Source: Macrostomum hystrix (lineage: Eukaryota; Animalia; Platyhelminthes). From it: 64,000 bases of DNA. Under the pieces are notes generated by a model. That model searched no databases and was not told the DNA's origin. It was given only the letters and a program-made list of their open reading frames with translations. The stretch covers positions 7,936,001 to 8,000,000 of the forward strand of contig CATNEN010000038.1 in the NCBI GenBank assembly GCA_950097015.1. Direction: 5' to 3'. A program made the translations under genes and the position numbers. This document shows, piece after piece, positions 1 through 64,000 of this stretch. Position 1 is the stretch's first letter; every line of letters begins with the position of its first letter.

Positions 1-96
1 ACTTCCCTGTACTTCCCAGCTGAGGAATCCGCATGGAGAGCTCGGGGAGGGAAGGCATTTGAGTTGGGACGAAAACGAGCAGACTTGGGAGGATTT

Positions 97-331
97 GGGC
101 GGGGCTGTGGACATGAGATGAGGGGAAAAATCGATAAACAACGGGTCCACACAGCAGCGGTGAGCTGGGAGCAGCTCAGGTGCCGACAAGTCACCTGAGC
201 CAATGGGATCAAAAGCGCGCACAGCAGCTGTGCGGACTATAAAATGAGACGCTTTTGCGTGTTACATGGTTGAGTTATTTTTGAGCAGTGCTCCTACTTA
301 GAAAACCAGCAAACAACCAAGTTTGGTAAGT
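97..331 (+). promoter_or_regulatory. Pol II core promoter and first 5' UTR donor of the PLAC8-like gene
   Basis: GGGCGGGG at 97-104, CCAAT at 200-204, TATAAAA at 238-244, GTAAGT donor at 326. The matching acceptor CTCAG ends at 501, 8 nt before the ATG. Confidence 0.6.
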
Positions 332-508
332 CAGTCAAACGGTTCCTAGAAAGTGCAGATTTCTTAGAAAAGTGTTCCACTTCCTAGTTCTAGCTTTTTT
401 ATTCAAGAAATTCTGTTCGCTCTCACTGTGCCATGGGGGATGCGCAGCAAGCTCCCAAGCCTTCTCAAATTAATTTAGCCTCGCCGCGGATTCGAACTCA
501 GGTACTAG

Positions 509-934
509 ATGCAGTCGCAGTCAATTCACCCGGTGGTGGCGCAGCCTCAGCCCTACCCAATGTACCCGGCAGCCACCGTGGTCATCGGCCAGCCGGTCCG
601 GCCGCAGCAGCGCCAGTGGAACTCCGGCCTCTGCGCCTGTTGCGACGATGTCGGCGGCTGCTTCCTTACCTACTTCTGCGGACCCTGCGAGCTCTGCTGC
701 TGCGTCTCCGAGCGCATGGGCGAGCAGTGCTGCACCCCCATCTGCCTCGGCTGTCTCGGCAGCTCCGTGCCGCTCATCGCCTACCGGGTCAAACTGAGGG
801 CCAGGCACAATATCCAGGGCAGCATCCTTGACGACTGCTGCAGTACCATCTGCTGCGCCTCCTGCGTCCAGTGCCAGCTCAAAAGGGAGCTCAGCTACAT
901 CGAAAACCAGCTGGGATACAAGCCCGCCTTCTGA
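509..934 (+). CDS. PLAC8/cornifelin-family cysteine-rich protein, 141 aa, single coding exon
   Basis: W-x-SGLCACCDD, FCGPC and R-x-R-HNIQGSILDDCC...CC..C..CQL.RE motifs typical of the PLAC8 family. Confidence 0.9.
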   Translation: MQSQSIHPVVAQPQPYPMYPAATVVIGQPVRPQQRQWNSGLCACCDDVGGCFLTYFCGPCELCCCVSERMGEQCCTPICLGCLGSSVPLIAYRVKLRARHNIQGSILDDCCSTICCASCVQCQLKRELSYIENQLGYKPAF

Positions 935-944
935 GCTGGGATCT

Positions 945-2940
945 AGACTGTCGAATGGTATCAGGATGAACGGTAGAATGGGATCAGGATTAAGGGTAGA
1001 ACGGGATCAGGTTAGAATGGTAGAATGGGATCAGGTTAGAATGATTGAATGGGATCAGGTTAAAAAGGTAAAATGGAATAGGATGAATATTAGAATGGGA
1101 TCAGGATGAATAGTAGAATGGGATCAGGATGAATAGTAGAATGGGATCAGGATGAATAGTAGAATGGGATCAGGATGAATAGTAGAATGGGATCAGGATG
1201 AATAGTAGAATGAGATCAGGATGAATAGTAGAATGGGATCAGGATGAATAGTAGAATGGGATCAGGATGAATAGTAGAATGGGATCAGGATGAATAGTAG
1301 AATAGGATCAGGATAAATAGTAGAATGGGATCAGGATGAATAGTAGAATGGGATCAGGATGAATAGTAGAATGGGATCAGGATGAATAGTAGAATGGGAT
1401 CAGTTTAGAATGGTAGAATGGGATCAGGATGAATATTAGAATGGGATCAGGATGAATAGTAGAATGGGATCAGGATGAATAGTAGAATGGGATCAGGATG
1501 AATAGTAGAATGGGATCAGGATGAATAGTAGAATGGGATCAGGATGAATAGTAGAATGGGATCAGGATGAATAGTAGAATGGGATCAGGATGAATAGTAG
1601 AATGGGATCAGAATAGATAGTAGAATGGGATCAGGATGAATAGTAGAATGGGATCAGGATGAATAGTAGAATGGGATCAGGATGAATAGTAGAATGGGAT
1701 CAGGATGGTAGAATGGGATCAGGATGAATAGTAGAATGGGATCAGGATGGTAGAATGGGATCAGGATGAATAGTAGAATGGGATCAGGATGAATAGTAGA
1801 ATGAGATCAGGATGAATAGTAGAATGGGATCAGGATGAATAGTAGAATGGGATCAGGATGAATAGTAGAATGGGATCAGGATGAATAGTAGAATGGGATC
1901 AGGATGAATAGTAGAATGGGATCAGGATGAATAGTAGAATGGGATCAGGATGAATAGTAGAATGGGATCAGGATGAATATTAGAATGGGATCAGGATGAA
2001 TAGTAGAATGGGATCAGGATGAATAGTAGAATGGGATCAGGATGAATAGTAGAATGGGATCAGGATGAATATTAAAATGGGATCAGGATGAATATTAGAA
2101 TGAGATCAGGATGAATAGTAGAATGGGATCAGGATGAATATTAAAATGGGATCAGGATGAATATTAAAATGGGATCAGGATGAATATTAGAATGAGATCA
2201 GGATGAATAGTAGAATGGGATCAGGATGAATAGTAGAATGGGATCAGGATGAATAGTAGAATGGGATCAGGATGAATAGTAGAATGGGATCAGAATAGAT
2301 AGTAGAATGGGATCAGGATGAATAGTAGAATGGGATCAGGATGAATAGTAGAATGGGATCAGGATGAATAGTAGAATGGGATCAGGATGAATAGTAGAAT
2401 GGGATCAGGATGAATAGTAGAATGGGATCAGGATGAATAGTAGAATGGGATCAGAATAGATAGTAGAATGGGATCAGGATGAATAGTAGAATGGGATCAG
2501 GATGAATAGTAGAATGGGATCAGGATGAATAGTAGAATGGGATCAGGATGAATAGTAGAATGGGATCAGGATGAATATTAAAATGGGATCAGGATGAATA
2601 TTAGAATGAGATCAGGATGAATAGTAGAATGGGATCAGGATGAATAGTAGAATGGGATCAGGATGAATAGTAGAATGGGATCAGGATGAATATTAAAATG
2701 GGATCAGGATGAATATTAAAATGGGATCAGGATGAATAGTAGAATGGGATCAGGATGAATATTAAAATGGGATCAGGATGAATATTAAAATGGGATCAGG
2801 ATGAATATTAAAATGGGATCAGGATGAATATTAGAATGAGATCAGGATGAATAGTAGAATGGGATCAGGATGAATAGTAGAATGGGATCAGTTTAGAATG
2901 GTAGAATGGGATGAGGTTAGAATGGTAGAATAAGATCAGG
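945..2940. repeat. Minisatellite, 23-bp unit GAATGGGATCAGGATGAATAGTA, about 85 copies
   Basis: Direct tandem periodicity, starting about 10 nt after the PLAC8 stop. Confidence 0.97.
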
Positions 2941-3249
2941 TATCCAATTTTGATACAGCGCACAATGGCCTAATTCTGTTGCGATGAAACTACTATTTTC
3001 CTTTTTCATGTTGTGTCTCGATTTCTTGAGAGTTACTAGTGAATTGATATATTTGCTTTTACATGTGCTATGCAGAATAGCTACGAAATATCCCAGATGA
3101 TTAATTCTTATATTTATTCACAGCATATAACCGTTTTTTGACATCCTAGCCAATCAACTCAAATATGACAGTATCGGTTAAATAAAACAATTTTACTCAG
3201 ATAATGTAAGGCTGTCAATTCAATATTTACAGTGCAAGTAAAAGGTAAG

Positions 3250-3660
3250 TGGGTGGGATGGGGATTAGGGACTGGAATGTGGGTTAGGGAATGGAATGTG
3301 GAGTAGGAACTGGAATAAGGGTTACGGAGTAGAATTTTGGTTAGGGAGTGGAATGTGGAGTAGGGAGTGGAATGGGGAGTAGAATGTGGAGTAGGAACTG
3401 GAATGTGGGTTAGGGAGTGGAATATGGAGTAGGGAGTGAAATGGGGAGTAGTGAGTGGAATGTGGGTTAGGGAGTGGAACGTGGAGTAGGGAGTGGAATG
3501 GGAAGTAGAATGTGGAGTAGGAACTGGAATGTGGGTTAGGGAGTGGAATGTGGAGTAGGGAGTGAAATGTGGAGTAGGGAGTGGAATGTGGAGTAGGGAG
3601 TGAAATGGGGAGTAGGGATTGGAATGTGGAGTAGGGACTGGAATGTGGAGTAGGGAGTGG
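3250..3660. repeat. Degenerate G-rich array (GGAATGTGGAGTAGGGAGT-like)
   Basis: Tandem periodicity. Confidence 0.9.
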
Positions 3661-4609
3661 GATGAATGATTCCTGCACACCGTGTCGGCATGTTGAAATC
3701 CATTGTCAATTGACTAATTTAAAAAAAATGCGTCATAAATTTTAGTGAGCGGACACGGTGGGGTCTAAGGAACGAAGCCTCTACTTACCAAAATTTTCAA
3801 AGTCATTAAAAATGCTAGTCCAGGTAAACAATTTCAATTAATTTTTGTTTGTGGGTCGTGTCGGTGCACGGAAGGATGTTTCTGCCAGACAGGCGCGGCT
3901 AAGGTTAAAAAGCATTTTATGTCTGACGCAACGAGCGAGCGATCGATGGACGCGTAATCGGACTGTTTCGTCATTTTATGAAGCTCCGAGGGCTGAACAT
4001 CATTGCTGAGCCTCAATTCCACAACGCTAACTTGACCTCATTTTATTTTAATACGATTTACAATTTTCGGAATCAGAGGCCTAACCATGGCCTTCCCGGG
4101 TGGAATGGTGAAGATTTCTTTCTGTTTTACGAACTTCTTTACAAACCATTTCTTTAAAAGCTGTTTCCTAACAAACGAATTGACTAAAAAATTTGGTCCA
4201 GTTTACTGGAAGCTTTATTTAGCAAAAAAGATTTACGAGTATATTATCTTAAATTTTCTTCGCGTCATAGAAGGAACTACAAACGTGGATTTTGGTTGGA
4301 AAATTTAGAATAAATTGCATATGCAGCAGCTAGGTATTTCAATTGTGCAATCGAAAAGTAAATCTAATACACGATTTGCGCCTGTAAATCAATACTGTAC
4401 ATTTAGAGGAAGTTAAATTTGATGGGCAAGTAATCAACTTTCTTAGAAGAGGAAAGATGAAACACCAAGTAATAACTTTAGATTATCAAATTTGGAATAC
4501 CATTTCGCCTGGATCCGCGAAATTCGACATAAGATAACCTTTGCGTAATAAGAAAACTGACCAATTTTTAGCAGCTAATGAATTCGCAAGGCGATGGTTG
4601 CGTGGAAAT

Positions 4610-4790
4610 GTGCTATTTTTAGCAGCAAAGAACTTTTCCACGCAATACTAACGTGATAAGTGTGCTATTTTTAGCAGCAAAGGATATTTTCCACGCAATA
4701 CTAGCGTGATAAGTGTGCTATTTTTAGCAGCAAAGGACATTTTCCACGCAATACTAGCGTGGTAAGTGTACTATTATTAGCAGCAAGGAC
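4610..4790. repeat. About 56-bp unit x3 (GTGCTATTTTTAGCAGCAAAG...)
   Basis: Tandem periodicity. Confidence 0.85.
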
Positions 4791-5288
4791 ATCCAGACTA
4801 TAAATTGACGATAAGATAAAGAAGCAGCCATTGATGCACATAAATAGGGCTTATTCGGCTTGAGGTTAGCTAACAGAGCATGTCGACAAGTTTTGTAAGT
4901 GGAAAAATAGCTGAAATTTTAATATAATAAAAATTATAAGTTGAAAGTTAAAAGTACTCATAACGTTGCTCATCTCACGACTATAAAATTTGTTGACGAA
5001 AAATTTCAAGGAATATCAGAGACTGTCACCAAAACTGTTCAGAAAATCACTTTTCTACAAGTGTGACATCAAGTAGTTAAAAAAATATTTCTGGGGGCCG
5101 ATACAAGGAAAACCAAGTCGTACAGTATTTTGGCCACAATAGGCAAAATGATTATCTTGGTAACTCGGACAGATCGAGCTATAATAAACCATTCTTCCAC
5201 ATACTTCTTAGATAAAGAAGCAGGAATTTCACAGGTATTGCCGCCCTACAAGAATGACACCTGGCCAGGGTTTCGCAGACAGTCAGGA

Positions 5289-8200
5289 TCATCGGGGCGC
5301 CACTAGGCGAGATTTCTCACCCTCTTTCTGCTTGGGGTTGCGGCATTTGCGCACCTGCCGGAATAGAAGCAGGCCGCAGACGGGCACAACGCAGAGGCCG
5401 CACACAATGGCCATGACTATGGCCGTTATGAGCAGAATCTGGTCATTGCGGTCAGGCTGGAAGTAGGCGCAGTCCCAGGCCGAGGCCGAGTACACGGTGC
5501 CCGGGTAGTTAAGAGGGCCGCTCAGGTTTGAAGCCGGCACAGCCGAGGTGAAAGTGTTGCAGGTGGACTTCGAGAATCCGAGCCGGCGATTGGCTCGGTC
5601 GAAGATTACGTAATAGCCCTCCATGAAAACGGCGCCTGTGGTGGAGGGGGCGTTAAGCTAGTTTTTGAGGGGAGCACGGCATTTGATTTCTGACACTTGA
5701 CAATACAATGATTGTTGCCATTTCGCTCGTTTGGGTAAGGGTTAGGGTTAGGGTAAGGGTTAGGGTTAGGGTAAAGGCCTGTTAAGATTGCTTGAAGGCA
5801 AATGTCGTTGAACCTTCTCTAGTAGTTTGAGCCGTAAATTAAGCGTTTAAAATGAATTTTCTGGAAGGTATTACAGAAGGTCTTGACTACCAGAAAAGGC
5901 CAGCAAACTCACCCAGAATGGCGCCCTTGCTGGAGCTCTGCAGGCCGAACTTGAAGCAGTCCTTGCCGGGAATGTCAAACACCTCGCCAACGTAGCGCAA
6001 GTACTGCTGCGGACTCAGGTTGAGGTCGATGTACTGCCGGTCTGAGTACAGCAGGCTGAAGGTGATGACTGGGAAGCGCTCCCAAGGCCCGGTCTTTTCC
6101 GGCAGGCACAGAAGTGTCTCGCCGCGGTAGAACCGATCGCCGACTCCGGCGACTTGGCCGGAGAGCCGGCTAGCGATGTTGGAGAATACTCGCTTCGGCA
6201 AGCGAATGTCTGTGGTGCCCGAATCCACGATGGTCTTGTCGAAATTGTACTCCTTGCAGTCCATGCCGAGTGTGACACCATTCAGCTTGATGTCCACTAT
6301 TACTACCTCGTAGTACCTGCCCAGAAGAATAGATTTAATAAAAAATGTGTTAGATCAGGGGACTTAATCGCATTTAGCTCGATTGCAAAACATAGAGCAT
6401 AAATTATACAGATCAAAAGTCCCACTGGAATTTAGATTTAACAACGTTTCCTACCCTACCCTATCTACATTTCTTTGATTTCCTACCCGTCTCTGATGAA
6501 ATTCATCTCGCTAGAATGTACACAAAGTAACAAAACATTTTTCCTACCCCACAAAGATTCAGCTCACGCTAGAATGTACACTCAACCGCTCAATTTTCCT
6601 ACCCCACATAAATTCAGCTATCGCTAGAATGTACACTCAACAGATTAATTTCCCTACCCAACATAGATACATTCAGCTATCGCTAGAATGTACACTCAAC
6701 ATATTAATTTTCCTACCCCACATAGATACAATCAGCTATCGCTAGAATGTACACTCAACATATTAATTTTCCTACCCCACATAGATACAATCAGCTATCG
6801 CTAGAATGTACACTCAACAGATTAATTTCCCTACCCAACATAGATACAATCAGCTCACGCTAGAATGTACACTCAACAGATTAATTTCCCTACCCAACAT
6901 AGATACAATCAGCTCACGCTAGAATGTACACTCAACAGATTAATTTCCCTACCCAACATAGATACAATCAGCTCACGCTAGAATGTACACTCAACAGATT
7001 AATTTCCCTACCCAACATAGATACATTCAGCTATCGCTAGAATGTACACTCAACATATTAATTTCCCTACCCAACATAGATACAATCAGCTCACGCTAGA
7101 ATGTACACTCAACAGAGTTTCCTACCCAGCATAGATTCAATCATCCCTTAACCCATATAAAGACGGCACACTCAAAACCGCTGGAAAAACTGACCACTCC
7201 TTGCGGATCGGCACATAGACCAAAGGTCCGCCCATCAGTTTGGGATCGGCTCCGCCAAGTGTAAGCGAACCGTCCATGGCTTTGGCTGTTGCGGCAGACC
7301 TAGTTGTGCCGCACAACTGTAGCGAGAAAATATCAGTCAGGCCCCATTGTTCAACCAGACTGTCGAAGAAGGTGCGTATTCGAGGATGCGGGCTGGCGAT
7401 GTGGCTGTAGGCCATGCCGAGGATGCCCTGCCAATCGGCTGTGCTGATAAAGAACTCGCTACTGGTGTCGATAACAGCAATGTAGGGTCGCACGGTTCGG
7501 TTGGGATAGAATGACATGCGAACCAGGTCGGTTGCCAGGTGACCATTCCAGCGGCCCTGAGTGTAGGGCACGTACACTGTCTGGCCCTGCCAGGAGATGC
7601 TGGACGATCTTTCAGGGTGAAAATACCGCTTGATGTCGCTGTGTGGCTTGCCGGCTACGGCAAAGTTACTGCTGCCAGTGTCAATCAGGATGTTGAACTG
7701 CGGGTGCGAGGCCGGGTGAGGTCACGATGTATAATGAGCTCTCAAGCCGCAATGTAATGTATTGTCCAGTCATGTGATTTAGTGGGCAACTGGGACATGC
7801 AACGAGCCCCAGAGTAGCTTGACAGTCTTGAGACATTCAAACCATTCAAAATTTAAATTACCTAGCGGTGTGCGATCGGACGAGAATTACATCATGCGAT
7901 GAGAGATTAAATCTATATATATAAAAGTGAAAACTCTGTCTGTGTGTGTGCAACCTTTTGTCTTTATAGACGCCGAAACCGCTCAACCAAATCGCACCAA
8001 ACTTTGCACATACCTAAAACCACCTACGCTGAGTGCAATAGGCTACTCAAATTCCCGAAAAATCATTTCCTTCCTGCTCAAAAGTGCAAAAAACTGCTCA
8101 AAAATCGTCAAAAAATCACTCAATTCAACATATCGTCGCCCCACTTTGTCAGATTTTCTCCAAATTTGATCCACTTACACTTTACATGTTTTCCAACAAT

Positions 8201-10426
8201 GCTGTCAATTTTGAACATCTCTACTCAATCCAGAGCAAAGCTGCATCATCTCAAAGTGAGTCACTTTTTGTTTTCCGAGGACAGCCACCCCAACTCCCCT
8301 CCGCCACTCTGCGGGCCAAATTTTATTACAGCCACCCCCTCCCTTCCCCGGGCGCCGAAGCCCCAGACTGTACATTGTATTTCAAGCCGTGAATGTACAC
8401 AGCCCAAACCCCTAGACTGTCTACTGGCCCCCAAGCAGCACTGAGAGTGAGTGCGGTGAGTGCGGTGGCGCCGGTGGCGTCCCAGTGCGCAGGGCTCTCC
8501 GGTCGATATTTCTCTCCAGCCAGCCTGGGATAGAAGAAAGAGAGAGGCCGCTCAAAGGCCACAGGACACTTACACAGGACTCTTACTGCTTTCTTCAAGT
8601 TGTGCGCTGAAGACCCCTTTGCCAGGACTTTGCTGTACCACCAGGTGCCTGCCTATTACACATGGAACGCCTCTTCGAAAGGATGGAAGCGGCGGGTTCA
8701 AGGCGCTGCAGTTCCTGGCCATCCTGAAATACGACAGACTGATGCATTAGCCAGAGTGTACACGGTGCACCCAAACCACCGTGAATGCTACTACCTGAGT
8801 ATATTGCTACACACCGTGATTGGTCCGACGTCATTTAGACACATTAGAACGGTGGAAGGCCATACCTGCCAAACTTTTCATGAAGCATGTCAGCGACTGG
8901 GACTGCTGGAAGATGATGCTCAATGGAGAGCGACATTGGAGGAAGCGGCAACGGTGCGCTCACCAAGTCACCTGCGAGATCTCTTTGCCATCATGGTTGC
9001 CACCTGTGGTCTCTCTGATCCACTTCAGCTTTGGGAAACATTCAAAGAACCCATGGCCGAAGACATTCTCTTCCGGGCGCGATTCGTGGCTCAGGAGCCA
9101 GAGTTGCCATTCACAGAAGCAGTGTTTAACGAGGCCCTGCTGCGCATTGAGGACAAGGTGCTGGAGTTGACCGATCGCTATCTAGATTCTTTTGGACTCC
9201 CAAAAGCAAACAGGACAGGACAACAGGACAACCTGTGCAGGGAGATGCTGCGAGAAAGAGGCTATGACCAGGAGCAGCTGGGACAGTTCATAGAGGAGAA
9301 TGAGCCCCGACTCATGCCTGAGCAGCTAGAGGCGTACCGCGAGCTATTGCGCAGAGCCAGTCGCAGCACTGGCGCCCCTTTTCGGCCGCTGGCGCCCCTT
9401 TTTCAGCCGCTGGCTCCCGTTTTTCAGCCGCTGGCGCCCTTTCTTGGCTCCTGGCGCCCTTTTTCGGCCGCTGGCACCCCCTCTGTGATTCTCATGGCGC
9501 TCCCCTGACAGACCGCCCCAAAACAAAATTCCTGGATCTGCCACTGACTGTATAGAGGAGTGGCTAAGAGACATGTTTCTAAAGAAGTAATCAAGAGGGG
9601 GCTGTTTGGACAAACTTTTCACTTATTTTTTACTTAAAACGCCCTTAAACAAACTCTTCACTTTTCATTAATGCAGTAAATAAATAAATGGTGACCTTCA
9701 CTATAAAGTTAATACAGAGACGTGAATTGCTTACTGCTTTGCTTTACATTTCTGCCCCAAAAATAACGGGCAAAAAAAGCTAGTAGACTATGAATTTAGA
9801 GACTAATTAATTATTGCATTGACATACTAAAAGCTCGTTCATACTGCTGCTTCGTATTAGATAACTCGTTTTTGTGTGGCAGTGGGTCATACTGTGAGTG
9901 GCAGTGGGTCATACTGTGAGTGGCAGTGGGTCATACTGTGAGTGGCAGTGGGTCATAATGTGAGTGGTAGTGAGTCATACTGTGAGTGGCAGTGGGTCAT
10001 ACGGTGAGCGGAAGTGGGTCATACGGTGAGCGGAAGTGGGTCATACGGTGAGCGGAAGTGGGTCATGCTGTCCGTGGAATATACTCAATGGTGTAGAATG
10101 GATAATACTCAGTGCAGCGCCACGCCACAATGAGAGCTCGGACTCACAAACTGTGGCGGAGTGCCGATGCCCATCTCCAGGCAATAGCCCTGGCCTGGCG
10201 AGCCCTTCAGGTTGCGCTCGCTGGTCTCGAATGGCACAAATGATCGCTTGGCCAGCTCCTCGTATCCGGCCAAGGACTGGCCGCCGGGAATCAGGTAGCG
10301 CAGGTTTCTGAGGCCGACTGTCACTGTTTCAGCTTGTTGGTTGGCCGCAGCTAGCGCGGCGCACTGCAGAGCGCAGCTGATCGCCAAGCGCAAAGTGAGC
10401 GCCAGCCATGCGGCTGATGGCAGCAT
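5289..10426 (-). CDS. BACE1: Beta-secretase (BACE-type membrane aspartic protease), 510 aa; exons 10426-10148, 7697-7195, 6316-5913, 5635-5289
   Basis: Signal peptide, GxxGQGY, TPPQF|FNILIDTGSSNFAVA, VPYTQGRW, WQGILGMAY, W|YYEV, KEYNFDKTIVDSGTT, MEGYYVIFDRANRRLGF and a C-terminal TM. All introns are GT-AG and the CDS totals 1533 nt, in frame. Confidence 0.93.
5733..5772 (+). repeat. Short interstitial telomere-like tract (TTAGGG/TAAGGG) in BACE intron 3
   Basis: GGGTAAGGGTTAGGGTTAGGGTAAGGGTTAGGGTTAGGG. Confidence 0.75.
6440..7135. repeat. About 60-bp unit array (CCTACCC...GCTAGAATGTACACTCAAC) in BACE intron 2
   Basis: About 11 tandem copies. Confidence 0.93.
7912..9783 (+). mobile_element. 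Internally deleted Helitron with a RepHel fragment (about 8590-9355) in BACE intron 1
   Basis: Starts with TC after A7911, ends with CTAG (9780-9783) before T, and has a subterminal hairpin TGCCC..GGGCA (9753-9772). The ORF carries LLY..VP.YYTW, R.YTVHP...ECYYL..LL..V.GPTSF..IRTV.G, ACQRLGLLEDDAQW...LEEA and LR.LFA, i.e. the Rep-helicase linker region. Confidence 0.9.
9875..10065. repeat. 22-bp unit GTGGCAGTGGGTCATACTGTGA
   Basis: Tandem periodicity. Confidence 0.9.
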
Positions 10427-11414
10427 CAAGCAGCCTGTCGCTGTCTCTAAACAGCTGCTGAACTAAAGCTAATAATCTGTTGCGACGTTGCAGAATTTCT
10501 TAAAACCTTTTTCTAAGATTGATGGATGATTTCTCAATCAAATTACTTAGTTGCAGAATATGAAAAGTTTTTCTGTGAGCCGGGAAGATTGCTGATGTGC
10601 TCACTTTAGAAAAAGAACAAGCATTTTTTCAATCTAAAGCGATTCACTTGACTGCACAATGTTCAGCAGGGGGGGGCAGAGAGAGATTGTGGCTTCAGCG
10701 AGAATATAAGAGAAACAGCTGGCCATTGTGTGCGATCAACTTTAGTAAATGGTTTGACTTCAACCAAAATGTCTTCCTCCTGTTCCGTTCTTGACTGAAG
10801 CATTCGCCGATTAGACAGTACAGTGAGTCAACTGAAGTGAATGGACAGTCAAGTGAATGGACGGGAGGGGGGTTTATGATTTGTTAAAAAAAGTTCGTGA
10901 CTAGCGAGTGGGCTATAAAGAGGGGAGGGTTTAAAGTGATAAAACCCCTCGGCCGCCAACCCCACGCGGGCGAGGGGGTAGAAAGTGAACACAAACAGCG
11001 AACCCAACGCGCCAGCCACCTCCGCAGAAAATCGATTTTCTTTATGTAACACTGCGCGCAATAATTGGAATATGGCACGATTGGAGAAATGCGGTCCAAT
11101 GTTTGAAGGATAAGACAATTAAACTTGCCCCTTGTCTGATCTCCCCAGTCCCGAAAAGCGTCAAGAGTTCATTCTTTTCGTTCCCTCCTCTATTTTGGGT
11201 CAATGATTGTTCTTACTGACTCTGAGCGACGCATTTTGAATGAGTAAGGCTTCCCAAACAAAAGCACCCACCTACGCACTCTTAGCCTTAGCACTATTCA
11301 ATGTAGCGTGGCAATGTCTTAGCAATGAGAGCCTTAACTCTATTCGAGCAAAAAGAGCAGCGCAAACTCAATAGCACATGACCAGCATATTTAGGAAACA
11401 ATTAATAGCCGGAG

Positions 11415-12770
11415 GCTGGGGATAACGGAGGATGGGGAAAGCGAACGATGGGGAAAGCGAACGATGGGGAAAGCGAACGATGGGGAAAGCGGAGGGTGGG
11501 GATAGTGGAGGATGGGGAAAGCGGAGGATGGGGAAAGCGGAGGGTAGGGATAGCGGAGAATGGGGAAAGTGGAGGGTGGGGATAGTGGAGGATGGGGAAA
11601 GCGGAGGGTGGGGAAAGCGGAGGGTGGGGATAACGGAGGATGGGGAAAGCGGAGGATGGGGAAAGCGGACGGGGATAGCGGAGGGTGGGGATAACGGAGG
11701 ATGGGGAAAGCGGAGGATGGGGAAAGCGGACGGGGAAAGCGGAGGATGGGGAAAGCGGAGGGTGGGGAAAGCGGAGGGTGGGGAAAGCGGAGGATGGGGA
11801 AAGCGGAGGATGGGGAAAGCGGAGAATGGGGAAAGCGGAGGATGGGGAAAGTGGAGGATAGGGAAAGCGGAGGGTGGGGAAAGCGGACGGGGAAAGCGGA
11901 GGATGGGGAAAGCGGACGGGGAAAGCGGAGGATGGGGAAAGCGGAGGGTGGGGAAAGCGGAGGATGGGGAAAGCGGAGAATGGGGAAAGCGGAGGATGGG
12001 GAAAGTGGAGGATAGGGAAAGCGGAGGGTGGGGAAAGCGGAGAATGGGGAAAGCGGAGGATGGGGAAAGCGGAGGATGGGGAAAGCGGAGGATGGGGAAA
12101 GTGGAAGATGGGGAAAGCGGAGGGTGGGGATAGTGGAAGATGGGGAAAGCGGAGGATGGGGAAAGCGGAGGATGGGGAAAGCGGAGGATGGGGAAAGCGG
12201 AGGGTGGGGAAAGCGGAGAATGGGGAAAGCGGAGGGTGGGGATAGCGGAGAATGGGGAAAGCGGAGGGTGGGGATAGTGGAAGATGGGGAAAGCGGAGGA
12301 TGGGGAAAGCGGAGGATGGGGAAAGTGGAGGATGGGGAAAGTGGAGGGTGGGGAAAGCGGAGGATGGGGAAAGCGGAGGATGGGGAAAGTGGAAGATGGG
12401 GAAAGCGGAGGATGGGGAAAGCGGAGGGTGGGGAAAGCGGAGAATGAGGAAAGCGGAGGGTGGGGATAGTGGAAGATGGGGAAAGCGGAGGATGGGGAAA
12501 GCGGAGGATGGGGAAAGTGGAGGATGGGGAAAGCGGAGGATGGGGAAAGCGGAGGGTGGGGAAAGCGGAGAATGGGGAAAGCGGAGGGTGGGGATAGTGG
12601 AAGATGGGGAAAGCGGAGGATGGGGAAAGCGGAGGATGGGGAAAGTGGAGGATGGGGAAAGCGGAGGGTGGGGAAAGCAGAGGATGGGGAAAGCGGAGGA
12701 TGGGGAAAGTGGAGGATGGGGAAAGCGGAGGATGGGGAAAGCGGACGGGGATAGCGGAGGGTGGGGGTAG
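11415..12770. repeat. 16-bp G-rich unit GGAGGATGGGGAAAGC, about 85 copies
   Basis: Tandem periodicity. Confidence 0.96.
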
Positions 12771-13309
12771 CGAATAGGGAGGACGGGAAATCGGGGGATC
12801 GGGACTGGGGAGAAGAGGGGAAAGCGGAAGATGGGTAAGGGATGTGGAGAAAGATGATTTTACAAAGAAATTTCAAGAAGCACTATTTTAGGAAGCACGA
12901 GTCGCTTAGGAAGTGCACTTTTCAGTTCTCGTGCTTGAGAAATGCAGAGGAATGCCTAGCAAAGTAGTTTGGCTCTCCCAATTCAAACAATGTATTTACA
13001 GAATGAATTTTACGAGCTAACTAGAAAGTCAGATGATAATTATTAGCAAATGCAAAACAGCAAATGAAGGCAGAGTTAACAATAAAACACATAGTCTGAG
13101 ATGCTTGCTTACGTATATAAGACGATAGAAGAAAGGAAATCGTTTTCGGAATCGTTTTCATAACTAAGAGTTACTTAACAATCTACCAAGAAATGAAATT
13201 AAACAAAAATTCTTCAAACAAAAATCACAAAAATTTACAGTGAAAGCAAAGTAGCTTTTCATTTTCTCTCGGAAAGGAGCAGGGGAGCAGAAAAAGAATA
13301 GAGTACAGG

Positions 13310-13595
13310 ACGGGAAGAGGGGAGCAGGAAGGTAAGAGGGGAATAGGGTAGGGAAGAGGGGAATAGGGAAGGGAAGAGGGGAGCAGGAGGGGAAGAGGGA
13401 GGCAGGAAGGGAAGAGGGGAGCAGGAGGGGAAGAGGGAGGCAGGAAGGGAAGAGGGGAGCAGGAGGGGAAGAGGGAGGCAGGAAGGGAAGAGGGGAGCAG
13501 GAGGGGAAGAGGGGAGCAGGAGGGGAAGAGGGGAGCAGGAGGGGAAGAGGGGAGCAGGAGGGGAAGAGGGGAGCAGGAGGGGAAGAGGGGAGCAC
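13310..13595. repeat. Purine array GGGGAAGAGGGGAGCAGGA in the Cab45 3' UTR
   Basis: Tandem periodicity. Confidence 0.9.
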
Positions 13596-13626
13596 GGGCA
13601 ACAGAGGGAAGCAGGTGAGCAGGTGT

Positions 13627-15744
13627 TCATAGTTCCTCATGCAGGGCCCTGGCAGTGTTAACGAGCTTGGAGCCGATAAAGAGGCTGTAGTTGTTCAGCA
13701 CTTCGGTCAGGCTCAGGGTGCCGTCTCGGTTGGCGTCAGCTGCCCGCAGCAGCAGGGCGGCCTCCTTGGCGGCCATGGCGGAGCCTTCGGGCTGCAGGTA
13801 GGCGCGCAGTTCGCTCCGATCCGCCCGACCGTCGCGATTGAGGTCCAGCCGCTGGTCGAACTCCTCGGCCCTGAGGTGCTGCTGAGCGGCATTGTCCAGT
13901 TTGCGACTCTCGCCACCGAATGGCAGCTCCTCGACTGTGCGGGACTCCGGCGAGACGATGAACTCGGCGCGGGTGATCACCTGAGAGTAGAGAGGCTAAC
14001 TGATGTGCGTACCGATTAACTGTGGGATTGGGGCAGCAGCAGTGGGGTAGGGTGTGGGGTTGGGGCAGCAGCAGTGGGGTAGGGTGTGGGGTTGGGGCAG
14101 CAGCAGTGGGGTAGGGTGTGGGGTTGGGGCAGCAGCAGTGGGGTAGGGTGTGGGGTTGGGGCAGCAGCAGTGGGGTAGGGTGTGGGGTTGGGGCAGCAGC
14201 AGTGGGGTAGGGTGTGGGGTTGGGGCAGCAGCAGTGGGGTAGGGTGTGTGGTTGGGGCAGCAGCAGTGGGGTAGGGTGTGGGGTTGGGGCAGCAGCAGTG
14301 GGGTAGGGTGTGGGGTTGGGGCAGCAGCAGTGGGGTAGGGTGTGGGGTTGGGGCAGCCGCAGCGGTGGCAGGCGTTCTCACCTGGTCAGCATTCTTGTCG
14401 AGCACAGCAAAGGCATCATCCAGTCGGGTCTCCAGGGTGGCGTTGCAGAGCTCGGAGTGCTGGAAGCAGACGAATTCATCGGCGTCCAGCCAGCCGTCGG
14501 CATCAGCGTCAGCCTGGGCCCAGCGGTGATGGTTCAGCGCCAGCTGCCTGCGGAGTGGATCGGGTCGTGAGGGAATCGGGTATGTAGTAGTAGCATATAC
14601 TAACCATCTAAAACTGAATAGGAATGGGGAAATTTCTAACAAGGATGAATTCTAATTGGGATATATTTTAAATTGGGTTAGAATCGGTTGGGGTGTCATT
14701 TCAGCTGAGATAAAAATTAATGAAATGGGATATTTCAGTTTGGGATGGATCGCGTTGGGATACCTCAGCTGGGGATAAATCGTGTTGTGATACTTCAGCT
14801 ATGGATGGATCGTGTTGGGATATTTCGGATGGGGACGAACCGTGTTGGGATATATCGGATGGGGATGAATCGTGTTGGGATATATCGGATGGGGATGAAT
14901 CGTGTTGGGATATTTCAGCTGGGGATGAACCGTGTTGGGATATTTCGGATTGGGATGAATCGTGTTGGGATATTTCGGATGGGCATGAATCGTGTTGGGA
15001 TATTTCAGCTGGGGATGAACCGTGTTGGGATATTTCAGCTGGGGATGAATCGTGTTGGGATATTTCAGCTGGGGATGAACCGTGTTGGGATATTTCAGCT
15101 GGGGATGAATCGTGTTGGGATATTTCAGCTGGGGATGAATCCTGTTGGGATATTTCGGATGGGCATGAACTGATGATGAAAAGGGATGTTTTCGACTTGG
15201 ATAATCATGGGATCTACCTGGCCTCATCATCCGACAGTCGATAAGTTGTGACATCATCGGCAAAAGCCAGAGCCACGCTGCGGTTGCGAGTGAGCGCAGA
15301 CATGAGTTCAACGGTGTAGTCTCGCAGGCTCAACTTCTGCGACAAGGTGCCGCCGGCGCGGCTCGCCATCAGCGCATCGAAGACCCGGCGGCTGGAGTTG
15401 CGGGCGGCCGCCTCGTGCTCGGCGACAGAGGCGGTGATGCGGGCGGCCAACTCGGCCTGCGTCAGGCGGCCGTCGCCGTTGGCGTCGATTCGGGGGAACA
15501 GATCGGCGAGGATGGCGCGCGCCTGCCGACTGCTGGCCGGCCTGACGGAGTCGTGCGCCTCGCCGAACAGAATCTCGCGAATAAAGTCGCGATTCACGTG
15601 AGCGTCGGACTCGAGCCTGACCGCGTCCGCGTGATCGGCCGGCAACAGGTGGGCCGGCAGTGACGAACGGCCCGACGGCGGCATCGCCAGCGACAGGCGA
15701 GTCTGACACAGCAGCAGCAGCAGCAGCAGCGCTGGTTCCCACAT
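13627..15744 (-). CDS. SDF4: Cab45/SDF4 (CREC-family lumenal EF-hand protein), 348 aa; exons 15744-15218, 14547-14382, 13980-13627
   Basis: Signal peptide, LLPADH..AVRLE.D.HVNRDF..EILFG (Cab45-type N-terminus), EF hands DANGDG, DADADG, DKNAD, DLNRDG and DANRDG, and the C-terminus FIGSKLVNTARALHEEL. The CDS totals 1047 nt, in frame. Confidence 0.88.
14020..14355. repeat. 32-bp G-rich array in Cab45 intron 2
   Basis: GGGGCAGCAGCAGTGGGGTAGGGTGTGGGGTT, about 10 copies. Confidence 0.95.
14725..15170. repeat. 30-bp array in Cab45 intron 1
   Basis: GGGATATTTCAGCTGGGGATGAATCGTGTT, about 15 copies. Confidence 0.95.
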
Positions 15745-15774
15745 CGCCTGTGGGGTTTTCCCAGAACATTATCT

Positions 15775-15990
15775 GTTATCTCACCTGTCTTAAGTACACC
15801 AACCCTTCTATCTCACCTGTTCTAAGTACACCAACCTAGTTTTCTCACCTGTCTCAATAACACCAACCCTGTCTCAACCCATCTTACCTGTCTCAAGTAC
15901 ACCAACCAAGTTTTCTCACCTGTCCCAAGTACACCAACCCTGTTATCTCACCCGTCTCAATTACACCAACCCTGTCATCTCACCTGTCTA
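15775..15990. repeat. Degenerate about 31-bp array TCTCACCTGT...ACACCAACC just upstream of Cab45
   Basis: About 6 copies. Confidence 0.85.
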
Positions 15991-16442
15991 CCTAAATCAT
16001 GGACCCGCTTCAGCCAAGTAAGAGTTGTAATTAAAAAAGCAATAAAGAACAAACAAGGATCGATTCGCAAGTTTTTTAAATATAACTTCTTAATGATACA
16101 CTTGAACATAGGAATCAGATGCTGTAGTGAACGCAAGATCTTTGTAGTTCATTTTTAATCTTTAGTCGCGCATTTCTGAATAAAATAAGCGACCTCGGAT
16201 ATGTCAAGAATGAACGTAACTCATAAATTTATAATGAAAAATTTAGTGCAATAAACGATTATAACAAAACTTCATTATAGTTGTGGTAGCGGAAGATTTA
16301 GATAGTGATTTTCATTAGTCATTGAAACAGTGATCAGCGACCAAGGCGATCAAATCAGCACTTTTGATGCGCAGATATGAGACATAGGCCTGGGAAACAT
16401 GCTGCGACTGTGCTTGTAAACAGTTAAGAGACTTGTACCAAT

Positions 16443-17030
16443 GTCAGCTACCCAGTCAGTGCCCACCTGTCAGCTACTCAGTCAGTGCCCACCTGACAGC
16501 TAGTCAGTCAGTGCCCACCTGTCAGCTACTCAGTCAGTGCCCACCTGTCAGCTACTCAGTCAGTGCCCACCTGTCAGCTACTCAGTCAGTGCCCACCTGA
16601 CAGCTACTCAGTCAGTGCCCACCTGACAGCTACTCAGTCAGTGCCCACCTGTCAGCTACTCAGTCAGTGCCCACCTGTCAGCTACTCAGTCAGTGCCCAC
16701 CTGACAGCTACTCAGTCAGTGCCCACCTGTCAGCTACTCAGTCAGTGCCCACCTGACAGCTACTCAGTCAGTGCCCACCTGACAGCTACTCAGTCAGTGC
16801 CCACCTGTCAGCTACTCAGTCAGTGCCCACCTGACAGCTACTCAGTCAGTGCCCACCTGACAGCTACTCAGTCAGTGCCCACCTGTCAGCTACTCAGTCA
16901 GTGCCCACCTGTCAGCTACTCAGTCAGTGCCCACCTGACAGCTAGTCAGTCAGTGCCCACCTGACAGCTACTCAGTCAGTGCCCACCTGACAGCTACTCA
17001 GTCAGTGCCCACCTGACAGCTAGTCAGCTG
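16443..17030. repeat. 26-bp array GCCCACCTG(T/A)CAGCTACTCAGTCAGT
   Basis: About 22 copies. Confidence 0.96.
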
Positions 17031-17818
17031 AAAATGTTCACAAGCACAGCCCAGATTAAGGTGGAGTCGAATATTATATAACAAACATCAATAGTCAGTG
17101 ATATAAAAGGCAGTTTCTTTGTTGCTAAACAAAGATAAACGTATTGGTGTCATAAGCACAGTAATCAAAGCATTTAGCTTCTGCAATAGATAAGAAATTA
17201 AAACAATTCAAAGAGTAACTAAGTGAAGTTGAAAATATACAGGCATAACCGCATTCAGCTTATTTTAGTATATAATGTATAGACAAACCCGAATTGATAA
17301 AACGCATTAGAAAGCCTTGGATAAGAATTGAGGCCTAGATTAGCATTATACATATTGTTTAATCAGCTAACTTTATCAGTATCCAGCATTAAATGAGCAC
17401 AATTATTTCCTTGATAAAAAGAAAGTTTTGATCGTAAAAAACGTAAATAAAGCCGAATTTGAAATCGGCTAAATATCTCACTACTACTCCTACTAGTAGT
17501 AGTTATGTACTTACACTGTTAGTAGTAAGTAGCAAAAATGACACAATGATAAACAGACTTTTTATCCAAGACGCAGCAATTGACCGGAAAACGTAGCTCT
17601 CACAGCCCTTAAATCATTATTGATTACTAATGAGTGACGAATGTAAACAGCAGGTATTGGGATCAATCCTAGAATGCCTAGTAGCAAAAAATAAAAACTG
17701 ATTAGTCAAACAGCCTCGAGAATATCCAACATTCTAATTACTAGTTAAAAAAGTGAAGTAAAAAAGACACTAATCCGACCGATCTCGTCACACGATGTAC
17801 CAGTGCGGGCCGGGCCGA

Positions 17819-19695
17819 TCAGACAGCGGCGCCACTCAGCTTCTTGATGGCGGCCACGCCCTTCTCCTGGTACTCCTCCCGGCTGATCCAGAACTTCTCG
17901 TCGTGATCCTTCATGATGTCGGCCAGGATGGCGCCGCCAAGGAACACCATGTGCTTGCGCCGCGGCGGGTCCTCAATGCGAATCTTGAACTTGCTCAACC
18001 GGGCCGTGTCACCTTTGAGCACCTGCTCAAGGTAGAGCTGCTTCATCTCACGCTCAAGCCGGCTGGGCAGGCCAGGATACATGGTGGTGCCGCCAGACAG
18101 CACAATCTTCTTGTAGAACTCGGGCCGGATGTCCATGTCGGCCTGCTGGATGGTATTGAACAGCAGCTCAGCGACACCGGCGCCATCGACGTCGACCAGG
18201 TGCGGCTGAAACAGAGCCTCGGGAGCCTGGAAGCGCTCACCGCTCACCTGTGGGACGGGTGGGAAGTGGGAGAGGAAGTTATGCCCACCTGACCGATTTC
18301 CACTTCCCAGACCTTGATACCCATTCCAGCCCCTGATACCCACCCCATTCCAGCCCCTGATACCCACCCCATTCCAGCCCCTGATACCCACCCCATTCCA
18401 GCCCCTGATACCCACCCCATTCCAGCTCGACAGCCCATTCCAGCACGACACCTACCCCATTCCATCCCGACACCCACCCCATTCCAGCTCGACACCCACC
18501 CCATTCCAGCCCGACACCCACCCATTCCAGCGCGACACCTCACCTCATTCCAGCCCGACACCCACCTCATTCGAGCCCAACACCCACCCCATTCCTGACC
18601 CTGATACCCACCCCATTCCAGACCCTGATACCCACCCCATTCCAGCTCGACACCCACCCCATTCCAGCCCGACACCCACCCATTCCAGCCTGACAACCAC
18701 CCATTCCATTCTAACACCTACATACCCAGCTCATTTTTTAATGCAGCCTTTTTTCTATTTCCTATTCCAGCTCTTAAACCATCTCACACGTTACCCAGCT
18801 GTGGTATTTTTCCCATCCCAGCCCTGCTCCCGTGTTACCTTGATGACGCGGCCATCCGGCAGGGTGTACTTCTCCACCAGCACGGTGGTCTCAAGGGACA
18901 GGCGCTCCTCCTGAGCAATGTCGTAGGCCACGTAGCACAGTCGCTCCTTGAGCTGGCGAATGGTCTCGAAGTCGGCGCTGGCATTGAAGGCGTAGCCGCG
19001 CAGCAGCAGCAGCTTGATAAGATAGCGGGTGATATCCCGGCCGGCGATGTTCAACCGCTTGGTGAGGTGCGGCAGGGCGAAGCCGTCGTATACAGGGCAG
19101 ATGTGGGTGACGCCGTCGCCGGAGTCAACAACAACGCCAGTTAGGAGGCCCTGAGCGTACAGGGTCAGCACCGCCTGCGGAGGGAATGACAAATGAGCGG
19201 AGAGAATGAACTCAAGTGTACTCAAATGTCTTGTAGCCAATCAAAGCACAATTAGTGTATCACTAGGCTTACCTGAATGGCCACGTACACGCCGGCAAAG
19301 TTGTACTTTTCGAACATGGCTTCGACCATGCGCTCCCGATTCTTGGCCGGGTTCATGGGCGGCTCAGTCAGCAGCACCTTGGTGTTCGGGCAGTCCAGGT
19401 TCATCTTCTTTGGCCCGAAGGTGTAATCGTAGAGATGCAGCATGTCCGTCCAATTGCTGACAATGCCATTCTCCATGGGATAGTTGACTTGCAGCATCTG
19501 GCGCACCTCTGCGGCCTCGTCTCCAACCATGAGGTCGCGGATCTCCACGTTGCCAATACGAGATGAGCTGCGTAAGATAGGCCGGCCAACCAGGGAGGGG
19601 AAGATGTGCTCAGGATAATTAGCCCCGGCACGGCCGCACTTCACGAAACCAGTGCCATTGTCGCACACGACCACATGCCTGCCCTTGCTGTCCAT
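17819..19695 (-). CDS. ACTR2: Actin-related protein 2, 395 aa; exons 19695-19273, 19174-18839, 18247-17819
   Basis: [24 protein letters not shown]|[53 protein letters not shown]. Both introns are phase-0 GT-AG. Confidence 0.97.
18315..18715. repeat. CACCCCATTCCAGC-based array in ARP2 intron 2
   Basis: Tandem periodicity of about 22-24 bp. Confidence 0.9.
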
Positions 19696-19786
19696 GGCTG
19701 CTGCTGGTGCTAAGTCTATGGGCTGTTGCTAGGCGAGTCAGGGGGAACGGCTTCGAAAGCCTCTGCGCTGAAAGTGGAAAAAAATG

Positions 19787-21087
19787 CTGATTACAGACAG
19801 GGGATAATGGGAATCTGATTACAGACTGGGGATAATGGGAATCTGATTACAGACTGGGGATAATGGGAATCTGATTACAGACTGGGGATAATGGGAATCT
19901 GATTACAGACAGGGGATAATGGGAATCTGATTACAGACTGGGGATAATAAGAATCTGATTACAGATTGGGGATAATGGGAATCTGATTACAGATTGGGGA
20001 TAATAGGAATCTGATTACAGATTGGTGATAATAAGAATCTGATTACAGATTGGGGATAATGGGAATCTGATTACAGATTGGGGATAATGGGAATCTGATT
20101 ACAGACTGGGGATAATGGGAATCTGATTACAGATTGGGGATAATAAGAATCTGATTACAGATTGGGGATAATAGGAATCTGATTACAGATTGGGGATAAT
20201 GGGAATCAGATTACAGACTGGGGATAATGGGAATCTGATTACAGACTGGGGATAATGGGAATCTGATTACAGACTGGGAATAATGGGAATCTGATTACAG
20301 ACTGGGAATAATGGGAATCTGATTACAGATTGGGGATAAATACTGAATACAGACTGGGGATAAATACTGAATTACACCAACCAAGTTGTGACATCATCAC
20401 AACAGACTGGGGATAATGGGAATCTGATTACAGATTGGGGATAATGGGAATCTGATTACAGATTGGGGATAATGGGAATCTGATTACAGATTGGGGATAA
20501 TAGGAATCTGATTACAGATTGGGGATAATAAGAATCTGATTACAGACTGGGGATAATGGGAATCTGATTACAGACTGGGGATAATGGGAATCTGATTACA
20601 GACTGGGGATAATGGGAATCTGATTACAGATTGGGGATAATGGGAATCAGATTACAGACTGGGGATAATGGGAATCAGATTACAGACTGGGGATAATAGG
20701 AATCTGATTACAGACTGGGAATAATAGGAATCTGATTACAGACTGGGAATAATAGGAATCTGATTACAGACTGGGGATAATAGGAATCTGATTACAGACT
20801 GGGAATAATAGGAATCTGATTACAGATTGGGGATAATGGGAATCTGATTACAGACTGGGGATAATGGGAATCTGATTACAGACTGGGGATAATGGGAATC
20901 TGATTACAGACTGGGGATAATGGGAATCTGATTACAGACTGGGGATAATAGGAATCTGATTACAGATTGGGGATAATGGGAATCAGATTACAGACTGGGG
21001 ATAATGGGAATCAGATTACAGACTGGGGATAATAGGAATCTGATTACAGATTGGGGATAATGGGAATCTGATTACAGACTGGGGATT
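19787..21087. repeat. 28-bp array CTGATTACAGA(C/T)TGGGGATAATGGGAAT upstream of ARP2
   Basis: About 45 copies. Confidence 0.96.
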
Positions 21088-21424
21088 AAAAAATAGACAA
21101 ATAAAACGAAAAAAGTTTGAGAAAAAGTTAATGCGACCTCTGCATACACGATAATGTTAACTATATATTCAAAAAATAGAAACACGAGTGCACATTCACC
21201 TGGGCTTACATCTGTATAGCAATATTTGAGTAAGAACAGGAAAGCACACTTGATTTAAGCGAATCAGGAAAATTTGAGTGCACAAATATATAGGATCTGG
21301 TCAGTGACAGGCTTAGAGTCACTTGGTTTCACAGTCAGAATTGAACTGGAGCCACTGGAGCAAACAAAAGTAAGAAAGCAAAAGTACAGGATTGGTACAA
21401 TGCTCTTTGCATATAATCACATGT

Positions 21425-21895
21425 GAAAAGGGTAATGACCCACTAGAATAACATCAGGGAATGGGTAATGACCCACTGGAATTGCATCAGGGAATGGGTA
21501 ATGACCCTCTAGAATAACATCAGGGAATGGGTAATGACCCACTAGAATAACATCAGGGAATGGGTAATGACCCACTAGAATAACATCAGGGAATGGGTAA
21601 TGACCCACTAGAATAACATCAGGGAATGGGTAATGACCCACTAGAATTGCGTCAGGGAATGGGTAATGACCCACTAGAATAACATCAGGGAATTTGGGTA
21701 ATGACCCACTAGAATAATGTCAGGGAATGGGTAATGACCCACTAGAATAACATCAGGGAATGGGTAATGACCCACTAGAATAACATCAGGGAATGGGTAA
21801 TGACCCACTAGAATAACATCAGGGAATGGGTAATGACCCACTAGAATAATGTCAGGGAATGGGCAATGACCCACTAGAACTGCATCAGGGAATGA
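21425..21895. repeat. 33-bp array GGGTAATGACCCACTAGAATAACATCAGGGAAT
   Basis: About 14 copies. Confidence 0.95.
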
Positions 21896-22409
21896 GAAAT
21901 ACCCTGAACGGGATATTGTGGGGACCAAGGCCGAACCACGCGAGCAGCGAGTATAATGAAAGGCGATGAAGCTTGTAAAACAAAAATAGATTTTAACACA
22001 GTGTTTTGCTTCGAAACATGAAAGCGAAAATGATTATTTTGGTCCAGAATCGTTTGAGTCTTTGTGGATCATAATCTCCTATTTATTCTTTAAGAATTTT
22101 ATAATTTATAGAAGAGCAAAAGCAGCAAGTAGAAAAATCACGGGTGCTGGATAAAGCGGCGGGAATTTATTTCATGCACAATCGCGAATCGAATGTGCAC
22201 TAATCAGATGAGGTTAAGTAAGGCGGAATCGCAATGTGCTGGATATGCATTAGTTTGTGTAAAATCCTCACTTGTAAATGGAATACAAACGGATTGCTGG
22301 TTCAGGAACCAATTTATGCGTTTGAAAACAAGACTATTTCTTAAAACCAGCTTCTGATGATGCTTTAATCTTATAAGGAATAGACATCTATTTTGAAAAT
22401 TAAAAAATT

Positions 22410-23270
22410 CACCTCTAGAGAATGACCATTCTCTTTAAATTCTTACCCCTTGAAAATGACCATTTTGAATGACCATTCTTTTAAAATTCTTACCCCTTGA
22501 AAATGACCATTTTGAAATCTCAATCCTCGAGAGTGACCATTTTGAAATCTCAATCCTCGAGAGTGACCATTTTGAAATCTCAATCCTCGAGAGTGACCAT
22601 TTTGAAATCTCAATCCTCGAGAGTGACCATTTTGAAATCTCAATCCTCGAGAGTGACCATTTTGAAATCTCAATCCTCGAGAGTGACCATTTTGAAATCT
22701 CAACCATCGAGAGTGACCACTTTTTAATCTCAATCCTTGAGAGTGATCACTTTTTAATCTCAATCCTCGAGAGTGACCATTTTGAAATCTCAACCATCGA
22801 GAGTGACCACTTTTTAATCTCAATCCTCGAGAGTGACCATTTTGAAATCTCAATCCTCGAGAGTGACCATTTTTAATCTCAATCCTCGAGAGTGACCATT
22901 TTGAAATCTCAATCCTCGAGAGTGACCATTTTGAAATCTCAATCCTCGAGAGTGACCATTTTTAATCTCAATCCTCGAGAGTGACCATTTTGAAATCTCA
23001 ATCCTCGAGAGTGACCATTTTGAAATCTCAATCCTCGAGAGTGAACATTTTTAATCTCAATCCTCGAGAGTGACCATTTTTAATCTCAATCCTCGAGAGT
23101 GACCATTTTGAAATCTCAATCCTCGAGAGTGACCATTTTTAATCTCAATCCTCGAGAGTGACCATTTTGAAATCTCAATCCTCGAGAGTGACCATTTTGA
23201 AATCTCAATCCTCGAGAGTGACCATTTTGAAATCTCAATCCTCGAGAGTGACCATTTTTAATCTCGCAAT
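22410..23270. repeat. 30-bp array GAGTGACCATTTTGAAATCTCAATCCTCGA
   Basis: About 28 copies. Confidence 0.96.
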
Positions 23271-23457
23271 TTCGCAAGTTTCGCAATCTCAACCCTTTGG
23301 AAATGACCGTTTCAAAATCTCATTCCCAAGAAATGACACTATTAAAATTTAAGCCCATAGAGTTAGTATCACAAAAGTTCGCCTCAAGATATTAAAACCA
23401 AGTTTAGGTTTCAGACACTAGGAATTAATATAAGCAAAAGCAAAGGTGAGCAAATTC

Positions 23458-23571
23458 TCAAAGAATTTCGCATCTGCGCTTCTTTGGCTTCTTGATGCGA
23501 CCGCTGCCGCTGCCGCTGCTGGCAGACTGCTGCTTGCGATGGTGGATCTCCGTCAGCAGGTCGAAGAAGGC
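23458..23571 (-). CDS. RALA: Alternative distal last exon of Ral (isoform 203 aa): AFFDLLTEIHHRKQQSASSGSGSGRIKKPKKRRCEIL*
   Basis: TAG acceptor at 23574-23572 in phase 0, helix-5 signature AFFDLL.EI..RK, polybasic stretch, CAAX, stop. Confidence 0.88.
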   Translation of the reverse strand, partial: AFFDLLTEIHHRKQQSASSGSGSGRIKKPKKRRCEIL

Positions 23572-23624
23572 CTACGATTGGTGTTGTTGGTGGCAGTGTT
23601 AATGAACGTTTAAATACCGCCTGA

Positions 23625-23945
23625 CCTGATAGATAAGTTTCACCTGTTTTAAACAACTGCCCCACCTGTTAGATAGTAGTTTCACCTGTTTTAAACAACT
23701 GCCTCACCTGTTAGATAGTAGTTTCACCTGTTTTAAACAACTGCCCCACCTGTTAGATAGTAGTTTCACCTGTTTTAGACAACTGCCCCACCTGTTAGAT
23801 AGTAGTTTCACCTGTTTTAGACAACTGCCCTACCTGTTAGATAGTAGTTTCACCTGTTTTAAACAACTGCCCCACCTGTTAGATAGTAGTTTCACCTGTT
23901 TTAAGCAACTGCCCCACCTGTTAGATAGTAGCTTCACCTGTTTAT
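23625..23945. repeat. 42-bp array with two CACCTG per unit, between the Ral last exons
   Basis: TTCACCTGTTTTAAACAACTGCCCCACCTGTTAGATAGTAGT, about 7 copies. Confidence 0.93.
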
Positions 23946-24424
23946 AAACATCTGCCCGTACCTTATTAATAATAATTACAAAAATATTCAATTTAACGAA
24001 GAGTGGTTGAGCACTTGAATATATTTTTATTAACAAAAGTCAAAAGATTAAATTTATAATCAATCAATATAGAAACGTTATGAATTTGATGCCGGCAATG
24101 ACATTTGCGCATTGCTCGAGACAAAAAAATCACAGAATAAGTTTAATTTACTTAGCAATAATGTCTACAAATTTATTCCTTGTATATCTAATCAGTAGTT
24201 TATTGTAAAATATCATTATTATGCAGTCCTGTGACAATCGGAATCAGTTGGTTTATCGACTAACAAATAGAAATCCAAGTTTAGAATCTTGGGATTATTT
24301 TTGCATGCTTCATTTATGTCAGAATAAATACAACTTATTTCATATGCCCAAAAGTTTAACGAACAAGTTTTTTTTAAAACGTTGGCCTCCTCACTTTTGC
24401 AAACCCTATCGTTACAGGGTTAAA

Positions 24425-24738
24425 AGGCAGAAGGGAGGCAGAAGGCGGGCAGAAGGGAGGCAGAAGGGAGGCAGAAGGCAAGCAGAAGGCAGGCAGAAGG
24501 GAGGCAGAAGGCAAGCAGAAGGCAGGCAGAAGGGAGGCAAAGGCAGGCAGAAGGGAGGCAGAAGGCAGGCAGAAGGCAGGCAGAAGGGAGGCAGAAGGCA
24601 GGCAGAAGGCAGGCAGAAGGCAGGCAGAAGGCAGGCAGAAGGCAGGCAGAAGGGAGGCAGAAGGCAGGCAGAAGGCAGGCAGAAGGGAGGCAGAAGGCAG
24701 GCAGAAGGCAGGCAGAAGGCAGGCAGAAGGGAGGCAGA
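24425..24738. repeat. GCAGAAGG(G/C)AG purine array
   Basis: 11-bp-based periodicity. Confidence 0.9.
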
Positions 24739-24837
24739 CGGGATTCTCACTAGATCATGAGTGAGTGAGAATAAGTTCTTTTTTCTAGTGGCCAGGTTGT
24801 ACCCAAGCGAACAATCGAATGTGTTCATAGTACAATG

Positions 24838-24874
<37 letters not shown>

Positions 24875-24881
24875 CCCCTAA

Positions 24882-27800
24882 TCAAAGCACAGAGCAGCAG
24901 CATTTGGCAGTGGAGCCACCAGCCTGGGCGGCCATGGCCGACTGCTGCCTGCTGAGCTGCGGCCGGGTGCGCTTGTGATCCAGCACGGCGCGGATCAAGC
25001 CGAAGAAGGCCTGATTTAGCACAGAGACACGCGATAGGCAAAGGAGTGGGCGGTATTGGCTAACATTGTTAGTGAAAATACTTTCACTGCCGCTATGAGT
25101 AGGCAGTACTGAAAAATTCCGAAAATTATATTCCCGGATAGCTTAATATTCCAGCTAGAAAACAGAACGCTAGCAGTTACACATATTTGGCAGCTGATCT
25201 CTTAAAATGTCACATTTAAGGTAAGCATTTTAAAATCTCCCTATAAAAACAATACTAGTTTGTTAAACAATCTAATATAAAAAACACCTGTTTTTTGGAT
25301 ATTAGTAGAAAAAGATAAGTTAAAGCACTAAAACAAGTAAGCAGTGGCAGAGCAGTGCCGCTCTGAGTTCGAATCCGCGGCAAGCCCACATTTAATTGGG
25401 TAGATTAGCCGCGGAGAGAAGGCTTGGGGGCTTGTCGTGCAATTTACGCTCCTGAGGGCCAACCTCCAAGGCACAGTGAGAGTGTAGACTGCCTGACGAT
25501 GAGAAAGCCAGGGCAGATGTACACACCTGTGCGAGCGTGTGCCTGCGTACAGTATCTGTGTGCGCGTGTGCTCAGGAGTGAGTGGAATGGGCAGAATTGC
25601 CTCCTCGCTGGCTGCAGGTCTAGTGTCATCAAATGATGTGCCATTGCCCGCAGCCCTCCTGCAACTATTATTATTATTATTATTATTATAAGCAGAGCCT
25701 GACCTTGTCAACATTCTCCCGAGTCTTGGCCGAAGTCTCCAGGTAGGGGATGCGCCAGGACTCGGCGCGAGTCTCCGCATCCTTGGCTGACACCTGGCGA
25801 CTGTCCGTGAGGTCACACTTGTTGCCCACTAGCAGCATGGGAACAGACTCATCGCCCTTCACCCGGATAATCTGCTCCCTGGAAATGGCATAATTGTCTA
25901 TTTTGATAAATTACAACAAGAACAATTGGGCCAGGTGTCCAAAGACTGTGTACAGACTGTTCAAAGACTGTGTACAGACTGTCAGAAGACTGTGTACATA
26001 CTGTTCAAAGACTGTGTACAGACTGTCAAAAGACTGTACAGCTTCTCAGACTGTGGACTGACAGTGTCAATGGATGCTGATAAAACAGCTACCGCCCACC
26101 TGAACTCATTAGTGGCAGTGAATGACTCCGGATCTGTGATTGAGAACACGCATAGGAAGCCCTCTCCGCCGCGGAAGTAATTATCCCTGATGCTGGCGTA
26201 GTCCTCCTGGCCGGCGGTGTCCAGGATGTCGATGTGCACCTCGGTGCCCTCCAGCGTGACCTTCTTGCGGTACATATCGACTTTGGTGGGCTCGTAGTCT
26301 TCGACGAACTGCGGGGGTTGATTGATAATAACAGTAATAACTGCGGGGGTTGATTGATAATAACAGTAATAACTGCGGGGGTTGATTGATAATAACAGTA
26401 ATAACTGCAGGGGTTGATTGATAATAACAGTAATAACTGCGGGGGTTGATTGATAATAACAGTAATAACTGCGGGGGTTGATTGATAATAACAGTAATAA
26501 CTGCGGGGGTTGATTGATAATAACAGTAATAACTGCGGGGGTTGATTGATAATAACAGCAATAACTGCGGGGGTTGATTGATAATAACAGTAATAACTGC
26601 GGGGATTGATTGATAATAACAGTAATAACTGCGGGGGTTGATTGATAATAACAGAAATAACTGCGGGGGTTGATTGATAATAACAGTAATAACTGCGGGG
26701 GTTGATTGATAATAACAGTAATAACTGCGGGGGTTGATTGATAATAACAGTAATAACTGCGGGGGTTGATTGATAATAACAGTAATAACTGCAGGGGTTG
26801 ATTGATAATAACAGTAATAACTGCGGGGGTTGATTGATAATAACAGTAATAACTGCGGGGGTTGATTGATAATAACAGTAATAACTGCGGGGGTTGATTG
26901 ATAATAACAGTAATAACTGCGGGGGTTGATTGATAATAACAGCAATAACTGCGGGGGTTGATTGATAATAACAGAAATAACTGCGGGGGTTGATTGATAA
27001 TAACAGTAATAACTGCGGGGGTTGATTGATAATAACAGTAATAACTGCGGGGGTTGATTGATAATAACAGTAATAACTGCGGGGGTTGATTGATAATAAC
27101 AGAAATAACTGCGGGGGTTGATTGATAATAACAGTAATAACTGCGGGGGTTGATTGATAATAACAGTAATAACTGCGGGGGTTGATTGATAATAACAGTA
27201 ATAACTGCGGGGATTGATTGATAATAACAGTAATAACTGCGGGGGTTGATTGATAATAACAGTAATAACTGCGGGGGTTGATTGATAATAACAGTAATAA
27301 CTGCGGGGGTTGATTGATAATAACAGTAATAACTGCGGGGGTTGATTGATAATAACAGTAATAACTGCGGGGGTTGATTGATAATAACAGTAATAACTGC
27401 GGGGTTTGATTGATAATAACAGAAATAACTGCGGGGGTTGATTGATAATAACAGTAATAACTGCGGGGGTTGATTGATAATAACAGTAATAACTGCGGGG
27501 GTTGATTGATAATAACAGTAATAACTGCGGGGGTTGATTGATAATAACAGTAATAACTGCGGGGGTTGATTGATAATAACAGTAATAACTGCGGGGGTTG
27601 ATTGATAATAACAGTAATAACTGCGGGGGTTGATTGATAATAACAGTAATAACTGCGGGGTTGATTGATAATAACAGTAATAACTGCGGGGGTTGATTGA
27701 TAATAACAGTAATAACTGCGGGGGTTGATTGATAATAACAGTAATAACTGCGGGGGTTGATTGATAATAACAGTAATAACTGCGGGGGTTGATTGATAAT

Positions 27801-29341
27801 AACAGTAATAACTGCGGGGGTTGATTGATAATAACAGTAATAACTGCGGGGGTTGATTGATAATAACAGTAATAACTGCGGGGGTTGATTGATAATAACA
27901 GTAATAACTGCGGGGGTTGATTGATAATAACAGTAATAACTACGGGGGTTGATTGATAATAACAGTAATAACTGCGGGGGTTGATTGATAATAACAGCAA
28001 TAACTGCAGGGGTTGATTGATAATAACAGTAATAACTGCGGGGGTTGATTGATAATAACAGTAATAACTGCGGGGTTGATTGATAATAACAGTAATAACT
28101 GCGGGGGTTGATTGATAATAACAGTAATAACTGCGGGGGTTGATTGATAATAACAGTAATAACTGCGGGGGTTGATTGATAATAACAGTAATAACTGCGG
28201 GGGTTGATTGATAATAACAGTAATAACTGCGGGGGTTGATTGATAATAACAGTAATAACTGCGGGGGTTGATTGATAATAACAGTAATAACTGCGGGGGT
28301 TGATTGATAATAACAGTAATAACTGCGGGGGTTGATTGATAATAACAGTAATAACTACGGGGGTTGATTGATAATAACAGTAATAACTGCGGGGGTTGAT
28401 TGATAATAACAGCAATAACTGCAGGGGTTGATTGATAATAACAGTAATAACTGCGGGGGTTGATTGATAATAACAGTAATAACTGCGGGGGTTGATTGAT
28501 AATAACAGAAATAACTGCGGGGGTTGATTGATAATAACAGTAATAACTGCGGGAGGGCTACGGACAATGGGATATCATCTGGTGACAGTGGACCCGCAGC
28601 CAGCAGAGAGCAGCCAGCACTGACTCTACCCATTCCACTGACTCCTGAGTACACACTTACACAGGTGTGAACTCGTACATATGCCTTTGTTATCTTCAGG
28701 CAATGTACGCTCTCACTCCAAGCTTTCTAGGCTTCTCTCCGCGGCTGAGATTTAAATGAGTGAAAACTAAGATTCGAACTCCAGACCAATCTCTAATCTA
28801 CAATGAGATTCGAACTCCAGACCAATCTCTAATCTACATTGGGATTCGAACTCCAGACCAATCTCTAATCTACAACGAGATTCGAACTCCAGACAAAACT
28901 CTAATTTACAATGGGATTCGAACTCCAGACAAAACTCGAATCTACAATGGGATTCGAACTCCAGACAAAACTCTAAGCTACAATGAGATTCGAACTCCAG
29001 ACAAAACTCTAAGCTACAATGAGATTCGAACTCCAGACAAAACTCTAATCTACAATGGGATTCGAACTCCAGACAAAACTCTAAGCTACAATGAGATTCG
29101 AACTCCAGACAAAACTCTAAGCTACAATGGGATTCGAACTCCAGACCAATCTCTAACCGATAATGAGATTCGAACTCCAGACCAATCTCTAGCCTACAAC
29201 CAGATTAGATTATTAAACACGTCTCACCTCATCGTACATGAACTGCAAGGTGAGGGCACTCTTGCCCACAGCTCCGCTTCCCACCATGATGATCTTGTGC
29301 ACCGGCTGGGAGGAGCTGGTACCACTCTTCTGCTTGGACAT
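24882..29341 (-). CDS. RALA: Ral GTPase, isoform with proximal last exon (208 aa, ends KCCCSVL); exons 29341-29228, 26308-26100, 25878-25704, 25010-24882
   Basis: [24 protein letters not shown]|[56 protein letters not shown]|AFF. All phases are consistent. Confidence 0.88.
25345..25688 (+). mobile_element. tRNA-derived SINE with (TTA)n tail and 7-bp TSD in Ral intron 3
   Basis: A-box-like TGGCAGAGCAG, B box GTTCGAATCC, (TTA)n tail, TAAGCAG at 25338-25344 and 25689-25695. Homologous copies occur at about 55066, 58643 and 62190. Confidence 0.82.
25935..26065. repeat. 22-bp array AAAGACTGTGTACAGACTGTTC in Ral intron 2
   Basis: About 5 copies. Confidence 0.85.
26309..28551. repeat. 32-bp array, about 70 copies, consisting of the Ral exon-2 acceptor region
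   Basis: Gene-strand unit TTATTACTGTTATTATCAATCAACCCCCGCAG. The last copy abuts exon 2. Confidence 0.97.
28765..29200. repeat. 36-bp array containing a Pol III B-box-like motif, in Ral intron 1
   Basis: G(A/G)GATTCGAACTCCAGAC..., about 12 copies; minus strand reads GAGTTCGAATC(T/C)C. Confidence 0.93.
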
Positions 29342-29779
29342 GACTGCGCAGCGAGGTCTGTCTGTTGTGAGCAGTGTCTGCTAATTATTGAGCTACCCGG
29401 ATTCGCAATAACAATAGCTCAATCCGATTGCTGAAAACTGTAAAGATTAGTAGCGATCAATTCGCCAGTGCACTACCCGCATAAAGTGTCGGCCAGAAAA
29501 TTTAATTTCTTTAATGCTTACCGCTTGATTTAGGTTAGCTAAGTTAATGAATGTTTTTTACTGTATTGAAATCCTATAAGAAAATAGAAAACACGACTGT
29601 GAAGTGGGCAATCTCTTTAATTATATGCACAGCTGACGGATTAACAGATTAACTGAAAATATTGACCGAGTACCTAAATAAACAGCATAAATGACAGGAA
29701 AATGATTAGATATCTTCATAAGACATCATATCAAACGGGATACCTAAGAATGTTATCTATGGGATTTCTGAGAAAGAAT

Positions 29780-31335
29780 TTTATCAATGAGATATCTGCA
29801 AGAGAATCCCATCAATGGGATATTTGCACGAGAATCACATCAATGGGATAGCTGCAAGATAATCTCATCAATGAGATATTTGCACGAGAATCACATCAAT
29901 GAGATATCTGCAAGAGAATCTCATCAATGGGATATTTGCACGAGAATCACATCAATGAGATATCTGCAAGAGAATCTCATCAATGAGATATCTGCACGAG
30001 AATCACATCAATGGGATATTTGCACGAGAATCACATCAATGGGATAGCTGCAAGATAATCTCATCAATGAGATATTTGCACGAGAATCACATCAATGAGA
30101 TATCTGCAAGAGAATCACATCAATGAGATATTTGCACGAGAATCACATCAATGGGATAGCTGCAAGATAATCTCATCAATGAGATATTTGCACGAGAATC
30201 ACATCAATGAGATATCTGCAAGAGAATCTCATCAATGGGATATTTGCACGAGAATCACATCAATGGGATAGCTGCAAGATAATCTCATCAATGAGATATT
30301 TGCACGAGAATCACATCAATGAGATATCTGCAAGAGAATCCCATCAATGGGATATTTGCACGAGAATCACATCAATGGGATAGCTGCAAGATAATCTCAT
30401 CAATGAGATATTTGCACGAGAATCACATCAATGAGATATCTGCAAGAGAATCTCATCAATGGGATATTTGCACGAGAATCACATCAATGAGATATCTGCA
30501 AGAGAATCTCATCAATGAGATATCTGCACGAGAATCACATCAATGGGATAGCTGCAAGAGAATCACATCAATGGGATAGCTGCAAGATAATCTCATCAAT
30601 GAGATATTTGCACGAGAATCACATCAATGAGATATCTGCAAGAGAATCTCATCAATGGGATATTTGCACGAGAATCTCATCAATGAGATATCTGCACGAG
30701 AATCACATCAATGGGATAGCTGCAAGAGAATCACATCAATGGGATAGCTGCAAGATAATCTCATCAATGGGATATTTGCACGAGAATCACATCAATGAGA
30801 TATCTGCAAGAGAATCACATCAATGAGATATCTGCAAGAGAATCTCATCAATGAGATATCTGCACGAGAATCACATCAATGGGATAGCTGCAAGATAATC
30901 TCATCAATGAGATATTTGCACGAGAATCACATCAATGAGATATCTGCAAGAGAATCTCATCAATGGGATATTTGCACGAGAATCACATCAATGAGATATC
31001 TGCAAGAGAATCTCATCAATGGGATATCTGCAAGAGAATCACATCAATGGGATAGCTGCAAGAGAATCACATCAATGGGATATTTGCACGAGAATCACAT
31101 CAATGAGATATTTGCACGAGAATCACATCAATGGGATAGCTGCAAGATAATCTCATCAATGAGATATTTGCACGAGAATCACATCAATGAGATATCTGCA
31201 AGATAATCTCATCAATGGGATATTTGCACGAGAATCACATCAATGAGATATCTGCAAGAGAATCTCATCAATGGGATATCTGCAAGAGAATCTTAAGTAT
31301 AGGATATCTGCAAGATAATCTCATCTATGGGATAT
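29780..31335. repeat. 28-bp array (ATCAATG(A/G)GATA..TGCA.GA.AATC.C) with higher-order variant pattern
   Basis: About 55 copies between OLA1 and Ral. Confidence 0.96.
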
Positions 31336-31803
31336 TTGAGAAATAAGCTAAACGAGGATTAACCATAGACCTAAACTGTAAAAAAAATCTTTGCGCTAAG
31401 CAAAATCACAAAAGATGCTAGAAATATTCCATCCACAGAACGGCAGAACTCAAACAGCACTGAGGACCACCTGGGACAGACTAGAAAGCTGAGCCCAGGT
31501 CGCCCACAGGTGAGCACTGATTTCAAAAGAGCAGCCAAAATTTTGTCGGCATAGAATTTATTTGAATAACGTTAATAGCAACATTTTCGAGCAAGAAAGT
31601 AGACTTGGGGTCAGTGGTTTAGAGTCAGTTTATAGCAGGGATTGCTGAGCCGGTTAATTAAGCTAGATTATTACAAGTTTAAATGATCTCATTAAGTTCT
31701 GTTAGCCCAGACATACCAATGCAAAATTTTAAAAGTCCTATAACATGATAGAATATAAAGAAGTCCCTCCCAATGACGCGGCCAGTCCATTTCTATCTCT
31801 CGC

Positions 31804-33003
31804 TTACTTCTTCTTAGCGGCTGTTAGGCCGGCGCCAGCGTTGAACTTAAAGAAGATAATGTCACCATCCTGCACCACATAGTCGCGACCCTTCTGCTTA
31901 TACTTGCCCTTGGATTTCACCTCAGTTTCGGAGCCGCACTCTTTATAGTCGTCGAATGACATAACTTCAGCCATGATGAAGCCGTTCTCCATGTCGCTGT
32001 GAATCTTGCCAGCAGCTTGTGGAGCCTTGGTGTTCAGCTGGATGGTCCAGGCCTTAACTTCATCCTTGCCCGCGGTGAAGAAGTATTGCAGCTGCAGGGC
32101 CTTGTAGCCAGTGGAGATGATCTTGCTCAGTGCGGAGGAGACGCCCGACTCCTTGGAGAACTCGGCTCGCTGCTCCTCGGTCATGTCGGCCCAGCGTAGC
32201 TCCAGCTCGGCTGACAGCGGGATGACGGCGGCTCCGGGATCGTGCGCGTCGATCCACTCCTTGATCTTTGGCAGCCATTTGTTCTTCTTGCGAATGTAGT
32301 CCTTCTCGCTCAAGTTGACAAGGTACACAATAGGCTTGGCCGTGATGAACAGGTGCTCGTTTAGCACCTCGATCTCCTTGTCGTTCCAGTGTTCGAAGCG
32401 CAGCGACTTTTTCTCCTCGACGACAATACGGTGCACTTTTTGGAAGGCCTCGAACACAGCCGTCTTAGACTTGTCGCCGCCACGAGTCACGACCTTCTCA
32501 AGCTTGTCGAACTCCTTCACAATGTAGGCTTCATCCTTGAGTCGCAGCTCCTCGGAGATGATTTCCAGGTCGCGGATTGGGTCGATTTCGCCCTCAACGT
32601 GAGTGACCTCTTGCGAGTCGAATGTGCGCACCATGTGGAACAGGGCATCCACGCCGCGGATGTTGCTAAGGAAGGCGTTGCCAAGGCCTTGACCTTCGCT
32701 GGCACCTTTTACAAGGCCGGCGATGTCCCAGATGTTAAGGTAGGCGGGCACTCGGCTGGCGGGCTGCCAGTGCTCGCACAGCCAGTCGAAGCGCTCATCT
32801 GGCACAGCCACGCGGCTCTCGTGGGGATCTATAGTGCAGAATGGAAAGTTCTCAGCTGGCGCAGAGCTCTTTGTGAGCACGTTGAAAAATGTACTTTTGC
32901 CAACATTTGGCAAGCCGACGATGCCAATCTTCAAGTTGCTGCCCATCCGGCCGATAATTGGCGCATTCTTTGGCTCATCGCCTCCCTTCTTCTTTGGCGG
33001 CAT
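31804..33003 (-). CDS. OLA1: Obg-like ATPase 1 (YchF/OLA1), 399 aa, intronless CDS
   Basis: [52 protein letters not shown]4 variant, TGS domain FFTAG.DEV.AWTI...[10 protein letters not shown]. Confidence 0.98.
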
Positions 33004-33179
33004 TGCTTTGATGTTGTGGTCTGTCTGTCTTTTTTGTCTGCCTTGAAATCTTCTCCCTCACGCACTGGACTTGCTGCTGCTGCCTTGCTTGCGCTGGCGC
33101 TGAAATCATGCGAAATTATTTAGTTAATGGCCATTTAGCTGTCATATTATATGTTAGAGAGTATACAAGGCAAACTTAA

Positions 33180-33360
33180 GCCCACTTGAACCAGGTCACC
33201 GACTCAGACGTTTTCCCTAGCTAATACTGGTACCCATTTTACAGCTGGGTGAACTGAAGCTATTAGGGATATCAAGTGTCTTGTTCAAGGGCACAGATTG
33301 TTTCCCTTGGGCCTATTTCGAACTCCCGACGTCTCGATTGTTTAACCGTCGCACCGAAGC
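33180..33360 (-). mobile_element. CORE-type tRNA SINE remnant
   Basis: Minus strand GAGTTCGAAA followed by TGTGCCCTTGAACAAGACACTT...CAGTTCACCCAGCTGTAAAATGGG, resembling the CORE/MIR central domain as recalled. Confidence 0.55.
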
Positions 33361-34139
33361 TTGAGCTGCAAGCTTCTGAATGTGAGCAAGCGTTACGAAA
33401 ATCCTACGCAAATACGCAACTTTACATTAAAGTATGAAATGCAATTCAATTCGTTATCTGAAGATTGGATTAGAATCCAGGTGTATTGTAATTAACATGT
33501 TCTTTATTTAATAATTCTCCAATTGGATTTTTTATTCAAGCTTTTAATTTCCTTAGGTAGGAAACTTACGGCCAATTAGCTAACAATTTTGTAGGACACA
33601 AATGCCTTTAAGTTTTACTAGCGTGCTTTGGATACAAGATACAAACAGGAAATCTTTTTAAATTTCAACCTAACAAATTGACGTTCGACTCAATGCTAAG
33701 ATATAGAACGGAAAACAGTCGCTAATTAGTAAGAAATAACATTTTTACACGGGACTTCTAGCGGGTCCTTGGAGATATTTTCTATAATACAGAAAGAATT
33801 CGCTAAATGAAAATTTAAATGCAATTATCTGGAGTCCCACTGTGACTTTCACAAAATTATTTATGCACCCTACAGAACTCGAGTGCTAGGACGGGTTTGC
33901 CCTACAGAAACTATGAAGCCATTTTTCTGAGGAATGAGGAAATTTATTTTAAATCAAATAAGACGGAAAATAAATAAAGCTAGCCAACCAATCGAGCGAA
34001 GGTCGATTCTCTTGCATTAAGAAATTATAAAACCTTGGTTAAAATTATGGTAATCATAAAGAAAGGAATTATGAAATACTTTGTTGTCTTTCTTAGTATA
34101 GAGCCTGTGATATTAACACTCGCTTATGACAAAAACAAA

Positions 34140-34330
34140 AACAACGAGTCCACGGCTGGATTGGATGCCAACAGCAATGCCAAGATCAGGCTGGAGTTGC
34201 GAAACTGCAACGGGCATAAGGAGCTTCTGCTGAAGGCTGGTGGATATATTGGGCTCGCAGACAGGCTAATCAATGGAAGTGTAACTCAAATCAGTGGAAA
34301 GCTAATTAAAGTAAGATTTATTGTTTTAGA
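34140..34330 (+). pseudogene. Possible decayed Pif1/Helitron helicase 2B fragment
   Basis: ELLLKAG...IGLADRLINGSVTQI...IKVRF resembles L.LK.G...D..DGL.NG with a deletion. Weak. Confidence 0.25.
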
Positions 34331-36815
34331 TAATAAAATTTCTAAATTAAAAGATACGATGATAATTAAATAGAAAGAAATAAAAAGTAATAGCTTCTTC
34401 TTTGCAATTTGTCTGTTTGATGAAAGACTAGTAAGTTTAGACTTTCATTAGCTTGACGCAAAGTATAGAGTTATAACTTCTGTTAACAAGACGCCCAGGC
34501 ATAAGGTTTGAACATCCGCTAGTTTGACACAAGGTATAAGGTTCGGACTTCCTTTTGTTTGATACAATGTATAAGGTTCGGACTCGCGTCAGCTTGATGC
34601 TAGGAATAAAGTTCGGACATCCGTTAGTTTGACATTTCTGTTCAGACGTCAATATGTAGTCTTACAGCAAGATTTTAAAGCTAGGTAAAGAGTTTTGGCT
34701 CTAAATAGTTTTAAACACGGCATCAAAATCAATGCGAGAAAGAAAGAAGGCAGAAGTTTATTAGTAGCACATTCTGCCCGCAGGTGAACCACCGGAGCCT
34801 GTGCCGCACCCAAGCAGATAGCCTGGATTCTCAGAGTGTTGGATTGGTGCTGGACTCGTAAAAGCTGGAGAATTCCGCACCAAATGGGACAGGCAGTGTT
34901 ATTTAAGGAATCAACACACGGTCAATCCCAAGAAGGGCGGCGCTGTTGGATTGATTTAAGACATGCAGAACGCCTCGTTGGACTTTAAAGTACAGGAATT
35001 TTGCATGTTTACCCAAATGAAAGCAGCACACACTAGGAACTGAGTAAGCTTAGCATATATTAATCAACTGTTTCAGAAGCAGTCTATCTGGAAAATAATC
35101 ACTGCGGATATAAAGGATCAGAGAGCCGACCAGCTGCAGGCTCTGGTGCAAGGCAACGCGGCATCGTCCTGCGTAACCCTGAAAGTTAGGCCGCTGACTA
35201 CAGCCAAGGTTGCTGCCAGCTCGACGGTGTTGCTGTTCGACCGAAACAAGAAAGCCCTTAAGCAGCTGCGCGAGCAAATCAAAGCCTCCAACTGGCGCAT
35301 CAGGCACTCGACGCTGCTACTCTACAACGTGAAAGGCGGTAGCGGTCCTACAACCGAGTCGTGCATTCTGGTGATCCTGTTCGCTTGCAGTATGCTAGTT
35401 TTATCGGGAGCTCTATTAGTGAAGGTGATGGTCTGACGTTCTAGATGGTTTAAATTCTGATATTCCAACTTCTTTTCTGCAGCATTTTCGAGCCCAAGAA
35501 CATCCGTTGCAACATAAAAAAAAACACGAATTAGGTGTGCAGCCTAATGGACATGACTTTGAGCTCGAGCAACCTGGACATCTACTCGGAGTCGGCTGAA
35601 TCAATCGGGTTATTTAATTCGACACCAAGGAGAGCGCTACAATCGCTAATGGCAAGGCGGAATCATGCCATTCAAGGCGGCATCGACAGGGCGCATAAAC
35701 TTAGACGCAACCAGCATGCGTGTGCTCAGTGTGCATCAATGCAATCAATCACGGCCAGGTGAGATAAACTTAACGAATGTGTTGAAGTCCAATGTCATCA
35801 ATAACAAGCCTATTCCATCACTATTATTTTCAGATCAACGGGACAAATCAATGAACTAATGTGAAAACAGCTGTGAACCATTGTCAAGACTGTCGAATAA
35901 TTGAAGCAGTTAAGTAAATACAAGACCACTGACAAGGCAAAGTGGTGTTAACAAAGTCAATCGCCGTCTTGCAAGATATAAATGATCTTTATATTGACGT
36001 GCAAAAGGGGCGTTGCTTGCAGCGGTTGATAGAAGGCTTGTTGCTACGGGCGAAATACACACAGAATATAAGCCCTGTGCCTGTTCATGTGTGTATGTAC
36101 GTGGCATCATTTTCTCTTTTTGGAGTGTTCTTTTTAAGCCTACCAATGTTGACCGATTGTTGCAAGCCTTGAATGTCTATGGCCACGGCCTGTACTGCTT
36201 AACTGGCTATACATACCTTAGCTGATTGCACGAGTTTTCGAGAAGGAAAAAATTGTTCCCGCACGCTAAATCAAAAATAGGTAAGCTACTAAAGATATAT
36301 ACCTAAAATTTCATTAAAATACACAGCCTACTTTTACTAAAAAACTGATAAAAAAATGCAACAAACGAAACACAATGAAAGCTGACAAACGAAGTAGAAC
36401 TCTAAACTGCTTTATTACCTAGTATAGAAACGGAGACACTTATGTGGCACATGCACTCGTACTTAATAGGCAATAGAGAGACCAAATAGACAATGCTATG
36501 CTATCCTACTGAAAAGTAGTATTGTGATCAAATTAATCGGAACAGACAAATTTTGGTCACAAAGCAGAGAGCACCATACAGATGTATACTATAATTAGCG
36601 TTCAATACTCGTACTACTAGCATATTTAAGTAGCCAGAAAACCATTTAGGGAATGAAGCTGGCCGAGAATAGGAAAAACACAAGAGCAAGTCGGGGTAAA
36701 CAGATAAATTTTATGACGAAAACTTGATTTCAGATGCAAACGAAACAGTCGCCACCGCCCGAGCAGTCGCCAGTCGAAGGGTCGCCAGCACATGAATGAT
36801 TCGCAGACTACATCA

Positions 36816-39800
36816 TCAGGACCAGTCTTCGTCAGTTAGCCAGTCCAACTCGACAATGTCCTGGCACAGACAGGGTGCGTCGTCTCTATACTGCAGCTCC
36901 GTGGAGGGATCACCGCCTGGCATTGACGGGTTTTATTTTTGACTGATTTATTTATTTAATTTCAGATGAAACCAACCGGACAAATTGGTTTCCTATTATG
37001 TTATATTTTAAGTTAACTTAAAAGTGTTCAAGTAAATTAATTTTTAAGAAAAAGGAACAGGTTAACAGGCCGTATAGGTGAGTAGATAACAAGTAATATA
37101 CCATTAAGTATATTAACAACTAGAAAAATTGCCGGTAAACTGACTGAGAGGTGGGTAAAGTTATAAAGGTAGATAGATTAATAGATAGGTAGGTAGATAG
37201 GTGGACTGCCGCGGTCAAGAGGATAGACTGAAAGGTAAGTATATTGATGGGTAGATAGATTGACAGGTAGATAGTTCGCATTTCGCATAGATTCTAGATT
37301 CACAAGGGTAAATTGCGCTAAACAACGCTCTCACCATCAGAGTAGAATGGCACAGCACTGGTCTTGCTGCTTGCATTCGCGGCATCGCCATCATCAGTCT
37401 CGCCGTACCTGACCAGCAGCTGTGCGAGGGTGACGGCCTCGCAGCCAAACTCCGCGAGGCGCAGCCGCAGCGGCTGTTCGGCACTGACTTCTTCATCGCC
37501 ATCCGGCAGCAGCAGAAGAAATTCGCGATGCCGACTCCGCAGGCGGGTCTGCAGCTCGGCGAGGCCCTCGGTGCAACCGGCTAGCCCGGCGCCGCCTCCG
37601 CCACCTTCGCCAGGTGGGAGCAAGTCGACAGCCCACCGGCTGGCCTCGAGCATGCCTAGGCAGGCGCAGAGTCGCTCGCGCTCACCCGCTGTGGCCGCAG
37701 ATGTCGCGGCGGTTGGCACAGCAGTGGTCGCTGAAACGGCCGAGCTTAATCGTTGTAGGTCACGAGTTCGAATCCCGATCGGCCATCGACTATCGCGCCG
37801 GCCAGCAGCGGTCAGTAGGCGGGCCAGGATATCTGGTCGGAAGCGCAGAGGGTCGCCCAGCAGCAGGCAGGGGCCGCCACTGGCTGGGAAAACTGGCTCC
37901 AGCGCAGATGCTGGGCAGTCTGGAAAGCAAAGTGAGCTGGGATTTGTTAGCGGATTGCGAAGGTCAACCTCTAATGACCAAGCAGCTGATAGAAAACTCA
38001 CTAGTCGAGGCTCCAGTAGCCGCTTTTGCCGCGGTAGCAGCGTCATCGAAGCTCAGGAAGCGAACATCCCGACGGCGTCGCAGTTCCAATAGCCCGGGAA
38101 GCTGCCAGGGCAAGCTGTCGAGATTGGAGCGATGTGCGTACACCACCAGCTGCTGCTGGCTAGCTCTACGCTGGTGGCTTCGCAGCAGCAGACTGGCGTG
38201 CAGAGGGTCGCACTGTCTATGGCCCAGACTGGCTAATTGCTGGGCGAGTTCGGCGCACTCGGGATTGTCTGACGTACCGACAACGTGAAAGAAGGGTGGC
38301 GGCGGCGGTGGCGCAGGCTGAACAGGCGCTGGAGGCTACGGGATTTGAATAGCAATGACCAGTTTACGGCTGGTGAATTGTTAGATTATTTAAGACAGCT
38401 TTCAGCTGAACCATGATAATAATCCCTTACCAATCTACTTTGGTATGCAAGAGGTGGCGCTGCATCCTTAGCAACAGTTTCAAAGGTGGCGAGATTCTGA
38501 AGCTGCTGCTGCTGTTGCTGCTTAGCAACCAGTGCGGCCAGCAGTCTGGCCTGCAGCCGAGGCGGCAGCTGCTGAGGAACTGCCGCTGGAGGCGCTTCGT
38601 CATCTTGGAAAGCGTCAGCGATGCCCACCTTGTAGCTGCGAATCATTATGTTCTGGCGTTGGCGATATGCTAGCAGGTTGGCGGCTGAGGGAGCGGCGTC
38701 TGGGGCGGCGACAGTCGTCCGATGACCATCAACAGCGGCTGGAAGTACCCGTGTCAGCGGCGGCTGTTCCGTTGGCAACCGCGACGGCAACTGCTGCGAA
38801 TTTTGACGATGGAGAAGCTGGGAATGTCGATGAAAATCGCCTGTTTGGCAACGGTGGTCAGGTCAGACGCCGTTCGCCAGCGTAAATAATGTAAGAAGAT
38901 AAATATTTCGATACATATCGGGAGTTACCAGCGAGACCCTTGTTAGACGCACGTAGTACAGGTTATACCACGTTCGTCACTACAGATAGGCAGATTCTAT
39001 GACCAGATTTGAATGGATTTCGATACTGTGAAAAACGGATTATTACCTGCAGGCCGCCCTGGAACGTCGCCAGCGGCTGTCGTCAGTTGGACAATGTCCC
39101 CGGGCCAAACTAAAGGCGGCGGAGCGAGCGGGCGGCTGTCCAAGCGATTGCGACGACCTTGCCGGCTGATGGACAGCTCGCAGGCGGTGACAGCGGCAGT
39201 CGACAGACCGGTCGGCAGGCAGCGACAAGCTAAGATTCTGCGCAACGGCGACGACTGCCGGCGAACAGGCGAATGCGAGCCCGCCGAAGAGAGAAATTTC
39301 TTTGTCATCGAGCGAAGTCGATGTCGCAAGCGCCGGGTGCGCCGATGTACAACTGCGGCGGTGTCGCTTGCATCTGAATCATCCACGCCAAGTTCGATGT
39401 CCAGCATTTCAACGTCGTCGACAACTTGAACATGGTTTAAATCAATACTACCGGCGACTTCCTCGGTGCTGGAAGGCGGCGACGATGGCGGTAAGGGACT
39501 GGCCGAGGCCAGGCAATCCGGGTAGAGAGCCGACAGGCCGTTGCTAAGGCCCGCGTCTGCGTGGTAACCGTCTAGGTAGCGCAGCAAAGCGAAACTGACA
39601 TTGTGTAGGCATCTGGACAGGTGCTTTGGGTCTGTGGCTTGAAGGGATGCGGGTATAATGCCAGTGATTTTCGGATAATAGCATTCTCCCAGCGAATAGA
39701 ATTAGGATCAGATTAGCCCCTGCTCACCTGCCAGGCGCCGTTCGGACCGCCCACGCGCCGCAAGCCACTCGTCCAGGGCGGCGCGGGCGATGCGCCCTAG

Positions 39801-42800
39801 ACGGCGCCTCAGACGCCGGGGCAGCGACTCCTCTAGAAGCGCGGCTTTGGCCCGCCAGGTAGAACGGCAAGAGGGAGCCACCGGCAGTCGGCGAAGACAC
39901 TGAAGCCGACCCCTGATGAGGCCTTGAATTTCGCAGGTTGAATGAGATTTTTATATACTTTCGGCAGATTCCAGTTAACACGATAAACATTGATAATTGC
40001 ACAACAGTATTCACACAGAACTCAGTGGCAGGTAACAGTTTAACAGCATTATAAAGTAATCTACTTAATAAGAATATTCTAGATTTATAAGCAGTACTTT
40101 ACGGATCAAAGATTGTAAAGACTTTGCTGGAAAGTGAAGCTTAACTGCTAGACAGAATAGTTAATTATTAATTATTAATGCAAATTAATAAATGCGGACA
40201 CTCGAACTTAAAAGAACTGGTAGAAATCTGGCGAAACTAGAATCTGACGATACTAATAATAATAATAATAATAGTTACACTCCACGCCGGCCACAGAAGT
40301 GGCCAAGAGGGGGGAGCGTCAAAACGCGCGTTTCAGTGCCAGGTCTCTGACGTGCTTCACGCCTGCCGCCTGGCTGGGTGCTCGGGCGTCTTCAAAAAGG
40401 CGGTCAATATAGCGGGCTGTTCGTCCCTGGCCGCGCCTGCGCGGTCCCTGCGAGGTCCACAGCAGGACATCCTGCATGGAACCCGCGTCACGGCAACTTC
40501 CAGTTTGGGCGAGCGACCCGGAGGTACGTGAGGCCCGCCGCACTGTCGAGCAGCTGCGGCGAGCCAGGCGACCGACATCCGATGCCGAGAAAGCCCTGGC
40601 AGACGCCTACGCAAGTCGACAGAAAGCCGCTGTTGACGACGCGATCCGGGCTGTCACCTCTGTCGGGCCTGAACGGCAGAACAGGGTCGTCTGGCCCGTT
40701 GTGAACGCCCTCACCGGTCGCAAAACGAAAGCGGCGCTCAACCTGGCTGGCGATACTGCCGAGGAGCGCAGAAACGAGCTGCGCACCTTCTTCGCCGCCA
40801 TTGTCAACGCGCCGCCGCCGACTCTGCCGAACGAGATGCCGCTGCCCCCCGAGGTGGCGCTACCGCGGCAGGAGGACTTCGACACCAGTCCAGTGACCAG
40901 CACCGACATCGTGGAATTCGCCCGCAGGGCACCGGGAGGCCGCGCCCCCGGTCCGGATGAGGTCCCCATAGAGGCACTGCGAGTCACAAGGGTTGCCACC
41001 GAGGTGGCCCGCGTGATGAACGGCGTCCTGGCGGGAGGCCCTGCGCCCCGCGAGTGGACCCAGGCCACCATCGTCGGCATCCCGAAGAAGCCGGGCACTA
41101 CAAAGAAGGAGGAGCATCGCGGGATCTCGCTCATGTCCTGTGCCGCGAAGCTGTTCAACCGGGTGCTGTTAGCACGGTTACAGCCTGTGCTGGACTCGTT
41201 TCTGCAGTACGAGCAGAATGGGTTCCGGCCCCGTCGCGGCACGGTGACTCAGATCCTGGCCCTCCGTCGCATCATCGAGGAGGCGCGCATCCACCAGTCA
41301 AGCCTTGTCGTGATCTTTGTTGACTTTCTCAAAGCTTTCGACTCGGTGGCCCGCGGCGCGCTGCCTCACGTGCTCCGTGCCTACAACATACCGCAGCAGC
41401 TGATCTCCGCCATCATGGCACTGTATCAGGACACCACCGCTGTGGTAGCGACGCCAGACGGACTCACGCCGTCGGACCTGTTCAGCACTACCTCCAGAGT
41501 GCTGCAGGGTGACACCCTGGCGCCTTTTCTTTTCGTGCTGGTGATGGACTGGGTGCTCAGGACCGGCCTGCCGACTGCAGAGGACGGTTTTCTGCTTCAA
41601 AGACGCACTAGTCGACGGCACCCGGAGAAGAAGTTGTCTGTCCTCGGCTACGCGGACGACCTTGCCCTGCTGTCTACGACGGCCGAAGGCGCCCAACGGC
41701 TGCTGGATGGCCTGACTGCGGCGGCGGCGAGGGTCGGCCTCGCTATCAACGCCATGAAGACCGAGGTGCTAACGGTGCCGCAAAACCTACCTGCCGAGAT
41801 TCGACTAAGAGACGGTGACGGCCCCGGGACCGTGCTCCCGAAGTGCCGTCAGTTCGTCTACCTCGGCGGACTGGTGCCTGACGTGGGCGACGACCTGGCG
41901 AGACGACGCGGCAAGGCCTGGGCCGCCTACCGTTCTGTGCGGGCGGTGCTACTCTCCGAGGCCCTGTCGAACGGCGCCAGGTCCCAGCTGTTCCAGGCGG
42001 TTGTCGAGACCGCCCTCTTGTACAATGCTGAGACCTGGACGATGACCGGGGCGCTCGAGGCGCAGCTCGACGCGGCGCATGCGGCCCTAGTTCGCGCCGC
42101 TTTCGGCGCCCGCCGCGGCCCTGGCAGCGAGACAACCGAGTCCCTGTACCAGCGTGCGCGCCTAACGCGGCCTTCTGTCCTGCTGAGTCAGCGGCGACTG
42201 CGGCTGGCCGGGCATGTCATCCGCGCCGAAGCCTACTGCCCAGAGCCGCTGACGATACTTAATCGGACAAGAGCGGAGTTCAGGGAATCTTGATTAAAGA
42301 GGCACTGGAATCTGACGGCAGAATCTGCTGAAACATAAATCTAAAAAACCTGAATCTGACGAAACTGGAATCTGATGAAACAGGAATCTGGCAAAGCTGG
42401 AATCTGACGAAAGTGGTATCTGGCAAAACTGGAATCTGACAAAACTGGAATCTGATGAAACTGGAATCTGGCAAAACTGGAATCTGACGAAAGTGGTATC
42501 TGGCAAAACTGGAATCTGACGAAAGTGGTATCTGGCAAAACTGGAATCTGACGAAAGTGGTATCTGGCAAAACTGGAATCTGACGAAAGTGGTATCTGGC
42601 AAAACTGGAATCTGACGAAAGTGGTATCTGGCAAAACTGGAATCTGACGAAAGTGGTATCTGTCAAAATTGGAATCTGACGAAAGTGGTATCTGGCAAAA
42701 CTGGAATCTGACGAAAGTGGTATCTGATGAAACTGGAATCTGTCACAACTGGAATCTGACGAAAGTGGTATCTGGCAAAACTGGAATCTGACGAAAGTGG

Positions 42801-45224
42801 TATCTGGCAAAACTGGAATCTGACGAAAGTGGTATCTGGCAAAACTGGAATCTGACGAAAGTGGTATCTGTCAAAATTGGAATCTGACGAAAGTGGTATC
42901 TGGCAAAACTGGAATCTGACGAAAGTGGTATCTGATGAAACTGGAATCTGTCAAAACTGGAATCTGACGAAAGTGGTATCTGGCAAAACTGGAGTCTGAC
43001 AAAAGTGGAATCTGAAGATACTACGAGCGTAGATTCTGATAAATAAGAATATGAGAAAGTTTGAATGTGACGATACTGTATTCTGACCAATCTAGATAAA
43101 AGAGCAAAGTGTAATCTCAAGAAAGCATAATATGACTACTTGGAGTGGATTTCAGACTGTGCAATTGAGTTAAACAGTGAAATAATCAGACATATTTAAA
43201 GCTAGGAAAGTACAGGTGGAAGCATCTAATCATGTTATAATAACTGCAAATCATGAGGTCTAACCGTGACGGCCGCTATTCACAGAAGTATGCAGGCTAT
43301 CGAGTAAGATAGTCGCCAAGCTCTGCTTCATGTCAGCCATCTCTAGGCTCGCCTGCTGACAGGTGCCCAGCCCGCCGACAGTCGAGCGTTGGTGTCGGGC
43401 GAGACTCTGGCCTAGACGGCGCACACGCTTTAACAATTTGGGCGACTGACAAGCAGACAGGAGGCTGTCTGTGGAATTGTCGAGCATTTGCGGTATAGAT
43501 CAGCATAAGTAGTATCTGACTAGTAGTATCAGATAGTATTTAAAATCATTTTATACAGCACTTTTAGAATTTATACAGGTAGACTTATTCAACTTATACA
43601 ACTTATAAAACTACGAGTACTTTACAGCTTTTACAGAATTTCACACAATCGACGTATTTGACAAGATCTAAATTTTTACTGCGATTACAGACTTTTACAG
43701 CATTTATGGTTCTATTCGGCTTCTACGTTTTTTTCAGATAATTCAATGCTGCATGTACTGCATTTCGAGTAATTTAACGCGCTAAAGGTATGTTACAGGA
43801 TTCAAATTTTTAAAGCGTAGCAATTTCAGATTCTTTCTTCACATTCTTTATGTTCTATTACTTTATTTCGCAGCATTTCAATTATCGCATAAGATTTGTT
43901 AGATCTAATACTATGTGGCCCTTTCACGCAACAGACTGACTAATAATCTAACGCAAAGAGAATGAAGAAAATTATTTCAAGATCTCACCAATAGACACTG
44001 AGCAGTCTGAGCTCTCATCTTCTGAATTGCAGCTTCGCTGGGGCTCGCAGCAATCGGCTAAGCGGCTGTCAACGAATGCTTTCAGTTCGCCGACAGCATC
44101 GAACCGAGTTGCTTCTGGCAAGGCGAGTGGATTCTTACCTTATCTCTCTAATTAGTTCTCATCTCTCACCGCCTACTGTCTTACCCTCTTATTCCAGTTT
44201 TGCTTTATACAATTCTGTCCTGTCCTGTCTAATCCAATCTCACCATGTTTTGCCTCATCTAATCTCACCCCATTCTGTCTTATCTAATCTCACCCCGTTC
44301 TGTCTCATCTAATCTCACCCCGTTCTGTCTCATATAATCTCACCCCGTTCTGTCTCATCTAATCTCACCCCGTTCTGTCTCATCTAATCTCACCCCGTTC
44401 TGTCTCATCTAATCTCACCCCGTTCTGTCTCATCTAATCTCACCCCGTTCTGTCTCATCTAATCTCACCCCGTTCTGTCTCATCTAATCTCACCCCGTTC
44501 TGTCTCATCTAATCTCACCCCGTTCTGTCTTATCTAATCTCACCCCGTTCTGTCTTATCTAATCTCACGCCGTTCTGTCTCATCTAATCTCACGCCGTTC
44601 TGTCTCATCTAATCTCACCCCCTTCTGTCTTATCTAATCTCACCCCGTTCTGTCTCATCTAATCTCACGCCGTTCTGTCTCATCTAATCTCACCCCGTTC
44701 TGTCTCATCTAATCTCACGCCGTTCTGTCTCATCTAATCTCACCCCGTTCTGTCTCATCCCATCTCAACCCAAGCCGATAACTATTCTACATGCCAGAGT
44801 CATAATAATTATCGGATGTCTCACCGACACCATTGGGTCTGCAGCTGCTAGTTTCGATTTGAGGCGGCAGACAACCGGACAGAGCTATCTGAGTCTCCGA
44901 CAGCAACCGGTCGGCCAGGTCATCCAGCGACCAGTCCGACTGCTGCTGCTGCTGCTGTGCTGCCTGGCAAACTCTGCTCAGCTCCTGTGACAGGCTCTCC
45001 CTGTGCAGCCTAGCCAGCTGGTCCACAGAGTCCGCAATGGCAGGCTGGTCCATTAGATGGTGAAGACGGCCTCGCTTCCGCACCGAAGGAGGCTGTGAAG
45101 GCGGAGGCGCATCGGCGGCATTGGAATTATCGTTGGCCACAAGCCGCTGAAGGCTGCTGGCAACTTGGGCGACAGCGGCTGCCGAGGCGGCATCGACAGT
45201 CGGCATGTCGGAGTTCGCTGACAT
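36816..45224 (-). CDS. TASOR: TASOR/FAM208-like protein, at least 979 aa; exons 45224-44825, 44114-43989, 43468-43265, 39922-39728, 39631-39047, 38840-38431, 38335-38002, 37919-37335, 36916-36816
   Basis: Nine exons chain in frame (2940 nt; one weaker AAG acceptor at 39925-39923). The C-terminal FFHVV...CAELAQQLASLGHRQCDP...LVVYAH...QLPGLLELRR..VRF...FPASGG...RWPIGIR...VDLLP...LAELQ...REFLLL...GCEAVT is collinear with the vertebrate TASOR DomII+PIN region as recalled from memory. The 5' end is uncertain. Confidence 0.7.
40255..42251 (-). mobile_element. RTE-like non-LTR retrotransposon, 5'-truncated with 5' inversion (RT segment reads on +, 40476-42251; 3' end and tail on -, 40475-40255)
   Basis: RT motifs GPD.VP, RGISL, QNGFR, VDF.KAFDSV, LQGDTLAPFLF, GYADD, RRLRLAGH; (TTA)n tail; TSD CTGACGATACT at 40244-40254 and 42249-42259. 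Confidence 0.93.
42300..43015. repeat. 16/32-bp array CTGGAATCTGACGAAAGTGGTATCTGGCAAAA
   Basis: Tandem periodicity. Degenerate units also lie at 40217-40254 on the other side of the LINE. Confidence 0.95.
44255..44770. repeat. 29-bp array TCATCTAATCTCACCCCGTTCTGTC
   Basis: Tandem periodicity in a TASOR-like intron; unit length approximate. Confidence 0.93.
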
Positions 45225-47670
45225 AAACGCTGCCAGCTTCAGTCAGACAGAGGACCAAAGCATTGAGGGCTGAAGTTGAATTATGCCTAATAGACAGCTT
45301 GCCAAAGCTGGATTGCGAATACACCTGTGACTTGGCAAACTATAGTCTAGGAAGCAGTCACCTAGTGTAACACATTTAGTAATTAGTAACAAGTGATTTT
45401 CAAGGGGCTAAAAATCCATAAATTTAAAATTGACTTATTTGTTAAGTACTTTAGCTGTTTTAATAGAGGTATTGTTGAAACTCTTAGGATTTCAGTTTAC
45501 AAAATTTGTGCTTTGATAACATGTGGTAACTACATATTAGTGATGATTATTCACTAAGTGAAGTGATTATTCTGGGTGAATAGGCCTAGAATGATTTACC
45601 TATTGTGGTGATGGGGTCTTTTTTAATGAACATTTCAGAATGCATGGGACCTAATAACATTTTTATTATGCAGTACTAATTGCATACCAGAAAAAAATGA
45701 CAAAATGCTATAGAAATAATTTTATTTGCTGGTATACAAAACATTAAACATGTCACTATTAGCAACTATAAATATAAATATAATTTATTATTCAAAAATA
45801 GTGCCACTGATTTTACTCTAAAATATAAGCTACTGAACCAAGTTATTATAACCCCAAAAATATGTAAGATTGTTGTACAATATTACATGATTATTTTCTT
45901 TAAGCAATTAACCAATAGCCATACCCTATATTTGAGAATAGAGATAGAACAAACATTAGGCATATAGAAAATTTTCTATTTTGATGTGGCAATTAGTATG
46001 GTTAAAGGATCTAAAAATGAAAAACCATTGCACAGATTTCTTACATCAATATTAACAAAGAGGTACACTGTTAAAAATGGAGATAAAAAATGGATTGTGA
46101 TGCTAAGGCTTTGCATTATAAACATAAGGCTATTTTATAAGCTGCAGTAATACAGCTCTTTTCATCAACACTTTCTTGGCACATGAATAGATTGGCATGG
46201 TGAATGTGCTATTTAAAATTAAGCAATCAGAAAAGATAGTTAACATTTCAAAGGCAATTTGTCAATATAAAATGTTTTTTTTGCTGTAGCAATCCTATGT
46301 TTGTGATAGCAATGTGCCAATTGTGCCTTGAACTTCTGAGGAAAGAATACAGTATGTGGTAAAATTATGTCCGAACCAAGCACAGTACTAAACTAGGCTA
46401 TGTTCTACTTGACTGTAATCAAACTTTCATTGGTCCCTTGTGAAATGTACACTCAGTGGTGAGCCTTTTTGCAGGAGGTATAAGTCCCAAACATTACCAA
46501 AACAAAAAGGAATTAAGAGTTTCCACTGCATGTAGTCTAAAATGTATTTAAAAGGTCAGTGAAATCTTTAGTCCATCTAATGTGCAATTGTCACCACCAC
46601 CCACAGATCTCCTTAAAACAGACCTGCAGCCTCGAAATCTTGAAGTATGAATTAGTATGTAATTTGCATTCAAGATGTATTAACTTGTTAAACTTGAGTT
46701 ATCTTTCTGTCATTTATTTTTTTCTCAATTGACTTTACACATAGTTTAGACATAGATAGATGTAGTCTTTACACATAGTTTTACACAATGCTTATTAGAA
46801 CAGTTTTGTGTGATTTGTGCTGACTTCATCCACATGGATCTATGCCAATAATACCCACATTATCTATATGACACCTTGCTGGCATAGGCCACTACTTGTT
46901 TATAAAAGCTGTGCACATACTCTGGAAGGTGGCCTATAAACAGAACTAGTTTGGTGTACAATTGGGTCTTCAATGGCTATTGGCATACACTTGGCATCAT
47001 ACATACAAGTAGGCCCAAATCAAGTTGGTGTACAAACCAGTTTCAACCTGGCTTATATAGAGGTATAGTAGCTATATCCACACAAGCACCAAGTCACAAG
47101 CTCCATAGTCTGGATCCATAGTAATAGAGTGCCACACTGGACATTCCAGCATGCATTAACTTTGGGCTGGATTGCATGGCCTGCATCAGTGTATATTTCA
47201 AGGGGCTGACATGCACTTTTTCATAAGTGCTGTTCTTGAGATCAAATGTGCTGCTTTTTGCAAGTGAACTTACTAAAAATGAATAGTTCTTGCTTTTAAA
47301 TTAAATTCACAGCATTTTAGGATTGTGATAATTGAGTAAAACACAATTAAGTATTCTTTTTGAATCATTCGTTTAACAGTTTTTGTAAAAGTTTCATTTC
47401 AAATCAATGCTCAACTTGGAATTTTGGGCATTATTTTCCAATCGTTTGTTAAACAGTTTTTCTGAGAATTTTCATTTCAAATTGATGCAATGACTTGGAA
47501 TTTCAATTTTTTAAGGTTGCTTTTTGAACTTAACGAACTGGGAGTGTCTATGGCCAAAAGGGATGAGCTAGTTAGTGGGAGGGGAAGTATTAGCACTTCT
47601 TCTGTGTCCTGCTAACACACTACTAATTTTCTACCATTAACTAACACACACACTTAAGTCAATTAGCACC

Positions 47671-48500
47671 ATGCCAGGAGGCTGCCTGGCAGCACCATCA
47701 TTTATTGTAGATCCAAACTCCCTGTGCAACACCAATGAGCTGACTGGGAGGAATATGCCAATGGCAGAGTTGGCTGTGCTAACACAGGATACCCAACAAT
47801 CTATCGAATGGCTGGCAACCTACTGACTCCTGAAGAACCAGTGCAGCTGTGTATGTGGGGCTGGTGATACACCCGTGTCTACAACACATGGTACATGGTG
47901 ACCATGTTGCCTGGGCCTGCACTGCATGCCATAGCCAGTTGTCCAAGCACAAGGATTCATTCTTTGAAGCATCAAAACTGTCCCTGCAGCAGATTGTGCA
48001 TCTTGTGCATTGGTGGGCACTGAAAGTGAAACAGTCCGAGTGCTACATGCAGACAGGTGTCAGACAGAAGACTATGGTGGACTGACAGACCTTCATCCAC
48101 AATGTATATGCCCAGGTGCGTGAGGACCATCCAGTCCAGCTTGGTGGCCCTAGTGTTGATATTGGGGTAGACAAGTCCTATTTTATGCAACTGTAAGTTT
48201 CGTAAGGGTGCCTTCTGACCTGGTCAGTAGGTGCTGGGCATGATGGATCGTGGTTCAACAAAGTGCATGATGGTGGTTGTACCCAGCCACATGGCCGCCA
48301 CCATGCTGTCTATCATCGCGCATTATGTCCAACCAAGGTCACGAATCATAACAGATGATTGGCAGGCCTATAACACACTGCAAAACTACATGGCAGTAGT
48401 CAACTATTGCCTACATTTTGTGGATCTGAATGCACTACACATTCACACAAACCTCATTGAGGGAACCTAGGCTCACGCAAAAGCCAAATTTTACAACATG
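47671..48500 (+). mobile_element. Merlin/IS1595(ISXO2)-like transposase pseudogene
   Basis: IEWL...LLKN..C.CG zinc finger, SFFE.SKLSL, QLGGP...IGVDKS, Q*VLGMMDR, IITDDWQAY, VNY..HFVD, HTNLIEGT*. Several stops and frameshifts. Confidence 0.85.
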
Positions 48501-48504
48501 TGAA

Positions 48505-48990
48505 GAAAAAGAGTTTGAATCATGGCTAAACCAGAGTTTGAATCATGGCTAAACCAGAGTTTGAATCATGGCTAAACCAGAGTTTGAATCATGGCTAACC
48601 CAGCGTTTGAATCATGGCTAAACCAGAGTTTGAATCATGGCTAAACCAGCGTTTGAATCATTGCTAAACCAGCGTTTGAATCATGGCTAAACCAGCATTT
48701 GAATTATGGCTAAACCAGAGTCTGAATCATGGCTAAACCAGAGTTTGAACCATGGCTAAACCAGAGTTTGAATCATGGCTAAACCAGAGTTTGAACCATG
48801 GCAAAACCAGCATTTGAATCATGGCTAAACCAGAGTTTGAACCATGGCAAAACCAGCATTTGAATCATGGCTAAACCAGAGTTTGAATCATGGCTAAACC
48901 AGCATTTGAATTATGGCTAAACCAGAGTCTGAATCATGGCTAAACCAGAGTTTGAATCATGGCTAAACCAGCATTTGAATCATGGCAAAA
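48505..48990. repeat. 23-bp array GAGTTTGAATCATGGCTAAACCA
   Basis: About 21 copies directly after the transposase relic. Confidence 0.95.
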
Positions 48991-49144
48991 TTTTTCTTTT
49001 GTCATTGAATTGATATCTCAATCAACATTTTGAGTTTGCTATCTCATAATGTCATAATGATATATATTTGTATGATAAATATTTTGCCTAATATTCATTT
49101 AATTGTTGTTTTTCTCAATTTTCTACAAAAGAAGCTAATATAAA

Positions 49145-49460
49145 AATTCAACTGGGCAACATTGTCAACTGGGCATCATCATCAATGGGGAGTCATCATC
49201 AACTGGGGGATCATTGTCAACTGGGGTATCATTGTCAACTGGGGGATCATTGTCAACTGGGGGAAAATCGTCAACTGGGGGATCATTGTCAACTGGGGTA
49301 TGATTGTCAACTTGGGGATCATTGTCAACTGGGGTATCATTGTCAACTGGGGGACCATTGTCAACTGGGGTATCATTGTCAACTGGGGGACCATTGTCAA
49401 CTGGGTGATCATTGTCAACTGGGGGATCATTGTCAACTGGGGGATCATTGTCAACTGGGT
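49145..49460. repeat. 18-bp array TTGTCAACTGGGGGATCA
   Basis: About 17 copies; possibly subterminal repeats of the Merlin-like element. Confidence 0.93.
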
Positions 49461-50424
49461 CTGGGTGATAATTGTAGCTTAAAAAAGCTGAAAATACAGC
49501 TGCTAAAAAGTATATACAAGACGAATTGAAAATATTTCTGCTCCCCGGAGGGGGGCAAAACATGCTAATCAGTTCTAAAGTTGAGAGCTATTTAAAACTT
49601 TTATGCCATATTAGTGCCCTGCAAAGACATTTTAGCTAGCGATTAGCAAGCCATAATGATAGTCGTCACATAATACGACTTTAGGTACTACCAGAATTTT
49701 CTTAGGTTCCAAGTAGTTAGTAGTGATCGACTGAGAGTGATAGTGGTAGGGGTAGGTGGGTAGGTGGGTGGTAGGCTAATTTTCTTGATAATACTTCTTC
49801 AGCGTAATAATAATATTAAATTTCGAGTAAATTTGCGAAAACTGCGGGTTTGAAACTACGCGATGATTAACCGTTGCGATATAAGAAACTAAGATTTTTA
49901 GAAAGTATCAGCTATATTTCTAAATAAAAAATTTCCAAAAAAATAATAGAAAGATGGCCATGCTAAATTGTTTTTAAAATCGCAGAAACTGAAGGAATTA
50001 GATAAAATACGTTAAAGTACCTGCACAAAGGTAATTAATATTCTTACATTTTTTGCAATATTTCCTAGCTTAAAAACACAAAGCAAAAAATGCGGTCTAC
50101 CGGTGAGATTCACTGGAATATTCCCAGCATAGTAAACAAATTTTGAAGGTTAATTCACTATTACTATTCATTCACTATCTAATATGGGAGGTTCAATATT
50201 AGACCTTCCATTTAATATAAGAATTATATTATTCACATTCCCTATTAACATAATAAAATCTTACCATACGATAAAAATTGAGCTGAAAAAAATAAAGATA
50301 ATAAACTAATTAAAACTACCCCAATTTGACCGAATGTACATCGGGCAGCAGAGCCGAATGCAGCAGTATAGCGCGGCGCTTCTGAAGGCTGCGTCCATGG
50401 ACTGCCGGGGGGAAACCACTGCAC

Positions 50425-50760
50425 CAGGGGCGTAGCCAGGGGGGGGGCGCGCTCCCCTAATCGGCTGAAAAATCTTTGTGGCGCCCCTGGTAAAGGCGCC
50501 CTTCCTGGTAGTAGTGGGGCCCTTTCGTAGTGGCGCACCCCTGGTAATGGCGCCCGCATGGTATAGTGGCACCCTTTGGCGCCTCATGGTGTTGGGGCCC
50601 TCTCGTAGTGGCGCTCTAGCTCTGGTGTTAAAGGGCGCACCTGTGATCGTGGCGCCTCCATGCATGGTACTGGCGCCCCGGTGGTTGTGGCGCCCCCGAT
50701 AGTAGTTGCAGCGCTCCTCAATATTGTCCTCCAAGGCGCCCCCAAGGCGCGCCGCCGCTG
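50425..50760. mobile_element. Small MITE-like element rich in GGCGCC
   Basis: Ends CAGGGGCG...CGCCGCTG form an imperfect TIR; no TSD found. A similar GGCGCC-rich insert ending GGATCTGCCACTG lies at about 9360-9546. Confidence 0.4.
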
Positions 50761-50879
50761 CGTCATGCAACCTATATTTATATGCACTCTCTCAATACCC
50801 CAGCTAATGATTTTAACAGCTGAAACAACTGAATGAAACACTGTAAATGCAGTCTTGCTATAAAGTACACAAATTGTTC

Positions 50880-50950
50880 CAGCAAAGTCGCGGGAATCGA
50901 ACCCATGACCTCCAAGACTTGAGGATCCTACGCCCTATTGGCGATGCCAA
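50880..50950 (-). other. Degenerate tRNA-like fragment or SINE head
   Basis: Minus strand GGTCATGGGTTCGATTCCCGCG T-arm; no convincing full cloverleaf. Confidence 0.4.
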
Positions 50951-51079
50951 CATTATATGCACTGTTAAGGCTACAAAATTAACCCACCCCCTATAATTAG
51001 TCGAGCCGAAGACAATTGCTTATAATTGTACGTACACTGCACTATATGTCTACATATGTGAGGAAATCAGATCGGATAA

Positions 51080-51667
51080 CTGCTGCTGCTGGGGGTTATT
51101 AGTTCTCTGCAGCTGGGGGAAATTAGTTCTCTGCAGCTGGGGGAAATTAGTTCTCTGCAGCTGGGGGGAATTAATTAGTTCCCTGCAGCTGGGGGGGATA
51201 TTAGTTCTCTGCTGCTGGGGGGGAATTAGTTCTCTGCTGCTGGGGGGAATTTGTTCTCTGCTGCTGGGGGGAATTAGTTCTCTGCTGCTGGGGGGAATTA
51301 GTTCTCTGCTGCTGGGGGTTATTAGTTCTCTGCAGCTGGGGGAAATTAGTTCTCTGCAGCTGGGGGAAATTAGTTCTCTGCAGCTGGGGGGAATTAATTA
51401 GTTCCCTGCAGCTGGGGGGGGATATTAGTTCTCTGCTGCTGGGGGGGAATTAGTTCTCTGCTGCTGGGGGGAATTTGTTCTCTGCTGCTGGGGGGAATTA
51501 GTTCTCTGCTGCTGGGGGGAATTAGTTCTCTGCTGCTGGGGGGAATTAGTTCTCTGCTGCTGGGGGGAATTAGTTCTCTGCTGCTGGGGGGGATTAGTTC
51601 TCTGCTGCTGGGGGGGGATTAGTTCTCTGCTGCTGGGGGGGGGATTAGTTCTCTGCTGCTGGGGGGA
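51080..51667. repeat. About 26-bp array TTAGTTCTCTGCTGCTG(G)nAA
   Basis: Tandem periodicity with variable G runs. Confidence 0.93.
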
Positions 51668-53599
51668 CACTGGTTTTTCACTGCTGAGGGGATAGTATTC
51701 ACATGTACCTTAGTGCATTAAGCTGAGTTGTATCAAACGTAAGTTACTTGTGTAATTTTGCCCCCAAGAGGGGCTTAGTGTCCTAGTATAAATCTAAAAA
51801 AGTTTCTATAGTGTACGTAGATGTGCAACACAAGCCCGCGGTGTATACAATTCCTGACGCTCTACGATCTGACTCTCCAGGTCATGCAGTGTTGGGTGCG
51901 TTACCAAAAAGTAACGGGAGTGCCGGTAACGATCGTTACTGACCATTTGGTCAGTTAAAGATAGTTTGGTCAGAAAAAATTGGTCACGTAAAAAAGCAGA
52001 ACAGTTTTTCAATTTTTTCAATTTTTTAATTTTTTTCAACCATAAATGTGCTTTAGTGTTTTTTTACTGAAGCTGTTCTGAACACGTGCGCTTTGGTTAT
52101 GAGTCATATTAAAATTCATACAATTTCATTTCCAACATAGTCCACTTTTCTCGACTAAAAAATAAAGATAGTTATCTGGAAATTTATTTTTTAAAATTAT
52201 TTCAGTTCTCGAATGTCCGATTGAAAAATACTTTAATTACAAGCTGACTTGGTAATGGATGGCTTGGTTAGCAACTATAGCTTTCGGGGTTCTGAGGATA
52301 GTAGATTTCTTCACGGAGTCACTGTCATCTAGTCTCAGTATTTGTCCTGTTGCCAGGCTTACTTGGACAGAATGCAGCAGAACGTCACATAATTTTTTTA
52401 AGGAATTAGAAAAACTTTTGAAAACTTGGGTCTTTAGCAATTAATGTTTATCGAAGCATTTCCGACAAATTTTAAGGAATATTAAATGCTGTTTTTAGAT
52501 ATGAACCTTGCACGGATTTTACTGGTGCACAAGGCTTAAGCGTGAGGCAACTATTACGAGTAAATTATGTCGATTATTTGCGAAATTCCATTTGCAAACA
52601 AGTAACACGCTGGATGTTTGTCAGTTGATTTTGTAGTGCAACTCGTTATTGTGAGAGTCGCGGCACGAAAAAATGATGAACTTAAGAAGGGTAAAAATAT
52701 AATATAACAAAAGTTTTTACATATTTAGGGGAACAGGAACATGCATGATTTAGCTATTGTACGTGTAAATAATTTATCAGTTCTATAGTTGGAAATTCGT
52801 ACGTTTAAAATAATATGCTAATTTATGAGTAATTTTTTTGCTCACGTTGACATCAGGGAACATTTGGCCTTCGTAAAATGTGTTCTGAACGGCGCTAGAA
52901 AACAAACTTTCTAATATTTTATGATCCTCGTTGGAGATTTAAAATGTAACTACTATTCTTTTTTATTAGTTATGTATCTCTCTTCAATCTGGAAGTGTTT
53001 CAAAACATTCAGCTGAGTATCGATGTCGACAGGACTTGATCGGGCTTTCAAGTACACGTGAGGCTGAAATGCAAAACAAAATGACAGTTTTGAATATTTA
53101 AATTAAGCGCTCGTTGTCTTGTTTGTACTATTAGCAAATTAAAAAAAAATAGTAACATTCACGTTACAGTCAATTGAGTCATTTTACTCCATTCTGTTGA
53201 TCCCTGAGAACACACTTGCGAACGGATACAGTATACACAAGCAATACTATCACACAGGTACGCAGGTTACATGCACGCTTTCATTATACGAGCGTATATA
53301 CTTACCATGCAAACTGTTGTCTGCGTCTTGACATTGGCCTTGAAGTTGGCATTCGCCTGGGCTTTGACCTTGGCCGATTCGCGAACACGAATTCTGAATG
53401 AGAAAAATAAATAAAGCGAATTTCATATTCTTTTTTCTTAAGACTGTAAGGTAATAAACCTATGCTAAGCATGTGCGTACCCTGCGGCAGAGAACAGATT
53501 TGGTATAAATTAACTTGGATGAGCTATAAATTAACGGAGTCGTCGTTTCAATTGTGAATAGCGTCGTCTTGATCGTGGTGACCTCAGGTGACGACTCAC

Positions 53600-54210
53600 C
53601 TGAAGCTTGAATCCAGTATGTAATTCATGATGCAGCCGTTCGAGCTGGGACAGGTGCAGCCGGACATGTTGCTGAAGCCGAGCAGCGCGCCGATGGAGTG
53701 AGCGACCAGCCAGGCAGCGTTGACGGTCTCGGTTTCGTCCTGATATTCACAATGCGCGATGGGTCGTAAAAACCCCATGATACGCTCGTAGTTCGCGAAG
53801 AAAGTTGTCAGGCAAAACAGCGCCGACTTATCACAACAATCGCATTCGAATAAACTTGATTGCAAAGGCCGTTAGTCCACGTGTATGACGATAACGATCG
53901 GGTCAATCCGGAGTCCAGAAATTTGGTCAGCTGGTTCGGACTGGAAAGCAGTTTGATTAATCATTAATCAATAATTAATCAGAATTGCGTCATCTTACGT
54001 GAGAAGAATCGCAGCGTCATGTCTAATATTGATTTTAACAGCCTTGTACACCTGCAGTTCAGATGAAATATTCTCATGATCAATAAAATTGAAGGAAAAC
54101 AAAGTCTCTGACAAATATTTCTTTGTTTTACAAGCCCACATCGCTCACCCCGTTGGCATAATTGGCTATCTCCATCAACCGCGCTATAGTTCCGCTTCCA
54201 GACTTCGCAG
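53600..54210 (-). pseudogene. Partial duplicate of the ADAM metalloprotease-like domain exons
   Basis: Exon near 53600-53739 is almost identical to 63460-63608 apart from a 9-nt deletion. Upstream exons encode RLMEIANY, HDAAILLT and GLCNQVYSNAIVV; the last is followed by ATAAGT instead of a GT donor. Confidence 0.7.
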
Positions 54211-55065
54211 ACTGAAATGCAATTTCATAAAACATGAAATGGTGCTTCGCTTAGATAAGCAAGTCACGTGAGGTCTGAGAACTTACGTAAGCACTCTCGG
54301 CCACCAGTACCAGCTCCAGCACCTTCCTTGCCGCTCCGTCATGGAAAGCCTCCAGCTTCAAAGACCTCTTTTTCCTCGACCTGCCGCCAGAAACGGGGAG
54401 GGAATGATTTCCACCGCGAGAACGGAATGGCGCGGAAGCCGTTTCAAAGCCATCCTCGTTCAGACCGAGTGGAGTTGCTACCGCGTTTTCAGCCGAGTGG
54501 ACCCACTTTCTCGTGTTGTACCACGTACCCTTGGACTTGAAGCGTGCACTGTATTAATTAAATTTTGCTTTATTAACTACGAATAATGTAGTTAATTCGT
54601 ACAAGTATAACTTTTTTAGAGAGGCTAAACCAACATTAGAAAGTTTGACAAGTGCTCCAAAATCAAAAATGCTCTTTAAAATGCCATGCAGGCATAGCAA
54701 TAACAACCAAATTCTGCCAGGGCCAGGAGAGTTTCTCACAATAAAAAACGGAAACTGCGCATCTGCCGGTGCATTTAGCCAGTTTGCTAAAAATATACGC
54801 ATTGTCTAGATGACAGTAAACTAATGCAACGAGAAATGAGTGCACCAATCGGTAATGTATGCAGATTGCTTTCTATTCTTAGCTTTTGTCGTGAAGAAAA
54901 GCCCCAAAGTACACTCCTGGTTCGTTAAGTAACCTGTTCTATAATTAGCAGTAAAAATGATAGCAAATTATTTATTTCCTGGACACTAAACCATTAGGAA
55001 ACATGTGGGGTGAGTGCCAGAGCCACATGTATCCTCACATGTACCTCACATGTACCCTCACATGT

Positions 55066-55365
55066 GGGGTGAGTGCCAGAGCGGTCTAAAGTGTTTGCTT
55101 CTCGGACCAAGGTCACAAAGGTCGCTAAACATTCATTTGGGGTGGAGAGAAGTTTCAGGGGCTTGTCGTTTAATTTTTGCCCTTGAGGGCCAACCACTAA
55201 GGCACAGTAAAAGTGCCTGTGTGTGTCCCAGCGTACAGTATCTGTGCTTCTGTGTGCGTGCTCAGGAGTCAGCGGAATGGTCAGAATTGCCTCTTCTCGT
55301 TGGCTGCGGGTCTACTGTCACCAAATGATGTGCTCGTCCTGCAAATATTAATATTTAATAATAAT
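55066..55365 (+). mobile_element. SINE copy (same family as 25345-25688)
   Basis: Shared GGGGCTTGTCGT...TGAGGGCCAACC...AAGGCACAGT and TCTA.TGTCA.CAAATGATGTGC, with a TAA-rich tail. Confidence 0.78.
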
Positions 55366-55770
55366 CACCTTAGAAACCCAGATGAGACGTGGCAAACACA
55401 GGTTCTTTAGTCTCCGCGTTCACTCCATGATATAGGCACGGCAGTGGTCCCAGGCGAATTCCTGAATCCCTAGTCCCAATGAGCTGATCACCGATCACGG
55501 ATCTTCGTAAAGGAGCCATATAAAAGTTTTTTGAAGTGGCAAATATATTTCGCGCAAAAACGCGAAAGTTTGCATGAAATGAACTCACGGTGTTGACAAA
55601 GTCAGGATGATCTTGTGAGCTTTGGTCGCATTCGGAAATTGCATTCCGAACGAGATCTGGGGGCTTGCAACCGCGCACTAGATCGTGGACGGTCAGCGTA
55701 GAGGCAACCGGTGACGCGAGCAATTCTGAACATCCTGCTATGCGAACACAACGTTTTTGCAAAATGCAAA

Positions 55771-55853
55771 AGTCAGTCAGTCAGTCAGTCAGTCAGTCAG
55801 TCAGTCAGTCAGTCAGTCAGTCAGTCAGTCAGTCAGTCAGTCAGTCAGTCAGT
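55771..55853. repeat. (AGTC)n microsatellite
   Basis: About 20 copies. Confidence 0.97.
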
Positions 55854-57133
55854 ATAGTCTATGGGTATTAACCTGCGAAGGGCAGAGTGAGAAGTGGGGG
55901 CGAAGCCTCCACTTCCTACCATAGACAAAAATGTTTGACTAAGCTATTCCTTGAATGTGGTCTACTAAACATTAGTCTATGAACTAGAGCGACATTAATG
56001 CGCCAAATTAATATCCAAAAGGACATTCGAGTATTCAAGTTTTTTATTCCTCTGTCGTGTTTCGACCATAGACAAGTCTCGCTCAAACCCACTGACCCAA
56101 ACTTTGTGGAATGCGCGGAAGTCATTCTCGATAAAAATCCCATAGACAATCTGTTTAACATCTGATAAAATGCTGTGTATCTGAAACTTTTACCCCAAAA
56201 TTCCGATTTCTTCAGGTTAAAAGTATATCACACATTGACTCACCGAACAAAACTAACAGTCCGATCCATTGCGGCGACTTGAAGAAAACAAAGCACCGAA
56301 CCATCTTGGCAGGATAGCTGCGATCGCTCATAGCTCGCACTTGAGTTATGGAGTTACGTGCTTATCAATTTAAGTCCATAGATTTTTTTATAGACAAATT
56401 AATAAACGGGATGCAAAATAGGTAAAAAACTCCACCATGGTGTCATAAAGGACAGACAATAGAGACTAGGTGCTAATGCTAAATGTGAATTAGCAAGATG
56501 TGAAATGATAGCTATACTATCGTAATATCATGAAGCGCGGGTCGCGTAAGATAGAAATTAGCTGTCACTGCAAATTTCCAGCCTTCAATTGCTTTGTGAG
56601 TACAGTTTTGATGCGCATGATCCGTGCTAATAATAAAAAATAGAAATTACGTTCTAGACTCAAAGGCGACTGTTTACTGTATAATTTACTCGACAAGGAC
56701 ATAGCGAAATCCAGCATCTATTATAACTAATTAGCGCCTTATTCGCATGGCAAGGTGTTTTGACAAAAAAATTCATAATACCCCACCAGGAGGTTAGAAT
56801 GTCCGAGGCTGCGTTTAATGGTCTCGAGGCGAGCGTAGCGAGCGTATATGAAATTTGATTGCTTATTTTCGGGGGCATCCCATCTGATTAATAGACATAT
56901 AGGTTTAGACCATTTGATTCCGACCATAGACAAAAAAACAAATTTCTCACGAAGATACTGCAGTCACGAAGCAGCCAGTCAGTCAGTGGTGGCAAAACGT
57001 AAAAGCCGAATTCAAAGTTCACTTCAATGTTCCATATAATGCTCCTTATTTCGAGGAGATTATATGATATAATATCCTAGTTTTTGTCAAATAATCTCAC
57101 CAAAAATTACCATAGACAACACATTCCCGGATC

Positions 57134-58590
57134 AGAATAGCATTGGTTTTGTCAGCCTAACTGAGAATAAGGCCACCCAAAATGAGAATCCTGCCTACGC
57201 TGACTGCGAAGGGCCTGGCTGCGTGCAGCCTTAGTCTATGGGCCATAGACAATAAAGGACAAGCAAAGTGATAAAAAGCCATCCAATGTGAGAATCGATT
57301 GGTCTATGCGTCGTATTCTTTTATTTTTATACCTTCTGAGCCATATGACTAGCCAATAGCTTGAACGGAATAACGGAAACAGGAACACACTGGATGATAC
57401 AGTACAGTAAAGTAAAGAGTTAAAATAGCTGTCCCTCAATGCACTGCCCAAAGAGTCGTCTGCAATGCAGGTCCCACGCGGCAGCCTTCCCAGCAGTGAC
57501 TGTCGTCAATCGCTTCGCGCGCCTCCCTCTCTAACAGCATGAATCGCCACTCCTCTTTGTTAACGCCATCTGGAGCAACGGCCTCCTCGTTGACTAGTCC
57601 AGCGTCTGCCAGGCTTTTGATCTTTTGATCCAGCGTCTTTTGATCCGTGCCTTCAGCGCACTGCTGGCCAGTTCTGATGGGTTGAGGAAGTGTGAGTATG
57701 GCGGCAGGATGCGAATCGAGATCTTCTCTTGTAGTTGCTCCGGCACCCTGGCTCCCCTGTGGAAGTGCGGGCCGTCCATCACAACCAGCCAGCTTCCATC
57801 GGCATCGAGCTCATTGCATCGCTCTGCCAAGAAGTTGATGAACTCCTGGAAGCGAACCAGCGTCTGACCACCCCGCCGCACGGTCGAGTGCACCAGGCCA
57901 AACTCTGCGCAGATAGCCATGCAGACGCGGTCACGTTTGGGCCTCTTTGTGTCGTCACAGTCCGCTTAACAGGGCGACCCCTGATAGCACGGCCTTGATA
58001 TCATGCCACAACCATGTAGTTGGCCATCTCTTTTAACGTTAGGAAGGGGTTCTCTTGCAGCTTCTGGTTCAGAAATTGCCGCATTTCATCATCAAATTTA
58101 AGAAGTCGTTGACCACCTCGAGGAAGCGCCTCAGTTCTTCCTTCTAGGCGATGCTGACGGGCAATTCTATAGGCAGTTGAGACAGGCAGTTGCAGGACGG
58201 CCGCTGCTTCCCTTAGTGAGCTTCCATTTTCAATGGCCGCGATGAGTCGGTGGCGGTCCACAGATGAGGCGGGCATTTTTATTGCAGTGGCGAAGACTGA
58301 ACTCTGTTAATTCTAAGTGTTGGATAAATAGGCAAGAAAGCAACGAGACTGCGGGTGATGGAGAAGCAGTGATGGAGGAGTTGCGCTTGGAGGAGTGGAG
58401 AGAGCTGGGGGAAAGAGAAAAAGCGATCGATTCTCACATTGGATGCCTTTTTATCACTTTGCTTATCTTTTATAGTCTATGGCTCATAGACTAGGCTGGA
58501 CGCAGCTAGGCCCTTCGTATTCAGCGTAGGCAGGATTCTCATTTTGGGTGGCTTTATTCTCAGTTAGGCTGACAAAACCAATACCATTTT
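57134..58590 (-). mobile_element. Tc1/IS630-like DNA transposon, internally deleted, with TIRs of about 130 bp
   Basis: 57140-57260 is the inverted repeat of 58470-58585. HTH ORF 58276-58001 (AA..L.L..ST.YRI, RGG.R..K, NP.LTLKEM) and DDE fragment 57920-57594 (VVMD...FH, LPPYS.FLNP.E). Confidence 0.88.
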
Positions 58591-58642
58591 TAACGATTAA
58601 ATAAGCAATCGTATTTTATATCTAAAGAAAGATTGAACACTT

Positions 58643-58770
58643 CTGCAGGAGGGCTGCGTGCAAACGCACATGCAGAATACCGTGGTCAGGCTAACACTCA
58701 CACACAGGTGTGTACATCAACTGCCCGACTTTCTCATCGTCAGTCAGTGTACCAATCAGCCACTAACCCC
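58643..58770 (-). mobile_element. SINE 3' fragment, reverse orientation
   Basis: Reverse complement of GACGATGAGAAAG...GATGTACACACCTGTG...CGCAGCCCTCCTGCA seen at 25495-25662. Confidence 0.7.
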
Positions 58771-60033
58771 TTAAAGAAAGGTTGATCGCATTTTTAACGT
58801 AATTAAAAAGTGGACTTTTTAGCCATTTTATAGTATATATTATTATGATGCTCTTAGAAAATTCTTTAATGACACAACCACATCATGCAATCAAGCAGTT
58901 AAGTAGTCTTCTGTGGGAGACTTTGACCATAGACTACACTTTTTGGACATTCAAAATGTGAAAACAGGAATCAGACTGCATTTCATAGCTCTCTCCTCCT
59001 GCCTCCCCTATTTGCTTCTCTTTGGCCTGACCCCATTCAATGGCGCCACCAATTCCTGTACGTAGCAGATCGCCTGCGGCTGATTGATGCGATTGTAAAG
59101 GTGTCATCCAGGTGTCATCCAGGTGTCATCCAGGTGTCATCCAGGAGCTGCAAGACTCTTGAAAATCAAGACAGCAACCGCATTCCGAATCGCTTCCAAC
59201 TTAATTCTCGGTTTAGAGACTCGAGGTAAATCCTTTCCTGACGCTCAATGAAATATCTTAAACAGCTTATTGAGCGCTTTCCCGAGAAGCCACCGAGAGG
59301 ACAGCCCATTGGGAGCTTTTTTAATAATTGTAGACAATGCGCTTAATGAGGTCCATGGATTTTCAGTTTTAGTAGTAAAAACTCTAAAATATGTACAATA
59401 TATTTTTATATTGATCAACTATTAAGCTCAACAATTATTTGTTCAAAGTCCAGCAGCTCTGTCTAGATAAAGGTAGATGACAGCCAAAGTCGGAGATGGT
59501 GCAGGTACATTCGGGTAACGTGCTGATAAAGTTTGAAGGCCTGGCAAGGCCGCACTGAGGCGCAGTGCGAATTCGTGTATAGGGGGGTTTATGAAATACA
59601 CAAGCTCTTATGGGAAAAATTAGACCTTCGGCCAGAACCGTTGAATATCTCGACGGTCTGAATGGTTGGCGATTTAATCATTGTTTCAGAAGATACGTAA
59701 CAAAAAATTGGCCTGTGTTTCTGAGTTTCGTGTGTTCACAAAAATTGTCAGGTGGAAATTCCCTTTGCTAGTTCTACTGTTAAAAGACAGAAAGAAATAT
59801 ATAAGGTTGGTATAAAGAGTATGTTATTGACAGAAAGCTATGCGAATGCTTCGCATTAGAAAGTATGGGATACAGAAAGGACGCTACAGAAGTTGATGTT
59901 AACACATCGGCTATAATAGGAAACCTATAGGTAAGGTTTTAACACAGCTTACTGCAACTAAGTATTAACTACGACTGATGCTCATTTCTTGTGTAAAGTT
60001 GCGATTTAGATAAACAGGCAGGTTTTTTGCTGG

Positions 60034-63000
60034 CTAATCATTCTCATATTCACATTGTGTTACGTCAGGATTAAGATATTCCGCCATAGTATTATTCGAA
60101 CCAACGATTACCTGAAAGAGGAAAATAATGTACCAAGTTACTCGAAGTTCTAAGTGTAGTAGACGGAAAAACATGACATAACATATGACATACGACTTAC
60201 CGATTCGACAGGTGAAAGTTCTGGTCGTCTCCCGATACTGCTGCTGCTACCCTCAGCTGAGCTCTAAAAACAGGGAGTTTCAGATCGATGGTTGGGCAAG
60301 GAGTACTGTGCAGTATCAAATTATCAATCCAAATTACAGAGGCTTACTCTTTTAACAATAAATACCACAACAACGACGAGGACGATCAAGATTAGCAAAA
60401 CGGAGCCTACAACGATGACGCTAATCATCACTGTATTTGATAATAGTTCTGAAAGGAAAGATTTCTGCTTTAGTAAAATATCTAAAAATCAAGGCACAGC
60501 ATGGCAACACGATGGAAAGGTGATAATTACTAAGGTTCTCAAGTTCGCCGGCTGAAGCAGCAGAAACTCCATCCGAAGTTCTTACGGACACGACCCCTCC
60601 TGCTGTACTTTGGGAGAAATTCGCTGTTATTGGCACGGTACTGGTTGTGGTTGGCACAGTACTAGTTGTGGTTGTTGTTTTGATTGGCGCAGTAATGGTG
60701 GTTGTTGGCATTGGCGATGTTAGCGCTACAAGTTGAGATAAGTGGTACATAATTGTTACAGTTGGTATAAAAATAGTGCTTTAAAGCTGAATCAATACGG
60801 GTAGAACTCAAGTACTCGAATTTACTTGCTGTTGGAAAGGGCTCGTGAAACAGCAATGTTTGATATGAAATTTCACGAGATAAATTCTACCTGTCCTGTC
60901 GCAAGGTGATTGCAAGGAGCCGCCGCATCCGGTCGAGCTGCAGTCAGGAGGAGCGAAGCCGGGCTTGCAGTAGCACAGCTTGTTCTTTGTCGGCACTCCG
61001 TTGCCGTGACAGTCGGGACAGTCGGTGCAGGCAAACCTGGACACCGGCTGGCAGCTGGAGTTCACGCACATCTGTTGAGTACAAGTAGGGTACATGTACA
61101 CAGAAAACGCTCAGCAGATACCGGTCTTATTAGTACAACCTTCGAAAAACTTTACAGACACGCAATAGTACATGAAAGGCGCGACTTTCAAATTATGACT
61201 TCGAAATCAAGGTTAGATAGTATAAGCGAGAATACGACAGTTAGCCAAACAGCAAAGAATACTCGAAGCAGTTCAACTTCACTGTACGACTCACATATTG
61301 CGAGCCGCAGAAAGCTCCGTCAGGCACCATGCTTGGATCCCTCAACCCGCTGGAGGAGAAGTCCTGATCGCTGTTGCTGGAGCAGTTGGAACCGTCCAGC
61401 AGATTGTAGGTATTACCTATTGCTGGCTTCGTGGGCAGCGTACAGTGCAGCAAGCCGCACATGGCGTTACTGCGAATGCGATGATGGCTGTGCAACTTTA
61501 GCAAAGCCAACCCAGGAGTTTACTGGACGATGGGGTACGAAATGAGCTCAGGAATTGCATTATATTTATATCTAAAAAATCTGACAGCCCGGAACCAAAA
61601 ATCATGGAGCCATGAAGTCAAAAAAAGTTTTTGAGGGTTGGTTCGCTGGACTTGGACTAGACTGGAGGGGTTAGTTCGATTTCCCTATGGGGCTACGCAA
61701 ATAAACAGTTGAAAAAGTACTCACGCCATTGATGAGCATCTGGAAAATGTGTACCGCCTGGTGGTTACGTTCATGAAGATCAGCGACCAGTGACAGAAGC
61801 CTGAGTTCGTGCCCATGTTAATGCCGGTGAAGCACGTTGAAGGAGCGACCACGGCTGACGGTCCAAACAGGGCGCGGCACTGTTTGAGGCTGCTCTTGCA
61901 CTCGCCGTTGTAGCAGAAGGACTGAAAAAAGCAGAAGCTATTATTTTACACACTGAAACAGATGACGAATGTATCGATAGAGAGAGTTGTAGCATCGTGC
62001 ACAAATGAAGGACATAAACTAATGGGTTCGTGCTGTCATCCTGGCCATTGTAATTGGGTCTAATTTGGCTGTGTCTTTCTAATCGACAACGGAGAAATGA
62101 CTTTAAGAAAAGGCTGTTCTATTAAATTTTCTTAAGGGTGGAGTGAAAGAGGACTTAACACGCTTGTTTCTCACACCTCACACCGCAGCTGCATTCATTT
62201 GGAGGCTTGTTGTACATTTATGCCATTAAGGTACTCTGCCAGAAAATGAGATAAAGTCAGGGCCTCTGTGTGAGTGTTCTGCGTACTGTGTCCACGCGCA
62301 TGTCTATGTGCTTGCTGCTGTTCTACTGTCATCAAACAAAGCACCAGTGCCCATAGCCCTCCTGCCAATATTAACTATTGCAAACGTTTTCAAAATGTCC
62401 CCTGAACGGTTAGATCAATGGGTTCTCACAACACCGGGTGAGCATTCCACACCGTCGTGAACTTTGTCATCAGGCGGGCACCACTCGGTCGAACCGTCGC
62501 AAGTCTCAGCGACGTCGCAGGGCCCGTCGGCATCGCGACACACCTGGCCCCTCTGTTTGAGCCTGCAGGTGGTGCTGTTGCAGCAGGAGCCGCTGGCGCA
62601 CTCAGAACCGGCAGTGAACATGCAGGTGCTGGGGTTGCAACAAGCCGACCGACACGTCTGGATTAAATGCAGATTACAAAGCAGTTAATGCATACGTGCT
62701 GAACAATCTGCACTTTTGAAGTGAGTTAGTTTCTAAAAATAACTATTTTCTCGAGCGCATCGAAATCCGAGGGCTGTCCCCCACTTTCAGTCTGGAAATT
62801 GCTAATAATTGCTAATTTCAATTTTGACTAAGACATGCGAGTATGAGAAGCTTCTGTTTCTGTGAGCAAACACTCAATGGCTAGCTAATTAGTTGCACAA
62901 TTTAGCAATGAAATAACTGACGCAGGCCGGTGAGAAAGAAAACACAGCAAACAGAATCAAGGATATTTGACGAATAGCAAAGTAAATATTTCGAAACTCA

Positions 63001-63608
63001 GGCTCATTTCTGTGTCATTCGTTCTAGTGTCACTGTATAGGCAGCATTTTTCTCTGCTACTTTTAAAAAAGCAGTCAAGCTGAAAGTAGAATCAATTTAA
63101 GTAAAACTATTCATCACTCAAAAGCTGATCTGGTCTGGTCTGATCTCCGTTACTCACCAATGACGGACCGCAATCGCATTGTTCTCCAGCCTCAACGACG
63201 CCGTTGCCGCAGCTGCCCGTGGACCCGGCGTTGGAAAAGGCCGCATCGGGAGCGTCCCTCAGACAGGACCGCCAAATCGCGTCGACTTGATTTCGCCAGG
63301 TGTCCCAAGCGCAAGAGGACCAGTTGAGGAGGCCCCTGCAGTGGAGAGATTTCGGGCTATTGGTCCACTCTCATTTGGCTTTACCATTCGAATTTCAATA
63401 ATGTTATCAACGTGTAGACTGCCTAAACATAAATTAAATTTTGCTCACTGAATACTCACCTGAAGCTTGAATCCAGTATGTAATTCATGATGCAGCCGTT
63501 CGAGCTGGGACAGGTGCAGCCGGACACGTCTTCAACGTTGCTGAAGCCGAGCAGCGCGCCGATGGAGTGAGCGACCAGCCAGGCAGCGTTGACGGGCTCC
63601 GTGAGATC
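60034..63608 (-). CDS. ADAM-family protein with non-catalytic reprolysin domain, disintegrin, Cys-rich, EGF, Thr-rich stalk, TM and short tail; 5' part lies beyond the window
   Basis: Exons 63608-63460 (AHSIGALLG, CIM Met-turn), 63335-63158 (CGNGVVEAGEQCDCG), 62657-62430 (CASGSCC..CR...GPCDVAETCDG), 61921-61725 (FCYNGEC), 61469-61295 (CGLLHC, VPDGAFCG), 61071-60891 (CHGNGV...CYCKPGFAPPDC), then stalk, TM (about 60348-60448) and tail ending EYEND* at 60034. Confidence 0.88.
62190..62380 (+). mobile_element. Diverged SINE copy in an ADAM intron
   Basis: TCTACTGTCATCAAA...TGCCCATAGCCCTCCTGC matches the family 3' end. Confidence 0.65.
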
Positions 63609-64000
63609 CTGAAATTCAAGAATGTCAACAACCGTGTTGATTATTGTGTTGGTCGGGTGCTTCGTTTATCCGGATTTATTAAAACGACAGTTTCCCGAAT
63701 GCTTGACTTTTGTCTATGGTGAAGAACTGGCTCGTTTATTGTTTACTCACTGGGTCCTTAGAAACTTTGTCTGCTTGCTTTCCATTATTTCTATTCTGTT
63801 TCTGACCTCGCTCTAATTCTCTGTTTTTCCACCTCTGCCGTTCCTTGATCTCCTTTTTTTGCCACCTTCTGATTGGTCCGCCTCTCACCTGCTAGCCTCT
63901 CTCTTTTAGCACAGTCACTTAGTCACTCACTTGTGATTGCATCGACAGCGGGTATCCAGTAGGTCCAACTTTCCATACTATAAATATACAGTCAAGATCC

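What the first reader, a model, noticed from the sequence alone, without database searches (positions are those of the whole stretch)
23458..25010. Ral has two alternative last exons giving a KRAS4A/4B-like membrane-anchor switch
Seen: after the exon-3 donor (NVDK|, phase 0) there are two paralogous phase-0 terminal exons, both beginning AFF.L. The proximal one (25010-24882) ends [10 protein letters not shown], i.e. a CAAX with two adjacent upstream cysteines and no lysine run. The distal one (23571-23458) ends RIKKPKKRRCEIL*, i.e. a CAAX with a polybasic run. Each has minus-strand AATAAA signals downstream (about 24172 and 24199; about 22082). Known: Ras-family proteins need either palmitoylation or a polybasic stretch as a second signal, KRAS makes both through exons 4A/4B, and terminal Leu favours geranylgeranylation. 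Vertebrates diversify Ral tails with two genes (RALA/RALB). Inference: independent evolution of the 4A/4B design in a Ral gene, giving two differently localised isoforms from one locus.
Basis: partly seen in the sequence, partly recalled or inferred. Interest (0 to 1): 0.85.

Follow-up and report, generated by a model that had tools for sequence, protein, structure and literature searches.

The report
Flatworm Ral gene with two tails
A Ral signalling-switch gene of the flatworm Macrostomum hystrix makes two messenger RNAs that differ only in the last exon: one gives the usual lysine-rich lipid-anchor tail and the other a cysteine-rich tail. This copies a design known from human KRAS and CDC42, and I found no description of it for Ral.

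Summary
A minus-strand Ral gene has coding exons 29341-29228, 26308-26100 and 25878-25704. Two phase-0 last exons follow. The proximal one (25010-24882) ends ...[10 protein letters not shown]. The distal one (23571-23458) ends ...RIKKPKKRRCEIL*.

- **Organism.** Assembly size, contig count and spliced leader identify Macrostomum hystrix.
- **RNA evidence.** cDNA contigs from four runs of one study break exactly where a k=31 assembly graph must break. That pattern needs exon 3 spliced to both last exons, and of five scenarios simulated only that one reproduces it. By a rough depth estimate the proximal form is about 30-40% of the transcripts.
- **Ancestry.** The distal tail is the ancestral type. 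The M. lignano orthologue and a second Ral gene in this genome carry it, and nearly every Ral tail inspected is of this lysine-rich type. The proximal exon is a diverged duplicate, unique in the genome, with coding-like third-position GC content.
- **New.** The flatworm spliced leader is also trans-spliced onto the distal acceptor. Its terminal AUG is in frame with that exon.
- **Untested.** Conservation of the proximal exon in other species, palmitoylation and localisation.

Verdict: real; a new variant of a known kind; moderate interest.

The parts
29228..29341 (-). Ral coding exon 1 ([38 protein letters not shown], donor GAG|gtgaga)
   Evidence: Read. Pfam Ras profile positions 1-22. The loose end at 26310 in all four runs reads the end of this exon.
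26100..26308 (-). Ral coding exon 2 (effector loop [18 protein letters not shown])
   Evidence: Best solved-structure matches are RalA and RalB at about 1e-33, against about 1e-21 for Ras. The cDNA joint 26099/25877 has GT..AG ends on the minus strand in four runs.
25704..25878 (-). Ral coding exon 3 (NKCD, TSAK, ends ...ENVDK, phase 0, donor AAG|gtcagg)
   Evidence: Ras profile 96-151. The cDNA unitig ends exactly 10 nt past this exon in all four runs.
24882..25010 (-). Proximal alternative last exon, coding part with stop. It encodes the end of helix alpha-5 ([10 protein letters not shown]), a non-basic linker and ...AKCCCSVL*.
   Evidence: The cDNA contig lies at 24880-25009 with 21 unaligned upstream letters. 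That is the split expected for a junction with exon 3. The intron at 25017-25319 has zero depth. The exon is unique in the genome. GC by codon position is 0.60/0.57/0.83.
24003..24881 (-). 3' UTR of the proximal exon. It holds a (CTG)n run and an 11-nt repeat of 28 copies. AATAAA signals lie at 24204-24199, 24177-24172 and 24031-24026.
   Evidence: cDNA contigs cover 24709-24831. They also cover 24511 down to 24080, 24021, 24003 or 23875, depending on the run. Repeats are and signals. The true poly(A) site was not determined.
23458..23571 (-). Distal alternative last exon, coding part with stop. It is the ancestral Ral tail: AFFDLLTEIHHRK...RIKKPKKRRCEIL*.
   Evidence: The cDNA unitig starts at 23572 in four runs. 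The M. lignano orthologue P0176 joins ...ENVDK to AFYDLLTEIHHRKQQTAVTGNGGGRSKKPKKRRCEIL. The paralogue's only last exon is of this type.
23571..23573 (-). Acceptor of the distal exon. It serves cis-splicing from exon 3 and also receives the spliced leader by trans-splicing.
   Evidence: The loose end at 23572 in all four runs reads, on the minus strand, (T)GCGAAGACTCAATTTATTGCAT, followed by a G that matches the genome and then the exon. The same sequence is the 3' part of the published Macrostomum spliced leader and of SL RNA genes in this genome.
22082..22171 (-). Candidate poly(A) signals for the distal exon (AATAAA at 22171-22166 and 22087-22082), beyond a 30-nt tandem repeat at 22504-23265
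   Evidence: No RNA evidence: the laid stretch ended at 23300.

Best explanation
One Ral GTPase gene of Macrostomum hystrix produces two mRNAs by choosing between two last exons.

Exon 3 (...ENVDK) is spliced either to a proximal exon or to a distal exon. If the proximal exon is used, the mRNA ends at poly(A) sites within about 1 kb. If it is skipped, splicing goes to the distal exon 1.4 kb further on. Each last exon supplies three things: the last roughly 10 residues of the G domain (end of helix alpha-5), the hypervariable linker and a CAAX box ending in Leu, which is the signal for geranylgeranylation.

- **Distal tail.** This is the ancestral, canonical Ral tail, with 7 Lys/Arg in the 15 residues before CEIL. 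It should bind acidic membranes electrostatically.
- **Proximal tail.** This is a diverged duplicate of that exon. It has lost the basic run and carries two cysteines directly before the CAAX cysteine (CC-CSVL). Such cysteines are the usual substrate for S-palmitoylation, as in RhoB, H-Ras and brain CDC42.

The inferred result is two Ral proteins with the same GTPase core but different second membrane signals, and hence different trafficking.

Shown: the exons, their duplicate origin, use of both in RNA, and the ancestral status of the distal type. Inferred: prenylation, palmitoylation and differential localisation.

As a side product, the distal acceptor is also trans-spliced to the spliced leader. 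The most likely substrate is RNA left downstream after cleavage at the proximal poly(A) site.
For: 1. **Sequence.** Both exons are phase 0, follow AG acceptors, and are open to a CAAX plus stop.
2. **Gene identity.** Pfam Ras hits on exons 1-3. Exon 2 matches RalA/RalB structures at 4e-34 to 1e-31, against 1e-21 or worse for Ras.
3. **cDNA contigs, four runs of one study.**
   - The exon 2-exon 3 joint has GT..AG ends, and the contig carries exon 1 as a loose end, so these runs are cDNA.
   - That unitig stops 10 nt past exon 3, which is exactly the length of the prefix GCCTTCTTCG shared by the two last exons.
   - The proximal-exon unitig aligns from 25009 with 21 unaligned letters upstream.
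   - The distal-exon unitig starts at 23572 with none.
   - A k=31 unitig simulation of five scenarios reproduces all three break points only when exon 3 joins both exons and the spliced leader joins the distal exon.
4. **Depth.** Unitig depths are additive: exon 2-3 is 106/173/89/113, against proximal 32/67/27/32 plus distal 69/96/53/104. This is a rough measure only.
5. **No intron retention.** Depth is zero in intron 25017-25319 and at 23603-23703.
6. **Duplicate origin.**
7. **Distal type is ancestral.** M. lignano orthologue P0176 (203 aa; 29 of 37 tail residues identical by my reading of the two tails). The paralogues (this genome's second Ral gene and M. lignano P0263) have a single polybasic last exon. 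The Ral tails printed from the searches are polybasic with few exceptions, and none is a cysteine-rich, non-basic CAAX tail.
8. **Proximal exon looks coding.** Third-position GC is 0.83, against 0.60 and 0.57 at positions 1 and 2, and about 0.40-0.45 in flanking DNA. The hydrophobic alpha-5 positions are kept (F2, F3, L5, I6, V9, read).
Against: - The exon 3-to-distal junction was not printed as a joint. It is inferred from contig break points, from the simulation and from the orthologue.
- All RNA comes from one study. Contigs cannot give true isoform ratios, tissue bias or poly(A) sites.
- No orthologue of the proximal exon was seen. The M. lignano proteome in the database holds only the distal-type protein. 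That annotation averages one transcript per gene, so this is weak evidence of absence.
- Prenylation, palmitoylation and localisation are untested.
- CEIL has an acidic a1 residue, which is unusual. It is the same in M. lignano.
Confidence: 0.8

Rival explanations
1. The proximal exon is really spliced in, but it is a young exon restricted to M. hystrix or its close kin and has no distinct function. It would be a neutral by-product of an exon duplication.
For: - No orthologous proximal exon was found.
- It is unique in the genome.
- The gene's introns are full of recent tandem repeats, so local duplication is common here.
Against: - It makes up roughly 30-40% of transcripts in all four runs (rough).
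- The duplicate has diverged almost completely from the distal exon at DNA level beyond the first 10 nt (81 identities in a 133-column gapped alignment). Yet it keeps the frame, the alpha-5 hydrophobic pattern and a CAAX ending in Leu.
- It shows third-position GC enrichment like the constitutive exons.
Confidence: 0.13
2. The distal 'exon' is not an alternative end of Ral mRNA. It would belong only to a separate spliced-leader trans-spliced RNA, so Ral would have a single (proximal) tail.
For: In all four runs a contig joins the spliced leader to the distal acceptor.
Against: - Simulation of this scenario predicts the exon 2-3 unitig running on for 131 nt, through the whole proximal exon piece. 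It also predicts the distal unitig carrying 28 nt of leader. Neither was observed.
- Exon 2-3 depth is about three times the proximal depth.
- The M. lignano orthologue is annotated with the distal-type tail joined to ...ENVDK.
- The distal tail is the canonical Ral tail.
Confidence: 0.03
3. Assembly artefact: two alleles or haplotigs of one last exon were placed in tandem.
For: The published assembly needed haplotig purging.
Against: - The two exons differ far more than alleles would, and their flanks are unrelated.
- cDNA contigs match both exons without a single differing letter, and the depths add up.
Confidence: 0.01

Closest known systems
KRAS4A / KRAS4B (alternative fourth exons of vertebrate KRAS)
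   Same: - Two alternative last coding exons each encode the end of the G domain, the hypervariable region and the CAAX box.
- One tail is polybasic. The other relies on a palmitoylatable cysteine.
- The extra exon arose by exon duplication and insertion into the preceding intron (abstracts of PMC9882654 and PMC11636682).
   Different: - The gene family differs (Ral, not Ras) and the origin is independent.
- Both CAAX boxes here end in Leu (geranylgeranyl type), not the farnesyl type.
- The proximal tail has two cysteines directly next to the CAAX cysteine and no KIKK-like second basic patch.
- By the PMC9882654 abstract, exon 4A came from the NRAS gene. Here the duplicate appears to come from the gene's own last exon.
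CDC42 canonical (CVLL) versus brain (CCIF) splice variants
   Same: Alternative last exons of a small GTPase switch between a prenyl-plus-basic tail and a tail with a palmitoylated cysteine beside the prenyl cysteine. This rests on established knowledge, recalled and not checked here.
   Different: - It is a Rho-family gene and vertebrate-specific.
- The brain tail is a CCaX box. Here the box is CSVL with two cysteines before it.
Vertebrate RALA and RALB
   Same: The same GTPase subfamily. Functional diversity is carried by the C-terminal hypervariable tail (PMC9139244).
   Different: - Vertebrates use two genes, and both tails are polybasic and end in CCIL or CCLL.
- That review contains no mention of splicing of the RAL genes themselves.
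- M. hystrix has two Ral genes and, in one of them, two tails.
RhoB / H-Ras type tails (cysteines next to the CAAX cysteine)
   Same: CC-CSVL resembles RhoB ...CCKVL, in which the cysteine before the prenylated one is palmitoylated (recalled knowledge).
   Different: Different GTPase subfamily. Modification was not tested here.
Spliced-leader trans-splicing at internal acceptors in Macrostomum
   Same: The same leader as published for M. lignano. About 1% of M. hystrix genes are reported to have several SL sites (PMC10468722).
   Different: Here the internal site is the acceptor of an alternative last exon, and the leader's AUG is in frame with the 37-codon tail.

Membership tests
Ral subfamily of Ras-like small GTPases | Ras-family G domain | tested here: met
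   Pfam PF00071 on exon 1 (8.7e-5), exon 2 (4.7e-21) and exon 3 (1.2e-15). Together they cover profile positions 1-151 of 162. In orthologue P0176 the domain reaches residue 176, which is 10 residues into the last exon.
Ral subfamily of Ras-like small GTPases | Closer to Ral than to any other Ras-family member | tested here: met
   Exon 2 against PDB sequences: the ten best matches are all Ral-a, RalA or RalB (4e-34 to 1e-31). Next come NRas and KRas at about 1e-21. Full-length hits of the profile search are named Ral-A or Ral-a.
Ral subfamily of Ras-like small GTPases | Ral-type switch I / effector stretch (YEPTKADSYRKK) | tested here: met
   [12 protein letters not shown] in exon 2, with two substitutions.
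Ral subfamily of Ras-like small GTPases | Polybasic hypervariable tail ending in CAAX with X = Leu | tested here: met
   The distal tail meets it fully. The proximal tail has a CAAX ending in Leu but no polybasic run.
KRAS4A/4B-type alternative-last-exon membrane-anchor switch (a mechanism, not a homology family) | Two mutually exclusive last coding exons, each with the end of alpha-5, a linker and a CAAX box | tested here: met
KRAS4A/4B-type alternative-last-exon membrane-anchor switch (a mechanism, not a homology family) | Both splice junctions present in RNA | tested here: met
   The proximal junction shows as the split-alignment boundary 25703|25009. The distal junction is inferred from the unitig branch 10 nt past exon 3 and from the start of the distal unitig. 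Only the two-junction scenario fits the simulation. All RNA is contigs from one study, and no raw junction reads were seen.
KRAS4A/4B-type alternative-last-exon membrane-anchor switch (a mechanism, not a homology family) | One tail polybasic without extra cysteines, the other with a palmitoylatable cysteine and no polybasic run | tested here: met
   In the 15 residues before the CAAX box, the distal tail has 7 K+R and 0 Cys, and the proximal tail has 1 K+R and 2 Cys.
KRAS4A/4B-type alternative-last-exon membrane-anchor switch (a mechanism, not a homology family) | Demonstrated palmitoylation and different localisation of the two isoforms | not testable with these tools
   Needs acyl-biotin exchange and tagged tail fusions.
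KRAS4A/4B-type alternative-last-exon membrane-anchor switch (a mechanism, not a homology family) | Descent from the KRAS 4A/4B exons | tested here: not met
   The gene is Ral. The extra exon resembles the gene's own distal exon, and it has no other match in the genome. So it works like KRAS4A/4B but is not a member.
Flatworm spliced-leader trans-splicing | SL RNA gene with leader exon, GT donor and Sm-like site; leader found joined to an AG acceptor in RNA | tested here: met
   The genome holds 43 copies of the 23-nt leader end (one mismatch allowed), against none for the control. The gene context reads ...TTGCATG|GTAAGA..ATATTTTTAG.. followed by a stem. It is identical to the published 44-nt leader. 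It is joined at 23572 in four runs.

The most novel reading that the evidence does not exclude
The spliced-leader-to-distal-exon RNA may be a working mRNA rather than a processing by-product. The leader's only AUG is its last three bases, and it is in frame with the phase-0 distal exon. The RNA would therefore encode a free 38-residue peptide, M-AFFDLLTEIHHRK...KKPKKRRCEIL. That is a stand-alone polybasic, geranylgeranylated Ral tail, which could compete with Ral or other polybasic GTPases for prenyl-processing enzymes, chaperones or membrane sites. Production would be coupled to use of the proximal poly(A) site, so making the cysteine-rich isoform would also release a tail-only peptide of the other isoform.
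Probability: 0.06. Interest if true: 0.8.

Novelty: new variant of a known kind. Interest (0 to 1): 0.5.

Why it matters
How small GTPases reach different membranes is set largely by the second signal next to the prenyl group. The two textbook cases in which one gene switches that signal by alternative last exons are KRAS and CDC42, both in vertebrates.

A third, independent case in Ral, in a flatworm, would show that this design is a recurrent evolutionary solution. It would also supply a natural experiment on what a palmitoyl-type anchor does to Ral and exocyst signalling. The sister species M. lignano can be made transgenic (PMC5730564), so tail-GFP fusions are feasible.

The locus also shows how alternative polyadenylation and spliced-leader trans-splicing interact at one acceptor.

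Tried and rejected
- **Proximal exon search.** The search for homologous proteins with the proximal exon alone found no candidate. The tool sees only proteins of 23-73 aa for this query, so the blank says nothing about full-length proteins.
- **Distal exon search.** The frame upstream is closed by the acceptor's TAG, so I did not extend it.
The M. lignano genomic locus could therefore not be fetched.
- **Representative search** with exon 2 gave mostly fragmentary or mis-spliced Ral models and nothing close to Macrostomum.
- **Profile and orthologue searches.** These were a profile of a fish RalA plus the separate exon rows and a search with M. lignano P0176. They found only two Macrostomum proteins, both with polybasic tails.
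- **tRNA scan** of the highly expressed intronic repeat found none.
- **Earlier notes of this scan** hold nothing on Ral tails.
- **Joined protein left out.** The spliced protein was never sent to any search, fold or look-up tool. Exons were searched apart, by reference. Full-length structure prediction and exact-sequence look-ups were therefore omitted.
- **Local concatenation only.** One sandbox script concatenated window substrings, solely to predict where a k=31 assembly graph would break.
- **Rejected readings.** A separate SL-only transcript for the distal exon, intron retention and haplotig tandem placement were all rejected; see the rival explanations.
Full report
**What is there**

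On the minus strand the window carries a Ral small-GTPase gene.
- Coding exon 1 is 29341-29228 (MSKQK...FMYDE, donor GAG|gtgaga).
- Exon 2 is 26308-26100 ([16 protein letters not shown]...DTAGQE...).
- Exon 3 is 25878-25704 and ends ...[11 protein letters not shown] with donor AAG|gtcagg, in phase 0.

Pfam places exons 1-3 on positions 1-151 of the 162-position Ras profile. Exon 2 matches solved RalA and RalB chains at 4e-34 to 1e-31, while Ras proteins start at about 1e-21. The gene is therefore Ral.

**The two last exons**

Both follow AG acceptors in phase 0.
- Proximal, 25010-24882: [42 protein letters not shown].
- Distal, 23571-23458: AFFDLLTEIHHRKQQSASSGSGSGRIKKPKKRRCEIL*.

The exons share their first 10 nt (GCCTTCTTCG) and then differ (G versus A).

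Their similarity is beyond chance. The global DNA alignment scores 19.5, against -6.3 +/- 4.2 for shuffles, and the protein alignment beats 2000 of 2000 shuffles. In the M. lignano orthologue the Ras domain runs 10 residues into the last exon. So each alternative exon must complete helix alpha-5. The proximal exon keeps the hydrophobic positions (F2, F3, L5, I6, V9).

**Organism**

A loose end in the RNA data led to a 23-nt sequence present 43 times in the genome. It sits in typical spliced-leader RNA genes: leader exon, GTAAGA donor, Sm-like site and a stem. It is identical to the leader published for Macrostomum lignano (PMC5173321).

The assembly statistics are 220,453,370 bp, 42 contigs and a longest contig of 35,345,953 bp, and the window lies on that contig. 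They equal those of the Macrostomum hystrix assembly (PMC10468722, Table 1).

**RNA evidence**

Four runs of one study hold about half of the sampled words of 23400-25900. They are recorded with unknown type, but they are cDNA. Their contigs skip the exon 2/exon 3 intron with GT..AG ends and carry the end of exon 1 as a loose end at the exon 2 acceptor. Three contig boundaries are the same in all four runs.
- (a) The exon 2-3 contig aligns to 25703 and has 9 further letters. That is 10 letters past exon 3, exactly the prefix the two last exons share.
- (b) The proximal-exon contig aligns from 25009 with 21 unaligned letters upstream. The aligner gave the ambiguous G to the exon 3 side, as it did in (a). 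A leader-joined contig would instead have aligned to 25011.
- (c) The distal-exon contig begins at 23572 with nothing upstream.

I simulated k=31 unitigs for five scenarios, using window and locus substrings in the sandbox only. Only one scenario reproduces a, b and c: exon 3 to proximal, plus exon 3 to distal, plus leader to distal. Without the cis distal junction, the exon 2-3 unitig would run on through the proximal exon. Without the cis proximal junction, it would run 29 nt into the distal exon.

The intron stretches 25017-25319 and 23603-23703 have zero depth, so intron retention does not explain the coverage. Unitig depths add up: 106/173/89/113 for exon 2-3, against 32/67/27/32 for proximal plus 69/96/53/104 for distal. 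That puts the proximal form at roughly 30-40% and leaves little room for the leader-joined form. The tool warns that contig depth is a poor measure, so this is only an indication.

Contigs also cover the proximal 3' UTR down to 24080, 24021, 24003 or 23875, depending on the run. The distal 3' end was outside the laid stretch.

**Which exon is ancestral**

A second Ral gene lies 9.5 Mb away on the same contig, with 75% identity in exon 3. It has a single last exon, AFSDLVTEIHRRKLQSAAAENPSSDKKRKKRRCTLL, and no second CAAX-ending tail-like exon in the 14 kb downstream that I scanned.

M. lignano has orthologues of both genes.
- P0176 (203 aa) has the tail AFYDLLTEIHHRKQQTAVTGNGGGRSKKPKKRRCEIL. 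By my reading of the two tails, 29 of 37 residues are identical to the distal exon, including CEIL.
- P0263 carries the tail of the second gene.

The Ral tails printed from the searches, from sponges-to-vertebrates-type sampling, are polybasic with few exceptions, and none is a cysteine-rich, non-basic CAAX tail. Of 222 CAAX-ending Ral- or Ras-like proteins scanned, seven had three or fewer basic residues before the box. Several of those are mis-spliced models, and one is a Ral-like protein ending CVLS without upstream cysteines.

The distal exon is therefore the conserved, canonical tail. The proximal exon is the derived duplicate, inserted into what was the last intron. It has no other match in the genome. 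Its GC by codon position (0.60/0.57/0.83) mirrors the constitutive exons and differs from the flanks (0.40-0.45). This speaks for long use as coding sequence.

**Mechanism**

Shown: alternative last-exon choice, coupled to alternative polyadenylation, gives two Ral proteins that are identical to residue 166 and differ in the end of alpha-5, the linker and the anchor.

Inferred from established CAAX rules:
- Both boxes end in Leu and should be geranylgeranylated.
- The distal tail (7 K+R before the box, no extra Cys) should use charge as its second signal.
- The proximal tail (1 K+R, two Cys directly before the CAAX Cys) should use S-palmitoylation, as RhoB, H-Ras or brain CDC42 do.
- Localisation should therefore differ.

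None of these lipid steps could be tested here.

**Spliced leader at the distal acceptor**

In all four runs a contig reads (T)GCGAAGACTCAATTTATTGCAT, then a G that matches the genome, then the distal exon. The simplest reading follows the operon-type logic: after cleavage at the proximal poly(A) site, the downstream RNA keeps an acceptor without a partner donor, and so it receives the leader. This is inference.

About 1% of M. hystrix genes are reported to have several leader sites. The leader's only AUG is its last three bases and is in frame with the exon. Leader AUGs creating reading frames are a known issue (PMC9851317). A 38-residue tail-only peptide is therefore conceivable but unsupported.

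**Comparison and novelty**

The design works like KRAS4A/4B (PMC9882654 and PMC11636682 abstracts) and like the CDC42 splice variants. It is not related to them by descent. A recent RAL review has no mention of splicing of the RAL genes themselves, and my literature searches found no description of alternative Ral tails. I rate it a new variant of a known kind.

One caveat comes from a honeybee-type transcript ORF (P0189). It carries two tandem Ral tail segments, so duplication of the last Ral exon may have happened in other lineages too. This was not followed up.

**Limits**

- The RNA evidence is from contigs of one study.
- The exon 3-to-distal junction is inferred, not printed.
- The joined protein was never submitted to any tool, so no full-length fold or exact look-up was made.

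Noticed in passing
window 25407-25620 (intron between exon 3 and the proximal exon): This stretch has contig depth of about 3,500-6,500, against about 100 for the Ral exons. Many contigs match it at 95-99% identity with diverse flanks. It looks like a dispersed, highly transcribed repeat (SINE-like). ARAGORN finds no tRNA there.
   Followed up: partly
window 26307-28553: A 32-nt tandem repeat of 70 copies, each ending in a copy of the exon 2 acceptor (...ccccgcag). The cDNA contigs join exon 1 to the last copy only, at 26308.
   Followed up: partly
G000:C38:17,500,635-17,503,740 (L017/L018, L010, L021): A second Ral gene with a similar exon layout and a single polybasic last exon (...KKRKKRRCTLL). 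Its M. lignano orthologue is P0263. The flatworm therefore has two Ral genes and three Ral tails.
   Followed up: yes
protein P0189 (transcript ORF from public runs, identical to Apis Ral-a over residues 1-201): After the normal end ...KKKKCKIL, the reading frame continues with Q and then a second tail, VFFDLMRAIAARKAQENQGDGSERKKKRNCCILL. This suggests a duplicated Ral tail exon in honeybees, and possibly alternative tails there as well.
   Followed up: no
G000 contigs C15, C17 and C42 (for example L006-L008): Spliced-leader RNA genes recur at about 11.6-11.7 kb spacing on three small contigs, so they sit in a long tandem unit. Single copies are scattered on the large contigs.
   Followed up: no
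window 24840-24868, 24425-24738, 23624-23957 and 22504-23265: The proximal 3' UTR starts with a (CTG)n run a few bases after the stop codon and then holds an 11-nt repeat of 28 copies. A 42-nt repeat of 8 copies lies just upstream of the distal acceptor. A 30-nt repeat of 25 copies lies in the presumed distal 3' UTR. One run shows a 21-nt length variant of the 11-nt repeat at 24485.
   Followed up: no
window 17819-19695 (-) and about 32900 (-): The neighbours on the same strand look like an actin-related protein 2 gene downstream ([21 protein letters not shown]...) and an Obg-like ATPase (OLA1-type P-loop, [13 protein letters not shown]) upstream.
   Followed up: no
proteins P0227, P0331 and P0336 (leaf-beetle Ral-a): These Ral proteins end ...KKKKHCCLFMCC...KKKRCCLFFC and ...KKKRCCLFYCA. 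They are polybasic but lack a standard CAAX end and have several cysteines.
   Followed up: no
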